Sequence record: PQ898602.1
Direction: 5' to 3' (one strand)
Length of the DNA: 64,000 bases
A model generated the notes under the pieces. The model saw nothing but the letters and a program-made list of their open reading frames with translations, made no database searches and was not told the DNA's origin. Numbering within the stretch: the stretch's first letter is position 1; the number at the start of each line of letters is the position of its first letter. The position numbers and the translations under genes are program-made. Below, piece by piece: positions 1 to 64,000 of the stretch.

Positions 1-324
1 ATGAAGTTCTTCTTTGCACTTCTCGCTACAATGTTTTTCGCCCTTCCTGCATGGGCAGTCGATGTTCAAATGGGTTATGACATGAACCTAGCATTTGAAC
101 CTTCGGAGATCACCATCAATGCTGGAGATACAGTTCATTTCATCAACAACATGTTGCCACCACACAACGTGATTGTTGAAGACCATCCCGAACTTGACCA
201 CGAAGCACTCGCAATGCTACCTGGTGAAGAGTTCGATATCACCTTCACAGAAGCTGGTGATTATACATACTGGTGTGGCCCACATAAGGGTGCTGGTATG
301 ATCGGAACTATTCATGTCCAATGA
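1..324 (+). CDS. petE: Plastocyanin (auxiliary photosynthesis gene)
   Basis: Signal peptide, PHNV motif and C-terminal YWCGPHKGAGM copper ligands (His, Cys, His, Met). Confidence 0.95.
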   Translation: MKFFFALLATMFFALPAWAVDVQMGYDMNLAFEPSEITINAGDTVHFINNMLPPHNVIVEDHPELDHEALAMLPGEEFDITFTEAGDYTYWCGPHKGAGMIGTIHVQ

Positions 325-538
325 TCAAGATTTAGATCTAGAAATATACGAAGGTGATTGGTTTTGCACAATGAACATGGGAATAGAAGAGGTTAGAGCC
401 TTCTACAACCATGTTTGTTATGCATATGAGTCTTGGCCTGGGTATCCTAGAAGACCCCTGTATGAACAGGAGTATCTCAGGACTCTCAAGTCGAGACTTT
501 TTGCTATGTTGATGCAATATCAACTTGACAATTCTTAA
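314..538 (+). CDS. Hypothetical protein
   Basis: 74-aa ORF overlapping the end of petE. Confidence 0.65.
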   Translation: MSNDQDLDLEIYEGDWFCTMNMGIEEVRAFYNHVCYAYESWPGYPRRPLYEQEYLRTLKSRLFAMLMQYQLDNS

Positions 539-564
539 TTTGGTATCGCATTATACCAAAGAGG

Positions 565-593
565 TTGACTATATATTATATGTGGTCTATAAT
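565..593 (+). promoter_or_regulatory. Sigma70-type promoter
   Basis: TTGACT (565-570), 17-nt spacer, TATAAT (588-593); predicted start near 600. Confidence 0.85.
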
Positions 594-601
594 AGACCTG
601 T

Positions 602-835
602 CGTTCATCCTCATGTTAGCACTTCTGCTGGCATTCACCCTTGCCCATCATAATGACGCCAATCCTTACGATTGGCATATGTCCTGTGAAAGGTGGTTAC
701 AGAGATCTACGGAAATCCGATTGGATCCTAACCTTGACCTAAGGTCGAAGTTGAGTCTAATCGCTTACCTTAAATCAAAAGTACCAGGTGAATGTAACGG
801 AGCGTATACATAGGACGCAAGTAAGTCGCGGAACG
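602..835 (+). ncRNA. Glutamine-riboswitch-like aptamer, copy 1, with an ORF inside the P2 loop
   Basis: CGTTCATCCT (602-611) and AGGACGCAAGTAAGTCGCGGAACG (812-835); P1 CGTTC/GAACG, P2 TCCT/AGGA; resembles the glnA/Downstream-peptide core. Confidence 0.65.
613..813 (+). CDS. Small two-Cys protein nested in aptamer 1 (66 aa)
   Basis: ATG at 613 is in frame with track ORF 565-813; the upstream TTG start lies inside the promoter; hydrophobic N-terminus; paralog of 849-1016. Confidence 0.7.
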   Translation: MLALLLAFTLAHHNDANPYDWHMSCERWLQRSTEIRLDPNLDLRSKLSLIAYLKSKVPGECNGAYT

Positions 836-838
836 GAG

Positions 839-1076
839 CGTTCATCCCATGTTAGAACTACTTTTCTATTCTAGTATGGCATGTGCTGATGCAGATGCTC
901 TAATGTTTAGAATCAAGGCACAAAAACATCTTGAACCTAAAATTCAAGTTGAACTAGTGGAGACCATTAAGGACTCTGTGCCAGAATGTAGGTACTACTG
1001 GGACGCAAACGACTGAAGGAACGGGGAAACGGATCCAGCGAAAGCTGAGAAGGTTCAATTTCACCAACTTCAGGAG
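839..1076 (+). ncRNA. Glutamine-riboswitch-like aptamer, copy 2 (Downstream-peptide/Gln-II-like), with nested ORF and pairing to the downstream RBS region
   Basis: CGTTCATCCCA (839-849) and TGGGACGCAAACGACTGAAGGAACG (999-1023); CTGAAG (1013-1018) is complementary to CTTCAG (1068-1073), which overlaps AGGAG (1072-1076). Confidence 0.7.
849..1016 (+). CDS. Small two-Cys protein nested in aptamer 2 (55 aa)
   Basis: Hand translation MLELLFYSSMACADADALMFRIKAQKHLEPKIQVELVETIKDSVPECRYYWDAND; below the track length cutoff; aligns with 613-813. Confidence 0.7.
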   Translation: MLELLFYSSMACADADALMFRIKAQKHLEPKIQVELVETIKDSVPECRYYWDAND

Positions 1077-1084
1077 TAAGACAA

Positions 1085-1249
1085 ATGAACACACTCAATC
1101 TAATCAAGAAGCAAATCGAGAAGGCATCTGCACTTCACGATGCACAGATCGCTAACACTGCATATCGTGGTGTTAAGTATGATTGCAAGCAAGGCGCTGA
1201 GGAAATCCATGGCACCTTCTGCTATCGTGGTCGCACCTACGTTAAGTGA
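1085..1249 (+). CDS. DUF4278-like small protein (54 aa)
   Basis: AGGAG RBS; two YRG motifs (TAYRGVKY, FCYRGRTY). Confidence 0.8.
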   Translation: MNTLNLIKKQIEKASALHDAQIANTAYRGVKYDCKQGAEEIHGTFCYRGRTYVK

Positions 1250-1254
1250 TCGCC

Positions 1255-1350
1255 ATGGAAGCACTTCAAGTAGCAACATTAGGTTCTATTTTTAGTATTG
1301 CTTTTATCGGTCTTCTTTACGTAGAGATTTCCCTCTTACATAAGGGGTGA
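1255..1350 (+). CDS. Single-TM microprotein (31 aa)
   Basis: MEALQVATLGSIFSIAFIGLLYVEISLLHKG; tightly packed between neighbours. Confidence 0.55.
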   Translation: MEALQVATLGSIFSIAFIGLLYVEISLLHKG

Positions 1351-1353
1351 AAC

Positions 1354-1518
1354 ATGCTGAAGATCAGAATTGAATATGATCTTCCAGAATACGATCCAGA
1401 TAAACACGATCCAGATGAAACTTTTGCGTTTTTAACGTATCGTGGTGTGAATTACGCCAAGTGGGTTAATCTTAAGTCACGAGGTAATCCATTCTGGAAA
1501 ATATTTAAGAGAGGGTAA
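1354..1518 (+). CDS. Second DUF4278-like small protein (54 aa)
   Basis: Contains LTYRGVNY. Confidence 0.65.
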   Translation: MLKIRIEYDLPEYDPDKHDPDETFAFLTYRGVNYAKWVNLKSRGNPFWKIFKRG

Positions 1519-1536
1519 ACAACCCTCTCTTTTTTT
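1507..1536 (+). terminator. Intrinsic terminator
   Basis: AGAGAGGGT/ACCCTCTCT stem followed by a T-run. Confidence 0.8.
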
Positions 1537-1681
1537 GTACTTTTGTATAAAAGACAACAAACTTCATCTCTTTGTGTGTATTTCGTGACATTCTTACTAT
1601 ATAATGATAGAATTTAGGAATGAAAAATGAACTGAAATCGTTTAATTTTTTCATCATGATGTAACTAATTTGGAGGTGAAG

Positions 1682-1861
1682 ATGCATAATCTTTTATCCC
1701 GAGCACAATTCGACGAGTGGAGACACTTGGAGGATACAATTGATGACTTAAACTTAGAAGAACAACGAATCTCCGACTACTATGAATGCCTGATTGAATG
1801 CGATTCTTTAAACCAACAAGAGTGTAAACGAGTATGCAGAAAAATCCTAGATAATAACTAG
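1682..1861 (+). CDS. Small Cys-containing hypothetical protein of cyanobacterial type
   Basis: GGAGGTG RBS before ATG 1682; C-terminal DYYECLIECD...CKRVCR. Confidence 0.7.
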   Translation: MHNLLSRAQFDEWRHLEDTIDDLNLEEQRISDYYECLIECDSLNQQECKRVCRKILDNN

Positions 1862-1879
1862 AGTAATCCACACGATCCC

Positions 1880-1920
1880 GAGAGAGGTTGATTGACAACC
1901 TCTCTTTTTTTGTGTAAACT
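1880..1920 (+). terminator. Terminator hairpin overlapping a sigma70 promoter
   Basis: AGAGAGGTTG/CAACCTCTCT stem plus T-run; TTGACA (1892-1897), 17 nt, TAAACT (1915-1920). Confidence 0.7.
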
Positions 1921-1941
1921 TGGATGAGAGTATACATACAC

Positions 1942-2133
1942 ATGGAGAAAGACAAACTCAAACTGATCGTAAGAAACTTAGAGTTACTTGTCGATGCTCT
2001 AAAGTCTGAAGTTTATTCAGACACCACTGCTTATACTGATAAGCGAGAAAACTTTGATGACCCTGCATCGTATTATGCACCAGTCTCAGATTATGATGAG
2101 ATTTTCAACGATGATGACGGATACCCAGACTGA
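1942..2133 (+). CDS. Hypothetical acidic protein
   Basis: In frame with track ORF 1924-2133; ATG 1942 preferred because it lies downstream of the promoter. Confidence 0.7.
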   Translation: MEKDKLKLIVRNLELLVDALKSEVYSDTTAYTDKRENFDDPASYYAPVSDYDEIFNDDDGYPD

Positions 2134-2139
2134 GGATTT

Positions 2140-2772
2140 ATGAACGTTAAACTAGTAAGCGTCACTCCCGACGCAGAACAAACCATGGCTTATATTGCCA
2201 GGGTTTCTAATCCTGCAAACCAGAACAATGAAAAGTTTGCAGGTCTACTGAAGTATTGCATCAAACATAATCACTGGTCTGTGTTTGAACAATCTACAAT
2301 GACCTTGGAGATTGAGACCACAAGAGCTATCGCGGCTCAAATTTTGCGCCACCGCTCATTTACATATCAAGAGTTTTCTCAACGATATGCAGATAGTTCT
2401 ATGTTGGCTGATTCGATTCCCCTTCCCAAACTTCGTCGTCAAGACGAAAAGAATCGTCAGAACTCTATCGATGACCTAGATCCATTCGATGTTCAGAACC
2501 TGGAACTTCAGATGCAAACGTTGTTTGACTCTTCCATGGCTCTGTACAAACAGATGCTAGGACGTGGCGTTGCAAAGGAATGTGCTCGCATGGTACTCCC
2601 ACTCTGCACGCCTACCAGAATCTACATGACTGGCTCTTGCCGTTCATGGATTCATTACATCACTCTTCGTTCTGCTAACGGAACCCAACAGGAACACATG
2701 GATATTGCACTTGAATGTAAAGAAGTATTCAAAGAACAATTCCCTGTCGTGGCAGAAGCTTTGGAGTGGTGA
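2140..2772 (+). CDS. thyX: FAD-dependent thymidylate synthase
   Basis: ThyX signature RHRSFTYQEFSQRY. Confidence 0.95.
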   Translation: MNVKLVSVTPDAEQTMAYIARVSNPANQNNEKFAGLLKYCIKHNHWSVFEQSTMTLEIETTRAIAAQILRHRSFTYQEFSQRYADSSMLADSIPLPKLRRQDEKNRQNSIDDLDPFDVQNLELQMQTLFDSSMALYKQMLGRGVAKECARMVLPLCTPTRIYMTGSCRSWIHYITLRSANGTQQEHMDIALECKEVFKEQFPVVAEALEW

Positions 2773-2800
2773 TATATAAATTGTAGTACGATTCCGACAT

Positions 2801-2983
2801 ATGTATTACCAGACCAACTGCCTCACTAAAGATGGTGCATCTGCACCATGTAGAATTGTTTCCACAACAGATTCAGGGTTTATGGTCGAATATCTTGATG
2901 ATGAGGGGATTTGGAAGGAAGCAGAACTTGCGGCTGACCAAGTTTTCCAACATGAGTACGAAGGCCAAGAAATTAGCCAATAA
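2801..2983 (+). CDS. Hypothetical protein
   Basis: 60-aa ORF; late-promoter-like TATAAATT at 2775-2782. Confidence 0.55.
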   Translation: MYYQTNCLTKDGASAPCRIVSTTDSGFMVEYLDDEGIWKEAELAADQVFQHEYEGQEISQ

Positions 2984-3008
2984 ATAATTTTGTAGTCCGA
3001 GAGTTATT

Positions 3009-3251
3009 ATGCCAACATATCCTGTAAAGAATTTGAAAACTGGTGAAGAACAAGAATTGTCAATGTCCGTGAAGGACTACGAAGCTTGGAGAAAAGAGAA
3101 TCCCGATTGGGATAAGGATTGGAGTAAAGGTTGCGCTGCCTCCCAAGAAGTTGGGGACTGGCAGAACAAACTGATTTCCAAGAATCCAGGCTGGAATGAT
3201 GTTCTTCGTAAAGCACAAAAAGCACCAGGTTCAAACGTTAAAACCCTCTAA
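3009..3251 (+). CDS. Hypothetical protein typical of cyanomyoviruses
   Basis: MPTY... N-terminus, located directly upstream of phoH. Confidence 0.75.
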   Translation: MPTYPVKNLKTGEEQELSMSVKDYEAWRKENPDWDKDWSKGCAASQEVGDWQNKLISKNPGWNDVLRKAQKAPGSNVKTL

Positions 3252-3259
3252 TTTTACAT

Positions 3260-4018
3260 ATGCCAAGATCTAGAAAGTCGTCCAGTAGCAACATCGGTAT
3301 TGGTATGAGTGCCAAACAAATGAGACGTAAGAAACCCATCAACTCAGACTTGATGACTGATATTTCACCCTTAACTGATAATCAAACTGCTTACTTTGAT
3401 GAGTACAAAAAGGGTAAAAATGTATTCGCTTATGGTTGTGCAGGTACAGGTAAAACATTTATTGCCTTGTATCATGCTCTGAAGGACGTTCTAAATCCTG
3501 ATACTCCATATGAAAAAGTCTACATCGTGAGATCCTTGGTTTCCACTAGAGAAATTGGATTCCTCCCTGGAGATCATGAAGACAAAGCTGCACTTTACCA
3601 GATTCCTTATAAGAACATGGTGAAGTATATGTTTGAACTTGCTTCTGATTCTGACTTTGAGATGCTCTATGCAAACCTCAAAGCACAAGAAACTATTTCA
3701 TTCTGGTCTACTAGTTTTATTCGTGGTACTACTCTAGATAATGCAATTGTTCTCGTCGATGAGATGCAAAACTTGAATTTCCATGAACTTGATAGTATAA
3801 TTACACGTATTGGTGAGAATAGTAAGATTCTATTCTGTGGTGATGCCACCCAGACTGACCTTACTCGCACTAATGAAAAAAATGGTATTCTTGACTTTAT
3901 GAAGATTATCCGTGCAATGGAGTACGACTTCTCTTCAGTTGAATTTGGAACCGACGATATTGTTCGCTCTGGACTTGTTAAGAACTACATTGTCACTAAA
4001 CTAGCTATGGGTATGTAA
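3260..4018 (+). CDS. phoH: PhoH-family ATPase
   Basis: Walker A GCAGTGKT, GFLPGD, RGTTLDN, DEMQN and GDATQTD motifs. Confidence 0.95.
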   Translation: MPRSRKSSSSNIGIGMSAKQMRRKKPINSDLMTDISPLTDNQTAYFDEYKKGKNVFAYGCAGTGKTFIALYHALKDVLNPDTPYEKVYIVRSLVSTREIGFLPGDHEDKAALYQIPYKNMVKYMFELASDSDFEMLYANLKAQETISFWSTSFIRGTTLDNAIVLVDEMQNLNFHELDSIITRIGENSKILFCGDATQTDLTRTNEKNGILDFMKIIRAMEYDFSSVEFGTDDIVRSGLVKNYIVTKLAMGM

Positions 4019-4689
4019 TGTTCAAACATCTTGATTATTTGAAAGAAGAAGTTGACTTGGAAGCAGAGATGATCGAGGGGACCCGTTTCTATCGGGTCCC
4101 TTCTGGTAAGATGTATCCTTCAATTACTTCGGTGACTAGTTTCTATGGAAGACAAAAGTTCGTAGAGTGGAGAAAGAAAGTCGGCAACGAAGAAGCTGAT
4201 AGAATCACTCGTCTCGCCACTACTAGAGGAACTAAATTTCACGATCTCGTTGAGAAGTATATGCTCAATGAGAACGTAGATGATTACAAACCTCTACCCA
4301 CTACAAAATTTCTTTTTCTTAAAGCCAAACCATATTTGGATCGTATAAATAATATACATGCTTTAGAGAAATCACTTTATAGTGATTATCTCGGTCTTGC
4401 GGGTCGTGTTGATTGCATCGCAGAATACGAAGGAGAACTCGCGATCATCGACTTTAAGACATCAAAAAAGATTAAACCCGAAAAGTGGATTGAAAACTAC
4501 TTCGTCCAAGAGGTAGCTTACGCTTGCATGTATTATGAAATGACTGGTATCCCAGTTCAAAAGTTGATTACCATTATGGTAGCTGAAAATGGAGAATGTT
4601 TTGTCTATGAAAAACGCAACAAAGATTACTATATTAAACTTCTTACCAAGTACATCAGGGAGTTCGTCTCTCATCACACAGAAGACTAA
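4018..4689 (+). CDS. PD-(D/E)XK exonuclease (T4-like phage exonuclease)
   Basis: YPSITSV, RGTKFH, GRVDCI and IIDFKTS motifs. Confidence 0.85.
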   Translation: MFKHLDYLKEEVDLEAEMIEGTRFYRVPSGKMYPSITSVTSFYGRQKFVEWRKKVGNEEADRITRLATTRGTKFHDLVEKYMLNENVDDYKPLPTTKFLFLKAKPYLDRINNIHALEKSLYSDYLGLAGRVDCIAEYEGELAIIDFKTSKKIKPEKWIENYFVQEVAYACMYYEMTGIPVQKLITIMVAENGECFVYEKRNKDYYIKLLTKYIREFVSHHTED

Positions 4690-4693
4690 ACCT

Positions 4694-4957
4694 ATGCAGA
4701 ACAACACTGAAGATGTAAACAACCTAATTAAGGAGAAGTTTCTCTGCCAGTCGAAGTTCGCACAGGACATCGAGTACCTTGTAATGACTTCCAAGATCAA
4801 TTACATTGAAGCGATTGTCACCTATTGTGAAGAAAATGGTATTGAGTTTGAATCAGTATCCAAACTAATCTCAAAACCCCTAAAAGAAAAGTTGAAGCAC
4901 GAAGCGACCCAACTCAACTTTCTCAAAAAAACAAGTCGCGCTAAGTTAGTATTCTAA
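4694..4957 (+). CDS. gp33: Late-promoter transcription coactivator gp33
   Basis: YIEAIVTYCEEN...SKPLKEKLKHEA pattern; synteny with gp59 and gp32; ATG 4694 chosen within track ORF 4589-4957. Confidence 0.85.
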   Translation: MQNNTEDVNNLIKEKFLCQSKFAQDIEYLVMTSKINYIEAIVTYCEENGIEFESVSKLISKPLKEKLKHEATQLNFLKKTSRAKLVF

Positions 4958-5547
4958 TGACTCCAATCGAGGTATACAAAACATACCTTGCATTCAAGAA
5001 TCATTTCACAAAACCAAACTACGATTACCATCAATATTGCGGGAAGTCTAGAGCATCTAAAGAGGCATTCAATAAAAGAAAAGATCGATACTTCTTTGAA
5101 AGAATGTCTCGTAAGAAAACTGATGATGAAATTAAACTATACTTCCTCGCAAACTTTGTAGAATGCGATGATCCAACAAAACTTTGGATCGGTGAGATTA
5201 TTGAATCAGGTGAAGAAAATTATGCAAATTGGTTGAAGAGATCTCAAAGTCTTTATTACCTATTCAAAACTGAATCAGAAGTTTTCTGCAATAAAGAAAA
5301 CTTTGAAAATTTATTTACAATTAAGGGTGCGAGTCACCCAGAAATCCTTAGAAAGTATTTACAGAAAGCTATTTCAATAGAGACTCTGGTGATCATGGAT
5401 ATGATCCTGATGTTCTCTAAAAATTTTGATAAGAAACTCATAGATCCAGTGTGGGAATCCGTCAGTTTACGAATTAAAAAGTATAAATCTTTCCTAAATA
5501 TTGACAAGGAAAAGTATACTGCTACACTAAAAGATATCGTGTTATGA
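4957..5547 (+). CDS. gp59: Helicase loader gp59
   Basis: YLAFKNHFT...YDY...RKDRYFF pattern; synteny. Confidence 0.85.
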   Translation: MTPIEVYKTYLAFKNHFTKPNYDYHQYCGKSRASKEAFNKRKDRYFFERMSRKKTDDEIKLYFLANFVECDDPTKLWIGEIIESGEENYANWLKRSQSLYYLFKTESEVFCNKENFENLFTIKGASHPEILRKYLQKAISIETLVIMDMILMFSKNFDKKLIDPVWESVSLRIKKYKSFLNIDKEKYTATLKDIVL

Positions 5548-5876
5548 GTGGATTTTTTGAATCAGAAGTTGTAAGGAACGCCATCAAAGAGATGGAAGAA
5601 CTTCAACAAGAAATTATTGAAGCCACATTCTCAGCACCATTAATGACACCCGAACAAAAACGGGAACATGTTGACTTAATGAAAACTTTTCTGGAAAAAC
5701 AGAAGAACCTCTACTTTCGTCTAACTCTTTCCGATGATCCTGAAGCGATCTCGATGAAAGAACGAATGAAAGAAGCTGCGGAACTTCTGGGTTTTAGTGG
5801 TAACAATATCGATGAATTGTTTGCCACGATGGAAGAAACTCTAGATCGTCTAGATACAATTACGGAAGAGGATTGA
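5544..5876 (+). CDS. Conserved hypothetical protein (DUF1825-like)
   Basis: MSGFFESEVV...EKQKNLYFRLTLSDDPEA pattern. Confidence 0.65.
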   Translation: MSGFFESEVVRNAIKEMEELQQEIIEATFSAPLMTPEQKREHVDLMKTFLEKQKNLYFRLTLSDDPEAISMKERMKEAAELLGFSGNNIDELFATMEETLDRLDTITEED

Positions 5877-6148
5877 ACATGTCATATCAATATCACATTA
5901 CTTCGAGGTACGTCTACCACAATGATGTGATAGTTGATATGTTTTTCATTAATGGTATTCCATTTACATTTGATGATATTCCTACAATCATGCAGGATGA
6001 TCCTTACATTCAAATGGAAGCAAATGATAATTATTCCTATACCATCGACGACATGTATCGATGGTCAAATTATCTCGTACAGGAGGAGTGTCATCCACTC
6101 CTCTTTGAACTGGAACTCGCAAATCCAGAGGAACTTCCCAAAGACTAG
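5873..6148 (+). CDS. Hypothetical protein
   Basis: 91-aa ORF coupled to the upstream gene. Confidence 0.65.
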   Translation: MNMSYQYHITSRYVYHNDVIVDMFFINGIPFTFDDIPTIMQDDPYIQMEANDNYSYTIDDMYRWSNYLVQEECHPLLFELELANPEELPKD

Positions 6149-6151
6149 GGC

Positions 6152-6180
6152 TTGACATCCCTTCTTGCGACCTGTAAGAT
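6152..6180 (+). promoter_or_regulatory. Sigma70-type promoter for gp32
   Basis: TTGACA (6152-6157), 17 nt, TAAGAT (6175-6180). Confidence 0.75.
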
Positions 6181-6227
6181 AAAGTCGTCCCAAAGGCCAA
6201 ATCCAAACCAATACGGAGAATACGAAC

Positions 6228-7184
6228 ATGTCTTTTGCTGATCTCAGGAAACAGTCCCGCGCAGGTTCGCTGACTGATAAACTGATCAAAAAAGTCGAAA
6301 AACTGAATAGTGGAGAGAAATCTGCAGATGATCGCTTCTGGAAACCCGAAGTAGATAAGGCTGGTAATGGTTATGCCGTTATCCGATTCCTTCCTGCACC
6401 TGAAGGGTGCGAACTTCCCTGGGCCCAAATGTGGAGTCATGCCTTCCAAGGACCTGGAGGTTGGTACATCGAGAACTCTCTGACTACGCTGGGACAAAAA
6501 GATCCTGTTTCTGAGTACAACCGCACTCTGTGGAATAGTGGTCGTGATTCTGATAAAGATATTGCCCGCAAACAGAAACGTAAGTTGTCCCACTACGCCA
6601 ACATTTACGTTGTCGCAGATCCTGCCAATCCTCATAATGAGGGTAAGGTGTTCCTTTACAAGTTCGGTAAGAAAATCTTTGATAAGATTACCGAAGCAAT
6701 GCAACCTCAGTTTGCAGATGAAGAAGCTATCAACCCCTTCGACTTCTGGGCTGGTGCAAACTTCAAACTGAAGATTCGTAAGGTTGAAGGTTACTGGAAC
6801 TACGACAAGTCCGAGTTCGATCGCCCCTGTGCTCTTCTCGATGATGATGACGCACTGGAGAAGATCTACAACAACCTGAACGATCTCAATGAGTTCTCTA
6901 AGGCTGACAACTTCAAGACCTATGAGGAACTGAAGAAACGTCTGGACTACGTTCTTGGTCACAAAGGTACTCCTAAGTTCCAAGATCAAGAGACCGTTGA
7001 AGAAGATCGTCAATGGGAAGCAGAACGTCGTGGAGACTTCTCCGAACAACGTTCTCAACCCAGTTTCACCGCACCTAGTAGTGGTGGTTTCAATGATTCA
7101 GACATCACTCCGCAAGCTTCAACAGAAACTGATGAAGATGCAGACGATGCTCTGTCTTATTTCCAAAAACTCGCAGAGAGTTGA
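6228..7184 (+). CDS. gp32: Single-stranded DNA-binding protein gp32
   Basis: DDRFWK, GNGYAVIRFLP, GPGGWYIENSLTT, YKFGKKIFDKI; acidic tail. Confidence 0.95.
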   Translation: MSFADLRKQSRAGSLTDKLIKKVEKLNSGEKSADDRFWKPEVDKAGNGYAVIRFLPAPEGCELPWAQMWSHAFQGPGGWYIENSLTTLGQKDPVSEYNRTLWNSGRDSDKDIARKQKRKLSHYANIYVVADPANPHNEGKVFLYKFGKKIFDKITEAMQPQFADEEAINPFDFWAGANFKLKIRKVEGYWNYDKSEFDRPCALLDDDDALEKIYNNLNDLNEFSKADNFKTYEELKKRLDYVLGHKGTPKFQDQETVEEDRQWEAERRGDFSEQRSQPSFTAPSSGGFNDSDITPQASTETDEDADDALSYFQKLAES

Positions 7185-7191
7185 TTCCGAA

Positions 7192-7217
7192 AGGGAGGTT
7201 CAAACCTCCCTTTTTTA
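7192..7217 (+). terminator. Intrinsic terminator
   Basis: GGGAGGT/ACCTCCC stem followed by a T-run. Confidence 0.8.
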
Positions 7218-7233
7218 ATGTCAAGAGGTTCCA

Positions 7234-7869
7234 ATGAAAATAGTAGATGACTTTCTAGCCACCGATGAGTGGGAGGGTATGTTAAAGACATGTGAGATCA
7301 TTGTCGATCTCTATAAACGTCCAGACACTCGCGGAGAGAGTCCTGAAGACTATTCAGGGAACACTCATGAGACTTTAGATGTCTACGAACAATGGAAGAC
7401 TCCCTACCCACCTTACATGACATATTCGTTGGAACAGATCCAACAATGTAGAGATGTCTTGTTCAAGAAAAAGTGTTGGGAGTCTTTTCTTCAAAAGAAT
7501 TGTGAAGAAGTAGGAAATATAGTTGGTAAACCAGTTATCCCTACAGATATTCGTGTCTGTAAGGTTGAAGAATATGATGAGAAAGATATTGAATTAAATG
7601 TAAGAAAACATGAAAAATTCGGGTACATGGATAACGTACCACATGTTCATCTTGGAGATGATCTAGTTTATAGTTCTGTTTATTACATCCAAAATCCAGA
7701 CAAAGAATATGGAACTGTCATTGAAGACGAGACCCTAGTCTATGGTGTAGAAAATAGATGTTTATTCTTTGATGGTTCAAAGATTATGCATTGTGGAGTT
7801 TGGCCACCCTCCGAAGAAGTTGCAGACTACCCACGATACATAATCGCAATGAACTTTAAATGCCAGTAA
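7234..7869 (+). CDS. Putative 2OG-Fe(II) oxygenase-fold protein
   Basis: PHVH...SSVYYI...NRCLFFDG...MH...RYIIAMNF layout typical of DSBH oxygenases. Confidence 0.55.
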   Translation: MKIVDDFLATDEWEGMLKTCEIIVDLYKRPDTRGESPEDYSGNTHETLDVYEQWKTPYPPYMTYSLEQIQQCRDVLFKKKCWESFLQKNCEEVGNIVGKPVIPTDIRVCKVEEYDEKDIELNVRKHEKFGYMDNVPHVHLGDDLVYSSVYYIQNPDKEYGTVIEDETLVYGVENRCLFFDGSKIMHCGVWPPSEEVADYPRYIIAMNFKCQ

Positions 7870-10198
7870 GTTTGGGATTATAAGTTGTCTTCAGTTTATC
7901 ATTGACGAAGTTCTCAGTCTCAGGATCATACTTCATGAGAGTCTTCATTTCTGCCAAGACTGCTGATAAGAATTCTGGTTTGATAAGAGTAATAATACTC
8001 TTCTCATCATTCTTTTGGATCTCTACTTCATAGTTGGTAACTGGAGTAGCCATATCTTTACCAGGAATGGATCTGATACGACCACCAACAGACTCTAGAT
8101 ATCTAAATTCTTGAGTGATCTTCTCCTCCCAATATTCTCCACTCCATTTCCAAGTTCTGCCGATTTGAGAGTAGAAATTACCCTCAAAGACTCTTTGAAT
8201 GTCTGGTGCTGGACCAATCGTGAATGTAGGACTATTGACATAGTTTGCACCACCATCAATCATACGGATTGTACCAATACCTCTATCAGGTTCATCATTC
8301 AATATAACTTCAAATGTACCTTGTCTGAATTCCTGTGCAGGAGAAATAGTAATTGCAGGAGTAAAGGTATAACCAAATCCTGCATTTGTAATTGTTAGGG
8401 TATCAATCTTGCCATCATCCATCGTAAGTGCTGCTGTTGCTGTTACTGCTGGGAATGGTTGACCAATAGTAATTGTTGGTGCCGCAGTGTATCCACTACC
8501 AGTTCTAGTAATCTGGATTTGATCAACTTTTCCTGCACCATCAATTAGTGCAATACCTTCTGCACGGGTTGTCATCAGGTATTCTTTTGCTCGGTTTGAC
8601 GCACCATCGAATACTAAGAACTTCTCTTCGTTTTCTGCAAGATAAACGTCAACAGGTTCATTTGCTTGAGAACTTACGTTGAAAGTCTTTGCATAGGTTA
8701 GAGTTTGGATGTTATATGGGAATCCAAAATCAAGTTCATAAAGAGAAGTTGTTGTTTCATCAGTAACGAACATTTTAGATCCATCAGATTTAATTGTAAA
8801 TCCAGTGAAGTCTAAACCTGCACCAATGAGTGTATTCAGATTAACTTGAGGTACATTGAATAGAGTGTTGACCGATGTAATTTGATATGGAGTAGATAAA
8901 GTATAAACCTTTAGAATCTGACCTGTAATTTGATAGAGTAGAGTTCCATCATTATTGAATCTAATTGCACTGGGTTCGGTTACAATAAGTTCAGAGTTTT
9001 TAACTGCAGTGTTTAGATTGTGAGGTGTTGATAGGATGTATTCTGCAATCTTATAAGTAGACGCCTGACCACCAGAGACGAACAACTTAGATCCAGTTGG
9101 ATTCATTTCCACACCAGTTGTGAAAGTGAAGTCTGCACTTACATCGAGATCATTAACTGCAAAGATGGTAGTTGCTTCGTATGCATTACTAACATTGAAT
9201 GCCTTGATCTGATTAGTACCAGTCAAACTTGCGGTGTATAACTTACCACCATCAAGACTAAGAAATGCACCTTCAATATCATTACCAAGATTAATAATGG
9301 ATTGTTGAACATAAGATCCACCCATGAAGTTGGGGGATTTGGAGAATGTAACTGCTGGTGCAGTAATACCATAACCAATGCCAGATGTCAGATCTGTGAT
9401 TGCTGCGACTCTATCAAAGTTATTACCAACACCCAACTCACAAGTTGCTGCTGCAGCAATGGATTGAATTGGAGATTCAATTACAACAGTTGGAATAAAG
9501 TTATATCCTAAACCTGGATTAAAGGTTGCGATTCCAGTTACTGCAAATTGATTCATGGTAACACTTGCAGATGCACTAGATGTTGGTGCTGGTGCAGATA
9601 GTGTTACTGAAGGAACTTCAGTGTAACCCGCTCCTGCATTAACGATAAAACCACCTACAATCGAGTTGCCTGCACCGATAATAGGGTTGATTTGTGCATC
9701 AGTACCAGGAACAAAGATTGGAGGGAAAGTGATGCCTGGGGGGTCTTCAACGACAGGAACGAATACGGGTGCATTGTAGAAAGCCTCGTCTACTTTGAGA
9801 CCTCCTGGGAACACAAGTCTATTGAAATCATCTCGGATCTCTTTGGTTTCATAATATGCAATGGCTTGAAGTTCTTCTTGATTGGGATATTTTTCATCAA
9901 GGTATCTCTTGAATGCAACAGGATCAAGAGGCCATTGGCTCTCTAGATTAGTGATATTATTTGAGAGTAGGACTACCCAGTCAAGTTCTGGATCACCATA
10001 GTATGATTCTGCGATAGAATCGGGTCTTTCTCCTGGATCAATTCTATAATCCTCAAAGGCACTGACGGCACCAAGGATGTCTTCTCTAATTTTTACTCTC
10101 TTAAACAGATTAGTGACGATATGAGTCTCATCACTAGAAGTTTCATTCTTAGTTCTGTTTAGGATCTCTAATTGTGGGAAGTACTTAAAATATGCCAT
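7856..10198 (-). CDS. gp53: Baseplate wedge protein gp53, enlarged by an internal insertion
   Basis: MAYFKYFP...GERPDSIAESYYGDPELDWVVLLSNNI...QWPL N-terminus and gp53-type C-terminus; 780 aa. Confidence 0.85.
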   Translation of the reverse strand: MAYFKYFPQLEILNRTKNETSSDETHIVTNLFKRVKIREDILGAVSAFEDYRIDPGERPDSIAESYYGDPELDWVVLLSNNITNLESQWPLDPVAFKRYLDEKYPNQEELQAIAYYETKEIRDDFNRLVFPGGLKVDEAFYNAPVFVPVVEDPPGITFPPIFVPGTDAQINPIIGAGNSIVGGFIVNAGAGYTEVPSVTLSAPAPTSSASASVTMNQFAVTGIATFNPGLGYNFIPTVVIESPIQSIAAAATCELGVGNNFDRVAAITDLTSGIGYGITAPAVTFSKSPNFMGGSYVQQSIINLGNDIEGAFLSLDGGKLYTASLTGTNQIKAFNVSNAYEATTIFAVNDLDVSADFTFTTGVEMNPTGSKLFVSGGQASTYKIAEYILSTPHNLNTAVKNSELIVTEPSAIRFNNDGTLLYQITGQILKVYTLSTPYQITSVNTLFNVPQVNLNTLIGAGLDFTGFTIKSDGSKMFVTDETTTSLYELDFGFPYNIQTLTYAKTFNVSSQANEPVDVYLAENEEKFLVFDGASNRAKEYLMTTRAEGIALIDGAGKVDQIQITRTGSGYTAAPTITIGQPFPAVTATAALTMDDGKIDTLTITNAGFGYTFTPAITISPAQEFRQGTFEVILNDEPDRGIGTIRMIDGGANYVNSPTFTIGPAPDIQRVFEGNFYSQIGRTWKWSGEYWEEKITQEFRYLESVGGRIRSIPGKDMATPVTNYEVEIQKNDEKSIITLIKPEFLSAVLAEMKTLMKYDPETENFVNDKLKTTYNPKLTGI

Positions 10199-10201
10199 GG
10201 G

Positions 10202-11680
10202 TTACCAACCTACTGCGTTGTCTGATACTGGTCTAAGGTTTTTATTTTCACCTGCTACACCAATATAATCTGTATCGAAGATTGGTTCTAGTTCTTGGAA
10301 ATCGCATGAGAATTGAACTTGAACGGGTTGACCATCAGTATATGCTGCCCAAAGACCATCTGGAGTATAATTACATCCAAATTTCTTCAATGCCATCGGT
10401 TTCATCATACCGACAGCTGGGTTCTCCACTATCTGACCATTTATATTAGTCATGAATTTCATTTCAAATATATCTGGAGTACCCAAGAAGAAAGAAGTTC
10501 CTCCAGCCACATTTGCACTTCCCCCACTAGTCTTTTTCTTTGCTGCCATATTAAATTTGAAATATCTAATAATCTTTCTAATTTGATCAGCTTCTTCTGG
10601 ATTTCTTGGTGACATTTTATAAGTGAAGGTAAAACTTCTCATTGTTACACCTTTGAAGAGAAGTTCATTGTTATTGTTTGGAATAATACCAGACTTTCTT
10701 GCAAGAATCGATTCAGGACTGACTGCATAACCAGCTGTATTCAAAACTTTAGAATTAATAGCAGCTCCTGCAAGTTCTCTAAAGTCTGCATCATCAGAAG
10801 CAAATGCCTTATTTAACAGGTCTGCTGCACCTGCACCTGCACCCATGCCGCCAATTCCAAACAATCCCAAAATACCACCAACCGCACCACCAGCAGCAAG
10901 ACCTCCAATATTATTCATTGCGTCAGCAGCGAGTGCGCCTAATTCATCACCTTGCCAATCTACTGTATTTGCATCAGCAATGCCTGCAGGCATAGGTAGA
11001 TAGATTGTAGAGAGTCTCTTAAACTTATTACCTTTAGATTGGATACCACCCTTCAGGGCAGACTTCGATCCCGAAAATAAATCATCTGCAAATGCTGGTC
11101 TGTATGCCATCGCACTGATTACGACATGATCTTGATTCACTGTATCCATGTCATAAGGATACTTTGCACCATCAAACGTTTTTTGAAATTCGGGTCCCTT
11201 GAAAAATTTTTGATAAGTTGCAAAATTACCCTGAGCTTCCACAATAGTCTCACCCAGATTAGGAGTTGGTACTCCATAATTAAGCTGATTACCATTAACA
11301 CCAGGTCCAACTCCAGTACCCAAAACTGGTTGACCTGGTGTTAATGCTGTTTGATTAGGATTAATTCCGACTTTTACCCATTGTGGCAAAACAGCTTTCT
11401 TCTTCTTTTTACCTCCCTGACCACCTGTAAGAGGAACAGCATCATATGATTTTTGAATTGATTGTTTTGTCGTTTCCCAATATACCGCTTTTTCTTGTTC
11501 TGTTAGTCCAATATTATCTGCATTTACATTCCAGTTTCCGTTTTCAAAGACAGGTTTATCAGCCGCACTGGGATTTTCTACCTGAATTAAAACTTTTCCA
11601 GTTTTACTATCCCAGAAAGGATAATAGTCCTGCCCGTTCTTATTAAAGATTGGTTTCTTGTTGACTTTTTTAAGTGCCAT
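10202..11680 (-). CDS. gp48: Baseplate tail-tube cap gp48
   Basis: IYLPMP, NNNELLFKGVTMRSFTFTYKMSPRNPEEA...IIRYFK, LKKFGCNYTPDG. Confidence 0.85.
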   Translation of the reverse strand: MALKKVNKKPIFNKNGQDYYPFWDSKTGKVLIQVENPSAADKPVFENGNWNVNADNIGLTEQEKAVYWETTKQSIQKSYDAVPLTGGQGGKKKKKAVLPQWVKVGINPNQTALTPGQPVLGTGVGPGVNGNQLNYGVPTPNLGETIVEAQGNFATYQKFFKGPEFQKTFDGAKYPYDMDTVNQDHVVISAMAYRPAFADDLFSGSKSALKGGIQSKGNKFKRLSTIYLPMPAGIADANTVDWQGDELGALAADAMNNIGGLAAGGAVGGILGLFGIGGMGAGAGAADLLNKAFASDDADFRELAGAAINSKVLNTAGYAVSPESILARKSGIIPNNNNELLFKGVTMRSFTFTYKMSPRNPEEADQIRKIIRYFKFNMAAKKKTSGGSANVAGGTSFFLGTPDIFEMKFMTNINGQIVENPAVGMMKPMALKKFGCNYTPDGLWAAYTDGQPVQVQFSCDFQELEPIFDTDYIGVAGENKNLRPVSDNAVGW

Positions 11681-12217
11681 TTATGGTTTGTTCCAAGCTC
11701 GGTGTTTAGGGAATGGTTGTCCTCTCGTATCAACAAATTTTTCCATGGGTAACATTGCAATAGAAGGCCAGTCTTTTTCAGGCACTCTCATGAATCCACC
11801 GGCGACCCCAGAAAATAGATAACGATGAATGGTTTTGCGAGGAACAGCTACTGTACTGCCTTTATTTATTAGGCTTTGTGCAATCCCTTCTCGATGTTTT
11901 GTATTTAGATAATGTAAATTAGCACCAATGAAGTATCCTGCGTTGTAATTTACTTCAGTAATGTAGACAAGAGGTTGAGTGTCATAGTACGCCAACCCTG
12001 GAGTTGTTGCTTGATAAAAGAAAAAATATAGTCTACCAATGTTGATACCACCAGTATCCATTTCATTGATATCAAATTGTTCTAAGTTACTCAGATACTC
12101 AATAACTGCATTAGTGTATACTGAGTTCTTTACATTCTTTCCTTTAAAATTCTTTTGTAGTTGATCACCAAATCCTTTTCCCGCTTCGTATTGACCATCT
12201 ATGAATTCAAAACTCAT
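11681..12217 (-). CDS. gp2: DNA end protector gp2-like protein
   Basis: GRLYFFFY...YYDTQPLV...GANLHYL motif; adjacent to gp4. Confidence 0.7.
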   Translation of the reverse strand: MSFEFIDGQYEAGKGFGDQLQKNFKGKNVKNSVYTNAVIEYLSNLEQFDINEMDTGGINIGRLYFFFYQATTPGLAYYDTQPLVYITEVNYNAGYFIGANLHYLNTKHREGIAQSLINKGSTVAVPRKTIHRYLFSGVAGGFMRVPEKDWPSIAMLPMEKFVDTRGQPFPKHRAWNKP

Positions 12218-12651
12218 ACCCCTAACTCCTTCTCGGTCATGATTCGGAATTCATAGTTACGATCTGCACAATACTCTTTTGCTGCATCCCACTTCGCTTG
12301 GTTTACTACCCAAGTCTGGACACTATATGCCCATGCTTTTGTCCTTCTCTTAGGATTTTTCTCAGGCATCTTTACTTCTTTTGCAGGTTTGACTTCAATG
12401 ACAACACATCGTTGTCTGCCATTTGCATCTTTATATTTCACAAAGAAGTCAGGAAAATACCTGTGCATCTTTCCATCAATAGGGGAACGATAAGGAATGA
12501 AAAACTCTTCAGATTGCCACTGGTTCACATTCTCATTCAAATCACAATATCTCATGAATTTTCGTTCCCAAAGAGAACGATAAACGATATTACCCGAGTC
12601 GCCCTTGTACTTTTTGGGATTCTCTGGTTTATATCTACCCTTATAACTCAT
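12214..12651 (-). CDS. gp4: Head completion nuclease gp4
   Basis: MSYKGRYKPENPKKYKGD, YRSLWE, YFPDF, IEVKP, FRIMTEKEL. Confidence 0.9.
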   Translation of the reverse strand: MSYKGRYKPENPKKYKGDSGNIVYRSLWERKFMRYCDLNENVNQWQSEEFFIPYRSPIDGKMHRYFPDFFVKYKDANGRQRCVVIEVKPAKEVKMPEKNPKRRTKAWAYSVQTWVVNQAKWDAAKEYCADRNYEFRIMTEKELGV

Positions 12652-12676
12652 ATACATAGTATAGATCCTCAAAAAA

Positions 12677-12684
12677 TATTTATA
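12677..12684 (-). promoter_or_regulatory. T4-type late promoter (TATAAATA) for gp4-gp2-gp48-gp53
   Basis: Plus-strand TATTTATA is the reverse complement of TATAAATA, about 25 nt upstream of gp4. Confidence 0.75.
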
Positions 12685-13686
12685 GTGGCATCTTCAGGAA
12701 CTGCAGGAGACCAGAATTTATTCAGAGTAGATCCAATCTACACAAAAATGACCACCCCTCGCGCTACGAAGGATGGTCGCGCTGCTTTGCCTAGTGTAAT
12801 GGATATGTTTGGCGAACTCGCCATGACATCCCAATACAAAATTAGTTTACACTTAGGTGATTCTGGATCAAATCAAGCAGATCAAAATGTCACTGACTGG
12901 TTGACTAGTTGTGGTGTTCTTGGAAACTTCAATGCAAACGTTCCTAACGAGAACCTAAAGTCTTTACGTTATGAGTTTATGTGTGATGGTGCAGCACTAC
13001 CTGGATATGAACTTGGTCGTGCTACTACTATGGGTGATAGACAAGGATTGCAAGAACAATTCGTTAATACCAGAACGTTTACACCTGTAAATTTATCATT
13101 CTATGTTGGTGCAGATTATGGTATTCTAAGACTATGGCAAGAGTGGGCAAACTTCATCGCTGCACTAAGTCTCGGTGGTAGAGATACCACTGGAAGTAAT
13201 AGTGGACAAGTCAACAGAATCATGAGAAATGACTTCTTGCAGTTTAGATATCCAGACAGATATAAGAGAGAAATCAGCATTACTAAATTTGAGAGAGATG
13301 TTCATGTCGATGGTGGTTATGTAACCGCAACACCTAACATGATCACCTATAGACTTATTGATGCATATCCAATTTCAGTTGATAATATCAGACTTGGATA
13401 TGAAAACTCCGATATTATGAGAGTTAGTGTTACTCTTGGATATACAAGATACATCACTTTAGATCATGCTGGTACTGGTAATTCTCAGAATCCATTCAAT
13501 GCTAGCAGTCAACAATCTGCATTGGACCCTGCAACAAATCAACAAGTTCTTGTATCTGGTGCTCCATCGTTGTATTCTGGAGACACTTTATTGAATAATA
13601 ACTTCTATAATGCCTTCAACGGATTGGATGTCAATCTGGGTGTTGGTGCAAATGATTTGTTTGGAACAGGCTCCAATATCGCTTAA
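12685..13686 (+). CDS. gp54: Baseplate tail-tube initiator gp54-like protein
   Basis: gp19/gp54-type FMCDGAALPG...RTFTPVNLSFYV...YRLIDAYPISV; start uncertain (GTG 12685 or ATG 12748); the longer track ORF overlaps gp4. Confidence 0.65.
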   Translation: MASSGTAGDQNLFRVDPIYTKMTTPRATKDGRAALPSVMDMFGELAMTSQYKISLHLGDSGSNQADQNVTDWLTSCGVLGNFNANVPNENLKSLRYEFMCDGAALPGYELGRATTMGDRQGLQEQFVNTRTFTPVNLSFYVGADYGILRLWQEWANFIAALSLGGRDTTGSNSGQVNRIMRNDFLQFRYPDRYKREISITKFERDVHVDGGYVTATPNMITYRLIDAYPISVDNIRLGYENSDIMRVSVTLGYTRYITLDHAGTGNSQNPFNASSQQSALDPATNQQVLVSGAPSLYSGDTLLNNNFYNAFNGLDVNLGVGANDLFGTGSNIA

Positions 13687-13717
13687 TAAATAAAAATATC
13701 TGACTACATCATCGTTC

Positions 13718-14446
13718 ATGCCATTACCTAAGATTTCTACTCCAACTTATGAGTTGGAACTTCCTTCTACGGGGAAGAAAATTAAGTATCGTCCATTTCT
13801 AGTTAAAGAAGAGAAAGTTCTCATTCTCGCATTAGAAAGTCAAGACCCTACACAGATTACGAACGCTATCAAACAAGTTCTTAAAGACTGCGTTCAAACT
13901 AGAGGAGTAAAGATTGAAGATCTTCCTTCTTTTGATATTGAATACTTGTTCTTGAATGTTCGTGGTAAGTCTGTTGGTGAGGCAATCGATCTTATCGTAA
14001 CTTGTTCTGATGATGGTGAAACAACTGTACCTGTAAAACTATTTGTTGATCAGATTGGAGTTGTAAAACCAGAAGGGCATAGTAAAGATATTAAGTTGGA
14101 CGATAAGATTGTTTTGAGAATGAAGTATCCATCTCTCAAACAATTCATTGAAGAGAACTTTGAATTTGAAGGTAATGAAGATGTTTCGACTATTGAAAGA
14201 TCTTTCGAGGTGATTAGTTCTTGTATTGATACCATCTTCACAGAGGAAGAGGCATGGGCAGCATCTGATTGCACTAAAAAAGAACTGACTCAGTTCCTTG
14301 AAGGTATGCAGTCTGCACAATTCAAAATGATTGAAGACTTCTTCACCACTATGCCTAAACTATCTCACACCTTTAAGGTCAAAAATCCTAAGACTGGTGT
14401 TGAGAGTGAAGTAACGTTGGAGGGGTTGACCAGTTTTTTCGCCTGA
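13718..14446 (+). CDS. gp26: Baseplate hub protein gp26
   Basis: MPLPKI.TPTYELELPS...YRPFLVKEEK...FDIEYLFL..RGKSVGE. Confidence 0.9.
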   Translation: MPLPKISTPTYELELPSTGKKIKYRPFLVKEEKVLILALESQDPTQITNAIKQVLKDCVQTRGVKIEDLPSFDIEYLFLNVRGKSVGEAIDLIVTCSDDGETTVPVKLFVDQIGVVKPEGHSKDIKLDDKIVLRMKYPSLKQFIEENFEFEGNEDVSTIERSFEVISSCIDTIFTEEEAWAASDCTKKELTQFLEGMQSAQFKMIEDFFTTMPKLSHTFKVKNPKTGVESEVTLEGLTSFFA

Positions 14447-14448
14447 TC

Positions 14449-14631
14449 ATGGCTCACATCTCACTTGAGTCATACTATCGAATCAACTTCGCTCTCCTGC
14501 AGTTCCATAAATATAGCTTAACAGAGGTAGAAAACCTCATCCCTTGGGAACGTGACATTTATCTTGCTCTATTGAAACAACATATTGATGAAGAAAACGA
14601 GAAAGTAAAACAACGAGAACGCCGTGGCTAA
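14449..14631 (+). CDS. gp51: Baseplate hub assembly catalyst gp51
   Basis: YYRINFALLQFHKYSLTEVENLIPWERDIY. Confidence 0.85.
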   Translation: MAHISLESYYRINFALLQFHKYSLTEVENLIPWERDIYLALLKQHIDEENEKVKQRERRG

Positions 14632-16414
14632 AATTGGTGCAACTGGAGGGAATACTGATGGTGCGATGGGTTCTTTTGCAGCTCCTCGTGTAGGGGGTTT
14701 TAGTGGTAATAAAAAACAACCAACAACAGATAGATTTCAAGATAGATTTTTCAGTTCACTAAGACGTGAAGGTAGAATAAAAGGTAAGGAAGAAGGTCCT
14801 GCAAATAAGATTGTAAAATTTGGTGCTGGAGTCAAAGCAAAAGACCCTGGTAATGGATCTCTGATTAAATCCATTTCAACCAATATCAATAATCAATTTG
14901 GTGATGCGATTACTCAACTTCAGAGTAATGTCACTAATATCGTCAGTCCAGTATTAGATAGACTAAAGGCAGAACATAGAAGGAGTATTGACGACGCTGA
15001 GAGTAATAAACCAACGAATCTGCTTGGTGGATTCTTGGACATGCTCCGCAGTGGTCTGGACTTCATCAGATTCCTAAGTGATAGAAAGAGATTAGCATTC
15101 TTAAGACAAGGTATTAAGAATCTAAAGACTGGATTTAATGAATTGTTTATAGTTGGTGAAACAGTCGCTAAGACTCTTAAAAAATTAATCAAACAACTAA
15201 AGAAACTTGGTCAAGAAGGTGGCAAAGGTGGTGGTTTTAGACTACCTGGAATGCCTAGATTTGGTGGATTTGGTGGTGGAAATAGACGCCAAAGAAGATC
15301 CAATCAAAGACCAACATCATCAGTCAGACCCAGAAGAAGACGTGGAATGGGTACAGCTGGAATGCTCCTAGGAACAGGAGGATTATTAGCTGGCGGAATG
15401 GCAATGGCTCCTGCTGTACAAGGTTCCCCTACAGCTCCACCAGAACTTCCCGAACCTATTGTCGAACAACCCCTGAGTAAGACTTTACTGGACAAGTTTG
15501 ACAAAGTTCTCGACATGTTCAAGGGAGCACTTGATAATCTATCAAAACCTGCTAAACAACAACCACCCCCACCGCCTGCAGGAGGCACAGGTGCAACGGG
15601 TGGTGGCACACCAGCATCAAGTGCTGGTGCTGGAGGAGGTGCTTTGCCTACCGAGAATCAAGATCTCTATACTACTGCAGCTCTTGCAAGTATGGAGGGT
15701 GGTAGTGATCAAGCGAGAGCAGACGTTGCTCAAGCTGTTTACAACAGAATGGGTCAGAGAGGAATGAGTGCAACAGAAGTTGCTACTGAACGTGGTCAGT
15801 TTGCGGTAATGTTTGATGAGAATGATAACATTGATGCAGATGCAAAGAACATTACGAGTCTTGAAGCTGCCGTTCAATTTAGAATGAAGAAGAAGGGTGA
15901 GACTGCAGAAGTCGCTGAACAACAAATCAGACAGACTATTGCTGCAATGCGTAACCCTGAGTTAGTTAAAAACTCTCAGACATTTGTTCAGGACAGAACA
16001 TCATTCAGAGCGAGTGCAAAGAACTATCAAACACTTTCAAATAGTATCTTCAGAGGTAGTGCTGCAGATAATCAGTTCCTCAATGAAGAACGATCTGGTG
16101 TGGGAACAGTTGCAGTTCCTGAATTTGTAAGTGGAGTAGAAGTTGACCCTAACAAAGTAAAGGTTGAAGCTGCACCACAACAATCACAAGTAATGAAAAA
16201 AGTCAGTCAACAGGTTTCTCAACCAGCTAGAAAAGGTGGTGGAGTTAGTGTTGTTCCTGTAGGTGGCGGAGGCGGTCAACCGACCCCAGCTGGCGGTGTT
16301 GCTAGAGGTTCTTCAAATAAACGTGATGGAGGTGGAGTTCCTTTCATGAGTTCTTCAATGAAGGACAATGCTCACGATATGTTCTCAAGAATGACTTATA
16401 ACGTAGTAGGATAA
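14624..16414 (+). CDS. Baseplate hub or tape-measure-region protein with a putative cell-wall hydrolase domain
   Basis: Helical N-terminus, Gly/Pro linkers, segment AALASMEGG...ADVAQAVYNR...GQF resembling SleB/Hydrolase_2. Confidence 0.6.
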   Translation: MAKIGATGGNTDGAMGSFAAPRVGGFSGNKKQPTTDRFQDRFFSSLRREGRIKGKEEGPANKIVKFGAGVKAKDPGNGSLIKSISTNINNQFGDAITQLQSNVTNIVSPVLDRLKAEHRRSIDDAESNKPTNLLGGFLDMLRSGLDFIRFLSDRKRLAFLRQGIKNLKTGFNELFIVGETVAKTLKKLIKQLKKLGQEGGKGGGFRLPGMPRFGGFGGGNRRQRRSNQRPTSSVRPRRRRGMGTAGMLLGTGGLLAGGMAMAPAVQGSPTAPPELPEPIVEQPLSKTLLDKFDKVLDMFKGALDNLSKPAKQQPPPPPAGGTGATGGGTPASSAGAGGGALPTENQDLYTTAALASMEGGSDQARADVAQAVYNRMGQRGMSATEVATERGQFAVMFDENDNIDADAKNITSLEAAVQFRMKKKGETAEVAEQQIRQTIAAMRNPELVKNSQTFVQDRTSFRASAKNYQTLSNSIFRGSAADNQFLNEERSGVGTVAVPEFVSGVEVDPNKVKVEAAPQQSQVMKKVSQQVSQPARKGGGVSVVPVGGGGGQPTPAGGVARGSSNKRDGGGVPFMSSSMKDNAHDMFSRMTYNVVG

Positions 16415-18531
16415 TGTCAGTATCAGTAGTTCCCACATATAAAAAACCAAAGATTTCCGCTGTATCATCTCCTATCGGGCAGATGACTGGTATCGTTGGC
16501 AATCTAAGACACGGAAAGACTCAACGTAACAGAGTAAAAAGAGACTTTGATGATATGTCCAAGTTCCTCAATAGAGGAGCTAATAATATTCGTCGTTTTA
16601 ACCTACCTAAAGGTCAAAAACTTAAAAGACTATCGGATATTAACATCAAAGGTGGTGGAGGTGGAATCCTTGGTGCTATTGGAAGTGCATTGACTGGAGG
16701 TATGGGATTACTTGGTTTAGGAAGTAATCTTCTTGGTATGGCTGATTTTGCTAATGATATTAGGGGTTTATTCAGAAGAGGTGGTAAGGTAGGTAGAGAT
16801 GGTAGAACTGCCCTTCAGAGAGCAAAAGACTTAAAAAAATTAAAACAGACTGGTCAAGCAGTTGATGCAACACAAGATGCAGTTAGAGGTGCAAGACAAG
16901 GCACCAAAGTTCTTGATAGTGTTGCAGATGCCTCCAAAGGTCTTAGAGGTGTCAGTAAAGCGAATGCTGCATTAAATATTGCATCTGCTGGTTTAGAATT
17001 TGGATTTAGAAAAGCAGAAGGTCAAACTAACACCCAAGCTGCCGTAGGTACCGCTGCGGATGCTGCAGGTGGTATGGCAGGTTTTGCTCTTGCAAGTAAA
17101 GCAACTGCTACTGCTCTTTCTCCACTACTTGTAACTCCTGTACCAGGTGCAAGAATTTTATATGGAATTGCGGTTCTTGGTTCTGGTATTATGGGTTCAA
17201 TGGCTGGATCCAAGTTAGCTGCTTCAGGTGCGGACAAACTCACTGGTGCCGATAAAGTCGGTGAGGATCTTGATAAATTTAATCAAGAACAAAAACAAAA
17301 GAAAGAAGAACAAGAAGCAAAGAAACAGGAATTAAATAGTGCTGTAGGCAAAAAGACCTTCAAAGATTTATTAGAAAAGTTTGAACAGGTCGTCATACAA
17401 TTTGAAGGTGCAGTAAGAGGTAATAAACTTGGTTCACGTTCTGGATCACCCAATCCTGCAGCTGGAACACCTGGTGCAGGAAATATGTCAGGTCCAGTTT
17501 TAACCACTACTGGTGGTGCTGTAACTAGTTTAGGTGATGCTGCAGCATCTCTAAAAGGTATGTCTAGTGCTACTGGACCTGATGGTGGTGAAAATGGTTG
17601 TGTATGGGCAGTTAATAAAGTATTCGCCAAAGCAGGTATTGAACCACCTTGGGGATCTTCTTTATATGTTCCTACCGCAGAACAAATGATGATTGAAGCA
17701 GGTTATCCTCAAGTAGATTATGGAAGTAGACAACCTGGTGATATTATGGTCATGTATGATCGTCAATCTCCACCACAAGCACACATTGGTGTTGTTCTTC
17801 CTGATGGTAATGTTATCTCAAACTCTTCAGGTAAAGCTGCATTTACTTGGATCGATACTCCAGAGGGATATAATGCATACTATGGAAGTGCTGGTAAAAT
17901 TTACAGACCAAATGTCAATGTAAAAGCACAAGAAGGTGAAGGCAAAGAACCTCCAGAACAGGTTCAAGGTTTCAGAGATATGTCTAGAACCGCTGAAGGT
18001 TTAGATCGTAATACAGTTATCGATGAAGAAACGGGATTCACCGCAGGTGATAAAGAAGATATACAAGTAAGACAAAAGAGAGTTGAAGCAATGAGAAAAG
18101 CTCTCGGTAGAGATTGGTTTGCTTCTACTATTGATAAGGCAACTGGTACTGCAAGTGTAGAAGGATATTCTAAAATGCTGAGAGATCAGGGTAAAGGAGA
18201 TGAAGTGGATAGAATTATGAATGAAATTCAAGCAGGTTTTGAAGTAGAACCCCAACCTGCAGCCACACCCACAGTAACTCCACAGGTAACCCCAAGTCCT
18301 GCGCCACAACAAACAATGAGTCGGGTATCTACTCAGATATCTGATTATCAATCTTATGAACAAGGTGGAGGAGATAATGTCGTTGTAATGCCTATCGGAG
18401 GTCAATCTCAACAACCACAGATGATGACTGGACCAGGAGGTCAAGAGATGATGATTGTACCTATGCCTGTACCTGCTAGTGTAAATAGAATACAGAAAGA
18501 ACTCTTAACAACTAAACTCGCAAGTTGCTAA
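16414..18531 (+). CDS. Tape-measure-like protein with an NlpC/P60- or CHAP-like domain
   Basis: Gly/Ala-rich helices; NGCVWAVNKV...PGDIMV...HIGVV (Cys-His pair). Confidence 0.6.
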   Translation: MSVSVVPTYKKPKISAVSSPIGQMTGIVGNLRHGKTQRNRVKRDFDDMSKFLNRGANNIRRFNLPKGQKLKRLSDINIKGGGGGILGAIGSALTGGMGLLGLGSNLLGMADFANDIRGLFRRGGKVGRDGRTALQRAKDLKKLKQTGQAVDATQDAVRGARQGTKVLDSVADASKGLRGVSKANAALNIASAGLEFGFRKAEGQTNTQAAVGTAADAAGGMAGFALASKATATALSPLLVTPVPGARILYGIAVLGSGIMGSMAGSKLAASGADKLTGADKVGEDLDKFNQEQKQKKEEQEAKKQELNSAVGKKTFKDLLEKFEQVVIQFEGAVRGNKLGSRSGSPNPAAGTPGAGNMSGPVLTTTGGAVTSLGDAAASLKGMSSATGPDGGENGCVWAVNKVFAKAGIEPPWGSSLYVPTAEQMMIEAGYPQVDYGSRQPGDIMVMYDRQSPPQAHIGVVLPDGNVISNSSGKAAFTWIDTPEGYNAYYGSAGKIYRPNVNVKAQEGEGKEPPEQVQGFRDMSRTAEGLDRNTVIDEETGFTAGDKEDIQVRQKRVEAMRKALGRDWFASTIDKATGTASVEGYSKMLRDQGKGDEVDRIMNEIQAGFEVEPQPAATPTVTPQVTPSPAPQQTMSRVSTQISDYQSYEQGGGDNVVVMPIGGQSQQPQMMTGPGGQEMMIVPMPVPASVNRIQKELLTTKLASC

Positions 18532-18532
18532 T

Positions 18533-19810
18533 ATGGCATCAGTAATCGAAGCTCTAAATTATAATGCAGTTATCATCAGTACTCTTGATGGTAGCAATCA
18601 GATTGATTTAACAAACGCAATTACTCAATCGGATTACTATGAGGATTTATTTTCTCCTAGTGTAATGATGACTATTGATATTGTTGCTGGTTATCCTGTT
18701 CTTGAAAAATTACCCATTGTTGGTGGAGAAGCTGTATTATTTGATGTAGAGACTGCAAGTGGTCAATTCATCAGAGATAAAGAATTTGCAATGTATGTAC
18801 ATAAGATTAGTAATATCAATACAAGTGCATCTCAAGAAAGTTTTAGATTGCACTTGTGTTCTATGGAGTATCTAACCAATGAAACTTCAAGGGTGCAGAG
18901 AAAGTTTGAAAAGATGACGATTGAAAATCACATCATCAAAATTATTAGAGAGTATCTACATCAAAACAAACAAAATCCTAAAGTCACTGGTGGTGTCTTT
19001 GATAAGACTGCCAATAGTTACTCGTTCATTGGAACGATGAAGAAACCTTTTAATGTATTAACCTGGTTGTCACCTAAAGGTATTCCATCAGACTCAAAGT
19101 CTGGTACTGATGGAACAAAAGCAAAAGGAACATCTGGATTTTTATTCTTTGAAAACTACAAAGGATATAACTTCAGGAGTATCAATAATTTAGTCAAACA
19201 AGAACCAACGTTCACATACGCAACAAACGATGCGATTCAATCTAATAATCCAAATAATGCGTTTGTGATTATGGATCACATTTTTGAGAGAGTGAATGAT
19301 CTAAAAGAAAGTCTGACACTGGGTACATATTCTAATGTAACTTATTTTTATGATGTTTATCAAAATAGAGTAGATGGTATCGTCTATAATATCAGTGATG
19401 AAGTAAACTCTAAGTCTTTATTGGGTTCTGAAGGAGTTGCAAAATCTGAACTATTTGGTAGTAGAGTGTCTAGGATTTTGGTAAGAACTGCTGATGTGGG
19501 GATTCTAGATACAGAGGGAGAAAAAGAAGATGCCGGCAGAGATGTTGCTGATATGGCGAAGTCATTTTCTAGATATAATCTCCTCTTCACTCAGTCGCTA
19601 AATATTATGGTACCAATGAATGTCAACTTAAAGTCGGGTGATGTCATAAAAGTTGTTTTACAAGGTGCTACGTCAGGGAAAGAATCACCCGAAGCTGATG
19701 AAAAGAAAAGTGGTAATTACCTCATAAAAGAGTTGCGTCACCACTTTGAAGCGAATAAAATGGTAACGTCTCTAAAATTAGTACGAGACTCTTACGGAAT
19801 CACGAAGTAA
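18533..19810 (+). CDS. Putative baseplate hub protein (gp27-like position)
   Basis: 425 aa upstream of gp5; GFLFFENYKGYNFRS and SGNYLIKELRHHF hub-like patterns. Confidence 0.5.
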   Translation: MASVIEALNYNAVIISTLDGSNQIDLTNAITQSDYYEDLFSPSVMMTIDIVAGYPVLEKLPIVGGEAVLFDVETASGQFIRDKEFAMYVHKISNINTSASQESFRLHLCSMEYLTNETSRVQRKFEKMTIENHIIKIIREYLHQNKQNPKVTGGVFDKTANSYSFIGTMKKPFNVLTWLSPKGIPSDSKSGTDGTKAKGTSGFLFFENYKGYNFRSINNLVKQEPTFTYATNDAIQSNNPNNAFVIMDHIFERVNDLKESLTLGTYSNVTYFYDVYQNRVDGIVYNISDEVNSKSLLGSEGVAKSELFGSRVSRILVRTADVGILDTEGEKEDAGRDVADMAKSFSRYNLLFTQSLNIMVPMNVNLKSGDVIKVVLQGATSGKESPEADEKKSGNYLIKELRHHFEANKMVTSLKLVRDSYGITK

Positions 19811-19814
19811 TCCC

Positions 19815-20042
19815 ATGGAAAACATCGAAGCTCATATCCAGAAGGATAAAGAAATTCTTCAGGATCCTACGACATCGCCACAACAACGCCGTCACATTGA
19901 AGAAGAGTTGCATGAACTAGAGGTTTATGCAGAGAACCACAAAGAAGAGATTGCCGCTGGTGATCATCATGATCCCACTGCACTTGAACTTTACTGCGAA
20001 ATGGAACCAGGCGCACCCGAGTGTAAAACCCACGATAACTGA
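19815..20042 (+). CDS. cp12: CP12 Calvin-cycle inhibitor (cyanophage type)
   Basis: RRHIEEELHELE...DPTALELYCEMEPGAPEC C-terminal CP12 Cys pair. Confidence 0.9.
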   Translation: MENIEAHIQKDKEILQDPTTSPQQRRHIEEELHELEVYAENHKEEIAAGDHHDPTALELYCEMEPGAPECKTHDN

Positions 20043-20046
20043 TTAA

Positions 20047-22470
20047 ATGATTGACGAGGCCCTCCTTAAATCTAATTTTGCTGGTAAAGACGGCTTTACC
20101 TGGTGGATCGGTCAAGTTGCCGATCCAGAGGTTTGGCTGAATCAAAAAGTAAATGCCATCGATAAAGAACTCAAGGCTGAGTCTTGGGGTTATAGATGTA
20201 AGGTTAGAATCATTGGTTTTCATACCTTTGATAGAAGTCAATTAGCGGACAATGATCTGCCTTGGGCACATGTTCTATCCAGTGCTGCTGATGGAGCTGT
20301 TGGTCAAGGTGGTTTTGGTAAAACTGCTGGTATTATTGGAGGAGAGACTGTTGTCGGATTCTTCCTTGATGGAGAGGAAGCTCAACAACCTGTAGTATTT
20401 GGTTGTATCAATAGATCTCCTGCAGTAATAAATGTGCAGGATCCAGATCCCTTTGAACCTTTTACAGGATTCAAAGGTAAATTTGTATCTGAGAATCTGG
20501 CAACTAGAGTGCCAGGACAGAAGGGTGTAATTGCACCGAAAGAGAAAACACTAGGTAGTGGTTCTCAATTTAAGGTTAAAGGTGATAATACTGCTTATGA
20601 GAATCTCGGTAGTACAACTACTGCTCAACAACAAGACCCAGGAATTACTGGAGAAACTAAGACAGAAAGTAAACCAGATGCTGGTGCTAAGTACGAGTCA
20701 CCCAAACTAATCATCAATTTTGACTCCCTAATTGATTTGGATCAAGCAGAACTAGGGTTCCTTAGAACTGCATCAGCACCTTTCCCAGAAACTGGTGCTA
20801 ATGGTTGTCAAGACAATATTCTTGCAAATATTCATGCAGCTATTAATAGTTTCATGAAGTTTGTTAATTCGTTGGAGTCAACTGCTTTAGGATTTATTGA
20901 TCCTGTTAGAAATCTAGTTGTTGACATGGGGGCAACAGTTAGTAGGATCGCAAGAAAGGTTGCGGGCATGATGAAGATGATCATGAACGCAATGCGTGAT
21001 GATATGTTCAAGTTGATTGGTAAATTATTTAAAGTTCTTGGTATTGCAATCCCATCTCCTATTTCACTTCCCATCAGTGAAGCAACCAAAGTCATTCTGG
21101 ATATTATTTTCTGTATCTTTGAAAAACTATTCGGACCTATTACTGACTTTATTTCTTCATTAATTGATGGAATGTTGGGTAAACTAAACCACTTCCCCAC
21201 CTGTGCAGCACAAGAATTCGTCGCATCACTTCTTTCTAAGTTGGAAGAAATGCTGAATAGTGCTCTTGCTCCAGTATTGAGTGGTCTTGATTGGTTGGCT
21301 GGTGGTATCGGTCAAATTTCAGGAATGATTAGTGGTGCAGTTGCTCAACTACAACAACTACTATCTTTCCTTGATTGCGATTCTTTGAAGTGTGAAGGAT
21401 CCATTGACTTTGATCCCTTCGGTGGTATCAAACTACCAAGTCCAGACAACTGGCAACAAACTCTTCAGAATCTAGACATCCTTAATGACCTTAAGACTGC
21501 GGAATCAGGTATCGATGAAGCTGTAGGATACATGTCGATATTTGGTTCTTCAGATTCTCCCTTTGGACCATGTAGAGAAGAAATTATAAACCCAACTGAC
21601 CAAAACTCAGTAGCAAGTCTACCTATTGGTCTAAAGTATGATACTTGTTTGCCTCCTACAGCTGTCGTTGTTGGAGATGGAAAGGGTGCAATAATGAAAC
21701 CTGTTGTTGCAAATGATGGAACAATTCTAACAGTTGCTGTACAAAACCCAGGGAAAGGATTTACAAAAGCACCAAACGTTTATGTTGTAGATAATACTGG
21801 TTGCGGTAAAGGAGCAATCGTCAAAACAACCATTACACCGCCAGGACCTGGAGGTAGTGGAGGATCTATCGATGGTGTCATTGTTGTAGATCCTGGTGAA
21901 GGATATATCCCAGGGGAACTAGAAGATATTGTAGACGGCACAATTCCTTGTAGTGATGATTCTAATTGCCCAGAAGGATATAAGTGTGTAGATGGTAAAT
22001 GCGTTCTGGTTTGCACTGAAGAAGGAGACTGCCCAGAGGGTTATGCATGTGTAGATGGTGAGTGCGTTAAAATCTGTGATGAAGATGGTGATTGCCCATT
22101 AGGATTTACCTGTATAAATGGATATTGTGTCCCAATCTCTGGTATCTCAAGTGATCCAGTAGGTATCATCACTTCTATTATTATTGATGGACCTGGAATC
22201 GGATACACATCTGGTGATGACGTTTCATTCGGTGGTTGTGTTTATAAACCAATTCTTACTGATAATGGAAGTATTGTTGGATTTGAATCGGATGATACTT
22301 GCAAGGATCAGTTTGGTTTCTATCCTGGAGCAGCTATAAATACTAAAACAGGGTATGGAGCTAAACTCTTCCCTGTTATGAAGTTTGTCCCACAATATCT
22401 AACTGTAGACAACGCAGTTGCTTCGGTCGGTATTGGTACAACACTAATCAATGTAATCGATTGCGTATAA
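20047..22470 (+). CDS. gp5: Baseplate hub protein gp5 (N-terminal OB-fold) with extended C-terminus
   Basis: FTWWIGQV...RCKVRIIGFH...LPWA...GETVVGFFLDGEEAQQPVVFG. Confidence 0.85.
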   Translation: MIDEALLKSNFAGKDGFTWWIGQVADPEVWLNQKVNAIDKELKAESWGYRCKVRIIGFHTFDRSQLADNDLPWAHVLSSAADGAVGQGGFGKTAGIIGGETVVGFFLDGEEAQQPVVFGCINRSPAVINVQDPDPFEPFTGFKGKFVSENLATRVPGQKGVIAPKEKTLGSGSQFKVKGDNTAYENLGSTTTAQQQDPGITGETKTESKPDAGAKYESPKLIINFDSLIDLDQAELGFLRTASAPFPETGANGCQDNILANIHAAINSFMKFVNSLESTALGFIDPVRNLVVDMGATVSRIARKVAGMMKMIMNAMRDDMFKLIGKLFKVLGIAIPSPISLPISEATKVILDIIFCIFEKLFGPITDFISSLIDGMLGKLNHFPTCAAQEFVASLLSKLEEMLNSALAPVLSGLDWLAGGIGQISGMISGAVAQLQQLLSFLDCDSLKCEGSIDFDPFGGIKLPSPDNWQQTLQNLDILNDLKTAESGIDEAVGYMSIFGSSDSPFGPCREEIINPTDQNSVASLPIGLKYDTCLPPTAVVVGDGKGAIMKPVVANDGTILTVAVQNPGKGFTKAPNVYVVDNTGCGKGAIVKTTITPPGPGGSGGSIDGVIVVDPGEGYIPGELEDIVDGTIPCSDDSNCPEGYKCVDGKCVLVCTEEGDCPEGYACVDGECVKICDEDGDCPLGFTCINGYCVPISGISSDPVGIITSIIIDGPGIGYTSGDDVSFGGCVYKPILTDNGSIVGFESDDTCKDQFGFYPGAAINTKTGYGAKLFPVMKFVPQYLTVDNAVASVGIGTTLINVIDCV
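22335..22342 (+). promoter_or_regulatory. Possible T4-type late promoter inside gp5
   Basis: Exact TATAAATA about 130 nt upstream of ORF 22474. Confidence 0.4.
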
Positions 22471-22473
22471 CCA

Positions 22474-23043
22474 ATGTCAGAAAAACAGGACAAGGATCTA
22501 TTTCCAAAACAATACCTTGAAAAACATCCTGGATTTGTAATTAAGTCTGGGATAAGAGATGCTGCTGGTAAGAATATTGACTACGCAGTTTTTACTGATA
22601 ACTCTCAAGGATTTGAATATACTCAAGAGGGAAACAAATTTGATGTAACAAATAAGTGTTCTTCTGAAGTATGTGGAGAATTTGTTGGAAAGGATGAGGT
22701 TGCAAAGAGCATCTATGCAATGGGTGGTAATATTGTCATCGACGCTAGAGATGGTGATATTATTCTCAAGGGTCTAAACATTAGAATCGAAGCTCAAGAT
22801 GGTTCTGGAGAAGTTACTATCACTGCTCCTAAACAGATCCAAGAGAGAGCTCCCGTTGTCAACATCAAGGGATCAAAAGTAAATATGGTGGGAACAAATA
22901 GTGCTATTGTTGCTGCACAGACCACCGATATCCGAGGTAACATTGCTGAAAACTCAAGTAGTGGTACTGAAGATCAACAGGGTGGAATTATGAGTAAAAT
23001 CTTTGCATTTATTACAGGCGGATTATCGGGGCTTTTTGAATAA
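22474..23043 (+). CDS. gp5 C-terminal-like beta-helix spike protein
   Basis: Repetitive beta-strand pattern (IVIDARDGDIILKGLNIRIEA) directly after gp5. Confidence 0.5.
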   Translation: MSEKQDKDLFPKQYLEKHPGFVIKSGIRDAAGKNIDYAVFTDNSQGFEYTQEGNKFDVTNKCSSEVCGEFVGKDEVAKSIYAMGGNIVIDARDGDIILKGLNIRIEAQDGSGEVTITAPKQIQERAPVVNIKGSKVNMVGTNSAIVAAQTTDIRGNIAENSSSGTEDQQGGIMSKIFAFITGGLSGLFE

Positions 23044-23903
23044 TGGGCGCAAAACCAGTAACTAATACTGAAAAACTTATATTAGGACCAGTAGATTACT
23101 CCTTTTTACCTGCGACTCCTGCTGTTCCTGGAACAGGTGTAATCAATGGACCTTTGTGGATTGGTGCTGCTGGTCCACCGATTCCTCTTGCTAACTGCAT
23201 GATTGGACCTGGAATCGCTAACCCGATTTCACTACAAATTATTGGAATTGCAAATCATTACGGAATCTATAATAGATTTGCGATCTCCAATGTAACTGGA
23301 CTAACTGCCAAAATTGGCATGACTCTTAGAGCTGCTCTAAGTGCTACAACTGGAATCAATATTAAATCCGCACTTAATGCTGGTGCTTCAGTTAATGTTT
23401 TCAAGACAATCATTTGTGATACTGTATGTACCTCTGCAACTTTTGTCGGTAATATCACCACTACAGTTGGAATCAATCCAACGACTGCGGCTGCGATTGC
23501 ATCCAAAAAGTCTTTTGATATTCCACACCCAACAAAAGAAAATCATAGACTCAGACATATTTGTTTGGAAGGTCCGAGTGCAGAAGTTTATGTTCGTGGT
23601 AAATCCAAGTCTAATGTAATTGCTTTACCAGAATACTGGAGAGGTCTTGTAGATCCAGAATCTATTACAGTTTCTTTAACCTCAGTAGGTCAGAATCAAA
23701 ATTTATATGTAAAAAATATTGACGATAATCTCATCTATATTGGTGGTGGAATCACAATTCAAGGTCAAAAACATTTTGATTTCCATTACACTATCTTCGC
23801 AGAAAGAAGAGATGTTGAAAAGAACATTCCAGAGTATAAGGGCTTGACACCTGCTGATTACCCAGGAGATAATAAAGGATATACCATTAACGATAATAAG
23901 TGA
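23043..23903 (+). CDS. Putative virion structural protein
   Basis: Gly/Ala/Thr beta-rich N-terminus; C-terminal KSFDIPHP...HICLEGP...VYVRG domain. Confidence 0.6.
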   Translation: MGAKPVTNTEKLILGPVDYSFLPATPAVPGTGVINGPLWIGAAGPPIPLANCMIGPGIANPISLQIIGIANHYGIYNRFAISNVTGLTAKIGMTLRAALSATTGINIKSALNAGASVNVFKTIICDTVCTSATFVGNITTTVGINPTTAAAIASKKSFDIPHPTKENHRLRHICLEGPSAEVYVRGKSKSNVIALPEYWRGLVDPESITVSLTSVGQNQNLYVKNIDDNLIYIGGGITIQGQKHFDFHYTIFAERRDVEKNIPEYKGLTPADYPGDNKGYTINDNK

Positions 23904-24574
23904 ATAAAGTACATGAAGTATTTCCCTTGATTGTATATCAGGGATCTATAGAATGCCATTCGTATATGAAGAAACACCTCGGTGTTCTTCGTGATTACTG
24001 GTTTAATGGTTATGAAAATGAAAGTCCAGAATATTCTGGGAAGATCTTTGCTCATCAAAAAGAGTATTGCAAACCCTTTTTTCATGATTTGAAAGTTAAT
24101 ATCGACAACTACATGCAACACTTAAATGTGAATCATGAGTTGTTTGATTACCATGTCACTAAATCTTGGGTTGGGTATCATAAGGATAATGAAACTCCTT
24201 CAATCCCAGCACACTTTCACAACGAATCTAATCTTAGTTTTGTGTATTATGTACACACTAATGAGTCTTCAGATAAGTTCTGTGTAAGTCAACCAAGGAA
24301 CAGAAATGAATTTGCTGGTGGATTATTTGAGACTGCACATGAGAAAAATACGTTACTCGGTTACAATCGTTATAATTGTAATTTCTATAATATTACACCT
24401 ATCGAAGGGTCAATCATAATCTTTCCAAGTAGTTTAACTCATGGAACTCAAAAGATTATGGACAGAACTGATGAAAGACTTGTAATTGCTGGTGATGTTC
24501 GTGTGACTCTCAAACCAGAGCATTATAAACACCATCAAGGATCAACACATCCTTCTCAATGGTTATCTCTATGA
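23900..24574 (+). CDS. 2OG-Fe(II) oxygenase-like protein (TIGR02466-type)
   Basis: KSWV...PAHFHNESNLSFVYY...EGSIIIFPSSLTHGT...RLVIAGD. Confidence 0.75.
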   Translation: MNKVHEVFPLIVYQGSIECHSYMKKHLGVLRDYWFNGYENESPEYSGKIFAHQKEYCKPFFHDLKVNIDNYMQHLNVNHELFDYHVTKSWVGYHKDNETPSIPAHFHNESNLSFVYYVHTNESSDKFCVSQPRNRNEFAGGLFETAHEKNTLLGYNRYNCNFYNITPIEGSIIIFPSSLTHGTQKIMDRTDERLVIAGDVRVTLKPEHYKHHQGSTHPSQWLSL

Positions 24575-24897
24575 CATGCTATAAATTCGTGACTGATGAT
24601 CGTAAACCAGTGATGGTTATGCACCAGGATATATGTTATCCACCTGCTAATCCAGATTTGGTAGATCAAGTTGATACTTCTTATCCTGGTATTCTTATCA
24701 AATATGAGAATGGATATTTGTTAGAGGATGGAGTTCATAGAGTTGCAAAGTTACAAAAACAAGGAATCTTTGAATCGTTGTTCTACATCGTATCCCTAGA
24801 GGAATACAGGCAAGGTGTTGTTCATATGATGTTTCAAGGAGAACCAATTCAATTAGGGGAAAGTCCTTGGAATAACGTGTCCCCAATGTCTCACTAA
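24571..24897 (+). CDS. Hypothetical protein with a ParB/Srx-like motif
   Basis: YLLEDGVHRVAK resembles the ParB N-terminal DGxHR motif. Confidence 0.45.
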   Translation: MTCYKFVTDDRKPVMVMHQDICYPPANPDLVDQVDTSYPGILIKYENGYLLEDGVHRVAKLQKQGIFESLFYIVSLEEYRQGVVHMMFQGEPIQLGESPWNNVSPMSH

Positions 24898-24922
24898 ATA
24901 TTCTTACACCCACTCGTAAATT

Positions 24923-26638
24923 ATGGCTACAGGAATCGGAACTACTGCACAAGTGCAATCATCGACAACTGATTCTCAGGTGTTAATTCAGAGTGCCTTG
25001 GGTTTGAGCACGTCTACTTCTGGGAAGAAAAAACAACGTATTATTGACTCTTTAGCTGCTGATCAAAAATCTAAAGAGATACAACTGGAACAAATTAAAG
25101 ATCTTGTTCTTCTCTTAGATGTAGATTTAGATATCTATGATGAGTTGATTGTTAATATCGATAAACAGATCCCATCATTGATAAAAGAGATCAATGATGC
25201 AACTGATGAAGTAGATGCTGCATATGAAGCAAGAATTGCTCAAGATGTAAGATCTGAACTTAAATGGGTAGTTACAGGTGTATCGAAAAACTTTACTAAA
25301 GGTGGTGCGAACAATACCACTACCACCTCATGGCAAGTAGTCAAGAATAATACTCAACAAACAATCAATAAGTATGCTGTAAAGTATTATAAAACTCCAA
25401 AAGATAGAGATTATGGAGGATCTGCAGTCAGAGATATTGATGACGCAAAGATTGGATTTGAAAGTACCATCTTACAAAGTAATAGATCTGAAAAAGATGG
25501 AAATGGAGTTTTTCTAGACCACCTTGATATTCAAATCGGAGATACAATTACAGATGCTATTGAGAGTCCTAAGATCTTCGTTGTAGGTGCTCTACCTGAA
25601 GTAGTTGGATTTGGTACTACTAGTGTTCTTGGAATTAAAACTACTTTCAGTGGAAACATTGCATTTGGTTCTACTGTTATTGCTTACGCAGGTATCAACA
25701 CTACTGAAGGTATTGCTGTAGGAGATCCTATCACTCTTACTAATGTTACCCAAGATGATACCGTAGTTGTAGGCATTGGTACTACAACTACTAATCTTGT
25801 TGGTGTGAATACTTTGGGTGTAACTACAAGTACTGAGGTGGATACTACCGCAGTAATTATCAGTAAAACTGCAGTTGGTGCAACTGATAATGCTATCTTT
25901 AATGTTGGCATCTTTACTGATTTCCCAACATTTACTTTATCAGAACAAGCTGCTAGTGGTACAGACTCCGATAATTTCCATGTATTGAGATTCACCAATG
26001 ATGCGGAGATTGGACCAGACTTTGATGTAACAAGAGGTGGAGAAAATCCAGTAGAAGTTGGAATTATCGAGGATGCTAATAAGACAGGATATGGTCGTTC
26101 GATCTACCTTGTAAATAATGGAGACCCAACAGGTACAAAATCCTTCACTGAATTTGTAGATCCAGAACCTAAAGTTGGTGGTGGATTTGTGTCATATTAT
26201 GTGGGTAATTTTGAGTGGCCCATTAAAGCTATCCCCCAAGGTATAAATCAAAATACTGGTCAACCATCCTATTGGATCTATGAATATCAAGATTTAGGAT
26301 CAACTATGGTTGTTGTAACTGGTGCTGGTGCTACTGCACCATCTGCTGGTGCAGGAACTACAGATAGTGGTGAATTACAGCCCTCCCAAGCTGTAAAAGA
26401 TGCTGCAGATGCACTCATTGCAGAAAAAGAAGCAGCTCTTGCCTCTATCAAAGCAAAAAATCTTCCCATCATTCAAGATCTGGTCGCTAAGTCAAAAGCT
26501 CTGAGACGTGTCAGAGACGATAAACAATCCCAAGCATGGAACTATCGTAGAGGTCAGGGAGATCTCTCTAACAAGATCAGACAACTAAAAACAGACCAGA
26601 AAGACTTGAATAAGACGGATCTGGATGAATTTGAGTAA
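24923..26638 (+). CDS. Putative virion structural (tail or baseplate) protein
   Basis: Coiled-coil termini around a VGIGT/GFGTT beta-repeat core; CTAAATA late-like motif just upstream. Confidence 0.6.
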   Translation: MATGIGTTAQVQSSTTDSQVLIQSALGLSTSTSGKKKQRIIDSLAADQKSKEIQLEQIKDLVLLLDVDLDIYDELIVNIDKQIPSLIKEINDATDEVDAAYEARIAQDVRSELKWVVTGVSKNFTKGGANNTTTTSWQVVKNNTQQTINKYAVKYYKTPKDRDYGGSAVRDIDDAKIGFESTILQSNRSEKDGNGVFLDHLDIQIGDTITDAIESPKIFVVGALPEVVGFGTTSVLGIKTTFSGNIAFGSTVIAYAGINTTEGIAVGDPITLTNVTQDDTVVVGIGTTTTNLVGVNTLGVTTSTEVDTTAVIISKTAVGATDNAIFNVGIFTDFPTFTLSEQAASGTDSDNFHVLRFTNDAEIGPDFDVTRGGENPVEVGIIEDANKTGYGRSIYLVNNGDPTGTKSFTEFVDPEPKVGGGFVSYYVGNFEWPIKAIPQGINQNTGQPSYWIYEYQDLGSTMVVVTGAGATAPSAGAGTTDSGELQPSQAVKDAADALIAEKEAALASIKAKNLPIIQDLVAKSKALRRVRDDKQSQAWNYRRGQGDLSNKIRQLKTDQKDLNKTDLDEFE

Positions 26639-26643
26639 CCCCC

Positions 26644-26672
26644 TTGACAGGGGTAGTGGACTCGTGTAGTAT
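26644..26672 (+). promoter_or_regulatory. Sigma70-type promoter
   Basis: TTGACA (26644-26649), 17 nt, TAGTAT (26667-26672). Confidence 0.7.
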
Positions 26673-26694
26673 AAGTCTGAACTGCCACTGGTCC

Positions 26695-26865
26695 ATGATC
26701 ACCGATCGCGAAACCCTTAACGCTCTGCGTCAACTCCATGAGGACACCGCAGAGTATTTTTGTGATGATAATTTCCCCATGAGTGGAGAACTCTACTGGA
26801 CAATGGTGGAGTGTCTTGCATCTGCAAAACTCGCAGAACTTGAGGGTGAGGTTCTTGCAGAATGA
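26695..26865 (+). CDS. Hypothetical protein
   Basis: ATG 26695 lies downstream of the promoter, in frame with track ORF 26644-26865. Confidence 0.65.
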   Translation: MITDRETLNALRQLHEDTAEYFCDDNFPMSGELYWTMVECLASAKLAELEGEVLAE

Positions 26866-27023
26866 AGTACGCTGTCCAATACGACAAACCAAAGAAGAAA
26901 GGTCATGCACGTCAAAGTGCCGTATTCTTTGACATTCGTGACGCAATGATGTGGGAACGACACATCAGAAACGAAACAAATTGCAGTAACATTGAACTAG
27001 TGCCATTTTACACAGATGTTTGA
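26862..27023 (+). CDS. Hypothetical protein (53 aa)
   Basis: Hand translation MKYAVQYDKPKKKGH...; overlaps both neighbours. Confidence 0.6.
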   Translation: MKYAVQYDKPKKKGHARQSAVFFDIRDAMMWERHIRNETNCSNIELVPFYTDV

Positions 27024-27915
27024 AAGAGTTTCCTGGTACAAACCAAGTGTTGAAGATCAACGAATCAACCTGTCTAATAATGTTTGTTATGATCTTCCAC
27101 ACCAAGGTAGAGTAGATACTCTCCTCAGACTCAACCACAAGGGGTACAATCAATATCCTCAAGAGTCTAAGATCTATGAACATTTGAGTGATTACTATGG
27201 TGTTCCTGCACAAAATATGGCTGTTGGTCTAGGTCTGGGGGAACTTATTCCTCGGATCTTTAACATTTTCAGGAACAAAAAGTTTTCTATTGTCACTCCT
27301 ACCTGGCAGATGGCAACAGGATTCTGTGAAGTCAACTGCATTGAATATACTGAAGGAGTTGATCTAAACGCTGATATTCTGTATATTGCGAATCCTAACG
27401 GATTGAATGGATCTGTAGTAGATCGAGATATACTGGAATCATTCTTTGATGCCTTTGAGTATGTCATTGTTGACGAATCTTATGAGGACTTTTGTAGACC
27501 CACCTGCTCAGTTATCGATCGGGCTATTACCCGTGACAACGTTCTCGTATGTAAAACTTTTAGCAAGTCTCTTGCTCTTCCTGGTCTTCGCTTCGGTTAT
27601 TGTTTTGGTCACCCTGATGTTATTTTTAGACTTCAGCAATTACGCCCTTCTGGGGTGGTAAATAGTGTAGTGGAAAGTGTAGGATTTGAACTATTGTGTC
27701 TGATCCAAGAACACACAAACAGAATGGTAGAGACTCGCGATTATATCGAATCTAAGTATGATTGCGTCCCTTCAAATGCCAATTATGTTTTGTTGAAGGA
27801 TGAAGAACCATTCCTGAAACATTTCCGATATAAAATCATCAACGGGCTTCATCGATTGTCGTTGACTGATCCAAATACATTCAAGGTCTATGAATCGTTT
27901 TCAGACGTTCACTAA
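27016..27915 (+). CDS. PLP-dependent aminotransferase, class I/II (HisC/CobD-like)
   Basis: IANPNG, VDESY and KTFSKSLALPGLRFGY (PLP lysine) motifs. Confidence 0.85.
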   Translation: MFERVSWYKPSVEDQRINLSNNVCYDLPHQGRVDTLLRLNHKGYNQYPQESKIYEHLSDYYGVPAQNMAVGLGLGELIPRIFNIFRNKKFSIVTPTWQMATGFCEVNCIEYTEGVDLNADILYIANPNGLNGSVVDRDILESFFDAFEYVIVDESYEDFCRPTCSVIDRAITRDNVLVCKTFSKSLALPGLRFGYCFGHPDVIFRLQQLRPSGVVNSVVESVGFELLCLIQEHTNRMVETRDYIESKYDCVPSNANYVLLKDEEPFLKHFRYKIINGLHRLSLTDPNTFKVYESFSDVH

Positions 27916-28630
27916 AGTAGAGAACGAAAATCTAATCAATTCCACGCTTCGGAGTATTGAGTTGTGTATAACAACTTCGTGCAACCGAGCGTGTTCTTTT
28001 TGCCCACATGCCTGGGGATTTAAGACTGAGGATACTAGAGAAAAGTTTGTATCCATGGATGTTGTCGATAGATTTATTGAAATTACATCTGAATATAAGA
28101 ATCAAGTGACTCTATGTGGTATGGGAGAACCTACTCTACATCCACAAATTAAAGAGATACTTGATAAATTCCAAGACGTAGACTATAAGGTCATTCTTGT
28201 TACTAATGGATATAAACTAGAAGAAGTTGTCCCACATCTAGGCAATATTCGTCCAAGGGTTAGTCTTTATGAACCGATGGAACTTCCCGACATTGATATG
28301 GATGTAATCAATTACTATGAAGAAGGTGAGAATGTAAACTTCAATCAAAGAAGTTATGCTGAAGGTATCAAGAAACCTTGTTATCTTCCTTCATATAAAA
28401 TGGTAGTCGATACAACTGGAGGAATCCTACCATGTGATAATAATTGGCAGGAAGTAAAGTATCTCACTAACATCTTTGATGATACATTGGAATCTGCATG
28501 GTTGGATAAGATGAATCCTTTCCGTACTAATTGTGCAAAGGATAGATCTCTTAATGAGTATTGTCGCAACTGCGATGCAGGTGGTACTTTGTATGGATCA
28601 GAAGAGATGAAACTTCTAACTGGTCAATGA
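27890..28630 (+). CDS. Radical SAM protein with a SPASM/Twitch-type C-terminus
   Basis: CNRACSFC (CxxxCxxC), GMGEPTLH, VTNG; C-terminal C...GGILPC...CRNC. Confidence 0.85.
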   Translation: MNRFQTFTKVENENLINSTLRSIELCITTSCNRACSFCPHAWGFKTEDTREKFVSMDVVDRFIEITSEYKNQVTLCGMGEPTLHPQIKEILDKFQDVDYKVILVTNGYKLEEVVPHLGNIRPRVSLYEPMELPDIDMDVINYYEEGENVNFNQRSYAEGIKKPCYLPSYKMVVDTTGGILPCDNNWQEVKYLTNIFDDTLESAWLDKMNPFRTNCAKDRSLNEYCRNCDAGGTLYGSEEMKLLTGQ

Positions 28631-29421
28631 GAATATCGGTATTCAATGATTCTACTGGTGAACAATTCTCACCTGATGGTATTAGTGTATTCGGAGTAAA
28701 ATGTCTCAGAGATGTAAAAATTAGTAAGAGACAGGTTTTAGAAGCATTAGATATATTCAAGAAAGACATTGAAGAAGAACAGAGTCTTTCTGAAGAAGAG
28801 TTGAAAAATAAACAAAGACTAGTATCAGAGAATAGTTTTTCGCCAAAGACTGGGAAACTAACAGGTTCCAGAAGGAAACATAAGACTCAATCATTCTTTA
28901 CTAAACTACCATTTCTTTATGTTGATGTAGAAGATGATGGTATGTTTCAGTACCCATACTTCTACTCTCCGCTTAGAGAATCAGGTAGATTAACCTGTTG
29001 TGGTCATGGTAGATCATTGATAAACTTTAGATACTTTCCAGATATGACAAGTGATGTTATAGATCAACATTCAGACTGGGGTATCGGAGGGTTTGAAGTT
29101 ATAGAAGAGGTCGTTGACTTTGTTTCACACAACAAATACTGGAAAGATAAGAATCCAGAAGTTTGTAGTGTTGGACTTTTAGAACATGATGGGGTCTGGT
29201 ATATGAATCATATTGATTTTGTATCAGAAGATTATATTAAGAACCATGCAAACTTAAGACCTGCATACTTCATCGAAATGACATGTAAACTTGATCTATG
29301 GAAGATGCAGAGAGATTGCATACTTAATGTAAATGGTAAAGTGAATGTTAAAGATGTATTGGACTCTCTCGTATTGCCCTACTTAGATTATGTAAGACAA
29401 GACTATGACTGGAAAGTCTAG
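28627..29421 (+). CDS. Hypothetical protein
   Basis: ATG 28627 overlaps the radical SAM stop codon (ATGA); 264 aa. Confidence 0.7.
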   Translation: MRISVFNDSTGEQFSPDGISVFGVKCLRDVKISKRQVLEALDIFKKDIEEEQSLSEEELKNKQRLVSENSFSPKTGKLTGSRRKHKTQSFFTKLPFLYVDVEDDGMFQYPYFYSPLRESGRLTCCGHGRSLINFRYFPDMTSDVIDQHSDWGIGGFEVIEEVVDFVSHNKYWKDKNPEVCSVGLLEHDGVWYMNHIDFVSEDYIKNHANLRPAYFIEMTCKLDLWKMQRDCILNVNGKVNVKDVLDSLVLPYLDYVRQDYDWKV

Positions 29422-29470
29422 TTGCCTCAATCATCTACAGATGATATAGTACACTTGTTAAGAGAAACAC

Positions 29471-29632
29471 ATGCGACCAGAAACCCGAGAAGCAATGGAA
29501 ATGTTATTTTCCGCAAAGTGGAACTTGCCCAAAGCGGCTAAGCATTGTAACCTTAGTATCAAGGAAATGAAAATTACTTTCAACGAGTATTGCAACTTCC
29601 ACCCACCAATCTATGATGAAAATTCAGATTGA
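29471..29632 (+). CDS. Small hypothetical protein (53 aa)
   Basis: Hand translation MRPETREAMEMLFSAKWNLPKAAKHCNLS... Confidence 0.65.
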   Translation: MRPETREAMEMLFSAKWNLPKAAKHCNLSIKEMKITFNEYCNFHPPIYDENSD

Positions 29633-29780
29633 ATTATCCAAAGATGTAGATTATCCCAGTGATAAACTGGGTAAGTACATTTGGAATCTAGAAGAAAGTA
29701 ATAATCATGTTACTGGATTTTGTGATTCCATTGGAGAATGTTTTGAAGAAATCATCAGACATGGGAGTGTGGCGGAATAG
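29613..29780 (+). CDS. Small hypothetical protein (55 aa) overlapping tRNA-Leu
   Basis: Hand translation MMKIQIELSKDVDYPSD...; stop codon lies within the first 18 nt of the tRNA. Confidence 0.45.
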   Translation: MMKIQIELSKDVDYPSDKLGKYIWNLEESNNHVTGFCDSIGECFEEIIRHGSVAE

Positions 29781-29847
29781 GTAGACGCACCAGACTTAAA
29801 ATCTGTTGGGCATTATGCCCGTGAGAGTTCAAGTCTCTCTACTCCTA
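29763..29847 (+). tRNA. tRNA-Leu(TAA)
   Basis: Acceptor GGGAGTG/TACTCCT, anticodon loop CTTAAAA, long variable arm GGGC-ATTAT-GCCC, T-loop GTTCAAG; CCA not encoded. Confidence 0.95.
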
Positions 29848-29848
29848 C

Positions 29849-29856
29849 TATAAATA
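29849..29856 (+). promoter_or_regulatory. T4-type late promoter
   Basis: Exact TATAAATA about 20 nt upstream of the cpeT-like gene. Confidence 0.7.
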
Positions 29857-29876
29857 CCTACAATTAGATTGTTATC

Positions 29877-30365
29877 ATGTCGTTGAAAGAAAAGTTCATC
29901 TCCTGGTTTACTGGGTATTTTAATAATCAACGTCAAGCATTCCACCGCCCACGGGAGTTTGCTATGATCGAACTTACCCATACCGCTGTAGAGGGTGAGG
30001 ATGATACTTTTCGTGTAATGCAAAAGTATATTATTGATCCAGATCCTTACAGACAAGCGATCATTGTGGTTGAGGAACAGGGAGAAGATATTCTCTTGAA
30101 GTCTTACACTAATGATGAAGAACGTACATACAAAGAAGGTTGTGATGTACGTTTTAGATATGAAGAAGAATTAGATAGATTCGTGGGTGCAAATCTATGT
30201 GATACATGTATGGTTGAGAGGGTACCTGGAGTACCTTCGTATCTAAAGACCGAGGCAGTATTGGGCGAGGATTACTATTCAGTTAAAGATACTGGTCATA
30301 ACCCAGAAACACATGACCAGATCTGGGGATCTCAACACGGATTCTTTGAATTCGATAGGAAGTAA
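29877..30365 (+). CDS. cpeT: CpeT/CpcT-family phycobilin lyase-like protein
   Basis: WFTGYFNNQRQAF...P...YRQ...GCDV.F...DTG...QIWGS..G.FEF pattern. Confidence 0.8.
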   Translation: MSLKEKFISWFTGYFNNQRQAFHRPREFAMIELTHTAVEGEDDTFRVMQKYIIDPDPYRQAIIVVEEQGEDILLKSYTNDEERTYKEGCDVRFRYEEELDRFVGANLCDTCMVERVPGVPSYLKTEAVLGEDYYSVKDTGHNPETHDQIWGSQHGFFEFDRK

Positions 30366-30377
30366 TCCTCACTTCGT

Positions 30378-30450
30378 GCCAATTTAGCTCAGCTGGTAGA
30401 GCAGGGCTTTTGTAAAGCTCAGGTCGTCGGTTCAAGTCCGTCAATTGGCT
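30378..30450 (+). tRNA. tRNA-Thr(TGT)
   Basis: Acceptor GCCAATT/AATTGGC, D-arm AGCTCAGCTGGTAGAGC, anticodon TGT, T-loop GTTCAAG; CCA not encoded. Confidence 0.95.
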
Positions 30451-30463
30451 TTTAGGAGGATTT

Positions 30464-30676
30464 ATGGTCATCAATCTCTGGTACAATGGTGCAATGGATG
30501 AATGGAGATGGACACTATCAGATCCCAAGAATCTAGATCAACATTCAGGAAATAGAGAAAATATTCGTGATGCAATGAATGATATTGCGAATACAGTGGA
30601 ACATTTAAGGGATGAAAAGGGAGTAAATATGGAGTTAAAGAAACCTACATGTTTGCCAAAAGACTTACATAGGTGA
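30464..30676 (+). CDS. Hypothetical protein
   Basis: AGGAGG RBS; 70 aa. Confidence 0.65.
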   Translation: MVINLWYNGAMDEWRWTLSDPKNLDQHSGNRENIRDAMNDIANTVEHLRDEKGVNMELKKPTCLPKDLHR

Positions 30677-30728
30677 TAATATAACACTGGCGATACTCGT
30701 CAGCGACAAATCCCTTCCGTGTGACTTC

Positions 30729-30758
30729 AAAAACCCTCATGCAAGTGGGGGTTTTTTT
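30729..30758 (+). terminator. Intrinsic terminator (possibly bidirectional)
   Basis: AAAAACCCTCA...TGGGGGTTTTTTT. Confidence 0.75.
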
Positions 30759-30805
30759 AGTGTCTAAATATAAAAAGAATAGATTTGTCACTATAGGAAA
30801 CCGAG

Positions 30806-33800
30806 ATGCCTCTAAGTAGATTAGAAAATTTCCTAAAGAATGCTGAAGGTAATATTCTGTATGTAAACCCTTCAGACTTCGACGCCACGGATAGTTTTGA
30901 GAACAGAGGTAACTCTCTGACTAGACCATTCAAGACGATTCAGAGAGCGATTATCGAGTCCGCAAGGTTCTCGTTCAGAGCGGGTAGAAATAACGATAAG
31001 ATTGATACTACAACAATCCTCGTCTATCCTGGAACCCACTATATTGATAATAGACCAGGTTATTCGATTCGTGATAACGGCGGAACTGCTGAAATCAAGA
31101 AACTTGTTGACAAGAAGTGGACCACAATTGGTGCATCTCTAACAGAATTTTCCGAAGATTCTAACTTTGATATCTTCGATGAAGACAACGATCTATTCCG
31201 TTACAACTCTACTGAAGGTGGTGTAATCCTACCTAGAGGTACATCTATTGTCGGTCTTGACCTTCGTAAGACTAAGATTAGACCACTATATGTTCCTGAT
31301 CCACATGATGATCAGGTTCTCCCAACTTCTATCTTTAGAGTTACTGGTACCTGTTACTTTACTGCGTTTAGTATCTTTGACGCAGATCCTAACAGATCCG
31401 CATATAAAAATAGTTCAGATCTGAAGGTCAATCCTTCTTTCTCTCACCATAAACTTGCTGTATTTGAATATGCAGATGGTGTAAATGATGCGATCTTAGA
31501 TAATGTTGATATGGGGATCACTGATCTCGATATGTACTATGCTAAGGTAACTTACGCATTTGGTTCTACATCTGGACGCCCTCTTGCCAACTATCCAGTA
31601 GGTAAAGACTTTGAACCTCTTGTTGATGAATATAGAATTGTTGGTGATCTTCGTGCTGATCCTATCGGTATTACCTCCATTAAGGCGGGTGATGGTGCTA
31701 TTCCTACCACAACTATCACAGTCACCACTAGCGAGGCGCACGGACTCTTTAAGGACACGCCTATCCTCCTTAGTGGTATTACCACCAACCCAACTGTATA
31801 TAATGGTTCGATTGTTGTTAGTGATGTTGTTAGCAACACTGAGTTTACCTATACTGCTAAGACCAACCCATCGAATCCACTACCTGCATCCTCTCAGATC
31901 TCCAATGCTCAGGTAGTTGTTGAATCTGACTCGGTATCTTCCGCATCTCCATATATCTTCTCATGTACTTTGAGATCCGTTTATGGTATGAACGGAATGA
32001 TCGCTGATGGTAACAAAGCGACTGGATTCAAGTCGATGCTTACCGCTCAGTTTACGGGTATTTCTCTCCAGAAGGATGATAATGCCTTCATGGTATTTGA
32101 TGACACTACCCAGATCTATAACGATAACGATACTGCTCCAGAAGAACAGAAACCATTACACATTAACTCCACTGCACTCTATAAGAGAGGTTGGGAATCT
32201 ACACACGTTACTGCAAAGAATGACTCTATCATTCAGTGTGTTTCGATCTTCGCTATCGGTTTTGCAAGACACTTTGTTGCAGAAACTGGTGGTGACATGT
32301 CTATCACCAACTCCAACTCTAACTTCGGTGCAGTTGCTCTCGAATCAACTGGATTCAGAAACGAAGCATTCGATAGAGATGATGTAGGTTATATCACTCA
32401 CATTATTCCACCAAGAGAACCAGATCCTCGTGAATCTAACATCACCTGGTTGTCTCTTGATGCAGAGAAGATTGTTTCTGCTGCAAAAACCGAAAGACTA
32501 TATGTATTTGGATATAACTCTAAAGACGTTCCACCTTCTTCCCAGATTGACTCTTACAGACTGGGTGCAAAGAGAGGTGAAGAGATTAACCTAGAAGTTA
32601 TTATTGGAACCGAGAAGAGTAACTTTAGATCTCCAGTTCTAATGCCAGTTCCTTCTGGTATTGGTACATCTTCACAGAAAGTTTATAGAGTCGGTAGAAA
32701 TGCTGGTATCAATAGTATTTCCCAGTCTATCTTCACTCTGACTGATGATCACCAACTATTCAATGGTGAGAAAGTTCGTCTTGTCTCTGATACTGGTGAA
32801 GTTCCAAACAACGTTGAACAGGATAAACTATACTTTGCTTTCACAACTGGACTCAATGCAGACCAGATTAAACTTTCGTCCACTCTGAATGACACTATCA
32901 ATGGTACAACCATTGGTGGTATTTCTAACAATGGTGGTGAACTTAGAATCGTATCCTTCGTTGCTGATAAAGATCCTGGTGAACTGGGTCACCCAATGCA
33001 GTTTGATGAGGATGAATCTCAGTGGTATCTGCAAGGTTCAAGTTCAACATTCTTTAACACCATCTATGATGGTATCGTAGGCATCGGAACTTCTATTCTA
33101 GGCAATCAAACTGGTGCAACATTCGTAACCAGAAGACTTGATAACAGAGGTCTAGAAGATCGTCTCTATAAGTTCCGTTATGTAATTCCAAAAGAATTCT
33201 CTAATGCAAGACCACCTTCTGATGGTTTTATTCTACAAGAATCTAACACAGTTGGTTTTGGATCTGCATCTTATCTGACATCTGCTCTTGCAAATACAAC
33301 TCAACTTAGAAACCCAACCATCATTACTGATGCGAGTTATGTTGGACAAGAAGTAACAATTAGAACGGAACAACCACACCACTTTGTTGCTGGTGATACG
33401 GTTAAGATTCAGAATGTTAGATCTACTAACAACTTAACTTCTAACGTTCAGATTCCTTTCAATGGTGAATATCCAATCTACACTGTTCCTTCTACAAGAA
33501 CATTTACGATTGCTGGTATTACCACTGACCCAGGAACATTCCTGAACGAAACGAACCAGAGAACCACACAACAACAGGTTGACGCTCTACCAACTGTACA
33601 AAGACTTAAGTATAAGGATTCCATCTTCGTCTATAGATCTCAAGAGATTAAGAGTCTAATCCCTGGTACTGATGGTCAGGATGGTATCTATCTTGTCACT
33701 CCTATTTGTGGATCTATCAAACCAATCGATGAGATCGGTTATGGTGTATCTGAAAGAAGATTCAATCAGGATGTTAGAAACCTCTATCCACAACAAGATA

Positions 33801-36800
33801 GAGACAACTACAACTCTGACCCTGAAGGAACAACTTCTCTTGCTAAGTTAAGTCCACTCGGTAAAGTTACCACAAACAGCAAACAGAAATCTGTTACTAA
33901 AGAAGCACTGAATTACTTCTTTGAGAATAACCAAATTGGTTATGCTATCACTGGTGGTGTTGTTTCTGGTGCAGGTAACACAACTCTAACAATCTTCCTT
34001 GATACTGAACACACTCTAAACTCCATTAAGGAACTATCCATCATCACTGATGGTGCTGGATATAACAACAATACTGGACTTTCAACAACTCTATACTCTA
34101 CAGAACTTTCTAATAGTCTGATTGTTGGTTCTAATGCTGCAGTTCGTGCTGAAGTTTCTGCTGCAAATACAGTCAGTTCCGTTTCTATCGTTTCTGCTGG
34201 TGGTGCATATGCTATCGGTAACACGATGACAGTTTCTGCATCACCTGCTGGAGCACCAAGTGTTTCTGCTGTTGTTGAAGTTACTGATATTAACAATAAC
34301 ATTGGTGATGCTATTGAACTCACTGGATTCCCAGATGATGCTTTCAACGACATCTTTGAAATTAGAGAGATTCCATCAACAAAAGCGATTGTTCTTGAAA
34401 AGAGAGGATCTGTTGGTCTTGGAGTAACTTTCCCAGAAAGAAACGATGTAAGAAAACCTCTTGCATATGTCTCTTCTCCAAGAGTAGGTATTGCAACAGT
34501 TGACTTCACTGATGCAGTAGGTATTGCAACAGTAACAACATTAACTGCACATGGATTGCAACCAGGTAATACATTTACCTTCAGTGGATTTACTGCTGGT
34601 GGTGGTATTACCACAAATACTTTCTTCGAGAGAAAGTTCATTGCAAATGAAGTTCCAGGCATCACAACATTCATCTTTAATGCTGGAATTACTACTGAAA
34701 ATCCAGAGAGAGATTTTGGCACTGCTGGTGTTCTTAAGTTTAACTTCTCCTCCAATGGTAGAGCACTTGGTCTGGGTGAAGAAAACCTGAATGGTAGAGG
34801 TTCCACATTCTACGCAGGTATTACTACAACACTGAGCACAATCGTAACCACTACTGATACAACAATCACTCCAACAGATACTGCTGGTTTCTATAAGGGT
34901 GATTATGTTCAGATTGGTGCAGAGATCATGCGTATCTCTAACAACGCATCTAGTGGAACGTTTGCTGTTCTAAGAGGTCAATTCTCTACGACTGCTGCAG
35001 TACACCAAGCAGATGAACTAATCAAGAAAGTTCGTGTTCTCCCAATGGAGATTCGCAGACACTCCATTCTTCGTGCATCTGCACATACATTTGAATACCT
35101 AGGATTCGGACCTGGTAACTATTCAACTGGTCTGCCACTTAAACAGGATAGAATCCTCACTGATGAGGAAGTTCTAGTATCTCAGGCAAGAGAACAAGAT
35201 GGTGGAACTGTTGTTTACACCGCTATGAATGATCGTGGTGAGTTCTTCACTGGTGTTACTAAGATTAGTGCTGCAACTGGTGAAGAAGAAGTCATCGAGG
35301 CACCTATTGTTACTTACTTCGGTGATGACATTGAGTCCGAACTGACTAGAAGAAACAATGGTGTATTTGATGACCTAGTTGTTAAGAACAGAATCACAGT
35401 TGAAGGTGGTGAGAATAACAACCAGACCTCCCAGTTCTATGGTCCAGTCAACTTCTCCCAGAAAGTTACATCATCTTCTGAAGATGGTCTAGAGACTAAA
35501 GATCTATACATTAAGGGTCTTGCATCTCAACCAAAACTGATCACAGTTGGTATTTCTACACCTATTGATGCTAAGAGAGTTGGTGACATCTCTCTGCTTG
35601 CAACTCCTGATAAAGGTGGACACCTAGGACACATTTATGCCGATGGTGATTGGAGACGTTTCGGAATGATTTCCGAAGAGAAGAATCGTGACTTCTTAGT
35701 TATCGATCAGATGGGTATCGGTGAAAAAGGTGGTGTCTTTGACTTCACTGATGAACTTGAAGTTAATGGTAATGTCAAGGTCAAAGATCTCCGAGTTGAA
35801 GGTAACGTAACCTTCGCAGGAAACCAAGCGATTGGTAATGCATCTTTCGATAAGATTACCGTCAACCAGACAGCAACATTTGGTGGTATCAATACAAACT
35901 ATTCCATCCTTCATACTGATACAACTGATATTGCTCAGTTTGGTAACTTAGAAGTAACTGGTTATGCTGCAACATTTGCAAGTTCTGGTGCTGATCAAGA
36001 GTGGTTGACAATTCAACGTAGATTGCACTCCACTTACACTGGTGTTTCTACATTCGATGGAACACTTAAGGTTGGTAACATTGTAAGTAATACTGGTATT
36101 CTTTCTGTAAGTAATGCAGAGATTGATGATTTATATGCAACAGTGGGTACAATCGATACTCTATATGCACAAAGTGGTATTATTACTTCACTGAGAGTAA
36201 GTTCTATCTCTGGTGATCCAAAGGCAGGTGCTGGTCTCACAATCTATGCAAACGCAGGTATCATCACTTCTATCACTGGTGTTGCTGCTACAATTACTAA
36301 GGGTGATTTTACAGAGTTATTTGCAACCAATGCTTCGATTAGTAATCGTTTCTTTGCAGATGACGCAAGAGTTAATACTGGTCTAGCAACCAACTTTAAG
36401 TCAACTAATGCAACTTTAACCAACGCATTTGTCAACGTAGGTGTTGTTACAACCTTAGTTGTTCCTTCTACTGGTTATCAAGGTTCCACAGTTGATGGTT
36501 GGATTGGTGCTCCAACTGCATACATTAACTCTGGTATTGTTACCACCATTCAAGGCACAGATTCAACTTATGTCAATGTAGTTGGATCTACGAAGGTAAC
36601 TTCACCACTATTCCAAGGTCAAGATACAAACAACCCTTCGGGCGCAGGTAAACTCTTTATCCAAAATGCTCAGGTTGCTTCTAGACTATGGTTGAATGGT
36701 ACTGCTGACTCTGAAGGTATCAGATCTGTCGTTGGTGTTATTACTTACCTCGGACCTAATGCTAAGTCTGATCTTGGTAATCTTTCCGCAGGTAACATGC

Positions 36801-37450
36801 ACGTCAACTGCGGTGCTGATGGTAAGATCAAGGCAAGAACAATTCAATCAACAGTTCCAACAGGAACTGCACCATTTGTTGTTGCTTCTACCACTAAAGT
36901 TACCAACCTGAATGCTGATTTACTTGATGGTCTGAATACTTCCTCCAACGACCAATCTGGCGCATCTGTTGTAACAAGATCTGGTGGTTCTTCTGAGTTC
37001 AATAAAGTCACTTGCAGAAACTTCTTACTGGAGTCTGCTGGAAGTGGATCCATGACAGTAAACAAATCAGCAACGTTTACTGAAAATGTTACCATCGGTT
37101 CTGACTCTAATAACGTAACTCTGAGACATCACGGACCATTCCTCGTTGATGATGATGCTACAACTTCTGACGCAAGACTGAAGGAAAACATTGAAACTAT
37201 TCCTGACGCACTTGATATGGTTCTAGAACTTCGTGGTGTTCAGTTCGATTGGAAATCTTCTGGTAGATCTGACATCGGTTTGATTGCACAGGAAGTTGAA
37301 GAAGTTCTCCCAGAATGTGTCACTGAAGTTGATGATGTTAAGGGTGTTAAATATGGAAATATCGTCGGTCTTTTGATCGAATCCATTAAGGAACTCAAAG
37401 GTGAGATTACCGACCTTCAGGAGGAAATCAGACAATTAAAAGGTGAATAA
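30806..37450 (+). CDS. Large tail-fibre-like virion protein with a C-terminal peptidase S74 (intramolecular chaperone) domain
   Basis: 2214 aa; G.TT/VGI beta-repeats; SDARLKENI...LRGVQFDWK...GLIAQEVEEVLPE from about 37166. Confidence 0.8.
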   Translation: MPLSRLENFLKNAEGNILYVNPSDFDATDSFENRGNSLTRPFKTIQRAIIESARFSFRAGRNNDKIDTTTILVYPGTHYIDNRPGYSIRDNGGTAEIKKLVDKKWTTIGASLTEFSEDSNFDIFDEDNDLFRYNSTEGGVILPRGTSIVGLDLRKTKIRPLYVPDPHDDQVLPTSIFRVTGTCYFTAFSIFDADPNRSAYKNSSDLKVNPSFSHHKLAVFEYADGVNDAILDNVDMGITDLDMYYAKVTYAFGSTSGRPLANYPVGKDFEPLVDEYRIVGDLRADPIGITSIKAGDGAIPTTTITVTTSEAHGLFKDTPILLSGITTNPTVYNGSIVVSDVVSNTEFTYTAKTNPSNPLPASSQISNAQVVVESDSVSSASPYIFSCTLRSVYGMNGMIADGNKATGFKSMLTAQFTGISLQKDDNAFMVFDDTTQIYNDNDTAPEEQKPLHINSTALYKRGWESTHVTAKNDSIIQCVSIFAIGFARHFVAETGGDMSITNSNSNFGAVALESTGFRNEAFDRDDVGYITHIIPPREPDPRESNITWLSLDAEKIVSAAKTERLYVFGYNSKDVPPSSQIDSYRLGAKRGEEINLEVIIGTEKSNFRSPVLMPVPSGIGTSSQKVYRVGRNAGINSISQSIFTLTDDHQLFNGEKVRLVSDTGEVPNNVEQDKLYFAFTTGLNADQIKLSSTLNDTINGTTIGGISNNGGELRIVSFVADKDPGELGHPMQFDEDESQWYLQGSSSTFFNTIYDGIVGIGTSILGNQTGATFVTRRLDNRGLEDRLYKFRYVIPKEFSNARPPSDGFILQESNTVGFGSASYLTSALANTTQLRNPTIITDASYVGQEVTIRTEQPHHFVAGDTVKIQNVRSTNNLTSNVQIPFNGEYPIYTVPSTRTFTIAGITTDPGTFLNETNQRTTQQQVDALPTVQRLKYKDSIFVYRSQEIKSLIPGTDGQDGIYLVTPICGSIKPIDEIGYGVSERRFNQDVRNLYPQQDRDNYNSDPEGTTSLAKLSPLGKVTTNSKQKSVTKEALNYFFENNQIGYAITGGVVSGAGNTTLTIFLDTEHTLNSIKELSIITDGAGYNNNTGLSTTLYSTELSNSLIVGSNAAVRAEVSAANTVSSVSIVSAGGAYAIGNTMTVSASPAGAPSVSAVVEVTDINNNIGDAIELTGFPDDAFNDIFEIREIPSTKAIVLEKRGSVGLGVTFPERNDVRKPLAYVSSPRVGIATVDFTDAVGIATVTTLTAHGLQPGNTFTFSGFTAGGGITTNTFFERKFIANEVPGITTFIFNAGITTENPERDFGTAGVLKFNFSSNGRALGLGEENLNGRGSTFYAGITTTLSTIVTTTDTTITPTDTAGFYKGDYVQIGAEIMRISNNASSGTFAVLRGQFSTTAAVHQADELIKKVRVLPMEIRRHSILRASAHTFEYLGFGPGNYSTGLPLKQDRILTDEEVLVSQAREQDGGTVVYTAMNDRGEFFTGVTKISAATGEEEVIEAPIVTYFGDDIESELTRRNNGVFDDLVVKNRITVEGGENNNQTSQFYGPVNFSQKVTSSSEDGLETKDLYIKGLASQPKLITVGISTPIDAKRVGDISLLATPDKGGHLGHIYADGDWRRFGMISEEKNRDFLVIDQMGIGEKGGVFDFTDELEVNGNVKVKDLRVEGNVTFAGNQAIGNASFDKITVNQTATFGGINTNYSILHTDTTDIAQFGNLEVTGYAATFASSGADQEWLTIQRRLHSTYTGVSTFDGTLKVGNIVSNTGILSVSNAEIDDLYATVGTIDTLYAQSGIITSLRVSSISGDPKAGAGLTIYANAGIITSITGVAATITKGDFTELFATNASISNRFFADDARVNTGLATNFKSTNATLTNAFVNVGVVTTLVVPSTGYQGSTVDGWIGAPTAYINSGIVTTIQGTDSTYVNVVGSTKVTSPLFQGQDTNNPSGAGKLFIQNAQVASRLWLNGTADSEGIRSVVGVITYLGPNAKSDLGNLSAGNMHVNCGADGKIKARTIQSTVPTGTAPFVVASTTKVTNLNADLLDGLNTSSNDQSGASVVTRSGGSSEFNKVTCRNFLLESAGSGSMTVNKSATFTENVTIGSDSNNVTLRHHGPFLVDDDATTSDARLKENIETIPDALDMVLELRGVQFDWKSSGRSDIGLIAQEVEEVLPECVTEVDDVKGVKYGNIVGLLIESIKELKGEITDLQEEIRQLKGE

Positions 37451-37484
37451 ATAATCGTGAACGTTCATTCATTATTTCTACGTC

Positions 37485-37676
37485 ATGTCTGAAGAAACTA
37501 AATCAATCTCTGATTACATTACTGAACTCACTGAGAAAGCAACAGAACTTCAAGGTGAGTTGATGGATCTTGAGAAACAATTCAACGTTAAGAAAGAAGA
37601 GTTTATCAAGATCCAAGGAGCAATCGAGGCATTCCAAATTGCTAACTCTAGAGGCACTCCAGATATAGCAGTCTGA
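37485..37676 (+). CDS. Small coiled-coil protein (possible fibre-assembly helper)
   Basis: 63 aa with heptad pattern; AATAAATA late-like motif upstream. Confidence 0.6.
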   Translation: MSEETKSISDYITELTEKATELQGELMDLEKQFNVKKEEFIKIQGAIEAFQIANSRGTPDIAV

Positions 37677-37710
37677 TTGAAACTCCACAGAGTAATTATA
37701 GTTAAATACT

Positions 37711-37756
37711 ACGGGGTCTGTCAAGTGTTGACTGCCCCGTTTTTCTTTGGTATATT
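37711..37756 (+). terminator. Terminator hairpin overlapping a sigma70 promoter
   Basis: ACGGGG/CCCCGT outer stem plus T-run; TTGACT (37728-37733), 17 nt, TATATT (37751-37756). Confidence 0.65.
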
Positions 37757-37762
37757 ATGAAA

Positions 37763-38035
37763 ATGAACCAACAACCTTTCGATCCCAACCAATACCCTGG
37801 ATTCTGGGAACAAATGAATAACTTCAAAGATTTTTTGAAGGAAGTCGGTCAAGGAGTTGCCGAAGATGGAACTCTATGGTCTGATAAAACTATGGAAGAA
37901 AGAAGACAATACACTTGTGAAAGGTGTACTGAATTTGATCATCAAAGACTGAGATGTACGGCATGTGGTTGTTTCATGAAAGCAAAGTGGAAGTTTGAAC
38001 GTAGTAAATGCCCACTCGATAAGTGGGAAAAATGA
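37763..38035 (+). CDS. Hypothetical protein with Cys motifs (possible Zn binding)
   Basis: CERC...CTACGC...CP; the track start 37757 abuts the -10 box, so ATG 37763 is preferred. Confidence 0.65.
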   Translation: MNQQPFDPNQYPGFWEQMNNFKDFLKEVGQGVAEDGTLWSDKTMEERRQYTCERCTEFDHQRLRCTACGCFMKAKWKFERSKCPLDKWEK

Positions 38036-38220
38036 AAAAAGAATCAGAAGAATTGAATTACTTGGAATGTTCTAAAGAACCAGAAAATCCTACAATACCT
38101 CTAGTAATTTCTCTTATTGTTGTTTTTTTCTTTGGAATCGGCATTATTATGCTGGGTTATTTCAAAGGTAATATGCACCTCATTACTACACTCAAGAACG
38201 CCTACAATGCCTATTCTTAA
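38032..38220 (+). CDS. Small membrane protein
   Basis: One hydrophobic helix; ATG overlaps the upstream stop. Confidence 0.55.
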   Translation: MKKESEELNYLECSKEPENPTIPLVISLIVVFFFGIGIIMLGYFKGNMHLITTLKNAYNAYS

Positions 38221-38476
38221 CTTCCTTCTCGCTGTAACTTTATGGGTACAAGTACCACAATGGTCCGATGATTGGTCAAATTGCGCTGTGGATGTTCCTG
38301 ACAGCAGTTGTCACTGGTATATTCCTGCTCCCGATAATACTTTTGGCGACGGATTTGATTGGGCAACTGCCCCCTGGTATTCTGTAGAAGGTCTACAAGA
38401 TATTGCAAACTTACATGACGAAGTTGTTTCACAAGGGCACCAATATACGTTAGAATCGTTGCAGGATAGGGACTAA
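38207..38476 (+). CDS. Putative secreted Trp/Asp-rich small protein
   Basis: MPILNFLLAVTLW signal-like N-terminus within track ORF 38117-38476. Confidence 0.6.
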   Translation: MPILNFLLAVTLWVQVPQWSDDWSNCAVDVPDSSCHWYIPAPDNTFGDGFDWATAPWYSVEGLQDIANLHDEVVSQGHQYTLESLQDRD

Positions 38477-38477
38477 T

Positions 38478-40103
38478 ATGTGTGGGATCGCTGTCGTCTA
38501 CTCTAAGAAAGAAAAGATTCACCACAACTTAATTAAGATCGCTGAGAAAGAATTATCTCCCAGGGGTCCAGTATCATCCACCCATTATCTTGGTGATGAT
38601 GTTTATATGTTCCAGTCTGTCTTGCCTATTCAGACTGAAAGAGTTGATGAAGAAAGATGCGTGTATCTTCCGCAGAACTTCAAGGTAACTCTTTACAATG
38701 GTGAGATATATGACGATCATGAATATACAAGTGACACTGAGTTAATCCAAGAAACTAAGGATCTTTCTGGTACTTTGAATCATACAGATGGAATGTTTGC
38801 TGTCTGTGTTGTAGAAAGATTCGGAAATTGGTTTGATGTTGCTGGTTATCGTGATCTACATGGTGAGAAGAGATTATTTTATTACGATAGTCCTAACCTC
38901 TTTATTGTATCTTCTACACCTAGATTCATCCTCAAAGTTATGGAGGAGTATCAGGAACCAGTTCGTGTCAATGAAGTTGCGTTGAAAGATTATTATGTAA
39001 CGAGACATTATATTTCAAACTCAACATCAATCAAAGGGATCTATCAGTTACCAATAGGATCGAAACTTTGTTTTAATGGTTATTCGTCTGTAGTTCCAAT
39101 CTGGACTCCTAGAAAGTATCTAAACAAAGATCTAACAAAAGAATTAAATCAACTCACCTATCAACAATACTCTAAGTTTACCCGTGATTTGTTGGTAAAA
39201 ACTATCAACAAGATGCATGAGAATGTTATGCCTCATGTCGCAACATATTCTGCGATAAGTGGTGGTGTTGATTCGTCGATTGTCACTGCAATGTTAGAAG
39301 AATCTAGTATTAAGATTCAACGTGCAATGACAATTACATTCAATGAAAAAGATCGTGTTGCACTATATGCGTGGAAGTTATTCAATAAACTAAAGTGTAA
39401 ACAATTAGTGCGAAATGTTGATATTGAAGAGTATTATTCTTCGTACCTTCATTGTATAGAACAACTCTGTAGTCCTGTCGTTGCACATGATGTTCCGTCT
39501 GCAAATCTCATGTATGAGATGATGGAACCTGAGTCTATTTTGTATGGTGGTGAAGGCGCAGATGAATTATTTCTCGGGTATAAGTATTACGAAAACTGCA
39601 TAAAATCTGAGTATGCACAACCAGTTCGTAATCGATTCGAGTTATCTTTTGGTCAGGAAATCAATGAAGATTATGATTATGCGTTCGACTTTTTCTTAGA
39701 TTGTGGGTATAATACCAAAGATGCACATGTCAAAGCATGTTCATTCATAGATTATTTCCATCAATTACCTAACTCAACCTTCCAAGTTCTTGACCTTATT
39801 GGTTCACATTATGGAATCGAATGTAGGACACCATTTGCTCGAAAGGAAGTCGTTATCTTTGGACTAAATTCTCCAGTCCATCATATTATCGGGAAAAAAC
39901 CACTCAACGATATATTTGAAAACTATTTCAAAGTCTATCCATTTCCTAAACAAGGATTCAGTGGTTATCCAAATGAACTCTATCAGTTTGCTACAACAGA
40001 TTTTGATAGAAGTAAAAACATCTTCGGTAGTTACGATATAGATAGAGTTACTGAGTGGAAATACATTAACACTGAGTTCTTTCTGGAGCAATTTGACTTA
40101 TGA
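38478..40103 (+). CDS. Asparagine-synthetase-B-like glutamine amidotransferase
   Basis: MCGI Ntn-Cys, YNGEIY, DGMFA, SGGVDSS, GGEGADELFLGY, ECRTPF. Confidence 0.85.
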   Translation: MCGIAVVYSKKEKIHHNLIKIAEKELSPRGPVSSTHYLGDDVYMFQSVLPIQTERVDEERCVYLPQNFKVTLYNGEIYDDHEYTSDTELIQETKDLSGTLNHTDGMFAVCVVERFGNWFDVAGYRDLHGEKRLFYYDSPNLFIVSSTPRFILKVMEEYQEPVRVNEVALKDYYVTRHYISNSTSIKGIYQLPIGSKLCFNGYSSVVPIWTPRKYLNKDLTKELNQLTYQQYSKFTRDLLVKTINKMHENVMPHVATYSAISGGVDSSIVTAMLEESSIKIQRAMTITFNEKDRVALYAWKLFNKLKCKQLVRNVDIEEYYSSYLHCIEQLCSPVVAHDVPSANLMYEMMEPESILYGGEGADELFLGYKYYENCIKSEYAQPVRNRFELSFGQEINEDYDYAFDFFLDCGYNTKDAHVKACSFIDYFHQLPNSTFQVLDLIGSHYGIECRTPFARKEVVIFGLNSPVHHIIGKKPLNDIFENYFKVYPFPKQGFSGYPNELYQFATTDFDRSKNIFGSYDIDRVTEWKYINTEFFLEQFDL

Positions 40104-40648
40104 GAAACTGGAAAAAAGAGTTTGGAGAACTTCCCGCCGAAGAATTAGACAAGGTTGCTATGCTTCGACTGATTGAATGTACTAACGGAATCATTCAATA
40201 TGCCCATCGAGATGAGGAAGAATGGGCACTCCCAATCGATCAAACTAGGGAGGCGATGCAATACTCTATGGGATCGATTAAGAGGATGCAAATTGATCTT
40301 AAAGAGAGATCAGTTACATTCGAGGAACCTACGGAAAATCTATTCAAAGCAATCCGAGATCTTTACATCGAGGGTGTAAAGATGGGAAACGATGAAGCAT
40401 TCGAGAAGTTTTTAGATGCTTCAAGAACTAATCTTCTTGTCTGTGGTAAAGAACGACTGCTAAAAATGTTGTCAGTTGTTAGAGAAGAAGTCCCAGGAGT
40501 TATCGGAGAACGTGTAGACTGGGGGATGAATTATATTTGGAGTTTCTGTGGTTGGAACATGGCAGAATTATGTGGTGGTGAGATCGACTACAGAACTGGA
40601 GAAGAATATGCTGAAACATCTAAACCTGATATTGGATTCGGACGATGA
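40100..40648 (+). CDS. Hypothetical protein
   Basis: 182 aa; ATGA overlap with the AsnB-like gene. Confidence 0.7.
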   Translation: MRNWKKEFGELPAEELDKVAMLRLIECTNGIIQYAHRDEEEWALPIDQTREAMQYSMGSIKRMQIDLKERSVTFEEPTENLFKAIRDLYIEGVKMGNDEAFEKFLDASRTNLLVCGKERLLKMLSVVREEVPGVIGERVDWGMNYIWSFCGWNMAELCGGEIDYRTGEEYAETSKPDIGFGR

Positions 40649-40735
40649 ATGATTTCTTAGATAATCTTGGTGCAGAACAATACCAAAAGATCGTAAAAAA
40701 AATTCTTGAGAAACAACAACAGGAGAAAGAACAAG

Positions 40736-40903
40736 ATGGTAAAGAGTCGCGATCTGCCAACTGAGTATTACAAAGTTGGTTATTATCTCGGGGATCATCA
40801 TCGTTTCGCCACATATTTCACACTAGAAGCAGCACAAGAAGCGATGATGAGAATGATCGAGAGAGGGATCAGAGTCACTGGACTCGCATCTGCCATGCTG
40901 TGA
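40736..40903 (+). CDS. Small hypothetical protein
   Basis: AGGAG upstream of ATG 40736 within track ORF 40706-40903. Confidence 0.5.
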   Translation: MVKSRDLPTEYYKVGYYLGDHHRFATYFTLEAAQEAMMRMIERGIRVTGLASAML

Positions 40904-41106
40904 CACCCTACAAGGTGTCTACAGGACGTGCCAGGGGTCTCTGATCCGTGTATATTAAGGAAGTGGAGGGGAACAGGACACCCGATCATCACTCCTAGTG
41001 AGTCAGTTGGCAACTCTACTGCTGATGATAAACTCCACAACACACGAGAGGTAAACTAAAATGTGTCTCCTTCCGCGAGACCGCCTCTCCCACACTTTCT
41101 TAACTA

Positions 41107-41525
41107 TGGGCACTCGTTCACGCATCGGTAAGCAACTCGCAGACGGATCTATTCTTTCTGTCTATTGCCATTACGATGGTTATCCTGAGTTCAATGGTCG
41201 CGTTCTCCGCGATTATTTCTCCACTAATGATAAGGTTTCTGACCTGATTGATGGTGGTGATATGTCTTGCACCTGGACAAATGCGGGTTGGAACAATGAA
41301 ACTCTTGAGGAAAATGGTCCTCTTCATTACACTTCCCGTGGTGAATCTATTGTGAACAATGCACCGACGATTCACGATTCCATGATGGATTTCTTGGAAA
41401 ATGGTGAAGAGTTTGGTTATGTGTTTGCAAACGGAGAGTGGACCTGTTATGATACTAAGACCTGGAGCGATACATACAAGCAACAGGTTGCAATTCCCGC
41501 AGGAGGCATTACCGATGGAAACTAA
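41107..41525 (+). CDS. Conserved phage hypothetical protein
   Basis: MGTRSRIG...SVYCHYDGYP motif common in phage proteins. Confidence 0.75.
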
Positions 41526-41526
41526 A

Positions 41527-41652
41527 ATGATCCAAGTTAAGTATTACTTCAAGGAACATCCTAAAACATCTCTTTCTGTCTTTCTAAAAGATCAGAAAGA
41601 GGTTGATGCCTTCAAACAAAAACATCCTAACTATGTGTATGTTGAGGCATGA
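41527..41652 (+). CDS. Small hypothetical protein
   Basis: MIQVKYYFKEHPK...; start may be 41515. Confidence 0.5.
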   Translation: MIQVKYYFKEHPKTSLSVFLKDQKEVDAFKQKHPNYVYVEA

Positions 41653-42061
41653 CTTATGGACATTCTGTTGATTTTATTGGACATTTTCAAGATGTCGATT
41701 GCTACCTGTAGATGGGGTGATTTGACTGAAGAAGATGCTCAAATCGTAACGAATGCTCCCTTTCTAAAAGTGTTTCACGCCTCTGTACTTCGCAGAGGTC
41801 CATTTACTGATTCTCTCACAACTTCTGTAGAATGAACAACGAAAAGTACAACGATTTCGATGAACTCTATGATGTTTTCATGGAGGCAGGTAGCGATGAA
41901 TGGTTGCTACCAGAATGTGGAGTTGAGGAAAAATTTGATAGTGAAACAATGAAAATGCTCAAGGATTTTTGAGCATTGTGACAATCGAATAACCTGCACA
42001 GACCTCTTGCCTTCACTGGTGAGAGGTTTTATATTGTATTCATACAAAAGAAACGAGGTCA

Positions 42062-43246
42062 ATGCAACTCCGTCCCCATCAGATTCGCATCCTTGATCGT
42101 ATGCGGAACTACAAAAAAGGTAAGATCATTGTTCCTACTGGTGGTGGTAAAACAATGTGTATGATTCAAGATACTGCACATTCTCAACAATCTAAGTGTG
42201 GTTCTACCACCATTGTTGTTGCTCCTCGTATTCTCCTTGCAGAACAACTTTGCAGTGAGTTTCTGGAAGTTCTGAACGTAAAATATGCCCATGTGATGCA
42301 CGTTCACTCAGGTGAAACTCATCACTTCTCTACCACTAACCCTGAGAAGATTCACGTCTTTGCTAACACTGCCCGTGAGGTTGGTGAGGATGTTCTGATC
42401 TTCACAACTTACAACTCACTGCAACGTATTGCTGATGCAGATATTGAAGTCAATAACATTTACTTTGACGAGGCACACAACTCTGTAAAGAAGAACTTCT
42501 TCCCCGCGACTGAACATTTCAGTGGTGAATCTGATCGTTGTTTCTTCTTCACTGCGACACCAAAACAATCCCTTACTCATAAGAAACCAGGGATGAATTG
42601 GGGTCATGTTTATGGTCAGACTCTGGTCAATGTTCCTGCTCCTGAGTTGGTTGAAGGTGGTTACATTCTTCCTCCTAAAGTTGTAGTCAAACAACTGGAC
42701 ATGGTTCAAGATAAGATGAAAGTCTGGTCCCGTGATTGTGACTTTCTGATGAAGACTATTGATGACCAACAGACTGACAAAGTTCTGGTCTGTGCTCGTA
42801 CTACGAAACAGATTATCGGTCTTCTGACTGACTCTGACTTCCGTACAGATATTGCATCTCGTGGTTACTCTTGGATGACAATCACCAGTAAGACTGGTGC
42901 TATCATTGATGGTAAAAAAGTCAATCGTGAAGTCTTCTTCGATACTTTGAACGCATGGGGGAAAGATCCTAACAAAAAGTTTGTGGTTCTTCATCACTCT
43001 ATTCTGTCCGAAGGTATCAACGTCAACGGACTGGAGAGTGTCATTTTCCTCCGCAACATGGACTACATTGGTATCAGTCAGTCTATCGGTCGTGTGATCC
43101 GTCTGGGTGACACTTCTAAGACCTTTGGATTGGTCTGCGTCCCTGTTTACGACTCTGTGGGTATCACCACCTCCAAAAAAGTTCAGGCGGTTGTTGATAC
43201 TGTCTTCGAGAAAGGTCTCCCTGCAATCTCTGAAATCCGTCGATGA
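42062..43246 (+). CDS. SF2 DEAH-box helicase-like protein
   Basis: LRPHQ, PTGGGKT, FDEAH, FTAT, LSEGIN, QSIGRVIR; preceded by TTGCCT (42007-42012), 17 nt, TATATT (42030-42035). Confidence 0.9.
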   Translation: MQLRPHQIRILDRMRNYKKGKIIVPTGGGKTMCMIQDTAHSQQSKCGSTTIVVAPRILLAEQLCSEFLEVLNVKYAHVMHVHSGETHHFSTTNPEKIHVFANTAREVGEDVLIFTTYNSLQRIADADIEVNNIYFDEAHNSVKKNFFPATEHFSGESDRCFFFTATPKQSLTHKKPGMNWGHVYGQTLVNVPAPELVEGGYILPPKVVVKQLDMVQDKMKVWSRDCDFLMKTIDDQQTDKVLVCARTTKQIIGLLTDSDFRTDIASRGYSWMTITSKTGAIIDGKKVNREVFFDTLNAWGKDPNKKFVVLHHSILSEGINVNGLESVIFLRNMDYIGISQSIGRVIRLGDTSKTFGLVCVPVYDSVGITTSKKVQAVVDTVFEKGLPAISEIRR

Positions 43247-43370
43247 ATTATTCTAAACCAGAGAGTATCCATCAAAAGAAAATACGCGAGTCATGGATGA
43301 AGTTAATCGAAAAAGATCCCATCCTTGTTATTGATTTGAAGACCCTTAAACTTCGCCCCTGCAAATACCA

Positions 43371-43919
43371 ATGAAAAAAGATTGGACAATCTATTGCGAG
43401 AAGACATTCAACAATCTTCGCGCCAATGCACACAACTGGGGTAAAAGTAAGGAGTGGGATCGAGCAATCACCCGTGACTTTTACCTCGGTGTGTTTGATT
43501 CTGGCAACCCTAATTTCAGTGGGTTGATTAGCGAGAACGCACTAAACAATAAACTGAATAAGAAGAAAACTACCAACGATCATTGTTACTCACCTCAACA
43601 AGTTGGTAGACAGGTGATGGATCAACAGGATATTTTTCTGGAAAACTATACTAAATTCAAAAACCTATTCTTTTACTGCACCCGACAGATTGTGGTGACT
43701 CAGAAAGAGAATGATGAATTATCTTATCTAACACAGAACGATGAGAATGGGTTCCGATTGTTGTGCCCTACTCATCTTAAATATAAACAACTGGGTATCA
43801 AATTGTATCAACGACCTGAAGGTAAAGTTCGATGGAATAGTGCCATGCCCGTTGATTGTAACATCCTAGAAGTTCTCCCAGAACATACAGAATACGAGAA
43901 AAAGTTTTTAGTTGTATGA
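43371..43919 (+). CDS. Hypothetical protein
   Basis: 182-aa ORF. Confidence 0.65.
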   Translation: MKKDWTIYCEKTFNNLRANAHNWGKSKEWDRAITRDFYLGVFDSGNPNFSGLISENALNNKLNKKKTTNDHCYSPQQVGRQVMDQQDIFLENYTKFKNLFFYCTRQIVVTQKENDELSYLTQNDENGFRLLCPTHLKYKQLGIKLYQRPEGKVRWNSAMPVDCNILEVLPEHTEYEKKFLVV

Positions 43920-44275
43920 GTTACTACAACCACAATTCATCACTCTTTGATCCTAAACCTGTGAGAGATTATGTTTCTCACGATGGAATGTTTGCTGTCA
44001 TTCCATGTGGAAATAAGTGGATGTTAATTGTTAATGGTGATCAGATGGGAGTATCATCTTCCTTTGAGATTGCCATGCGTCGATTAGAAAAATTAAAAAA
44101 CACACATTCTAAATCGAAGAAACGCACAAAGACTCCCGCGAAACCAAAATCAAAGAAAATTCAAAATAAACACTTACTTCACCCCAGTGGTGGCAATGGA
44201 TCTCAGGGACGTGGTGGACAGTTGAAACAAGTGGACACCGATCCCGCCAATCCCCTGCTAAATGCACTATCTTAA
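43916..44275 (+). CDS. Hypothetical protein with a basic C-terminus
   Basis: ATGA overlap; the 3' end runs over a promoter, so the true stop is uncertain. Confidence 0.55.
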   Translation: MSYYNHNSSLFDPKPVRDYVSHDGMFAVIPCGNKWMLIVNGDQMGVSSSFEIAMRRLEKLKNTHSKSKKRTKTPAKPKSKKIQNKHLLHPSGGNGSQGRGGQLKQVDTDPANPLLNALS

Positions 44276-44293
44276 ACAAGTTGAGGTTAATTC

Positions 44294-44506
44294 ATGACTA
44301 CCAAGACCAAACGAGTTTGTGTTACTCCCCTGTCTCGTAAAGCAAAGAATCGCTTTGCTAATGAGATGGATTTGTTTCACACTTGCAATGTTGAGATCGA
44401 ACGTGAACATGAAGGTCAAAAATGGTGGTATCTTCAGTCACTGAATAAGTCTTACTATTTCTGGGTTCCTGCTAAAGGTAACGATGATTGGAAAGTGGAG
44501 CGATGA
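44294..44506 (+). CDS. Small hypothetical protein
   Basis: 70 aa downstream of a dyad-type promoter. Confidence 0.7.
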   Translation: MTTKTKRVCVTPLSRKAKNRFANEMDLFHTCNVEIEREHEGQKWWYLQSLNKSYYFWVPAKGNDDWKVER

Positions 44507-44799
44507 TCGATGGATTTCTCCACGAACCACCAACGGACGATCACTATTACGAGGAAGTTTGCTTTAAGACTAATGTTATTGCAATCTTTCTTGTATATCG
44601 CCCTGGGTATTTGTTCAATAATCACAATCCACATCGTACTATCTGGGGATTCTACAACACCAAGAAAAACCAGTTTCATGCTCCAATCAACTGCAAAAAG
44701 GTTGGTAGTGTAGTAGACATCAGGGACACAACTCCATTCACCGCAATGCAGTTGAACCTAGAACATTTCAATCCTTTAGAACTCGCACTCTTCACATGA
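44503..44799 (+). CDS. Hypothetical protein
   Basis: ATGA-coupled start within track ORF 44488-44799. Confidence 0.65.
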   Translation: MIDGFLHEPPTDDHYYEEVCFKTNVIAIFLVYRPGYLFNNHNPHRTIWGFYNTKKNQFHAPINCKKVGSVVDIRDTTPFTAMQLNLEHFNPLELALFT

Positions 44800-44956
44800 C
44801 CCGTTTCGAGATTACTTACTCTGCTTCAGGTATTCCACTCACTAAGAGTGTTGTTGAGGCGATCAATATACCTGCAGCAGAAAACATTCATAAGTCAATG
44901 TATGGAGGATTGCCTGGTTATGTTCTCCAGTTTATCTCCGTTCTCTCAAACGGGCA

Positions 44957-44985
44957 TTGACATCACTAAATAAATCTTTTACAAT
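44957..44985 (+). promoter_or_regulatory. Sigma70-type promoter with an embedded late-like motif
   Basis: TTGACA (44957-44962), 17 nt containing CTAAATAAAT, TACAAT (44980-44985). Confidence 0.7.
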
Positions 44986-45007
44986 TCAGGAGAACTTTAT
45001 CAAAACA

Positions 45008-45247
45008 ATGGCATCTAAGTATCTTTACATTGTCGATCACTTCTGCCCCTTTCCTGTTTCTGAATATGGTGGAATCTGGAACGTGATTGCTACTGACGAC
45101 GAAGAATGTTTCGATCTCATTACTAATGTTGATGAAGACTTTAATCAGCAACATTACGGGACTCTGAGGAAACATATTCAAGATGCTAGAGTGTATCTCC
45201 TGGGTGAAGATGAGGAGTCCTGTGTAGTCGAATCTTTTACCACATGA
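45008..45247 (+). CDS. Small acidic hypothetical protein
   Basis: AGGAG RBS, ATG 45008 in frame with track ORF 44957-45247. Confidence 0.7.
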   Translation: MASKYLYIVDHFCPFPVSEYGGIWNVIATDDEECFDLITNVDEDFNQQHYGTLRKHIQDARVYLLGEDEESCVVESFTT

Positions 45248-45635
45248 CATTTTCAGACCACGAATGTAGTGTACTGTTTAAAGCAGTTAAATACTACTCA
45301 GATAATGGAATTAGTGACGCATCAATCAGACACAAAAATGAAACAAACGATTTGATGTTGAAACTCTTTCCATTGCGGAAAGATAATGGCATAATTCCTG
45401 GATATAGAGTGGAGGAAGAATGAAAAACTTAGATCCAAACTTTAGGGACGAAGAGCGTCAAAAAGAGGACAACAAACAAAAGAATGATGTAATGATGATG
45501 CTGATGGGTGAGATGCTCAATAACCCAAATGTGAAAGAAGATGATAACATGAAAAAACTATTAGATCACCTTGATAAACACTTTGAGGTGGACGGATAAC
45601 CTAGTGTCACAACACCCCTTGCAAAAGGGGTTTTT

Positions 45636-46634
45636 TTGTGCAATGATACCATCATGAAGAAAAACACCCATCTCGAACACCCCGAAGACACAATCTTCGG
45701 TGGTAAAGAAGATTTTATGGAGATGCTTCGGTTTCTCCGTTGTGAAGACAATACCATCTCTGTCAAGTATGATGGAGCACCTGCAATCGTGTGGGGGATT
45801 GATCCACAAACTAAGAGATTCTTTGTCGGAACTAAATCAGTCTTCAACAAAGTAAAGATCAAGATAAACTATACTCACGCAGATATTGAGAAGAATCACG
45901 GAGACAAACCCCGTGTAGCATCAATCCTACATTCTTGCATGGATTGTTTACCTCGTATCGAGGGAATCTTTCAGGGTGATTTTATTGGTTGGGGTGGAGA
46001 AAGGGTCTACACTCCTAATTGCATCACCTACAAGTTTTTCGACACGATTGCACCCGAAACGATTGTGTTTGCTGCTCATACTCACTACGTTGGTAACACT
46101 ATCAAGGATGCAGAGGTTCGCTTTGGTTTCCCCTATGATGTTTCCCCTCCTGAAGTATTTGCAAACCGACAGAAGGGTAAACCATTCGGTCAAGATAAAG
46201 TCCGTTTCGTAAATACAAATGTCACCATTACCTCCCGTCATCGTAGAATTAACCACTTTATTCGCCTTGCTGGTGTGGTTGCAAATCTTGTTACGTTTCC
46301 TGGAAGAAAAGAAGGAGAACGACTGAAGATTCAGGTCAATCGTTGTATCCGTGAACAGAAAGATATTTCTGATGCAGGTATGTCCAAGATGCAAACATAT
46401 CTCTACAAACTTATCATGCACATCAAAGAATTGTTGATGGAAAACATGGAAGCAGATGAGTTGTGTAAGTGTTACTTTGAAGAGGAAGAATGTGACCATG
46501 AAGGTGCAGTCATGTCCAACAGATATGGTACCTTTAAGTTAGTTGATCGACGTGAATTTTCTTACAGAAACTTTACAACTGCTAAGAAATGGTTGAATGA
46601 AGGTGCTAAAGTAACCTTCCCCATGGACACCTGA
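45636..46634 (+). CDS. Hypothetical protein with ligase/nucleotidyltransferase-like motifs
   Basis: SVKYDGAP (KxDG), FQGDF, HEGAV, FKLV; likely start ATG 45654. Confidence 0.6.
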   Translation: MCNDTIMKKNTHLEHPEDTIFGGKEDFMEMLRFLRCEDNTISVKYDGAPAIVWGIDPQTKRFFVGTKSVFNKVKIKINYTHADIEKNHGDKPRVASILHSCMDCLPRIEGIFQGDFIGWGGERVYTPNCITYKFFDTIAPETIVFAAHTHYVGNTIKDAEVRFGFPYDVSPPEVFANRQKGKPFGQDKVRFVNTNVTITSRHRRINHFIRLAGVVANLVTFPGRKEGERLKIQVNRCIREQKDISDAGMSKMQTYLYKLIMHIKELLMENMEADELCKCYFEEEECDHEGAVMSNRYGTFKLVDRREFSYRNFTTAKKWLNEGAKVTFPMDT

Positions 46635-46704
46635 TTAAAGTGTCCACCAGAGGCGCCAGGCGGTCCTGTGGCGTGTATTATTAAAGAGTCAAAGGGATTT
46701 CATC

Positions 46705-46869
46705 ATGTTCATGCACAAACTTCCAAACGGCAATGTTATCATGCACGAGGGATTGCCCCGTGATCTTGCTATCAAACGGATGGAAGATCATGAGCGTTGG
46801 GTACAAGAACACCGCGAAGAATTGGAGGTGAGTTCTCAACAATTATTTGACGATATGTTCGGAGGTTGA
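46705..46869 (+). CDS. Small hypothetical protein (54 aa)
   Basis: Hand translation MFMHKLPNGNVIMHEG...; directly follows the AGAGTCAAAGG leader. Confidence 0.55.
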   Translation: MFMHKLPNGNVIMHEGLPRDLAIKRMEDHERWVQEHREELEVSSQQLFDDMFGG

Positions 46870-46873
46870 TATA

Positions 46874-47056
46874 ATGTTCTTTTCACCTGAAGAATGGGGT
46901 TCTTGGGACGTGAAAAGATTGACTAGAAAAGAATACTATCGGGAATGTTTAGACAAACCCGATAACATCGTAGAGATCGTTACAAAGTATATTGAGACCC
47001 GAACTGGTCCTGAGTTTAGTTCTATCAAACAACACTTAGAAAGACAACTTCCATGA
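46874..47056 (+). CDS. Small hypothetical protein
   Basis: GGAGG RBS; within track ORF 46847-47056. Confidence 0.55.
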   Translation: MFFSPEEWGSWDVKRLTRKEYYRECLDKPDNIVEIVTKYIETRTGPEFSSIKQHLERQLP

Positions 47057-47253
47057 AATTTCGAGTCACTTTCATTCACTTTGATTTTGAAGATGACAAT
47101 TTTGAATTGCCTCCAGCAATGCAAGCAGAAGTCATCGATGAAACTTTCTCTACGATTTGGGAAGCAGACGATGAGGAAGATTTAGTGGAAGAGATTACAG
47201 CAGCAACAGGATTCTGCGTTAATTCTATCGATTACGAACACGTTCTTAACTGA
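47053..47253 (+). CDS. Small acidic hypothetical protein
   Basis: ATGA-coupled; 66 aa. Confidence 0.65.
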   Translation: MKFRVTFIHFDFEDDNFELPPAMQAEVIDETFSTIWEADDEEDLVEEITAATGFCVNSIDYEHVLN

Positions 47254-47520
47254 AACTCATGACTTATCTTGAATTGCTCGAAAAACTGCAATGTTGTTCC
47301 AAAGAAACATTGCAACAGGATGTCACCTTTTATGACATTTCCGATGATGAATTTATCCCTGCTTCGGAAACACATTACACCGACGATAATTCACAGGTTC
47401 TTGATCCTAAACACCTCTACATTGCTTTCTAATTGAGCAATGTGACAATCTACGTGCTGCACACTGATCTCGCCAACGGGATCGGTGTGTCTGTATAATT
47501 AACAAAGTTAATTCAAAGAC

Positions 47521-48087
47521 ATGCAAATCTCTCATGTTCCTGGTGTAACTCGCGTTGGTGAAATTACACTTAACGGGAAAGAATACAAGGGCAAAAAACA
47601 TGTCTTCCACAAAAGGAAACTTGCACTTGATTATGATGCAAACTTTCCTAAGGAGTTGAAGCGTAAGCACGTTTCACTTGTTTATATTTTCTGTGTTGAT
47701 GGTGAGATATACAAAATTGGACAATCTTCCTGTGGTACTGGTATCGATGGTTGCATGGGTTTCTATCTCAATTCGGGTACAGATGACCCTGGCATTAACA
47801 GGTTCGCGATGAATTTCCTGATTCGTGAGAAACTTACTGCGGGAAGTAAAGTTGAAGTTTATATGATTTACATGGAACCTATTGAAGTTGAGGTTCCTGG
47901 ATTGTTCAAAAGTCAGAAGATGGTTGTGCCTGTGAGTGCAAAAGGTATTGAAGAAACTTGTCTTTCGCAGTATAATGCTATTGAAGGTTGTGTTCCTCAG
48001 TGGAACTTTCAGGAGAATGATGACACAATCCCTGACCACATTCATGAAGCATTTGGACAATACAAAATCGACAGGAAGGTAAAATGA
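47521..48087 (+). CDS. GIY-YIG nuclease of the Hpy188I-like LVY...KIG type
   Basis: LVY-IFCVDGEIY-KIG, later IEE and PQWN. Confidence 0.7.
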   Translation: MQISHVPGVTRVGEITLNGKEYKGKKHVFHKRKLALDYDANFPKELKRKHVSLVYIFCVDGEIYKIGQSSCGTGIDGCMGFYLNSGTDDPGINRFAMNFLIREKLTAGSKVEVYMIYMEPIEVEVPGLFKSQKMVVPVSAKGIEETCLSQYNAIEGCVPQWNFQENDDTIPDHIHEAFGQYKIDRKVK

Positions 48088-48983
48088 AGACACCAATTCG
48101 CTATGCAGGTGGTAAATCTAAAGCATACAACATTATCACCGAATACTTACCTAAACTCCCGTATCCTGAGAGAATTATTTCACCATTTATTGGTGGAGGT
48201 TCGCTTGAATCTAGGTGGTCATCTGAGGTGGGAGTTGAAGTAATTGGTTTCGACATTTTCGATGCACTGGTGAACTTCTGGCAACAACTTCTTGCAGATA
48301 GTGATGCACTCGCGGATAAGTGTAGGACGTTGGTACCTACAAAGGAAGAATATGCTCGAGTGAAAGAAGAGTTAATGTGTTGGGATTATACTCAAGATAT
48401 GTTGAAAGATTGGTCAACTAATCATTACAAACGCGATGCGAAAGAACTTGATAACTTAACTGCTGCAGCATACTATTACTTTAATCATAATCTTTCCTAT
48501 GGTCCGATGTACCTGGGTTGGATGAGTAAGATCTATGAATCCCAAACAAAATGGGATCGAATGGTGAACAATATCCGTGCATATAAGAACCCTAACTTCT
48601 CAGTGAAGAAAGGAGACTTTGCAGAGGTTGTTGATAGTCACTCCACAGACTTTTTGTATCTCGATCCTCCGTATTATTTGGAGAAAGATAGTGATAACAA
48701 AATGTTGAAGGGGATGTATCCGAACTGCAACATTGACGTTCATCATAGTGGTTTCGATCATGAAAAGTTGAGGGATTTGCTACACAATCACAAAGGTAGT
48801 TTCATCCTCTCGTATAACAACTGCGAGACAATCCGTGAGTATTATGCTGACTTTGACCTCTACTATCCTGAGTGGCATTATTCATATCAAGCAGGAGAAA
48901 CTAGGGTCGGAAAGTATAAGAAAGAACGTGGAGTCGATCACAATAAGAAAGAGTCTCATGAGATTCTCATTGTTAAGGTTTGA
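48084..48983 (+). CDS. Dam-like (D12 class) N6-adenine DNA methyltransferase
   Basis: RYAGGKS, SPFIGGGS (motif I), YLDPPY (motif IV). Confidence 0.9.
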   Translation: MKTPIRYAGGKSKAYNIITEYLPKLPYPERIISPFIGGGSLESRWSSEVGVEVIGFDIFDALVNFWQQLLADSDALADKCRTLVPTKEEYARVKEELMCWDYTQDMLKDWSTNHYKRDAKELDNLTAAAYYYFNHNLSYGPMYLGWMSKIYESQTKWDRMVNNIRAYKNPNFSVKKGDFAEVVDSHSTDFLYLDPPYYLEKDSDNKMLKGMYPNCNIDVHHSGFDHEKLRDLLHNHKGSFILSYNNCETIREYYADFDLYYPEWHYSYQAGETRVGKYKKERGVDHNKKESHEILIVKV

Positions 48984-49069
48984 GTGTGCCAGTTGATCAA
49001 AGTGTCCACTAATCCCGCCAGAGGGTCCAATCCCGTGTATATTAAAAGAGTCAAAGGGATTCGCACTAA

Positions 49070-49321
49070 ATGCAACTCACCGCAAAAAGTGGAAACATGG
49101 TTGTTGACTTCTACCCCGTCAAATTTGCAACGGGTGAGATTCACAATCGACTGATGTTGAAGGTTGTTACTTTCTTTGGTAAAACTCAGTCTAAGAGTTA
49201 TATCAACAAGAAAGATTTTCAACGTGAAGTTGATTCCCGTGTTGAAGGTTATGGTTATCAAGTGACTGAAATGCACACTGAACCGCAACTCTTTAACTCT
49301 GCAATGGGTATGGGTTGTTAA
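49070..49321 (+). CDS. Small hypothetical protein
   Basis: Follows a dyad promoter and the leader motif. Confidence 0.65.
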   Translation: MQLTAKSGNMVVDFYPVKFATGEIHNRLMLKVVTFFGKTQSKSYINKKDFQREVDSRVEGYGYQVTEMHTEPQLFNSAMGMGC

Positions 49322-49367
49322 TGCTTTACTTCCTCTCAGTTGTTGTTATCATCCTTTCTCTTTTCTC

Positions 49368-49706
49368 ATGATTCTCGAACAAACCAAACCACAATTTCTG
49401 ACCGAAGCACTCATCGAAGTTTGCAACAATCAGTGGAAAGTTGATGCACTTGAATCGGGTCATTCTGTTTATACTCAACTGGAAATGGAAGAGGGTCGAA
49501 AGTATATCAAAGTCTGGTCTTATCTTGTCGGTCCTGAAGGAAGACTTTACGGACGTTCCTGCTGGATGTTTATTGATAAGAACTCGGGTGAATGTTACAA
49601 ACCTGCATCATACAAAGCACCTGCAAAAGGTGTCCGTTATCTGATCACTCAACTTGCAGATAATCCTCACATTTGTGACCCTTATGGTTCCTTTCTTTAC
49701 CTCTGA
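49368..49706 (+). CDS. Hypothetical protein typical of cyanomyoviruses
   Basis: GRKYIKV...FIDKNSGECYKPASYKAPAKGVRY pattern. Confidence 0.7.
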   Translation: MILEQTKPQFLTEALIEVCNNQWKVDALESGHSVYTQLEMEEGRKYIKVWSYLVGPEGRLYGRSCWMFIDKNSGECYKPASYKAPAKGVRYLITQLADNPHICDPYGSFLYL

Positions 49707-49865
49707 TTATGATTACTAACAAGACACAAATGTTGAAGGTGATTGCACAAACTGCATCACCACATAATCTCACCCGAGAACAAAAGTTTGAAGTTTTTGT
49801 TAGAGTCTGCGACAACATGTTGGCAGAAGGTAGAATCTCTAAAGTAAATCACACTCGTTGGACTA

Positions 49866-50051
49866 ATGTTTTCTAAGTATCAAATCAAACGTGCTGCTAA
49901 GTATTCCTTAGCGATTGCACTCATAATTCCTGCTATCTCCGCAATCTTTTATCTGATTTCGTTTGCTCCTGCACCAGTTGCAATGGGAGCACTCTTTGGT
50001 CTCTTTAGTTTTCCTGTCTTTCTCTTCTTCTGTAAATATACAACTCTATGA
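49866..50051 (+). CDS. Small membrane protein
   Basis: Two hydrophobic helices. Confidence 0.55.
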   Translation: MFSKYQIKRAAKYSLAIALIIPAISAIFYLISFAPAPVAMGALFGLFSFPVFLFFCKYTTL

Positions 50052-50248
50052 AGAGAATTGAAGACCCAATGTTGAAACTAATACTTGCAAAAACGCAAGT
50101 ATCTAATGTTATCGAACTCGTCAAAGATAATGAGTTTGAACAACACTTGTCCACCAAACTTTGGTCAGTTTATTATGAACTTGAACGACAACAAAGGAAC
50201 CTCCATCATCAACAAAAAAATGGGTGTGACACTCACCAAACTGGTTGA
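50048..50248 (+). CDS. Small hypothetical protein
   Basis: ATGA-coupled ORF. Confidence 0.55.
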   Translation: MKRIEDPMLKLILAKTQVSNVIELVKDNEFEQHLSTKLWSVYYELERQQRNLHHQQKNGCDTHQTG

Positions 50249-50307
50249 TAAATGGTTGTGGAGTCGTCTCGACATCTTATACTGATTTAGTTGAGAGGAA
50301 CACCACC

Positions 50308-50496
50308 ATGCGTCACACAAAAGCACAAGTTCTTGACCAGTTTCGTTACAACTGGAAAGTGGCAGTTATCTCTGATAAGTCGCTCAAAGGTGACGCAATC
50401 GCTAAACGTGAGTATTGGAACAATTTTGTTGATAGTCTCAACAAAGAGGGTCTAGTTTCTGATTATCAAGTAAACAACTGGACAAATCCTTTCTGA
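50308..50496 (+). CDS. Small hypothetical protein
   Basis: GAGG RBS before ATG 50308 within track ORF 50245-50496. Confidence 0.6.
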   Translation: MRHTKAQVLDQFRYNWKVAVISDKSLKGDAIAKREYWNNFVDSLNKEGLVSDYQVNNWTNPF

Positions 50497-50674
50497 TGAA
50501 TAAGACAAGATCTCTTAAAGAACTTCGCATCATTCACATGAAATTTGTCCTCTTGGTTATCATCGGTGTTCTTCTTTGGAATAACAACGATGCGCGACGA
50601 TTTACCGCAGATGTGCTAAATGACGCTGCGGAAGTTGTGCGACCTGACTCACACCAACTTAAGATCACATTCTA

Positions 50675-50866
50675 ATGTTCGATGTATCAGAAGAACTGCA
50701 ATTTGTGATCGAAAGACTCAAAAATGCAGTGGTAGTTTCCAACGATTCTTGTAGCGATCCTGAACGGGGTTATCCTTTCGCTACTGGTTATTCTAGGTCT
50801 GCGATGGAAGATTCTATCGAAGATCTCAAACAAATTCTTTACACTCTTCAAAATGGACAAAATTGA
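50675..50866 (+). CDS. Small hypothetical protein
   Basis: 63 aa; RGYPFATGYSRSAM. Confidence 0.6.
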   Translation: MFDVSEELQFVIERLKNAVVVSNDSCSDPERGYPFATGYSRSAMEDSIEDLKQILYTLQNGQN

Positions 50867-51044
50867 TTTTCTCACTCAAACTGTTGAAACTGGAGGTTAT
50901 GAAATGTCTGTAGATTCATGGGTGGTTCTTGAGAAGATTGCGTCACAACTTGAATTGACTGTTGATTATCTCCTAGATGAATTTGCGGTTGATGGTAAGA
51001 TCGATTTAGAAGGATTGTGTGACGTAAATGTTAATTATGACTAG
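50853..51044 (+). CDS. Small acidic hypothetical protein
   Basis: Overlap-coupled ORF. Confidence 0.55.
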   Translation: MDKIDFLTQTVETGGYEMSVDSWVVLEKIASQLELTVDYLLDEFAVDGKIDLEGLCDVNVNYD

Positions 51045-51298
51045 TGGACGGTTCCCCAGGTGGTTTCGCGGTTTTGTATCACCACGAACTACCTGAACCC
51101 CTGGGGTTCTGTATCTTAGAAGAGTCAAAGGAACACAACTCGCGAATGACACTTTCCGATCTCTTTTCTCACCTGGACAAAATGGAAACGGGAAACCAAT
51201 GTGTTAAGTTCATCGATTTATTGATTGAACATGGTTACCTAGAACTGCGCTGATTCTTCCTTCTTTCATTCACACTTTCCTCACTCTTTTTTTCTCCC

Positions 51299-51619
51299 AT
51301 GCGTAAGATCGAACGACTGATGAATGCCGCCATCGCTGATGGTCGCGATTGGAAGTCTGCTAACACTGAAGTAATCATGAAGGACAATGGTGCTGCAGTT
51401 GTTTATCTTCACGGGAACAAGATTGCAGAAATTGGTGAAGGTTACATTCAAATCTGGGATGGTGGTTGGCAATCTAACACCACTAAATCTCGTCTGAATG
51501 CTATCTTCGATGAGAACGGATTGCCTGGTGAAGGTGTATTCCAAAAGAACTTTGTTTGGAAGGTTCGCTTGTCTGATGGTAGTGAGATTCCTTTCTTTTC
51601 AGGTATGCGTTTGAACTAA
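51299..51619 (+). CDS. Conserved phage hypothetical protein
   Basis: MRKIERLMNAAI...VYLHGNKIA...GGWQSNTTKSRLNA pattern. Confidence 0.75.
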   Translation: MRKIERLMNAAIADGRDWKSANTEVIMKDNGAAVVYLHGNKIAEIGEGYIQIWDGGWQSNTTKSRLNAIFDENGLPGEGVFQKNFVWKVRLSDGSEIPFFSGMRLN

Positions 51620-51805
51620 TGATTAAACCCGAAGTGTTGTTGATTGTGGTGGTTTCAATGTTAGCGACTGCGTTGACATTGATCGAGGTTGGTAAAACAA
51701 TTAAACCACCAGAAAACCAATCCGTGAACTGTCCCAACCCCCTATTGCAGAATCCCTGAAAATATGGGATTCTATAAGAGTCAAAGGAACACCACTCAAA
51801 CCCAC

Positions 51806-51988
51806 ATGACTTTTGAAACTGCACTCCTCTCCTCGGGTTATGTTTATGATGCACAACCTGGAGTGTATATGAAAGAAGAACAAAATGGAGTTCTTCACAC
51901 TTACATGCAAATCGATGGTGATGTTTGGAACTACGAAAAGTACGATGCAGATGATAATGTTCTGATGACCAAAGAGTTCACTCTCTGA
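51806..51988 (+). CDS. Small hypothetical protein
   Basis: ATG 51806 follows the leader motif; within track ORF 51764-51988. Confidence 0.6.
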   Translation: MTFETALLSSGYVYDAQPGVYMKEEQNGVLHTYMQIDGDVWNYEKYDADDNVLMTKEFTL

Positions 51989-52025
51989 TCTTACTTTCTC
52001 ACTCAAACATTTTTCTCTTTTCATT

Positions 52026-52214
52026 ATGACTTCACAAGAAATGTCCGCAACAATCTATCGAGGTTTGTTCACTGACGAAGAATGGAATGTGATCGATTGT
52101 GCGTTGTCTGAGTATCAAGATCACTTCGATGGTAGTGATACTCCCGAGGAGATTATTTACAACCGAGTTCAAGACAAAATTACTGCAATCTTCGATCTCA
52201 CCAAAGGTAAGTGA
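52026..52214 (+). CDS. Small hypothetical protein
   Basis: 62 aa in a tightly packed run. Confidence 0.6.
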   Translation: MTSQEMSATIYRGLFTDEEWNVIDCALSEYQDHFDGSDTPEEIIYNRVQDKITAIFDLTKGK

Positions 52215-52468
52215 TTATGCACCCTTATTACACAACAAACTTCGCAGATCGTGAAATGTTTGCACACAATGCAAAAGTGAGAAAACAGAAAGAAGAATTG
52301 AACCGCATTTTGTCACAACCAGAGGAAAGAATTAAATACGCATTTATCTTTCTGGACGATCATGGTTTCGATCCTGAGGATGATTATTCCGAAGAAGTTC
52401 GGGTAAAATGTTACAACGGAATCGCAAAGTATTCCGACAAACTTGACACTTCTGAATCACACTATTGA
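52211..52468 (+). CDS. Small hypothetical protein
   Basis: Overlap-coupled ORF. Confidence 0.6.
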   Translation: MIMHPYYTTNFADREMFAHNAKVRKQKEELNRILSQPEERIKYAFIFLDDHGFDPEDDYSEEVRVKCYNGIAKYSDKLDTSESHY

Positions 52469-52662
52469 TGCAAACAACAACCGCAACTTATGTCATCAAT
52501 GTAGTCACGGAAGATGAAAACGTGATTACATTTTACAAGACTCTTCCAACTCGTCCGAAAACATCGAAGGGGAGAAAATCACAGAACGATAAGTTATGTA
52601 AGTGGGTCGAAAAAGAATATCCTGATTTTACTTCATACGAAATTCTTCCTCTTTCCAAATGA
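52465..52662 (+). CDS. Small hypothetical protein
   Basis: Overlap-coupled ORF. Confidence 0.6.
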   Translation: MMQTTTATYVINVVTEDENVITFYKTLPTRPKTSKGRKSQNDKLCKWVEKEYPDFTSYEILPLSK

Positions 52663-52940
52663 ACTACACTCTCAAAGAACTTCAAGAACGTGTCAACAAA
52701 CTGATCGAACTTCAGGGTGAAAATGCACATTGTGCCGCGTGGATTTATACTCGGGAAGATTGTCATTTGAAGGATGAAAATGGTGAGTTTGATTATGATA
52801 ACGTTGTAGAAGATCCTAAGGTTGTTGAACGTATCTTCGATGATGTTGGGAACATTGATTATATCTACCAGGTGATTCAAGAGTGCGTAGATGAGGTTAC
52901 AGAGGAACAAATGATGCAACAACAACAAGAATTAGTATGA
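52659..52940 (+). CDS. Small acidic hypothetical protein
   Basis: ATGA-coupled; 93 aa. Confidence 0.65.
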   Translation: MNYTLKELQERVNKLIELQGENAHCAAWIYTREDCHLKDENGEFDYDNVVEDPKVVERIFDDVGNIDYIYQVIQECVDEVTEEQMMQQQQELV

Positions 52941-53005
52941 GTACATTTACGATCTTTATTACCATTTACCTCGGTACACTTTTAGTTAAGTCTCTCTTAG
53001 ATTAA

Positions 53006-53257
53006 ATGTCTTTTGTTTCTACTTTCGACCACACCAATCCGATGACTGATTCTAAACTCACAAAATCCCAACTTGAACAACTTAAGTGTAACTATGCTGA
53101 GTTAATTGTAGAGGGAATGGATATGGATACGTTAATCACTTTTGCAGTTGAAAGTATTGAAAAGAATCTGAAAGATTGGGATGAAGATGATATTAAAGAA
53201 GAAGTATTGGAGTATTATGGTGATGAAACTTTTGAAGGATTGATGGAGGGAGTGTAA
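53006..53257 (+). CDS. Small acidic hypothetical protein
   Basis: 83 aa. Confidence 0.6.
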   Translation: MSFVSTFDHTNPMTDSKLTKSQLEQLKCNYAELIVEGMDMDTLITFAVESIEKNLKDWDEDDIKEEVLEYYGDETFEGLMEGV

Positions 53258-53438
53258 TGACTAAACACGACAATTTCATGAATAAACTTACACAAACTGA
53301 ACAGGACAAACTTTATAGAGAGATCGTCAAGTTTGAACAATATGAGTTCATTGATATGATAACATCTAAGTATAACAAATCAGTTGCATATAAAACCAAA
53401 ATAGTATAAAATACTAAAGGTTAATTCTTCTCTTTCAA

Positions 53439-53639
53439 ATGCAAACAATCAACCCACAATCGAAGGTCACCAGATACAGAGTTACACTAGATTTCACAGT
53501 TGATGTAAGTAATTGCGTAACACCAAGTCAATGGAATTGGAAAGAACTTTTAGAGTTAGAAGGTAAGGAACAAGTCAAAGAGGTTTATGTAGAGAACCTC
53601 GGTGAAATTAACACTAAAGGTAAGAAGAAAGGGAAGTGA
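53439..53639 (+). CDS. Small hypothetical protein
   Basis: 66 aa. Confidence 0.6.
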   Translation: MQTINPQSKVTRYRVTLDFTVDVSNCVTPSQWNWKELLELEGKEQVKEVYVENLGEINTKGKKKGK

Positions 53640-53942
53640 TTATGAATGAGTATTTTATCAACGAACTGCAAGAACAAGAGGAGGAAACTGATACCATCGG
53701 GAGAACAAGTCTCCCTCTATCTATCGATTATGATGATGAATCTGTAGGGTATGAAATAGAGTCTTATGACCCGTAAGTTACTCCTGAGTGTCTCACAAAT
53801 ACCTCTGAAGATACCCAGGAGTTACTATTATTGAATCAATTAAAAATGTATTAAAAAATATACTTGCGTGAATTATCTCTTTTGTTATGTGTAGCGAATT
53901 ATGTGTCTCTAAATGTGTTCAGGTCTTGTGATCTAAGCGCGC

Positions 53943-53971
53943 ACGCTATCACAAACTCTCCGAAATGTCAA
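53943..53971 (-). promoter_or_regulatory. Leftward sigma70-type promoter
   Basis: Minus strand TTGACA (53971-53966), 17 nt, TAGCGT (53948-53943). Confidence 0.5.
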
Positions 53972-54034
53972 CACACCCCCGTCACAAATCCTCTGAGTCT
54001 CACACACATTTTTCTGAGACAATCGTAGGGGAAC

Positions 54035-54063
54035 TTGACACAAACACTCTGAGAGTTTATAAT
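54035..54063 (+). promoter_or_regulatory. Perfect-consensus sigma70 promoter
   Basis: TTGACA (54035-54040), 17 nt, TATAAT (54058-54063). Confidence 0.8.
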
Positions 54064-54264
54064 AACTCTGTAAGGGTTCATAAGGGGGGAATGCTTAGAG
54101 AACGCTAAGGGGTCTTAAGTGTAGCTAACTCCAGTGAGAGTTAGTGAGTATACCATGGATTTATTATTAAAGACGTTATTATGGACACTTGAACATGTTG
54201 CACAGGGTATCACCACAGACCCTCAGAATCGTGTATCTTAAGAGAGTCAAAGGAACACCACTCA

Positions 54265-54519
54265 ATGACCTTCAACATCTCGGAACTTGCGTCTAAGGGT
54301 AACTCTCTCGATCTCCTTATTGCAGAGACTCGTGGTCAAGTAAAGGTGACTAAGTTGCCTACACGGAAACCCCGTAAGTCTGAGTTGGTTATGTCACAAA
54401 CTAAAGGGTCTCGGACTAACACTAACCGCCGTGGACAGAACTATAGCGGACATGCAGTGAATGCACAGACTGCTGTAACTCAGGGGAATCGCACTGCTTA
54501 CTTTAAGACCTCTGGTTGA
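54265..54519 (+). CDS. Small basic hypothetical protein
   Basis: Follows the AGAGTCAAAGG leader. Confidence 0.65.
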   Translation: MTFNISELASKGNSLDLLIAETRGQVKVTKLPTRKPRKSELVMSQTKGSRTNTNRRGQNYSGHAVNAQTAVTQGNRTAYFKTSG

Positions 54520-54977
54520 TTCACACTAACTCACCGACACTCTAACTAACACTTTCTTTGATTATGTCTCAACTCGAATTCTACACTTCTTTCCTGCACA
54601 CTTATGCTAACAATGGAAATGAAATCCTGGACCTGATTGACAAGATCTTGGAGGGTGAGGTAAAATGGTTTGACCCCGATACTTTCTGACCTTAACTAAC
54701 ACGAACACCTCCGAGAGTTTCTGATACTTTATACACGAACATCTCGGAGGTCGTGTAGCTTACTCTCTTGCCATTTGAGCAGTTATGTGCGTGGGGGTTT
54801 ATGTTAGCGCGGGGCGCGTATTAAAAAACGCTAACTTCCCTAACCTACAACGAACCCAAAAAGCGCTCGAAATAACAGACGCATTCAAAATTTTTTTTGC
54901 CAGAAAAAATCCTCCCATAAGGTCGTTTCTGAAAAACTCCAATCACTATATAAACCTGATAGTACAGGACGAGATAA

Positions 54978-55124
54978 ATGGAGTTAAGTCTGGACTTTTA
55001 TGACAGAGAGGTACTCATTGATTGTATTGAATATCGGTTAGAGAATGACTTAGAGTTAATTACGAATGATTCTTTAAGGGAAGAAATTGAGGACCTATTA
55101 GCATTGATTGAGGATGAGGTATAG
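54978..55124 (+). CDS. Small acidic hypothetical protein (48 aa)
   Basis: Hand translation MELSLDFYDREVLIDCIEYRLEND... Confidence 0.5.
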   Translation: MELSLDFYDREVLIDCIEYRLENDLELITNDSLREEIEDLLALIEDEV

Positions 55125-55322
55125 GATTCTAGTAGACGGGGAAGAGATTGCAACTGATGTGCAAAAAGGCGACCTACAACATAAAGTTGAAATTGTCAGA
55201 GCATATTGCAATCTACTTCCAGAACATAGGTTCAGTAAGGTTACCTATGAGGAAATAAATAAAGACACCATTGCATGATTTGATTTGTAGTGGTAGAATG
55301 ATTACGTTGCAATTCTAGTTTT

Positions 55323-56078
55323 ATGTCTAAAGGATTTACAATTAAAGCGAATGCTCCGACACCAAAGAAGAAAGCTGAAGGAGAGTTCGACATTGCTGCA
55401 GCACGGGAGATGGTTCGAGGTAAGTCGATCATCTTTTGTCTACCAGGTCGAGGAGTATCATACACATTTCTGAAGAACTTTGTTCAGTTGTGTTTTGATC
55501 TTGTCCAAGCTGGTGCAAGCATTCAAATTTCACAGGATTATTCTTCCATGGTCAACTTTGCACGATGCAAAGTATTGGGAGCGAATGTACTCCGAGGTCC
55601 AAAACAGGTACCTTGGGATGGTAAGTTGAAGTATGACTATCAGTTGTGGATTGACTCTGATATTGTCTTCAATACCGAAGCATTCTATAAGTTGTTGGTA
55701 TTGGATAAAGATATTGCAGCTGGTTGGTATATGACCGAAGATGGTCATACCACATCTGTTGCACATTGGCTTGAAGAAGATGACTTCAAGAACAATGGTG
55801 GTGTGATGAACCACGAAACTGGTGAGACGATGCAGAAACGTCGCAAACCCTTTACCGTAGACTACACTGGTTTCGGATGGGTGTTGATTAAGAAGGGTGT
55901 CTTCGAGAACTTGGAGTATCCTTGGTTTGCTCCGAAGATGCAGGTGTTCGACTCTGGAGAGGTTCAGGACATGTGTGGAGAAGACGTAAGTTTCTGTTTG
56001 GATGCTAAGGAAGCTGGTTTCGAGATCTGGTGTGATCCTCGTATCCGTGTTGGTCACGAAAAGTCTCGTATTATTTGA
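55323..56078 (+). CDS. Glycosyltransferase-like protein (GT-A fold)
   Basis: LWIDSDIVF (DxD), DYTGFGWVLI, GEDVSFC, DPRIRVGHEK. Confidence 0.75.
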   Translation: MSKGFTIKANAPTPKKKAEGEFDIAAAREMVRGKSIIFCLPGRGVSYTFLKNFVQLCFDLVQAGASIQISQDYSSMVNFARCKVLGANVLRGPKQVPWDGKLKYDYQLWIDSDIVFNTEAFYKLLVLDKDIAAGWYMTEDGHTTSVAHWLEEDDFKNNGGVMNHETGETMQKRRKPFTVDYTGFGWVLIKKGVFENLEYPWFAPKMQVFDSGEVQDMCGEDVSFCLDAKEAGFEIWCDPRIRVGHEKSRII

Positions 56079-56154
56079 TGTTAAAAAAGGCGCGTTTCGG
56101 CGCGTCCAAAAACCGCGAAAAAATTTCTAAATTATTCTAAAGGATTGAAAGACT

Positions 56155-56304
56155 ATGGCAGTGAAAGCAAAAGGTGGAATCAACAAGAGTGGTTGGATGC
56201 CTGGTAGCCCTAAGAAAACTCGTCAGGGCACTTCACCGAATACTAAACTTTCGGCATCTTCTCGTAATGGTAAAAAGAAAGCATATCGTGGTCAAGGTCG
56301 TTGA
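56155..56304 (+). CDS. Small basic protein (49 aa)
   Basis: Hand translation MAVKAKGG...PKKTRQG...KKKAYRGQGR. Confidence 0.65.
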   Translation: MAVKAKGGINKSGWMPGSPKKTRQGTSPNTKLSASSRNGKKKAYRGQGR

Positions 56305-56912
56305 GTGATTCATCAATCAGAGCAGTCCATCCACCTAACTTAGGATGGTTGGAGAAAACACTCTCTGTAAAAGAAGTGGACTTTCTCTGGAATTGCATTC
56401 AACAACGTCAATCATCAGTTAGAGAATATCTAGCTGGTAATATCACTGAGAGTAATGATCTCATCGATGAGGGGTCCTGGTTCTTCCAGGAGACCCTCTT
56501 TCCTTTGATTAGGGAGTATGAGACCCAATGGAGAGATCTAAGTCTTACGACGGGTTTCCGAGGGGAGTATTATCTGAGTAATCTTTGGGTGAACTTTCAA
56601 CATCAACATGAATTCAACCCAACACATAATCATACAGGAATCTATAGTTTTGTTGTATGGTTACAGATACCAACATCTCATGAAGAACAGAATGAAGATA
56701 ATGGATCAAATGCAGAATTAAAATCAGCTTTTCAGTTTCAGTATCTCGATATCTTAGGAAAGATTCGGACACATACTTATTATCAGAATCCAGACCAAGA
56801 GGGAACATTACTCTTCTTCCCATCAGAAATGCATCATGCAGTTTATCCGTTCTACAATTGTGATGAGACTCGTGTCTCTATTTCAGGAAATATTACTCTG
56901 AAACCACACTAA
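56301..56912 (+). CDS. 2OG-Fe(II) oxygenase-like protein (TIGR02466-type)
   Basis: LWVNFQ...FNPTHNHTGIYSFVVW...EGTLLFFPSEMHHAV...RVSISGN. Confidence 0.8.
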   Translation: MSDSSIRAVHPPNLGWLEKTLSVKEVDFLWNCIQQRQSSVREYLAGNITESNDLIDEGSWFFQETLFPLIREYETQWRDLSLTTGFRGEYYLSNLWVNFQHQHEFNPTHNHTGIYSFVVWLQIPTSHEEQNEDNGSNAELKSAFQFQYLDILGKIRTHTYYQNPDQEGTLLFFPSEMHHAVYPFYNCDETRVSISGNITLKPH

Positions 56913-56942
56913 ATAATTGAAGAACTTTTAACTACACAACTC

Positions 56943-57104
56943 ATGGCAGAAGAAAACACAGCTCCACGTTTGGGACCTAATGCATCTGATGGTGCTCCTG
57001 ATGAGGAAGGTACCGCAACTTTTGGTTATGATGTAGCAGCACAAGCGTCTGCAAATCGTGGTCGCCCTGCTTCTAACCCCAACTCCCCTCTTGCTGCTGG
57101 TTGA
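56943..57104 (+). CDS. Small low-complexity protein (53 aa)
   Basis: Hand translation MAEENTAPRLGPNA...; CTAAATA late-like motif upstream. Confidence 0.55.
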   Translation: MAEENTAPRLGPNASDGAPDEEGTATFGYDVAAQASANRGRPASNPNSPLAAG

Positions 57105-57571
57105 TGACTGAAAAGGAACAACATATTAATGGATGGATTACTAGATTAACTGAATCCAGACCAGAATTAGGTGGTCATGCAGTGTGCCCATATGCATCTG
57201 CAGCGAAAACCTTGATTAAAGAGACACCAATCGATAGCATTGTACCTGAAAGTGGGTATGATGTTATCGTTTTTGTCGTTGAAGACTTCTGGCGTTATAA
57301 GCAAATGCAAAAATGGGTCAGATATTATAACGAAAAGTATCCATATTACAAATTCTTTGAAGATACTTCTAATATCGACACATTCATCCGTGGTGTTCAA
57401 ACAAATAATGAAAAATATAACTTGATTTTGTGTCAATCAAAGGCAAAATTAAGAACTTTCCGTAAAAAACTTGCGGAAACTGGTTATTATGACTATTGGA
57501 CAGACGATTATTTGGACGAAGTTCTTGGTGAAGATCGAGAAGAACTGAAATTAGATGAAAGGCCGGGATAG
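57104..57571 (+). CDS. Hypothetical protein
   Basis: Contains GHAVCPYA; within track ORF 57101-57571. Confidence 0.65.
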   Translation: MTEKEQHINGWITRLTESRPELGGHAVCPYASAAKTLIKETPIDSIVPESGYDVIVFVVEDFWRYKQMQKWVRYYNEKYPYYKFFEDTSNIDTFIRGVQTNNEKYNLILCQSKAKLRTFRKKLAETGYYDYWTDDYLDEVLGEDREELKLDERPG

Positions 57572-57773
57572 GAACCCCGTAAAAAGTTCTGATTTACCAA
57601 AATCAGGAGAAAAAATGTCTAATCATCCAATTCCAGACCAGGGAAAGGACTTTATTGAGTCAGGAATGACGCTAATTAACGATCCTAAGTCCGACAAATA
57701 CCTTAATATGTTAAAAGAGGTCTCTCATGACCATTTGAATGATGAAAAAAGACAAGAAAATTTGAATGGGTGA
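57555..57773 (+). CDS. Small hypothetical protein
   Basis: Likely start at ATG 57615 (MSNHPIPDQG). Confidence 0.5.
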   Translation: MKGRDRNPVKSSDLPKSGEKMSNHPIPDQGKDFIESGMTLINDPKSDKYLNMLKEVSHDHLNDEKRQENLNG

Positions 57774-57804
57774 GTAAAAAATCGTCAAAATCTGTTATAC
57801 ATAC

Positions 57805-57812
57805 TATAAATA
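57805..57812 (+). promoter_or_regulatory. T4-type late promoter
   Basis: Exact TATAAATA 18 nt upstream of gp25. Confidence 0.8.
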
Positions 57813-57830
57813 CCACCGATAGTTCCAGTA

Positions 57831-58229
57831 ATGGTAAGGATTTCTCGAAAATTTAGGGATATTTCATTCTCATTTGCAAGAAATCCTGTAAATGATGATA
57901 TTTTGTCGATTAATGATGCTGATGCGATTAAAAGAGCAGTCATAAATCTCGTCAGAACCAAATCTGGCGAGAGATTTTATGATTCATTGGTTGGTACTGA
58001 GGTTGAAGCATCATTATTTGAGGTTCAATCCCCAGAAGTTGCAAATAATTTGAAAATTGACATTGAAAATGTCTTGAAAAACTATGAACCAAGGGTAGCT
58101 GATGTTGAAGTGGAGGTAAATTACCCTCTTGATAGTAATGAGATCTATATTCAGATAGCATATACTATCGTTGGTTTACCCCTACCAACACAAAACATCG
58201 AATTCGTCTTACAATCCACTAGAGTCTAA
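57831..58229 (+). CDS. gp25: Baseplate wedge protein gp25
   Basis: FRDISFSF..NPV..D...AIKRAVINLVRT..GERF...NYEPRV. Confidence 0.9.
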   Translation: MVRISRKFRDISFSFARNPVNDDILSINDADAIKRAVINLVRTKSGERFYDSLVGTEVEASLFEVQSPEVANNLKIDIENVLKNYEPRVADVEVEVNYPLDSNEIYIQIAYTIVGLPLPTQNIEFVLQSTRV

Positions 58230-60121
58230 TGGCATCATTTAATCAGTTTACAAATTTAGACTTTGCAGATCTGAGGCAACAGATTAAAGACTATTTGCGT
58301 GCAAATAGTGAATTTACTGACTTCGATTTTGAGGGATCTAACTTTTCTACCCTCATTGATATCCTTGCATATAACTCTTACATTACATCTTATAACACTA
58401 ACATGGTTGCCAACGAGGCATTCATTGATAGTGCTACATTAAGAGAGAATGTTGTATCACTTGCAAGAAATATTGGTTACGTTCCTAGATCAAAAAGATC
58501 TGCAAAAGCAGAAATTTCATTTACAGTCGATTTGACTGGTGCTCTTGACGCTAGAACCTTAACTATTAAAGCAGGTCAAGTTTGTTTGGGTGCAGTAACG
58601 AATGGAACGTTCATTTTCTCCATTCCAGAAGATGTAACCGCACCTGTTGACGTAGATGGTTTTGTTAATTTTGAGAATTTAGTTGTCTTTGAGGGTGTTT
58701 ACCTAAAGTCCACCTTCACAATGGACTACTCTCAACCAAATCAGAGATTTATTCTACCTAATGTTAATATTGACACAACTACAATTCGTGTTAATGTTAG
58801 AGATCAAGTTTCTGAAGAGTATTTTGCATACCAGAATATTCTAAATGTAGACGATAATACAAGAATTTTCCTAGTCCAAGAAGTTACGGACGAAAAACAC
58901 GAAATTGTGTTTGGTGATGGTGTTGCAGGTAAGAGACCACCGAACGGATCTACGATCGAAGTAAGTTATATTGTTACGAATGGTAAGATAGGTAATGGTG
59001 CAAGAAATTTCACCTTCTCAGGTGAAATGATTGATAACAATTTGAATAGTATTACTGGTGGCATTTCTCTTATTGTCACAGGTACTCCTTCTGAGAATGG
59101 TGATGATATTGAACAACTTGATTCTGTCAAGTACCTGGCGCCTCGTGTTTACGCCTCTCAGTATCGTGCCGTGACCGCCAACGACTATAAAGGTCTTGTT
59201 CCGTATCTTTTCCCCAACGTCGAATCTGTGAGTGCCTACGGGGGTGAGGAACTCGATCCACCAGAATACGGAAAAGTTCTACTTGCGATCAAACCAAAGA
59301 ATGGTAAGTTCTTATCTCAGGTAACTAAATTAAACATTCTCAGATCACTTAAACAATATTCTATTGCTGGTATTAGACCAGAAATCATTGACCTCTCTTA
59401 TCTCTATGTTGAGGTTGATACGAGTGTTTACTATAACGTCAATAAGTCTAATAAACCACAAGATGTTCGTACAAAAGTACTAAACTCTCTGAATGTTTAT
59501 TCAAACTCTGCAGACGTTAATCAATTTGGTGGTAGATTCAAGTATAGTAAGGTAACAACACTGATTGATGAAGCTGACAAAGCTATTACATCAAACATCA
59601 CCAGAGTTTTGATGAGAAGAGATCTGCAACCAGAGTTTAACAATCTTGCAACATACGAGTTGTGTTTCGGAAACAAGATTCATAGTAAGAAAAACGGATA
59701 TAGTATTAAATCTAGTGGTTTCAGAGTTTCTGGAGTGTCTGAAACTTTGTATATGGCAGATGCACCTCAAGAAGATGCGGAAGGAGTTGTGAGTTCTACA
59801 TCTGGAACCATCTTCTTCTTTAAACTTGAGAGTAATGTACCTGTAATTGTAACTCCAAGAGCTGGTACAGTTGATTATGTAAAAGGTGAAATTATTCTTG
59901 ATGCAGTAAACATTATTTCTAGTGATGTGACTGATGGGATTCAGGTTCAAGCAATCCCAGACTCAAATGATGTTATTGCACTGAAGGACTTGTACCTCCA
60001 AATTGACGTTTCAAGTTCTGTGGTAAATATGATAGAGGATGTTGTAACCTCGGGTGAAAATACCTCCGCTACACAATACGTCTCAACTTCTAGTTACCTA
60101 AACGGCAAGTATACAAGATAA
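58229..60121 (+). CDS. gp6: Baseplate wedge protein gp6
   Basis: LDFADLRQQIKDYL...DFDFEGSNFSTLIDILAYN...SQYRAVTANDY. Confidence 0.92.
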   Translation: MASFNQFTNLDFADLRQQIKDYLRANSEFTDFDFEGSNFSTLIDILAYNSYITSYNTNMVANEAFIDSATLRENVVSLARNIGYVPRSKRSAKAEISFTVDLTGALDARTLTIKAGQVCLGAVTNGTFIFSIPEDVTAPVDVDGFVNFENLVVFEGVYLKSTFTMDYSQPNQRFILPNVNIDTTTIRVNVRDQVSEEYFAYQNILNVDDNTRIFLVQEVTDEKHEIVFGDGVAGKRPPNGSTIEVSYIVTNGKIGNGARNFTFSGEMIDNNLNSITGGISLIVTGTPSENGDDIEQLDSVKYLAPRVYASQYRAVTANDYKGLVPYLFPNVESVSAYGGEELDPPEYGKVLLAIKPKNGKFLSQVTKLNILRSLKQYSIAGIRPEIIDLSYLYVEVDTSVYYNVNKSNKPQDVRTKVLNSLNVYSNSADVNQFGGRFKYSKVTTLIDEADKAITSNITRVLMRRDLQPEFNNLATYELCFGNKIHSKKNGYSIKSSGFRVSGVSETLYMADAPQEDAEGVVSSTSGTIFFFKLESNVPVIVTPRAGTVDYVKGEIILDAVNIISSDVTDGIQVQAIPDSNDVIALKDLYLQIDVSSSVVNMIEDVVTSGENTSATQYVSTSSYLNGKYTR

Positions 60122-60122
60122 A

Positions 60123-63100
60123 ATGTCAGAAATTAAAAGAGTTAAAATCGATTCCATCCTAGAGAATCAGATTCCAGACTTTATGTCTGAAGAGTCTCCT
60201 CTTTTTGTTGAGTTTTTACGTCAATATTACAGGTCACTAGAGAGTAAATCTGGTGCAATTGATATTGCTGTAAATTTGAATCAGTATAAGGGCATTCAGT
60301 CCTTTAATAATGAATCACTTGTTAAGAATACTACTCTGACAGATGAAGTTTTAACTTATGATGATGAAATTTTGGTCACATCTACAACTGGATGGCCAGA
60401 TTCTTATGGTCTCTTGAAGATCGACGATGAAATCATCACTTATCTTGGAAAAACTGCTACAAGTTTTACTGGATGTATTAGAGGATTCAGTGGCATTGAT
60501 GAAATTGAAGCCGTAGACAATAGAACCTTCCTAAGTTTCACAGAGACTGAAGCTGACGAACATGAGAATGGTTCGACTGTCCAAAATTTAAGTAATCTGT
60601 TCCTATTATCATTCTTTGAAAAGTTTAAGTTTGAATTTTTCCCTGGATTTGAAAATAGAGACTTTTTTGAGAACATTTCTATTGATAATGTTCTTTCTAG
60701 TGCAAGAGATTTCTATAATGCAAAGGGTACTGATAGTTCATACAAATTACTCTTCAAAATTTTGTATGGAACTGAGGTAGAAGTTAGAAAACCACAAGAT
60801 TTTACTCTTTCTCCATCTGATAACGAATATTTTAAGACTGAAAACGTATTAGTAGAACTTATCACTCCAAATCCTGATATTTTGAGTATCAGAGGAGGAT
60901 TCCTGTTCCAAGATCTTCCAGATGTTGGTGAAGTTGGTGCATCTATTTTCAATATTGAGTATAGACCTGTAAATCGCAAGGATTTCTTTGAAATCTCACT
61001 GGACCAAGATTCTTTTACTGGTAGTTTTCAGGTATCTGGTCAAACCAAATTAGTAGAAGACGTATCAGCAGGCGCTAACACTCTATTTGTAGATTCTACT
61101 ATTGGATTTGCTCCTAGTGGAAAAATTTCGATCAAACCACCCAATTCAAACTTCATCACTTTAGAATATACTTCTAAGTCCACTACAACTCTTAATGGTG
61201 TTACTGGTTTAACCACATCTCTTGAAAGAGGACTAGAGATTCTTGAAGAAAAGTTTGCATATAGTTTTGTTGGTACAGGAAATACCAGTAGAGTTGACTT
61301 TAGAATTGTAAACGTAATCAAAGATGTTGATTTTTCAAAAACCAGTGCTCTAGCAGTTGGTGATAAAGTTCAACTTTCTGGATTTGGCGAAAACCTATTT
61401 GATAAACCACAATTTAATTGTTGGATTTCTAACGTTCCATCTGTACACACTGTTGACAGTGTTAACAGACAGGGTGTAAATGTTTATCGTCTCATCACAT
61501 TTGATGAAGTAATTTATTATAAGAGAGAAGCGGTTGTTCTTACTAATGATATTGGTCAAGTATCGGGAGCTACAGTTCTTGATGTTGAATTTGAAGTTGG
61601 CGACCTAATTAGAAAGTATACTAATAGTGTTCTTATTCAAATCGATGACGCTACATTCGATTTCAATAGAACTATTAAGTTAGAAAAGAAATTATTCAAG
61701 TTTAAACAATTACTTAATTACTTTAACAATAACGAAGAATTCCCTGCAGGTATTCAAAACACATACATTGATTCCAGTAGAGAAAACTTCTATGTAACCT
61801 CAACTGGTGTACCAAACAAGACAATTTTCTCAACTGATGATAAGAGAACTGTCACAACTTCTGGTACCACTGGAATTACATCTGTTTTTGATTCTCCTCA
61901 ACATGAATATGTTAGTGGAGATTTGGTTTTCTATGATCCTGTAGATTCTGCAGCTTCTGGTATCGCTACTGGTAAGTATAGAGTATTTAAAATCAACGAA
62001 AATAGCATTAAACTTGCATTTAGTAATTCTGATGTCTTTAACGAAAAGTTCATCTTTGCAAATCGTGGAATTACTGCTGATAAAGTTGTAAAAGCTGACT
62101 ATTTTGGTAAGAAGATTGAAAACCAGAAGTTAGTAAAAACTTTCCCATATTCAAAGGTACAGAAAAAGTCTGAAGATATCAATGATAAAACTACTGACAG
62201 CAAACCTGTTGGTCTCTTAGTTAATGGTACGGAAATTCTATCTCCAACTCTATTTGATGAGAACTATTATTATGGAAGAATTGAAGAGATTATCGTAACC
62301 AATAGTGGTTCAGATTATGATGTTCTAGACCCACCACCAGTAGAAGTCAAAGATGAATTTGGTAGTGGATGTAAAGCACATGCAAACCTTTCTGGTGGTC
62401 TTACAAGAGTCAAGATCATTTCTCCTGGTGTAGGTTATCAATCTAAACCTAAGATTAAAATTTCTGGTGGTAATGGTAGTGGTGCTGTACTTGAGTCCAA
62501 CCTCGTTAGTTCTAGAATTTCTGTTGGTTTCAAGGGTGACACTGGTGTATCTGTTGCGGACAACACCCTGACTACAATTGATGATGTCTTATTTGTAAAT
62601 GGCGAAGAAGTAATTTATAGTACCAATAACAACACCGACGTTCTTGGAATCGTTAATGGATCCTCTTATTTTGTTGGGATTGTAACTGACAAAAAAGTAA
62701 AACTATACAATAACAAACAAGATGCAGTTGCTGGTAATAATGAAATCCAGATTACTGGTATTTCCTCTGGTTTCCATGCACTAGAGAGTTTAAAGAATAA
62801 AAATACTATTACTGAGATCTATGTAAATGATCCTGGTGATGGATATTCTAATAGAGCGATCAAAGTTCCTTCCGTTGTTTCTTCTGACAATAGAACTCTT
62901 GGTGTAAACACTTTTGACTCGTACATTTATGCAACAAATCATGGATTCCAAAATTCAGAATTTGTTGTTTATGAATATACCGACACTGAAATTTCTGGAT
63001 TAGATACTGGTAAGTATTATCAAGTCACCAAGATTGATGATAACAAGTTCCGCCTATCGGATGCTGGAACTGCAAGTAGTACAACAGATTACAACTATAT

Positions 63101-64000
63101 CAATAGAAAGTATGTTAAGTTTGAAAGTCTTGGTGTAGGAACTCACACTATTAAGTATCCACCAATTTCAATTTCTATTGAATCTACTTCTGAACTTGAA
63201 AGTATCCCTGTAATCACTCCTGTGGTTAAACCAATCGTATTGGGACAGATTGATGATGTCTTTGTGGAAGATGGTGGTGTTGGATATGGTGTTACTGACA
63301 TCATTAATTTCCACAGAAGACCAAACGTAGGTGTAGGTTCTATTCTTTCTAATGCGGTTCTTAAGCCCATTATTATTAATGGAAGTATTACTGACGTAAA
63401 AATCATTAACCGAGGAAAAGGATATAGAGTTGACTCGGATATTATCGTTCAGGGCGATGGTGACTTTGCTCAGTTGGATCCTGTTGTAGATTCTGAGGGT
63501 AAACTTCAGTCAATTAATATCGTCAATGGTGGTATCGGTTATGGAAGTAGTAATACATTCTTATCGATTCAAAATAGAGGCATTAATGCCAAGTTTATTG
63601 CTAATGTCAAGAGGTGGAAAGTAAACCAAGTTATTAAGAAAAAGAACACAATTAGTCCAGATGATGATGGTGTACTCTATCCATCCTTCAATCCAAACTT
63701 TGGGCTCCAGTTCTTCACTTTCTATCCTTCTAAAGTTCTAAGATTTGAAACTCAGGATAACTTCAATATCCTAAACAAAGAAGCAACCACAAATCTTCAA
63801 CACTCGCCCATTTTAGGTTTTGCGTATGATGGTAACCCCATCTATGGACCTTATGGTTACGACAAACCTGAAGGTGGTCCAATTCGTAGAATGACATCCA
63901 GTTATACTAATAACCCAACAGTCAATCCACAATTAAGACCTCCCCAACAACAAGGTTACTTTACCAATGACTATGTTTATGATGGTTCTGGAGATTTAGA
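60123..64000 (+). CDS. Large baseplate wedge protein (gp7-like), truncated by the window end
   Basis: ATG 60123 MSEIKRVKIDSILENQIPDF...FVEFLRQYY; later FYNAKGT.SSYKLLFKILYG and GFAYDGNPIYGPYG; absent from the track, consistent with no stop before 64000; directly follows gp6. Confidence 0.75.
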   Translation, partial: MSEIKRVKIDSILENQIPDFMSEESPLFVEFLRQYYRSLESKSGAIDIAVNLNQYKGIQSFNNESLVKNTTLTDEVLTYDDEILVTSTTGWPDSYGLLKIDDEIITYLGKTATSFTGCIRGFSGIDEIEAVDNRTFLSFTETEADEHENGSTVQNLSNLFLLSFFEKFKFEFFPGFENRDFFENISIDNVLSSARDFYNAKGTDSSYKLLFKILYGTEVEVRKPQDFTLSPSDNEYFKTENVLVELITPNPDILSIRGGFLFQDLPDVGEVGASIFNIEYRPVNRKDFFEISLDQDSFTGSFQVSGQTKLVEDVSAGANTLFVDSTIGFAPSGKISIKPPNSNFITLEYTSKSTTTLNGVTGLTTSLERGLEILEEKFAYSFVGTGNTSRVDFRIVNVIKDVDFSKTSALAVGDKVQLSGFGENLFDKPQFNCWISNVPSVHTVDSVNRQGVNVYRLITFDEVIYYKREAVVLTNDIGQVSGATVLDVEFEVGDLIRKYTNSVLIQIDDATFDFNRTIKLEKKLFKFKQLLNYFNNNEEFPAGIQNTYIDSSRENFYVTSTGVPNKTIFSTDDKRTVTTSGTTGITSVFDSPQHEYVSGDLVFYDPVDSAASGIATGKYRVFKINENSIKLAFSNSDVFNEKFIFANRGITADKVVKADYFGKKIENQKLVKTFPYSKVQKKSEDINDKTTDSKPVGLLVNGTEILSPTLFDENYYYGRIEEIIVTNSGSDYDVLDPPPVEVKDEFGSGCKAHANLSGGLTRVKIISPGVGYQSKPKIKISGGNGSGAVLESNLVSSRISVGFKGDTGVSVADNTLTTIDDVLFVNGEEVIYSTNNNTDVLGIVNGSSYFVGIVTDKKVKLYNNKQDAVAGNNEIQITGISSGFHALESLKNKNTITEIYVNDPGDGYSNRAIKVPSVVSSDNRTLGVNTFDSYIYATNHGFQNSEFVVYEYTDTEISGLDTGKYYQVTKIDDNKFRLSDAGTASSTTDYNYINRKYVKFESLGVGTHTIKYPPISISIESTSELESIPVITPVVKPIVLGQIDDVFVEDGGVGYGVTDIINFHRRPNVGVGSILSNAVLKPIIINGSITDVKIINRGKGYRVDSDIIVQGDGDFAQLDPVVDSEGKLQSINIVNGGIGYGSSNTFLSIQNRGINAKFIANVKRWKVNQVIKKKNTISPDDDGVLYPSFNPNFGLQFFTFYPSKVLRFETQDNFNILNKEATTNLQHSPILGFAYDGNPIYGPYGYDKPEGGPIRRMTSSYTNNPTVNPQLRPPQQQGYFTNDYVYDGSGDL

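Follow-up and report, generated by a model that had tools for sequence, protein, structure and literature searches.

The locus lies in Synechococcus phage S-SCSM2R (PQ898602.1), in a window of 64 kb, by which we mean the whole stretch of DNA that was analysed. Two CGTTCA 5′ arms and two 3′ arms of the form GGACGCAA-N10-GAACGG exactly enclose two ORFs, with a promoter upstream and a small operon downstream. The features are as follows; helices and junctions are predicted.

565–593, plus strand: sigma-70-type promoter, TTGACT 565–570, 17-nt spacer, TATAAT 588–593
602–611, plus strand: 5′ arm 1, CGTTCATCCT
602–606, plus strand: P1 5′ strand of unit 1, CGTTC, invariant in 67/67 unique sequences; candidate partners 1019–1023 (Glutamine-I-like) or 831–835 (tandem or Glutamine-II-like)
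608–616, plus strand: P2 5′ strand, TCCT 608–611, bulged C612 and the extension ATGT 613–616, which includes the ORF1 start codon
613–813, plus strand: ORF1 (phrog_6471), encoding a small protein of 66 aa with two cysteines and filling the P2 loop; ATG at 613, TAG at 811–813
808–815, plus strand: P2 3′ strand, ACAT 808–811 and AGGA 812–815, containing the ORF1 stop codon
812–835, plus strand: 3′ arm 1, AGGA 812–815, CGCAAGTAAGTCGCG 816–830, GAACG 831–835
816–823, plus strand: J2/3, CGCAAGTA, which includes the CGC conserved in the ligand pocket and one E-loop half, AGUA (roles of these bases from PMC6698751); invariant in the alignment
824–828, plus strand: P3 5′ strand, AGTCG, partner 1010–1014
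between arms 1 and 2, plus strand: linker GAG
831–843, plus strand: inner hairpin, GAACG(G) 831–836, linker AG, CGTTC 839–843; 5 bp, local in the Glutamine-I-like reading
839–849, plus strand: 5′ arm 2, CGTTCATCCCA
845–849, plus strand: P2′ 5′ strand, TCCCA, the last base of which, A849, opens the ORF2 start codon; 4/5 pairs covary
849–1016, plus strand: ORF2, 55 aa, phrog_504, filling the P2′ loop; stop codon TGA 1014–1016
999–1009, plus strand: P2′ 3′ strand TGGGA 999–1003 and junction CGCAAA 1004–1009
999–1023, plus strand: 3′ arm 2, TGGGA 999–1003, CGCAAACGACTGAAG 1004–1018, GAACG 1019–1023
1010–1014, plus strand: P3 3′ strand, CGACT
1013–1018, plus strand: anti-Shine-Dalgarno (anti-SD) segment, CTGAAG, overlapping P3 and the E-loop
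1015–1024, plus strand: J3/1 and distal P1 3′ strand, GAAG (second E-loop half), then GAACGG including the capping G
1025–1065, plus strand: structured but optional linker, absent from many relatives; includes a GNRA hairpin that covaries, CAGC-GAAA-GCTG 1036–1047
1068–1076, plus strand: anti-SD partner, CTTCAG 1068–1073, overlapping the AGGAG Shine-Dalgarno of ORF3 (1072–1076)
1085–1249, plus strand: ORF3, 54 aa, YRG motifs, DUF4278/IF17-like (PMC6212724)
1246–1350, plus strand: hydrophobic ORF, 34 aa, unannotated
1354–1518, plus strand: ORF4, a second DUF4278-like gene
1507–1531, plus strand: intrinsic terminator closing the operon, the rest of which spans 1246–1531

All coordinates given in the earlier note agreed with the sequence when checked. 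The near-consensus sigma70 promoter that it placed at 565–593 matches at 11/12 consensus positions, the 5′ strands do contain the start codons and the 3′ arms the stop codons, and the proposed pairings of ATGT 613–616 with ACAT 808–811 and of A849 with T999 are both present in the ViennaRNA minimum free energy (MFE) structure. Transcription should start at about position 600, 2–3 nt 5′ of the predicted aptamer, and the spacing from promoter to CGTTCA is identical in related loci. GenBank places the start of the ORF1 CDS at 580, within the promoter. In the 64 kb window CGTTCATCC occurs twice, both times at these arms, against 0.29 copies expected; the 3′ half pattern likewise has two copies in the window, both here, against 0.11 expected, and two or more copies were seen in 0/100 shuffles. 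In genome contigs the 14-base 3′ pattern gave at least 120 matches in unrelated bacteria, with the CGTTCA arm in none among the matches listed; this result bears on those bacteria only.

The central 40-nt block is found as one copy per genome in 425 cyanophage records and is annotated as RNA in none of them. At this locus in related cyanophages, either unit may hold a 4-nt hairpin loop where others have an ORF. S-SM1, for instance, has CGTTCATCCC-TTCG-GGGACGCAAGTAAGTCGCGGAACG in place of ORF1, and shares the flanking genes nrdB and talC with Syn9, which carries ORF1. Among the matches listed by our scan, in which at least three P2 pairs were required before alignment, 84 unique loci show the architectures (unit 1/unit 2) hairpin/ORF in 57, ORF/ORF in 17, hairpin/hairpin in 9 and ORF/hairpin in 1; ORF-bearing layouts thus make up 75/84. 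Across relatives the loops contain 4 nt, hairpins of 17–47 nt or an ORF. In Sf-CH5 a homing endonuclease gene is located in the linker loop, and L089 has an additional upstream unit.

The claim that a complete, genuine gene lies within each P2-type stem was upheld. Among the listed loci, long loops contain an intact ORF in 22/22 cases in unit 1 and an ORF in 73/78 cases in unit 2, with exactly one ORF each in 95/100 overall. The dN/dS is ~0.2 for ORF1 and 0.2–0.3 for ORF2 (0.18–0.30 overall) with third-position changes in excess, which indicates that both ORFs are protein-coding and under purifying selection. Judged by sequence, ORF2 is a paralogue of ORF1 (hhalign probability against the ORF1 family 94%). 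The genes are fitted closely to the arms: the start codon lies 10–11 nt from the start of CGTTCA in 93/95 ORFs, within or abutting the stem, and the predicted aptamer core encodes the C-terminal WDAND and the stop codon of ORF2. The core also contains GGAG 835–838, the ORF2 Shine-Dalgarno, which is found in 70/74 listed loci with ORF2 versus 0/10 without it (Fisher p=3.6e-10, a statistic that ignores phylogeny). The 137 homologues of ORF2 are named only ‘hypothetical protein’ or after the phage record, and its AlphaFold model is helical (pLDDT 85). The nested proteins gave nothing significant against Pfam and are listed as function unknown in PHROGs; Foldseek of a nested protein against the PDB returned no match better than E=2.8.

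That the arms are halves of a glutamine-riboswitch aptamer, as the earlier note recognised, is borne out by the compact orthologues, which match the Rfam glutamine models. The 64 kb window has no Rfam match at the gathering threshold, and a search of 540–1120 at E≤10 returned noise only, as expected since the loops are 150–200 nt long. Whereas the window stays below the RF01739 gathering score of 35 bits, four natural hairpin/hairpin loci pass it with 43.6, 40.3, 40.2 and 38.4 bits. The three printed alignments are each single, running from the unit 1 5′ arm to GAAGGAACG of unit 2 with P3 as AGU/ACU, and the fourth match covers the same range. Unit 1 or unit 2 alone scores below the gathering score that the spanning alignment exceeds. 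Single compact units match RF01739 and RF01704 with E=0.0015–0.04 (about 0.005 for that of S-SM1 with both models); their RF01704 scores are 22.7–35.7 bits, two of which (35.7 and 34.0) exceed the gathering score of 33.

The layout is kept with covariation across cyanomyoviruses, as had been proposed: pairing holds in 97.9% of cells, and two-sided changes are seen in 10 pairs. The covariation score is 0.169, compared with 0.060 for shuffles (0/500 reach 0.169) and 0.015–0.040 for slid controls, although this score, like the count statistics, ignores phylogeny. In P2 (608–611/812–815), 5/5 aligned pairs covary across a loop that is a 200-nt ORF instead of the usual 4 nt or so, and position 3 of the ORF-bearing stems in the listed loci is C-G in 12, T-A in 9 and mismatched in none. 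P3 (824–828/1010–1014) is 100% paired: the 97 listed loci comprise 88 with AGTCG/CGACT, five with AGTCA/TGACT, that is, G-C to A-U double changes, four with a G-U wobble and none with a mismatch. This variation is confined to 2/5 pairs, and the five double changes may reflect only two or three lineages. Flanking P3 are CGCAAGTA (816–823) and GAAG (1015–1018), which correspond to J2/3 CGGAAGUA and J3/1 GAAG of glutamine-I apart from one C-for-G difference in J2/3. The P1-type strands with their unpaired A and capping G (602–607 and 1019–1024; 839–844 and 831–836) are invariant in 67/67 unique sequences, which puts the choice of P1 partner beyond the reach of covariation.

The MFE structure of 600–1090 includes P2, P2′, the inner hairpin (base-pair probability 0.72) and the anti-SD helix 1013–1018/1068–1073 (>0.99). 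Long-range closure is predicted with a probability of usually 0.7–0.95 in the 84 unique listed loci, and its median is 0.82 with native ORF interiors versus 0.28 with shuffled ones (p=1e-7). The anti-SD helix is likewise predicted in nearly all of these loci. It covaries: CTAAAG is accompanied by CTTTAG in 30/30 cases, and CTGAAG by C (33 loci) or U (21) at the variable position, with no A-C mismatch (p=2.7e-9, again ignoring phylogeny). The ORF2 stop codon keeps its place in the core, TGA and TAA alternating as this helix covaries. A helix between the 5′ arm and the start of ORF3 (GUUCAU 603–608/AUGAAC 1085–1090) was rejected; it is unconserved, since ORF3 begins differently in other loci, and is probably an artefact of the folded fragment’s end. 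ORF3 itself reaches 18.2 bits against DUF4278, below the cut-off, and PF14105 (DUF4278) is matched by 8/8 proteins scanned (ORF3 and seven orthologues), two of them above the cut-off. As is typical of glutamine-I, the element thus stands in the 5′ leader of a gene of the DUF4278/IF17 type and comes with a helix predicted to mask the ribosome-binding site (RBS) of that gene. This expression platform and the gene that it is expected to regulate, ORF3, had been missed in the earlier note.

Taken together, 602–1024 is probably a composite glutamine aptamer with nested ORFs that acts as an anti-SD ON switch for ORF3. The conserved core fits the glutamine-I (glnA) three-way junction, with a CGUUC/GAACG helix, an unpaired A, P2, CGCAAGUA, P3 and GAAG, its peripheral loops enlarged for genes. 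ORF1 would occupy the P2 loop, and P3 would carry a second, permuted aptamer-like junction, made up of the GAACG-GAG-CGUUC hairpin and P2′, with ORF2 in the P2′ loop. A phage transcript of early type would begin with this element at its 5′ end. When glutamine is absent, the anti-SD helix would mask ORF3. When glutamine is present, P3, the E-loop and P1 would form and take CUGAAG, leaving the ORF3 Shine-Dalgarno free, as in cyanobacterial gifB; because CTGAAG overlaps P3 and the E-loop, it cannot pair with 1068–1073 in the folded core. Aptamers of both glutamine classes switch DUF4278/IF17-like genes ON by releasing a helix that masks the RBS (PMC6212724), and a glutamine aptamer in two pieces still binds glutamine (PMC6698751). 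By nearest-neighbour energies both candidate aptamer folds lie 9–11 kcal/mol above the MFE, a difference that tertiary contacts and ligand binding must supply.

Translation of the nested ORFs could plausibly be coupled to aptamer folding, for which the distribution of GGAG gives indirect support. Since the starts of ORF1 and ORF2 and the GGAG of ORF2 sit in aptamer helices, folding should repress the nested genes. Ribosomes starting or ending on them would in turn unfold the aptamer, and a ribosome at the ORF2 UGA (1014–1016) would also open the anti-SD helix. We tentatively extend this to a single RNA domain with opposite responses, in which glutamine would turn the nested genes OFF and the IF17-like gene ON, ribosomes would prevent or reset folding, and perhaps two glutamine sites, one glutamine-I-like and the other a circularly permuted glutamine-II, would share P3; we consider this rather unlikely as a whole. 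Should two such sites exist, they would connect both known glutamine classes.

About equally doubtful is the view that the aptamer works while the ORFs are passengers, placed in its terminal loops for compactness and uncoupled from glutamine. Terminal loops would be the only sites in a compact genome that could take small genes without breaking the RNA, and every insertion site is indeed a loop or linker, including the linker of Sf-CH5 with its homing endonuclease gene; loop content also varies freely among relatives. Moreover, P2 and P2′ are predicted to be closed even without ligand, which makes the glutamine-dependence of nested-gene repression uncertain. Passengers would, however, hardly account for the fixed start codon offset, for a stop codon held in the core and alternating with the anti-SD covariation, for an ORF2 Shine-Dalgarno inside the core or for ORF interiors that favour stem closure.

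Two independent tandem aptamers, as the earlier note had it, appear unlikely. In that arrangement two minimal aptamers with P1 helices 602–606/831–835 and 839–843/1019–1023, 15-nt junctions and no P3 would sense glutamine separately. Each unit does contain the full set of CGUUCA, P2, CGCA and GGAACGG, the glutamine-contacting bases (PMC6698751), single compact units find the Rfam models at the E-values given above, unit 1 would be the first to fold during transcription, and the extra unit of L089 stands alone with a short P3 of its own. Tandem aptamers, however, are each self-contained and able to occur alone, whereas in none of about 97 listed loci does unit 1 or unit 2 stand without the other. 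The E-loop halves are divided, AGUA in unit 1 and GAAG in unit 2, P3 covaries between the two junctions without a mismatch in the 97 listed loci, and RF01739 is passed only by the spanning alignment. The nested fold is also slightly favoured in constrained energy (–135.1 versus –132.9 kcal/mol). We therefore prefer one composite aptamer, since the units always occur together in the listed loci, P3 and the flanking E-loop join them, and the RF01739 alignment spans both.

Within the composite aptamer, the distal GAACG (glutamine-I-like) and the proximal one (a glutamine-II-like pseudoknot) are both candidate partners of the 5′ CGUUC, as the two copies of each strand are identical; a class II pseudoknot fold is possible because GGAACGG 830–836 lies within the P3 loop. 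The P1 of glutamine-I is equivalent to the PK of glutamine-II, with the same binding site (PMC6698751). A local mini-helix of the glutamine-II type (CGC 827–829/GCG 838–840) was rejected in favour of P3, as its register is lost in the AGTCA variants.

It is very improbable that gene insertion killed the riboswitch and that the arms survive only as coding or flanking sequence, for although the window lacks an Rfam match, the arms are equally conserved in ORF-bearing and compact loci, compensatory changes occur specifically in the stems spanning ORFs, most of the 5′ arm and a good part of the 3′ arm are non-coding, and ORF-bearing layouts prevail in 75/84 unique listed loci.

The predicted architecture is reminiscent of Glutamine-I (glnA RNA, RF01739), with which it shares the CGUUC/GAACG P1, the A, the P2 hairpin, CG(G/C)AAGUA, P3 and GAAG, arranged as a three-way junction that contains an E-loop, a position upstream of a DUF4278/IF17-like gene, a 3′ core that takes part in an SD-masking helix, and compact phage orthologues above the curated score. 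Unlike Glutamine-I, the phage element houses a 66-aa gene in its P2 loop, and its P3 bears a further aptamer-like junction that includes a 55-aa gene; its J2/3 reads CGCA, as in class II, and the window escapes the covariance model. With Glutamine-II (Downstream-peptide motif, RF01704) it has in common CGUUCA, hairpin, CGCA and GGAACGG, the same gene association and, provided that the proximal GAACGG in the P3 loop is the partner of the 5′ CGUUC, the class II pseudoknot. However, the enclosing helix of the phage element spans 180 nt, within which a gene and a second unit lie, and phage loci do not conserve the local class II-type mini-helix.

Group I and II introns with homing-endonuclease or maturase ORFs also hold whole genes in terminal loops while the core still folds. 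Whereas those introns are ribozymes, the phage RNA is a predicted metabolite sensor, and the start and stop codons of its ORFs belong to the core helices. In leader-peptide attenuators and the MS2 coat/replicase long-range interaction, the regulatory RNA fold contains an ORF, so that ribosome position sets which helices can form, and upstream translation unmasks a downstream start. What these systems sense is limited to charged tRNA or ribosome transit; in the phage element, the structure opened would be a small-molecule aptamer.

A survey of phage riboswitches lists glutamine aptamers in two cyanophage genomes only (PMC5473149), and in the full-text literature searched, which did not include Ames & Breaker 2011 or Ren et al. 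2015, no account of an ORF within a riboswitch aptamer was found. The gene-inside-aptamer layout, present in hundreds of cyanophage genomes, is thus apparently undescribed. Riboswitch aptamers are usually taken to be compact non-coding leaders, and searches rest on that assumption; our finding favours insert-tolerant covariance searches for further split riboswitches. If the fold works as we infer, aptamer helices can close across 150–420 nt of translated sequence and a metabolite switch would have the ribosome as its second input. Cyanophages would then read host nitrogen status directly, and this read-out would control a putative glutamine-synthetase inhibitor homologue together with a family of two-cysteine proteins.

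The stretch corresponds to Synechococcus phage S-SCSM2R (PQ898602.1; 100% identity, coordinates unchanged), in which a single small operon spans 565–1531. The coordinates proposed in an earlier note for the arms and ORFs were all correct against the sequence. Units 1 and 2 denote the two CGTTCA...GAACG arm sets, enclosing ORF1 and ORF2, respectively.

Features of the operon (window coordinates, strand as given; RNA elements as predicted)
565–570 and 588–593: near-consensus sigma-70 promoter, TTGACT and TATAAT, 11/12 consensus positions
613–813: ORF1
824–828 with 1010–1014: P3, AGTCG with CGACT
831–835 with 839–843: inner hairpin, within P3
inside P3: P2', the unit-2 counterpart of P2, holding ORF2
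849–1016: ORF2
1013–1018: anti-Shine-Dalgarno (anti-SD) segment CTGAAG, overlapping P3 and E-loop
1068–1073: CTTCAG, pairing with 1013–1018 and overlapping the ORF3 Shine-Dalgarno (SD)
1072–1076: ORF3 SD, AGGAG
1085–1249: ORF3
1246–1350: unannotated 34-aa ORF
1354–1518: ORF4
1507–1531: intrinsic terminator

In the 64 kb, CGTTCATCC occurs only at 602 and 839 (0.29 copies expected) and GACGCAA-N10-GAACG only at 814 and 1002 (0.11 expected; two copies in no shuffle). Rfam returned only two tRNAs over the window (29763–29847 and 30378–30450; 53.8 and 64 bits) and nothing for 540–1120 even at E≤10. GenBank starts SSCSM2R_3 (580–813) at an ATG within the promoter spacer, whereas every ORF1 homologue begins at the ATG equivalent to 613.

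The locus is common to hundreds of cyanomyoviruses. Its 40-nt central block (812–851) is found in 425 phage records, once per genome and in cyanophages only, and either carries a hypothetical-protein annotation or has none. Scanning IMG/VR with the 3' pattern gave at least 120 loci. Among the matches listed, the unit-1 P2 (junction GTAAGTCGCG) measures ≤30 nt in 60, 31–47 nt in 9 and 199–234 nt in 22, and for unit 2 (junction ACGACTGAAG) 11 are compact and 77 are 140–208 nt long; one further unit 2 of 389 nt probably reflects a mis-paired arm. The 84 unique loci among these matches comprise 57 hairpin/ORF, 17 ORF/ORF, 9 hairpin/hairpin and one ORF/hairpin architectures (unit 1/unit 2). In phage S-SM1 the locus, flanked by nrdB and talC as in Syn9, lacks ORF1: its unit 1 is CGTTCATCCC-TTCG-GGGACGCAAGTAAGTCGCGGAACG, followed by GAG and a unit 2 bearing ORF2. 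This compact unit matches both Glutamine-I (RF01739; 28.9 bits, E=0.0047) and Glutamine-II (RF01704; 25.5 bits, E=0.0048).

The two units, initially proposed as tandem aptamers, are probably not independent. Four hairpin/hairpin loci exceed the RF01739 gathering score of 35 (43.6, 40.3, 40.2 and 38.4 bits). In the three printed alignments unit 1 contributes CGUUCA, P2, CGCAAGUA and the AGU of P3, and unit 2 the ACU of P3 and then GAAGGAACG; the fourth match has the same span. In 97 loci among the matches listed, P3 reads AGTCG/CGACT in 88, AGTCA/TGACT, a double compensatory change, in 5, and contains a G-U wobble in 4, with no mismatch. It is flanked by AGUA (820–823) and GAAG (1015–1018), the counterparts of both conserved junction strands in the glutamine-I Rfam consensus. 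Loci first taken as single-unit each proved to have a second unit, whose CGCA(A/C)A differs slightly. Together, the spanning alignments, the covarying P3 and the pairing of units point to a nested composite as the canonical reading: P1 would join 602–606 with 1019–1023, P2 would close around ORF1, and P3 around the inner hairpin and P2'. Some phages do have self-contained units: in contig L089 a third unit (6502–6553) lies upstream of the usual pair, with a short P3-like hairpin of its own (AGCCGACTCGG) and 35.1 bits on RF01739.

The pairing of P1 admits a second, physically reasonable arrangement: each CGUUC would join the closer GAACG, and unit 1 would form a glutamine-II-like pseudoknot. 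Both CGUUC and both GAACG strands are invariant in A1, an alignment of 67 unique composites with loops replaced, and constrained energies are –135.1 kcal/mol for the nested and –132.9 for the tandem pairing (MFE –143.8). Either pairing is reasonable because glutamine-I P1 is structurally equivalent to the glutamine-II PK, with the same binding site, and because a two-piece aptamer still binds glutamine and strand-swapped dimers occur in the crystal (PMC6698751).

The stems enclosing the ORFs are borne out by covariation and arm exchange across cyanophage loci. Unit-1 P2 stems spanning ORFs average 5.67 contiguous pairs versus 3.87 with arms swapped between loci, 5.67 being reached in 0/2000 permutations; their position 3 is C-G in 12, T-A in 9 and never mismatched. 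In A1, 97.9% of cells are paired, both sides change at 10 pairs, and the covariation score is 0.169 versus 0.060 for shuffles (0/500 reach 0.169) and 0.015–0.040 for slid controls. The ViennaRNA MFE of 600–1090 contains P2, P2' and their ATG-containing extensions. Predicted closure across 150–220 nt is usually 0.7–0.95 in the 84 loci among the matches listed, with a median of 0.82 for native ORF interiors versus 0.28 for dinucleotide-shuffled ones (Wilcoxon p=1e-7).

That the P2 loops are whole protein-coding genes also held. Exactly one ORF occupies 22/22 long unit-1 and 73/78 long unit-2 loops (among the matches listed), pairwise dN/dS is 0.18–0.30 with third-position changes in excess, and the other two frames contain 4–5 stop codons. 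Counted from the start of CGTTCA, the ATG lies 10–11 nt downstream, apart from a few outliers (9, 16 and 21 nt). The stop codon of unit-1 ORFs usually falls in the P2 3' strand or within a few nucleotides of it on either side, the TAA in GCAAGTAAG included. Unit-2 ORFs stop at the TGA or TAA of CT(G/A)AAGG (70/73 among the matches listed), so that the aptamer core encodes the C-terminus DAND (DANG in one). ORF1 (phrog_6471) and ORF2 (phrog_504) belong to families paralogous over a Cys-to-Cys core (hhalign probability 94%, E=1.2e-7). None of 137 ORF2 homologues has a name beyond 'hypothetical protein' or phage record, and the ORF2 AlphaFold model, a small helical bundle (pLDDT 85), has no match in the PDB.

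Earlier work describes, in outline, glutamine riboswitches of T4-like cyanophages (PMC9602691, PMC9964418), and tandem glnA RNAs were reported in 2010 (PMC2864571); a literature search covering part of the primary papers found neither ORFs within the aptamer nor a shared-P3 composite described. In Synechococcus phage Sf-CH5 (PV340852.1; L245, 570–1165) a 573-nt homing endonuclease gene lies in the linker between GGAACGGAGCG (unit 1) and CGTTCATCCCATG (unit 2), and its composite thus holds three ORFs; the 60-nt linker of locus L104 looks like a deletion remnant of this insert. Related viral contig L017 carries a PhotoRC-II RNA (1021–1116; 57.1 bits).

Downstream, the CTGAAG/CTTCAG helix has a base-pair probability >0.99, and predictions give an anti-SD helix for nearly all loci among the matches listed. 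In these matches the helix covaries: CTAAAG stands opposite CTTTAG in 30/30, opposite CTGAAG the variable position is C in 33 loci and U in 21, and no A-C mismatch occurs (Fisher p=2.7e-9). ORF3 encodes a DUF4278 protein with YRG motifs, as do its orthologues; PF14105 was matched by 8/8 proteins scanned, ORF3 included, two above cut-off. The linker between aptamer and SD (1025–1065) is optional and structured, with a GNRA hairpin that covaries between loci (CAGC/GCTG, CTGC/GCAG, CTCG/CGAG) and a GGTTCA similar to the CGTTCA arm; in many relatives a short A-rich linker takes its place. The 5' arm contains GUUCAU (603–608), the complement of AUGAAC at the start of ORF3 (1085–1090); the two are paired in the 600–1090 MFE, a pairing not kept in loci with a different ORF3 start. 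Further along, the 34-aa ORF is hydrophobic, begins MIAMEALQVATLG... and overlaps the ORF3 stop codon, and in Sf-FR1 and S-SM1 a similar sequence (MEALQ...) comes after the DUF4278 gene. ORF4 (phrog_6192, one YRG motif), directly before the terminator, is the operon's second DUF4278-like ORF.

In cyanobacteria both glutamine aptamer classes precede DUF4278/IF17-like genes and act as ON switches, with a proposed melting of an RBS-masking helix (PMC6212724); by analogy, the phage element would fit this scheme. The ~12-nt ORF1 leader is the 5' strand of P1/P2, and the ORF2 GGAG (835–838) overlaps the proximal GAACGG, being present in 70/74 loci with ORF2 versus 0/10 without, among the matches listed (p=3.6e-10). 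The ORF2 stop (1014–1016) lies within the P3/E-loop/anti-SD segment, its TGA/TAA alternation tracking the segment's covariation, and P2 and P2' are predicted closed even without ligand. With both start codons within stems and the ORF2 GGAG in the core, the folded aptamer should impede initiation at both nested genes. A ribosome on either gene should, conversely, unfold the aptamer, and one terminating on ORF2 should open the anti-SD helix.

Follow-up and report, generated by a model that had tools for sequence, protein, structure and literature searches.

Each of two predicted glutamine-sensing RNA switches, lying in tandem in the genome of Synechococcus phage S-SCSM2R (record PQ898602.1), was confirmed by sequence comparison to hold one of two related small genes in its hairpin loop, with the result that one RNA segment serves as a gene and also belongs to a putative metabolite sensor. 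The window, that is, the whole stretch of 64,000 nucleotides analyzed here, shows candidate glutamine-riboswitch aptamers A (602–836) and B (839–1024) at the likely start of a transcript (Table 1). Canonical copies, like those of many related phages, have a variable hairpin of 4–30 nt; in each of the two candidates, a complete protein-coding gene (ORF1, 66 aa, or ORF2, 55 aa) takes its place, and the predicted transcript runs on into an IF17-like (DUF4278) gene. The joint explanation, to which we assign a probability of roughly 0.55, combines gene-bearing tandem aptamers, a single old duplication or loop copy, and a conflict between translation and folding.

Table 1. Features of the predicted transcription unit, in positions of the window
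Feature	Position	Strand	Basis or remark
Promoter-like site, sigma-70-type	565..593	+	TTGACT, 17 nt, TATAAT; 11 of 12 consensus positions match
Putative aptamer A, 5′ arm CGTTCATCC	602..610	+	Same letters as the 5′-terminal part of the published glutamine-II aptamer from Prochlorococcus
Loop-closing helix of A, 5′ strand (UCCU, then AUGU)	608..616	+	Pairs with 808–815; RNAduplex
ORF1, phrog_6471, two-Cys microprotein in loop of aptamer A	613..813	+	Profile match, coding statistics
Inner long-range helix, 5′ strand GCAUUCACC, codons A-F-T	631..639	+	RNAalifold
Inner long-range helix, 3′ strand GGUGAAUGU, codons G-E-C	787..795	+	Pairs with 631–639
Loop-closing helix of A, 3′ strand (ACAU, then AGGA)	808..815	+	Overlaps the ORF1 stop codon
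Putative aptamer A, 3′ arm GGACGCAA-GTAAGTCGC-GGAACGG	813..836	+	Short-loop relatives; covariance model R1
Putative aptamer B, 5′ arm CGTTCATCC	839..847	+	Sequence identity
ORF2, phrog_504, two-Cys microprotein in loop of aptamer B	849..1016	+	Profile match, coding statistics
Putative aptamer B, 3′ arm GGACGCAA-ACGACTGAA-GGAACGG	1001..1024	+	Short-loop relatives; covariance model R1
ORF3, 54-aa YRG-repeat protein, phrog_545, DUF4278/IF17-like	1085..1249	+	PF14105 match
Intrinsic-terminator-like hairpin and T run	1507..1531	+	Likely end of the transcription unit

Aptamer arms and the helices that span the ORFs

Glutamine aptamers have already been reported in T4-like cyanophages (PMC9602691, PMC9964418). 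The arms described here equal the published sequence of the Prochlorococcus RS01 glutamine-II aptamer (CGUUCAUCC...GGACGCA...GGAACGG), and the strands CGUUCA-YCC ... GGA-CGCAA/CGGAA ... GGAACG follow one another in order at 602–610/813–836 (A) and 839–847/1001–1024 (B). Within the 5′ arm of A, CGUUC belongs to the outer helix and UCC to the pairing that closes the hairpin; the arm CGTTCATCC occurs just twice on the two strands of the 64-kb window, at 602 and 839. Both aptamers are also found in related phages, where short hairpin loops stand in place of the ORFs, and these match RF01739/RF01704. The 24 nt of the aptamer A 3′ arm also close short-loop aptamers in related phages (RF01739/RF01704, E 0.006–0.6), and one short-loop allele with B arms (L103) reaches 37.2 bits against RF01739, over the gathering score of 35; others with B arms reach 30–34 bits, orthologous short-loop alleles other than L103 score 22.8–33.8 bits, and most short alleles stay below that threshold. 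Such comparisons support the reading of the arms as true halves of glutamine-riboswitch aptamers.

An Rfam scan of the window returned no glutamine-aptamer match, either at the gathering threshold or at E ≤ 10, probably because the hairpin loops of both aptamers are genes of 150–200 nt. Covariance model R1, built in this analysis, cannot span an ORF; of the two aptamers in the window it recognizes the 3′ half alone, at 801–838 (21.6 bits, E 6e-6) and 963–1026 (13.5 bits, E 0.001). In the hairpin of 50 short alleles, double changes are found in five of six pairs, the covariation score is 0.280 versus 0.089 when shuffled (none of 500 shuffles reaches 0.280), and pairing holds in 96.5% of cells versus 34.7–65.6% with the partner slid. 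The outer helix, CGUUC/GAACG, is uninformative on covariation because it is invariant.

With glutamine riboswitches (RF01739, the glnA RNA or glutamine-I; RF01704, the Downstream-peptide or glutamine-II RNA), the phage RNAs have in common the strands CGUUCAUCC, GGACGCAA, and GGAACGG, the outer helix, and the variable hairpin; with those of cyanobacteria, they also share the tandem arrangement (PMC2864571) and a downstream gifB/IF17-like DUF4278 gene (PMC6212724). They differ in that the hairpin loop is a complete conserved gene, in that the coding frame of aptamer B extends 16 nt into its 3′ arm, and in the absence from the phage aptamers of the third stem of either Rfam model (P3 of glutamine-I; the P2 of glutamine-II that flanks a pseudoknot strand). 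Just 9 nt lie between CGCAA and GGAACGG, and in Rfam alignments, the 13–15-nt segment of the model is reduced to 6–8 nt in the phage copies. The predicted phage aptamers are minimal variants of glutamine aptamers.

The closing helix of aptamer A includes the start codon of ORF1 (RNAduplex, −13.1 kcal/mol), and the closing pair across the approximately 200-nt ORF covaries (C-G 72, U-A 26, A-U 1, and one wobble). Because the register of this helix shifts between lineages, a column-wise covariation scan was uninformative, and a duplex-energy test of cognate versus non-cognate termini was used instead. Start and end segments of the same unit pair at −15.7 kcal/mol versus −11.7 kcal/mol for non-cognate ones (0 of 2000 permutations as good), and cognate termini out-pair swapped ones in both units A and B. 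At the inner helix, the pair at columns 37/191 (RNAalifold, 29 sequences) is C-G in 16, G-C in 7, and U-A in 1, an exchange through which Phe/Leu covaries with Glu/Gln. The start codon of both ORFs lies 1–3 nt past UCC, and the opening AUGUUAG is common to both. The alignments show an ORF-bearing loop closed by a covarying long-range helix holding the start codon and the stop-adjacent codons. The closing helix is stable by itself (−13 to −16 kcal/mol). It may form with or without glutamine, and in that case the model would lose strength where it depends on the ligand. One loop of 499 nt, at locus L069, was an artefact of a variant arm.

We also considered an aptamer composed of the A 3′ arm and the B 5′ arm, that is, a circularly permuted form serving ORF2 as a downstream-peptide leader. 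It was rejected as the main fold because short-loop alleles are canonical in order at both positions and because the closing pair covaries across the ORF. The local hairpin between these two arms is a possible competing fold; locus L082, where a double change keeps the local hairpin and breaks both in-unit helices, hints at this.

Coding evidence and the relationship between the nested proteins

ORF1 reads from ATG at 613 to TAG at 811–813, the G of which also belongs to the 3′ arm of aptamer A, and ORF2 from ATG at 849 to TGA at 1014–1016, its last five codons (WDAND) and stop being encoded by the 3′ arm of aptamer B. In GenBank, the ORF1 CDS begins at 580, not 613. The conserved start is most probably 613, because the phrog_6471 profile covers residues 1–66 from this position and an ATG lies 1–3 nt past the arm in all relatives. 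ORF1 matches phrog_6471 over its full length (E 1e-30, profile positions 1–66 of 66) and ORF2 matches phrog_504 (E 1.5e-23, positions 1–53 of 53), with 141 and 1800 clusters, respectively, in the protein database. Both PHROGs are families without an assigned function.

Frameshifts or stops would, according to the earlier note, speak against coding constraint on the loops; none of the distinct copies examined has a broken ORF. Among them are 60 distinct protein versions of ORF1, all 153 distinct protein versions of the nested ORFs, and 111 of 111 distinct copies located by the RNA arms alone, of which 109 carry the same ORF2 with exactly two Cys. ORF2 varies from 53 to 56 aa among relatives, always by whole codons. 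Variation by codon position follows the order third > first > second (entropies of 28.8/22.4/54.2 for ORF1 and 48/21.7/63.7 for ORF2), and the dN/dS check proposed in that note gives medians of 0.17 (ORF1) and 0.30 (ORF2). Coding selection on both ORFs is supported by these statistics. The claim that the loops are under coding selection therefore stands, though not in the sense of being only coding, since their end codons covary as an RNA helix. The expectation that homologues be flanked by the RNA arms was borne out as well: 218 of the 220 untruncated homologues in viral contigs have canonical arms, and the other two have variant ones. Apart from three chance matches, everything that an arm-based scan of genomes recovered was a phage-like contig binned into a MAG. 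A UGA/UAA toggle in the 3′ arm of aptamer B was discarded as a coding signature, as short-loop alleles vary G/A likewise.

The region folds better than shuffles (z = −3.76) and contains long-range helices with covariation, as one would expect if the ORFs were untranslated and the inserts merely enlarged the aptamer hairpin with structured RNA, their frames staying open by chance. We regard this as highly improbable. More than 250 distinct copies, the 111 found without a protein reference among them, all preserve an open frame of 53–75 codons; length changes by whole codons, the codon-position order, and dN/dS well below 1 also argue against it, as do invariant Cys residues and confident helical AF2 models obtained from the alignments.

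The earlier note had aligned the two proteins and called them paralogous two-Cys microproteins. Its alignment is right residue by residue (M-x-C, I13, L19, L27, K32, VP, and EC are shared), with one gap before EC, and both proteins do begin with ML and a hydrophobic run. Taken alone, the pairwise score is weakly significant (Smith–Waterman 35 vs. 21.1 ± 4.2 shuffled; 52 of 5000 shuffles reach 35, p ~0.01). Comparison of the families by hhalign returns the same 39-column alignment with a probability of 87–91% (P 1.3e-6 to 6.5e-6), over an interior span of ORF1 residues 23–62 and ORF2 residues 10–48; the score of 30.7 compares with 10.0 ± 2.3 in 100 column-shuffled controls (maximum 17.1), and cross-family HMM p values range from 3e-6 to 5e-5. 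The relation is a distant one, because PHROGs separates the families and neither ORF matches the PHROG profile of the other at E ≤ 1. These profile comparisons make the two families distant homologues, and each has a pair of invariant Cys, C25/C61 in the ORF1 family and C12/C47 in the ORF2 family; the further nested subfamilies likewise all possess two Cys.

The AF2 models are helical, as had been proposed for both proteins, with helices at 2–12, 25–36, and 43–54 in ORF1 (pLDDT 79) and at 12–24 and 30–43 in ORF2 (pLDDT 80.5). They show the same predicted topology, Cys-helix-turn-helix-Cys: a short hydrophobic N-terminus followed by a two-helix hairpin with a Cys at each end. Export and disulfide closure, which the earlier note raised as possibilities, gain no support here. 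By eye, the N-terminal run comprises approximately 10 residues with no basic residue ahead of it; a nearly invariant Glu3 lies inside the run in ORF2, and the N-terminal codons of the nested ORFs are also constrained by RNA pairing.

Such RNA constraints raise the question of whether the likeness is convergence without common protein ancestry. Both loops are obliged to begin just past UCC, make the closing helix, and finish at GGACGCAA; the first and last codons covary as RNA helices, the E/Q-C codons of ORF1 pair with F/L codons, the WDAND tail of ORF2 is dictated by the arm, and the pairwise protein score by itself gives only p ~0.01. Part of the ML.../...EC likeness may therefore be shared RNA constraint. 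As an account of the whole, convergence is improbable: the hhalign match is interior and includes the first Cys and both helices, outside the closing helix; no column-shuffled control came near the observed score; the two Cys recur at matching positions in at least five nested subfamilies, although these differ greatly from one another in nucleotide sequence; and the topology agrees between the two AF2 models.

Neither ORF has a sequence match in Pfam, NCBIfam, or the PDB, and searches with Foldseek against the PDB, by sequence against the PDB, and in Pfam, NCBIfam, and the ESM Atlas gave no informative functional relative. For the ORF1 model, Foldseek ranks first the disulfide-stapled mini-protein Z34C (PDB 1ZDC; E 4.7, not significant), likewise a two-helix hairpin with a Cys near each end, and this is a structural analogy only, with no sequence relation. 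As to the role of the microproteins, we would guess at a small helical hairpin, clamped by redox chemistry or a metal, that acts on host nitrogen control.

Origin of the tandem gene-bearing units

In the ORF tree, in which four long branches are of unsure placement, A-ORFs and B-ORFs fall on opposite sides of one branch (UFboot 95, SH-aLRT 100), and no exchange of ORF type between A and B is seen among 19 representatives. Here, we distinguish between an ORF-bearing loop (AL, BL) and a compact short loop (Ac, Bc) in either aptamer. One set of loci comprises AL+BL 86, Ac+BL 33, and AL+Bc 9, and a second set of 80 loci includes Ac+Bc 50 and AL+Bc 22; all four combinations thus occur. The 3′ tails, GTAAGTCGC in A and ACGACTRAA in B, are position-specific and identical in the short and ORF-bearing forms.

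The earlier note held that the aptamer-plus-gene unit was duplicated whole. Since the type of ORF goes with aptamer position on the tree, a single ancient duplication of this kind is plausible. The existence of all four short/long combinations leaves it unproven, and the position-specific tails also speak against regarding it as settled. Either the unit may have been duplicated and ORFs lost later, or one pre-existing aptamer may have passed a copy of its loop to its neighbor. We picture a history in which the aptamer with its gene may have been duplicated once, long ago, or a loop copied into the adjoining aptamer, after which phage recombination would have swapped ORF-bearing and short loops at either position.

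It is also conceivable, and in our view rather unlikely, that a microgene cassette was inserted or gene-converted separately into the loops of two pre-existing tandem aptamers. Tandem short-loop aptamers are indeed common in related phages (the 50 of 80 loci above), tandem glnA RNAs are known from cells (PMC2864571), and either loop may be short or long. Since the 3′ tails are the same with or without an ORF, the scaffolds look older than, or independent of, their loop content; the region also takes mobile DNA, as in phage Sf-CH5, where a homing-endonuclease gene lies between the aptamers. Separate entry is, however, at odds with the two groups formed by A- and B-ORFs, without exchange among the 19 representatives, and with a cassette that encodes no mobility function; the common start placement and AUGUUAG opening are what one expects from unit or loop copying.

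Transcription unit, proposed mechanism, and significance

The promoter-like site, found 8 nt upstream of the first arm, would place the transcript start 1–2 nt ahead of that arm, and the same site precedes the arm in syn9, Sf-CH5, and IMG/VR loci. Metatranscriptome contigs cover approximately 549/620 to 1499, with none at 400–531 or 1500–1631; this coverage is contig-based and may include DNA, which makes it soft evidence for the limits of the unit. The terminator-like hairpin is the likely end. Metatranscriptome joints from 848 to 999, examined as candidates for RNA processing, are short-loop alleles of co-occurring phages.

Glutamine aptamers typically sit upstream of DUF4278 genes (PMC6212724). 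ORF3 matches PF14105 at E 0.0034, and 29 of 33 members of its family do so at E ≤ 0.01 (best 3.4e-5). It would be the gene that the tandem aptamers canonically control, and the true downstream peptide here. The nested proteins resemble riboswitch "downstream peptides" (yfr6-type, DUF4278) in being small proteins of marine picocyanobacteria or their phages tied to a glutamine aptamer (PMC2864571), but they possess no DUF4278 or YRG motif and lie within the aptamer, not after it.

With the start codons inside the loop-closing helix, we infer that translation and aptamer folding are mutually exclusive. Closure of the hairpin, which the glutamine pocket needs, would bury the AUG of the nested gene, and a ribosome on that gene would hold the aptamer open, in B also by reading through the 3′ arm; the microproteins would therefore be made only before the 3′ arm is transcribed, or at low glutamine. 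Closed aptamers would report glutamine to the downstream IF17-like gene. Tentatively, and at somewhat under even odds, we propose a ligand-binding domain that contains a translated gene and gives opposite outputs to the glutamine signal, the open aptamer yielding microprotein and the closed aptamer IF17-like protein, with gene-bearing loops acting as exchangeable cassettes across wild cyanophage populations.

Two familiar arrangements come close to this design. Group I introns of T4-like phages house optional homing-endonuclease genes in peripheral loops. As with these introns, the RNA fold described here is closed by helices that bridge an inserted ORF, natural populations hold alleles with the ORF alongside alleles lacking it, and the host is a T4-like phage; here, though, there is no intron, the nested gene encodes a two-Cys microprotein of 53–75 aa in place of an endonuclease, the RNA is a putative metabolite sensor, not a ribozyme, and no mobility mechanism is evident. 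With attenuator leader peptides and upstream ORFs, the choice between RNA folds depends on whether a short ORF is being translated. The phage loci likewise have a short 5′-leader ORF that overlaps strands of a regulatory helix, so that ribosome occupancy and RNA folding should compete; unlike leader peptides, the nested peptides have a sequence that is itself kept by purifying selection, their Cys are invariant and a fold is predicted for them, and the ORF lies within the ligand-binding domain, not the expression platform.

Riboswitch aptamers are usually treated, and searched for, as compact non-coding domains. In the literature that we searched, no paper describes an ORF within the loop of an aptamer, an absence that is not proof of novelty. 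If the arrangement works as proposed, regulation would gain a new layout in which a sensor contains a gene and translation is set against ligand sensing on one RNA. The natural short-loop alleles are ready-made experimental controls. The phages that carry these nested-gene aptamers are abundant in the ocean. Two large unannotated families of phage microproteins would, if this is true, be linked to nitrogen status, and that link would be a starting point for their function in infected Synechococcus and Prochlorococcus.

Tandem glutamine aptamers and the genes in their loops

The spelling of the arms (the aptamer halves that flank each ORF), the existence of short-loop orthologues and the covariation of the hairpin together argue that, in two glutamine aptamers arranged in tandem, A (602-836) and B (839-1024), ORF1 and ORF2 respectively occupy the place of the variable hairpin loop. 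The Prochlorococcus RS01 glutamine-II riboswitch has CGUUCAUCC before a loop and, in that order, GGACGCA and GGAACGG behind it (PMC6698751), and both units are identical to this riboswitch in strand order and spelling; CGTTCATCC occurs at two sites only in the window, 602 and 839. An Rfam search of the window returned no glutamine-riboswitch match. Related IMG/VR contigs keep both scaffolds, with ordinary short hairpins where the ORFs would be, and these short-loop alleles match RF01739 and RF01704, one at 37.2 bits (gathering score 35) and the remainder with E values of 6e-4 to 0.6. When 50 short alleles are aligned, double changes are found at five of the six pairs of the hairpin, covariation scores 0.280 versus 0.089 in shuffles, and 96.5% of cells are paired versus 35-66% with the partner slid. 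The phage aptamers are minimal, differing from both Rfam models in having no third stem.

Arm spelling varies among related loci. In the short-loop aptamer A of L157/L160 and L041, the arms are CGTTCAACC ... GGTCGCAA, the first hairpin pair changing from U-A to A-U, and those of L069 are CGTTCACCC ... GGGGCGCA (C-G), spelled as in the crystallised glutamine-II construct. Glutamine riboswitches are already known in cyanophages and other marine phages (PMC9602691, PMC9964418, PMC9004378), and the literature searched yielded no description of a gene lying within one of their aptamer loops.

Synechococcus phage S-SCSM2R (PQ898602.1) is a 244-kb cyanomyovirus whose start is the window, and all 371 phage records with relatives of region 540-1100 are cyanophages. 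The predicted transcription unit fits the coverage of metatranscriptome contigs from four marine runs (in which DNA may be present), which extends from about 549/620 to 1499, with zero coverage at 400-531 and 1500-1631. GenBank CDS SSCSM2R_3 starts at 580, so that 580-612, with the leader next to the promoter and the 5' arm, is annotated as coding; because the conserved start is 613, the annotated CDS probably has 11 surplus codons. Two tRNA genes lie elsewhere in the window, at 29763-29847 and 30378-30450 (Rfam RF00005, 53.8 and 64 bits).

Features in and around the nested-ORF region
Feature	Position	Remarks
petE	1-324	upstream of ORF1
Promoter-like site, strong	565-593	TTGACT, 17 nt, TATAAT; ends 8 nt 5' of first arm
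Loop-closing helix, unit A	608-616 with 808-815	first codons with last codons, AUG included
ORF1	613 (ATG) to 813 (TAG)	66 aa; phrog_6471, E 1e-30, full-length match
Inner helix, ORF1	631-639 with 787-795	covaries C-G to G-C
ORF2	849 (ATG) to 1016 (TGA)	55 aa; phrog_504, E 1.5e-23, full-length match
YRG-motif small proteins (the first is ORF3)	1085-1249 and 1354-1518	phrog_545 and phrog_6192; weak DUF4278 matches
Hydrophobic ORF	1246-1350	34 aa; between the two YRG-motif proteins
Terminator-like hairpin	1507-1531	
Small ORFs and thyX		downstream of nested-ORF region

Paralogy and constraint of the microproteins

Both ORFs have exactly the coordinates and residue alignment described in the earlier note, and its claim that they are paralogues is supported by a profile-profile match, shuffle controls, invariant Cys and a common predicted topology. 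Pairwise similarity is weak alone (p about 0.01). By profile-profile comparison, ORF1 residues 23-62 align with ORF2 residues 10-48, as the note had them, with a probability of 87-91% and P of 1.3e-6 to 6.5e-6 over three alignment depths; the profile score is 30.7 versus 10.0 +/- 2.3 (maximum 17.1) for column-shuffled controls, and single comparisons in cross-family HMM searches gave p values between 3e-6 and 5e-5. The two Cys are invariant within each family, and more divergent nested ORFs, which come from both aptamer positions (L018, 75 aa; L106, 56 aa; L141, 64 aa; L263, 60 aa; L291, 53 aa), each have two Cys in the same layout. AlphaFold2 predicts Cys, helix, turn, helix, Cys for both proteins, with mean pLDDT of 80.5 for ORF2 and 79.1 for ORF1 (core blocks 88-97); our guess is that the Cys pair forms a disulfide or metal clamp.

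The proteins fall into two different PHROG families, each of unknown function, and Pfam, NCBIfam, PDB sequences, Foldseek and ESM Atlas yielded nothing informative. There are 1800 protein clusters for ORF2 and 141 for ORF1, in which named members are without exception phage proteins and the remainder are unnamed and mostly metagenomic. When 185,579 species genomes were scanned for the arms, only four true copies turned up, each in a MAG contig with the phage tandem context, together with three chance matches. Tandem-aptamer loci filed as Synechococcus (JBJBBP010000001.1, 'MAG: Synechococcus sp.', a 193,981-bp contig), Verrucomicrobiales, Euryarchaeota and uncultured bacterium (L263, L264, L265 and L267) appear to be cyanophage sequence that binning placed in cellular MAGs.

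Coding selection on the loops, also proposed earlier, is supported by the intactness of all versions, whole-codon length steps and low median dN/dS (0.17 for ORF1, 0.30 for ORF2). Among distinct versions of loci found via protein similarity, the ORF is intact in 60/60 of unit A and 93/93 of unit B, with the nested ATG 1-3 nt 3' of the arm. In unit A the stop codon shares the G that opens the 3' arm; in unit B, where ORF lengths are 53, 54, 55 and 56 aa, it lies 16 nt into the 3' arm. Summed column entropy at the three codon positions is 28.8/22.4/54.2 for ORF1 and 48.0/21.7/63.7 for ORF2. Because protein-based ascertainment was to be avoided, IMG/VR was also scanned with the arms alone, which gave 111 distinct long copies of unit B. 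The same ORF, with two Cys and no more, is present in 109 of them; another carries an intact two-Cys ORF whose stop falls at the arm boundary, and in the last the ATG follows the arm by 8 nt. Homologues are not mostly arm-less, nor is there a pattern of frameshifts or stops; both canonical arms accompany 218 of 220 homologues (95/95 for ORF1, 123/125 for ORF2), the two exceptions having variant arms, one of which shows compensation, with C-G in place of U-A.

These loops also pair as RNA. The closing pair of ORF-bearing unit A copies is C-G in 72, U-A in 26, A-U in 1 and a wobble in one. Cognate start and end segments reach -15.7 kcal/mol in unit A (swapped partners, -11.7) and -12.35 kcal/mol in unit B (swapped, -11.2), and in each unit 0/2000 shuffled pairings were as good. 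The inner helix of ORF1 couples a Phe/Leu codon with a Glu/Gln codon. Closing and inner helices covary, and the ORF-bearing loops are thus constrained twice, by coding and by RNA structure.

Duplication history

In a tree of 19 nested ORFs, with the arm-encoded C-terminus removed from unit-B proteins, one branch separates all unit-A from all unit-B ORFs (UFboot 95, SH-aLRT 100); the split is present in 96% of bootstrap trees, with four long branches of unsure placement. This topology fits one ancient copying event followed by no exchange between positions. The earlier note had the whole aptamer-plus-gene unit duplicated, which the division of the ORFs by aptamer position makes plausible though unproven; copying of a loop into a pre-existing neighbouring aptamer would explain the data equally well. 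Both scaffolds keep position-specific 3' tails whether the loop is short or long, and all four loop combinations exist: among ORF-ascertained loci, 86 carry ORFs at both positions, 33 at B with a short A loop and 9 at A with a short B loop, and among loci picked out by their short B loop, 50 are short at both and 22 carry an ORF at A. Either ancestral state, ORF-bearing or short, would be compatible with the data.

Synechococcus phage Sf-CH5 (L268, PV340852.1) has a homing-endonuclease gene exactly between the A 3' arm and the B 5' arm (848-1470; CDS 888-1460, GIY-YIG-like N-terminus), the insertion beginning after CGTT of the would-be B arm.

Proposed regulation of the nested and downstream genes

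Each nested start codon in the window lies inside a helix whose closure aptamer formation needs, and the ORF2 reading frame extends through the 3' arm of aptamer B, which suggests that ribosomes on the nested genes and the folded aptamer should exclude each other. The 5' strand would be transcribed 150-200 nt ahead of its partner, and initiation could take place co-transcriptionally in the interval; the closing helix could form after termination, and the aptamers would then sense glutamine for ORF3. We consider the glutamine dependence of nested-gene repression the weakest step of this mechanism, given the intrinsic stability of the closing helix.

A competing local hairpin of the A 3' arm with the B 5' arm is possible. 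At about 1175-1200 of L082 (IMG/VR contig 3300024062_000955), where these arms are GCAACGG and CCGTTGATTCC, a double change keeps the inter-arm hairpin and places one mismatch in each in-unit outer helix, which hints that the competing fold may be functional. In the window, CUGAAG (1013-1018, aptamer B 3' arm) is complementary to CUUCAG (1068-1073), a stretch that takes in the initial AG of the ORF3 Shine-Dalgarno AGGAG (1072-1076), and the minimum-free-energy fold of 996-1090 contains this pairing (-22.3 kcal/mol, z = -3.1); AUGAAC of ORF3 (1085-1090) is complementary to GUUCAU of the 5' arms. Either pairing could be the expression platform.

ORF3 is of the DUF4278/IF17-like class, and such genes in cyanobacteria are glutamine-riboswitch controlled, their translation being turned on by glutamine (PMC6212724). 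Two YRG-motif proteins are encoded in the predicted transcription unit of the nested ORFs, so the phage has IF17-like candidates.

Follow-up and report, generated by a model that had tools for sequence, protein, structure and literature searches.

Glutamine riboswitches of type 1, also termed the glnA RNA motif, have reportedly been treated by Weinberg in 2010, Ames and Breaker in 2011, Ren in 2015 and Klahn in 2018. Their Rfam consensus (RF01739) comprises, in this order, CGUUCA, a hairpin, CGGAAGUA, the P3 helix and GAAGGAACG. The architecture of type 2 (RF01704), the Gln-II or Downstream-peptide class, is composed of a 5'-CGUUC, an A, a hairpin closed by UCC:GGA, the sequence CGC, a linker and a P2 helix, which in canonical Gln-II RNAs is preformed and contains a GGAACGG segment in its loop (PMC6698751). 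Published members of both types are ON switches (PMC6212724; PMC6698751). For the gifB riboswitch of Synechocystis, bases at the aptamer's 3' edge were postulated to pair with the ribosome-binding site (RBS) without glutamine and to be withdrawn upon ligand binding, thereby creating an ON switch (PMC6212724).

The leader analyzed here lies within a stretch of 64,000 nucleotides from the Synechococcus phage S-SCSM2R (PQ898602.1), referred to as the window, and all of its features are located on the plus strand. We consider it likely that it constitutes two glutamine aptamers, one nested in the other, with an integral expression platform that can adopt two states. Based on sequence comparison and structure modeling, an outer type-1 (glnA-like) aptamer would carry an inner core in the loop of its P3 helix. 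Like type 1, the phage RNA has a putative CGUUC:GAACG P1, a UCC:GGA hairpin followed by CGN, the loop E halves AAGUA and GAAG around P3 and a linchpin after GAACG. Unlike type 1, however, its P3 loop appears to hold a second aptamer core, a complete translated gene can be accommodated in either of its hairpin loops, its predicted linchpin is a C:G pair in place of the G:C of the consensus, and its putative anti-Shine-Dalgarno strand is formed by the 3' strand of P3 together with loop E. With type 2, it shares the binding-core sequences CGUUCA, CGC and GGAACGG, the lack of loop E in the inner core and perhaps the genomic setting, type 2 preceding short genes of the YRG/DUF4278 type in marine picocyanobacteria, whereas it scores at most 29.6 bits against a threshold of 33, lacks a P2 hairpin enclosing GGAACGG and would adopt a nested rather than a pseudoknot topology. 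Similar to the gifB platform, bases at the aptamer edge would mask the RBS without glutamine, following an ON logic, but in gifB this role falls to the linchpin C68 and the bases that follow it, a postulate derived from one sequence (PMC6212724). The phage anti-Shine-Dalgarno strand, by contrast, is situated upstream of GAACG, and both alternatives have comparative support. There are also leaders with two side-by-side cores for one ligand; the phage leader equally has two cores, but these appear to be nested and to share P3.

The leader heads a four-gene phage operon (ORF0-ORF3), which is annotated in PQ898602.1 as part of five short hypothetical genes with petE and thyX on either side and has counterparts in 422 cyanophage records. 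It is preceded by a sigma-70-type promoter (565-593; TTGACT at 565-570 and TATAAT at 588-593, with 11 of 12 matches), which in relatives shows the same arrangement and lies directly 5' of CGTTCA, placing the predicted transcript start at around position 600, just 5' of CGUUC. ORF0 (613-813; 66 aa), a full-length member of phrog_6471, is located wholly inside the loop of the outer hairpin and replaced by a short hairpin in compact relatives. The GenBank CDS starts at ATG 580, within the promoter. In other phages, the annotation begins with ATG 613, the start of the conserved frame of 66 codons. In a divergent ORF0 family (L140, L152, L161, L167, L192), the frame continues through GGA CGC AAG to a UAA stop codon in the loop E strand AAGUAA, yielding the C-terminus IGRK. 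ORF1 (849-1016; 55 aa), a full-length member of phrog_504, makes up the inner hairpin's loop. Next come ORF2 (1085-1249, start codon ATG 1085; 54 aa), the putative regulated gene, which encodes a DUF4278-like, full-length member of phrog_545 with two YRG motifs and a Pfam DUF4278 score of 18.2 bits, below the cut-off of 25.3, and ORF3 (1354-1518), a full-length member of phrog_6192 with one YRG motif and a weak DUF4278 match. An intrinsic terminator (stem-loop 1507-1531 plus T run) closes the operon, which ends by position 1538. Metatranscriptome contigs are confined to positions ~549-1483, with the flanks uncovered; they cannot show a 5' end and represent weak evidence for the transcript, because the sequencing runs were chosen with this stretch and the flanks differ among relatives. 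Contigs from environmental RNA libraries join position 848 to 999/1000 via TT, TTCG or a 10-nt loop, as in compact relatives, indicating that phages whose inner hairpin carries ORF1 and phages whose inner hairpin lacks it share the same samples.

For the comparative analysis, we gathered 80 IMG/VR loci through ORF2 and added further loci with DNA patterns that fixed one strand only and, at one position, disallowed the usual base, such that the partner strand was seen blind; for P3 variants, only the 5' strand was fixed and the 3' strand remained blind. Covariation was counted in 176 related phage loci, with the numbers representing haplotypes rather than events. The loci fall into four layouts, in which both hairpins are short, only ORF0 is present, only ORF1 is present, or both ORFs are present, as in the window. 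The short hairpins of the compact forms covary freely.

All segments on which the original prediction was built lie where it had placed them (CTGAAG at 1013-1018, CTTCAG at 1068-1073, AGGAG at 1072-1076, ATG at 1085, CAGC-GAAA-GCTG at 1036-1047, AGTCG at 824-828 and CGACT at 1010-1014). In a single sequence, a complement of five or six bases at such distances is by itself not beyond chance. The pairing between 824-828 and 1010-1014 is nevertheless, on comparative evidence, a genuine conserved helix, which corresponds to P3 of the outer aptamer. Its strands AGUCG and CGACU, also paired by RNAalifold, occur in 13 combinations among the 176 loci, and 96.9% of the haplotype cells are paired, as compared to 79.5% with shuffled partners, with 0 of 5000 shuffles performing as well. 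Compensatory changes on both sides are seen at three of the five pairs (825:1013, 826:1012 and 828:1010). AGUCG:CGACU is found in 74 loci and AGUCA:UGACU in 60, followed by AAUCG:CGAUU (13 loci), AGACU:AGUCU (8 loci), GAUCG:CGAUU (7 loci), AAUCU:AGAUU, AGUCU:AGACU and AUUCG:CGAAU (3 loci each) and rare single departures. The pattern scan did not retrieve any variants of C827; C827:G1011 is thus invariant and uninformative. In the Rfam alignments of three relatives (L072, L200 and L145), the AGU...ACU segments correspond to the type 1 P3, with a loop of 37-40 nt.

The elements surrounding P3 complete the predicted outer aptamer. Its P1 would be formed by CGUUC (602-606), invariant in all loci, and GAACG (1019-1023), a pairing that is aligned by Rfam in compact relatives and also predicted by RNAalifold. 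Since the P1 strands are invariant, they show no covariation, and the choice of partner rests on the covariation of the inner linchpin and on RNAalifold. A point against the model is that, in the window, this helix has to span 417 nt containing two translated ORFs. The outer hairpin pairs 608-615, which contains the start codon of ORF0 (613-615) and a bulged C612, with 809-815, which overlaps the ORF0 stop codon TAG (811-813). It covaries across the 200-nt ORF0 (UCC:GGA, UCU:AGA, UCUCAC:GUGAGA, UCUUAUG:CAUAAGA), and its shuffle test gave 55/5000 across ORF0 and 0/5000 in compact forms. The hairpin is followed by the linking strand CGC (816-818), whose C818 is predicted to form the linchpin with G1024, based on the published architecture (PMC6698751) and the Rfam consensus; G1024 itself follows the 3' strand of P1 (together 1019-1024) in the Rfam alignment of relatives and in RNAalifold. 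The next segment, AAGUA (819-823), forms the 5' half of loop E; it is invariant and aligned by Rfam to the type-1 consensus segment CGGAAGUA in relatives. The 3' half (1015-1018), adjacent to the 3' strand of P3, reads GAAG in 107 loci and AAAG in 69. This G-to-A change is presumably compatible with loop E. The nine bases of the P3 3' strand and the 3' half of loop E (1010-1018) are identical to the anti-Shine-Dalgarno strand.

The second helix proposed in the original prediction, 1013-1018:1068-1073, is conserved as well and covers the Shine-Dalgarno sequence of ORF2. Its 3' strand is part of CUUCAGGAG (1068-1076), which contains AGGAG (1072-1076). The most frequent combinations are CUAAAG:CUUUAG (65 loci), CUGAAG:UUUCAG (40 loci), CUGAAG:UUUUAG (19 loci) and CUGAAG:CUUCAG (11 loci), alongside others, and 98% of the cells are paired, as compared to 18-76% when the partner is slid. 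The pair 1015:1071 in 163 loci is G:C (68 loci), A:U (69 loci) or G·U (26 loci) but never A·C, with each state found on 10-13 different sequence backgrounds. C1013 tracks P3 rather than the sequestor, as AUAAAG retains G1073. A haplotype-level shuffle test of the sequestor was not significant (606/5000), because G·U pairs are allowed. Overall, the comparative evidence for this helix is good, although weaker than that for P3. The segment 1004-1090 has a folding energy of -22.3 kcal/mol (z = -3.28), with 1 of 200 shuffles folding as well, and the sequestor represents its minimum free energy (MFE) structure. In this fold, the helix extends to 1010-1018:1068-1076, its six Watson-Crick pairs being followed by a tandem G·A (1011·1075 and 1012·1074) and a final C1010:G1076, so that the entire AGGAG would be buried. 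When 602-1100 was modeled without constraints, the ensemble had A1072, G1073 and G1076 in paired form.

Aptamer and sequestor are separated by a variable insert (1023-1065), which is predicted by folding to close with a stem that uses G1023 and G1024 (1023-1028:1059-1065) and exists in short and long forms among relatives. Its inner domain (1031-1056) holds the predicted GAAA tetraloop hairpin (1036-1047), whose stem indeed covaries in relatives (CAGC/GCUG, CUCC/GGAG, CUGC/GCAG, ACCC/GGGU). In the window (1030-1056) and four other loci (L006, L012, L046, L072), the region between aptamer and sequestor consists of the conserved insert ACGGAUCC, the covarying tetraloop hairpin and GAGAAGGUU; in other phages, a stem-loop of 12-15 nt takes the place of the ACGGAUCC...GAGAAGGUU insert. 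RNAalifold also proposed a pairing of an insert UCC with the GGA of the Shine-Dalgarno sequence, which comprises three pairs, shows no covariation and was not adopted. In 13 loci (L211, L215, L219 and L143 among them), both aptamer cores are kept, the downstream gene is preceded by an A-rich leader, and neither AGGAG nor the 3' strand of the sequestor is present, implying that they must use another read-out or none. As a separate observation, the start of ORF2, AUGAAC (1085-1090), is perfectly complementary to the GUUCAU of either CGUUCAU copy (603-608 and 840-845) and paired with it in the unconstrained MFE structure. This complementarity, which holds only for the MNT... family of ORF2 proteins, the MAQVTYRG family having AUGGCA, may provide a second mask on the ORF2 start codon or be due to chance.

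Because the 3' strand of P3 and loop E (1010-1018) also serve as the anti-Shine-Dalgarno strand and G1023 and G1024 are likewise shared, aptamer and sequestor are mutually exclusive. The competition envisaged in the original prediction is thus borne out, with an overlap that extends well beyond the two nucleotides assumed there. Since both helices are conserved, compete for the same nucleotides and in one case cover the Shine-Dalgarno sequence of ORF2, alternative pairings that gate access to its RBS represent the best reading. In one state, the outer aptamer would form through P1 (602-606:1019-1023), the hairpin 608-615:809-815 with ORF0 as its loop, CGC (816-818), loop E (819-823/1015-1018) and P3 (824-828:1010-1014), with the inner core in the P3 loop comprising the hairpin 831-835:839-843, the hairpin 845-849:999-1003 with ORF1 as its loop, CGC (1004-1006) and the linchpin G836:C1006. 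In the competing state, 1010-1018 would pair with 1068-1076, burying AGGAG, and the helix would be extended by the stem using G1023 and G1024. As the same bases are needed on both sides, formation of the aptamer must release the Shine-Dalgarno sequence. The phage RNA is predicted to bind glutamine, which would stabilize the aptamer, withdraw the anti-Shine-Dalgarno strand and permit the translation of ORF2. Glutamine thus probably turns on the gene at position 1085 and is expected, through the release of the Shine-Dalgarno sequence, to turn on ORF3 as well, albeit less certainly. What the analysis shows is the two helices and their overlap, the nested topology and the near-equal energies of the two folds. 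Among 30 compact relatives, nearest-neighbour energies, which omit loop E, tertiary contacts and the ligand, favor the sequestor by 2.3 kcal/mol on average, making it the better state in 26 of 30 cases; in the window, calculated with the same omissions, it is favored over the aptamer fold by 8.8 kcal/mol, which counts against the model.

The position of ORF1 raises the question of whether the sequestor chiefly serves translational coupling, with ribosomes that finish ORF1 at UGA 1014-1016 melting 1010-1018 and exposing the Shine-Dalgarno sequence of ORF2, and glutamine playing a minor role in ORF-bearing phages. The last codons of ORF1 (DAND) and its stop codon are indeed aptamer sequence. ORF1 represents several unrelated protein families, all of which end in DAND or a variant that tracks the changes in the RNA, and in nearly all ORF1-bearing loci, including at least three of these families, the stop codon (UGA or UAA) is located at 1014-1016, inside the switch, with the G1015A change converting UGA to UAA. 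In the window, positions 1000-1016 encode the ORF1 C-terminus (W)DAND and the stop codon, and changes in P3 alter the end of the peptide (DAQV, DAHD, DEND). In addition, G836 is followed by a two-base linker that reads AG in 76 of 88 ORF1-bearing variants, as compared to 5 of 19 compact variants. Together with the linchpin G and the G that ends GAACG, this AG generates GGAG (835-838), ten bases 5' of the ORF1 start. GGAG is likely the Shine-Dalgarno sequence of ORF1, whose ribosome-binding site thus seems to be provided by the inner aptamer core. However, 30 distinct compact sequences without ORF1 keep the sequestor, P3 and loop E, and the long-range hairpin closures across the ORFs still covary. 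We therefore regard it as unlikely that coupling is the chief function of the sequestor, although ligand control and coupling are compatible with each other.

Returning to the ligand-controlled switch, the aptamer fold would bury the start regions of ORF0 and ORF1, which lie inside aptamer helices (CGUUC and AUG 613-615 for ORF0, GGAG 835-838 and AUG 849-851 for ORF1), and a ribosome ending ORF1 would melt the sequestor. It is therefore tempting to speculate, although we hold this only tentatively, that one sensor gates three translation starts in opposite senses. The glutamine-bound fold would bury the ORF0 and ORF1 starts and free the Shine-Dalgarno sequence of ORF2, the reverse would apply without glutamine, and ribosomes ending ORF1 at UGA, within the switch helix, would superimpose an override that depends on translation. 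If true, the hairpin loops of this riboswitch would be working sites for translated genes rather than passive insertion points.

The nested topology invoked above differs from that of the original prediction, which comprised two separate aptamers of the Gln-II class, at ~812-848 and ~1000-1050, and interpreted 824-828:1010-1014 as a contact between them. These two segments appear to be interleaved halves of the nested pair, and the presumed contact represents P3 of one outer aptamer, whose halves are split by the inner aptamer and ORF1. The local closure required by the first of them (GGAC at 813 with AUCC at 845) is paired in 75.9% of cases, as compared to 75.4% after shuffling. Moreover, the 5' piece CGUUCAUCC is found directly 5' of the ORF0 start (602-612) and the ORF1 start (839-848), and the 3' pieces are located at the ends of ORF0 and ORF1 (813-836 and 1000-1024), indicating that the two supposed aptamers are junctions between halves rather than units. 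We ourselves initially considered a local P2 in the first unit (827-829:838-840), which was rejected: 829:838 is compensated in one relative (L027) and broken in two others (L072 and L011), and 828 also changes without 839.

The predicted inner core consists of a local P1 hairpin (831-843) found by RNAalifold, in which GAACG (831-835) pairs with CGUUC (839-843) around the loop G836-A837-G838, and a second hairpin whose 5' strand (845-849) pairs with 999-1003 and ends with A849, where the start codon of ORF1 begins. The latter hairpin covaries (UCCC:GGGA, UCCU:AGGA, UCUC:GAGA and, in compact forms, UCACC:GGUGA), and its 3' strand leads into the linking strand CGC (1004-1006; together 999-1006). 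Since the copies of CGUUC and GAACG are identical, and their pairing therefore not directly distinguishable, the choice between a nested and a sequential topology rests on other features. A sequential arrangement would consist of two Gln-II pseudoknot aptamers (602-606:831-835 and 839-843:1019-1023), with CUGAAG:CUUCAG serving as the second P2 and thus as part of the bound fold, so that glutamine would keep or make the Shine-Dalgarno sequence masked. This arrangement is in line with the position of GGAACGG in the loop of a preformed P2 in canonical Gln-II RNAs (PMC6698751), but in the phage loci 15-45 nt separate GAACGG from the candidate 3' strand of P2. The linchpin also argues against it. 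In one clade (L236, L238-L243), 836:1006 changes jointly from G/C to C/G, with C replacing G after the first GAACG and CGG replacing CGC as the second linking strand. This double change keeps the pair intact in the nested fold, whereas a sequential fold would acquire two linchpin mismatches, and the pseudoknot tandem was rejected as the main fold on this basis. Evidence to the contrary comes from nine loci, in which the second linking strand is CGA or CGG and 836 lacks a compensating change. Furthermore, the 5' strand of P3 is preceded by AAGUA and its 3' strand followed by GAAG, as in the loop E of type 1, which places the first CGC beside the second GAACGG; in a sequential arrangement, the first unit would have AAGUA but neither GAAG nor a P2 of its own, the local pair 829:838 being broken in the two relatives mentioned above. 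RNAalifold, applied to the 30 distinct compact sequences, returned the nested fold unprompted, and on this alignment 99% of the cells are paired, six pairs show changes on both sides, and 0 of 500 shuffles match the covariation score. In each CGUUC:GAACG helix, the five pairs never vary, such that the choice of partner is based on the linchpin covariation of one clade, the loop E logic and RNAalifold. Together, the placement of loop E, the linchpin double change, the unguided fold and the covariation in the compact alignment argue for the nested pair, and published type 2 elements, being ON switches (PMC6698751), also speak against glutamine-dependent masking.

The Rfam models point in the same direction with respect to class. 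In the window, neither RF01739 nor RF01704 gave a match (E<=1 over 6 kb; E<=10 over 520-1400), and the same applies to the whole phage record and to six ORF-bearing homologous phage loci; this silence reflects the 201- and 168-nt ORFs inside the two hairpin loops rather than the absence of the motif. Compact relatives, by contrast, pass the RF01739 gathering threshold of 35 bits (L200, 46.2; L145, 41.1; L236, 39.1; L072, 37.8; L027, 36.8 bits), and three of them, scoring 46.2, 41.1 and 37.8 bits, are aligned in exactly the nested way. Matches of RF01704 to single units of compact relatives, a point in favor of Gln-II, reach 25.5-29.6 bits and thus stay under the threshold of 33 bits. Two features of type 1 are present, namely the hairpin after CGUUCA that is closed by UCC:GGA and followed by CGN (608-615:809-815 and CGC 816-818), which covaries, and P3 flanked by loop E (AAGUA/GAAG). 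The pseudoknot of RF01704, between the 5' CGUUC and GGAACGG in the P2 loop, was not recovered, as the 836:1006 covariation fits the nested fold and would leave two mismatches in the pseudoknot. The assignment to the Gln-II class is thus not upheld, and we consider two sequential pseudoknot aptamers very doubtful. In five loci (L252, L253, L261, L264 and L299), the second GGAACG is followed by a repeat ACUGAAGGAAAC, a terminator-like hairpin and a further CGUUCAUCCC unit, such that arrays of three or more units appear to exist. Finally, complements of 5-6 nt are common and positions 1000-1016 are coding in this phage, but a chance origin of the complementarities, or their origin as a by-product of coding constraints on the ORF1 C-terminus, can be counted as already refuted, because compensatory changes tie coding positions 1010-1013 to non-coding positions 825-828, ~186 nt upstream, and the same pairs covary where ORF1 is absent.

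Collectively, our results point to a nested aptamer pair in which both states of the putative switch have comparative support. The relay from ligand to translation in glutamine riboswitches has so far only been postulated from single sequences. The comparative support provides exact positions for compensatory mutagenesis. Owing to the nested design and the presence of whole genes in the aptamer loops, standard covariance-model scans miss this widespread class of phage riboswitches. By means of such leaders, cyanophages probably couple IF17-like (glutamine-synthetase-inactivating-factor-like) peptide expression to nitrogen status in the cell they infect.
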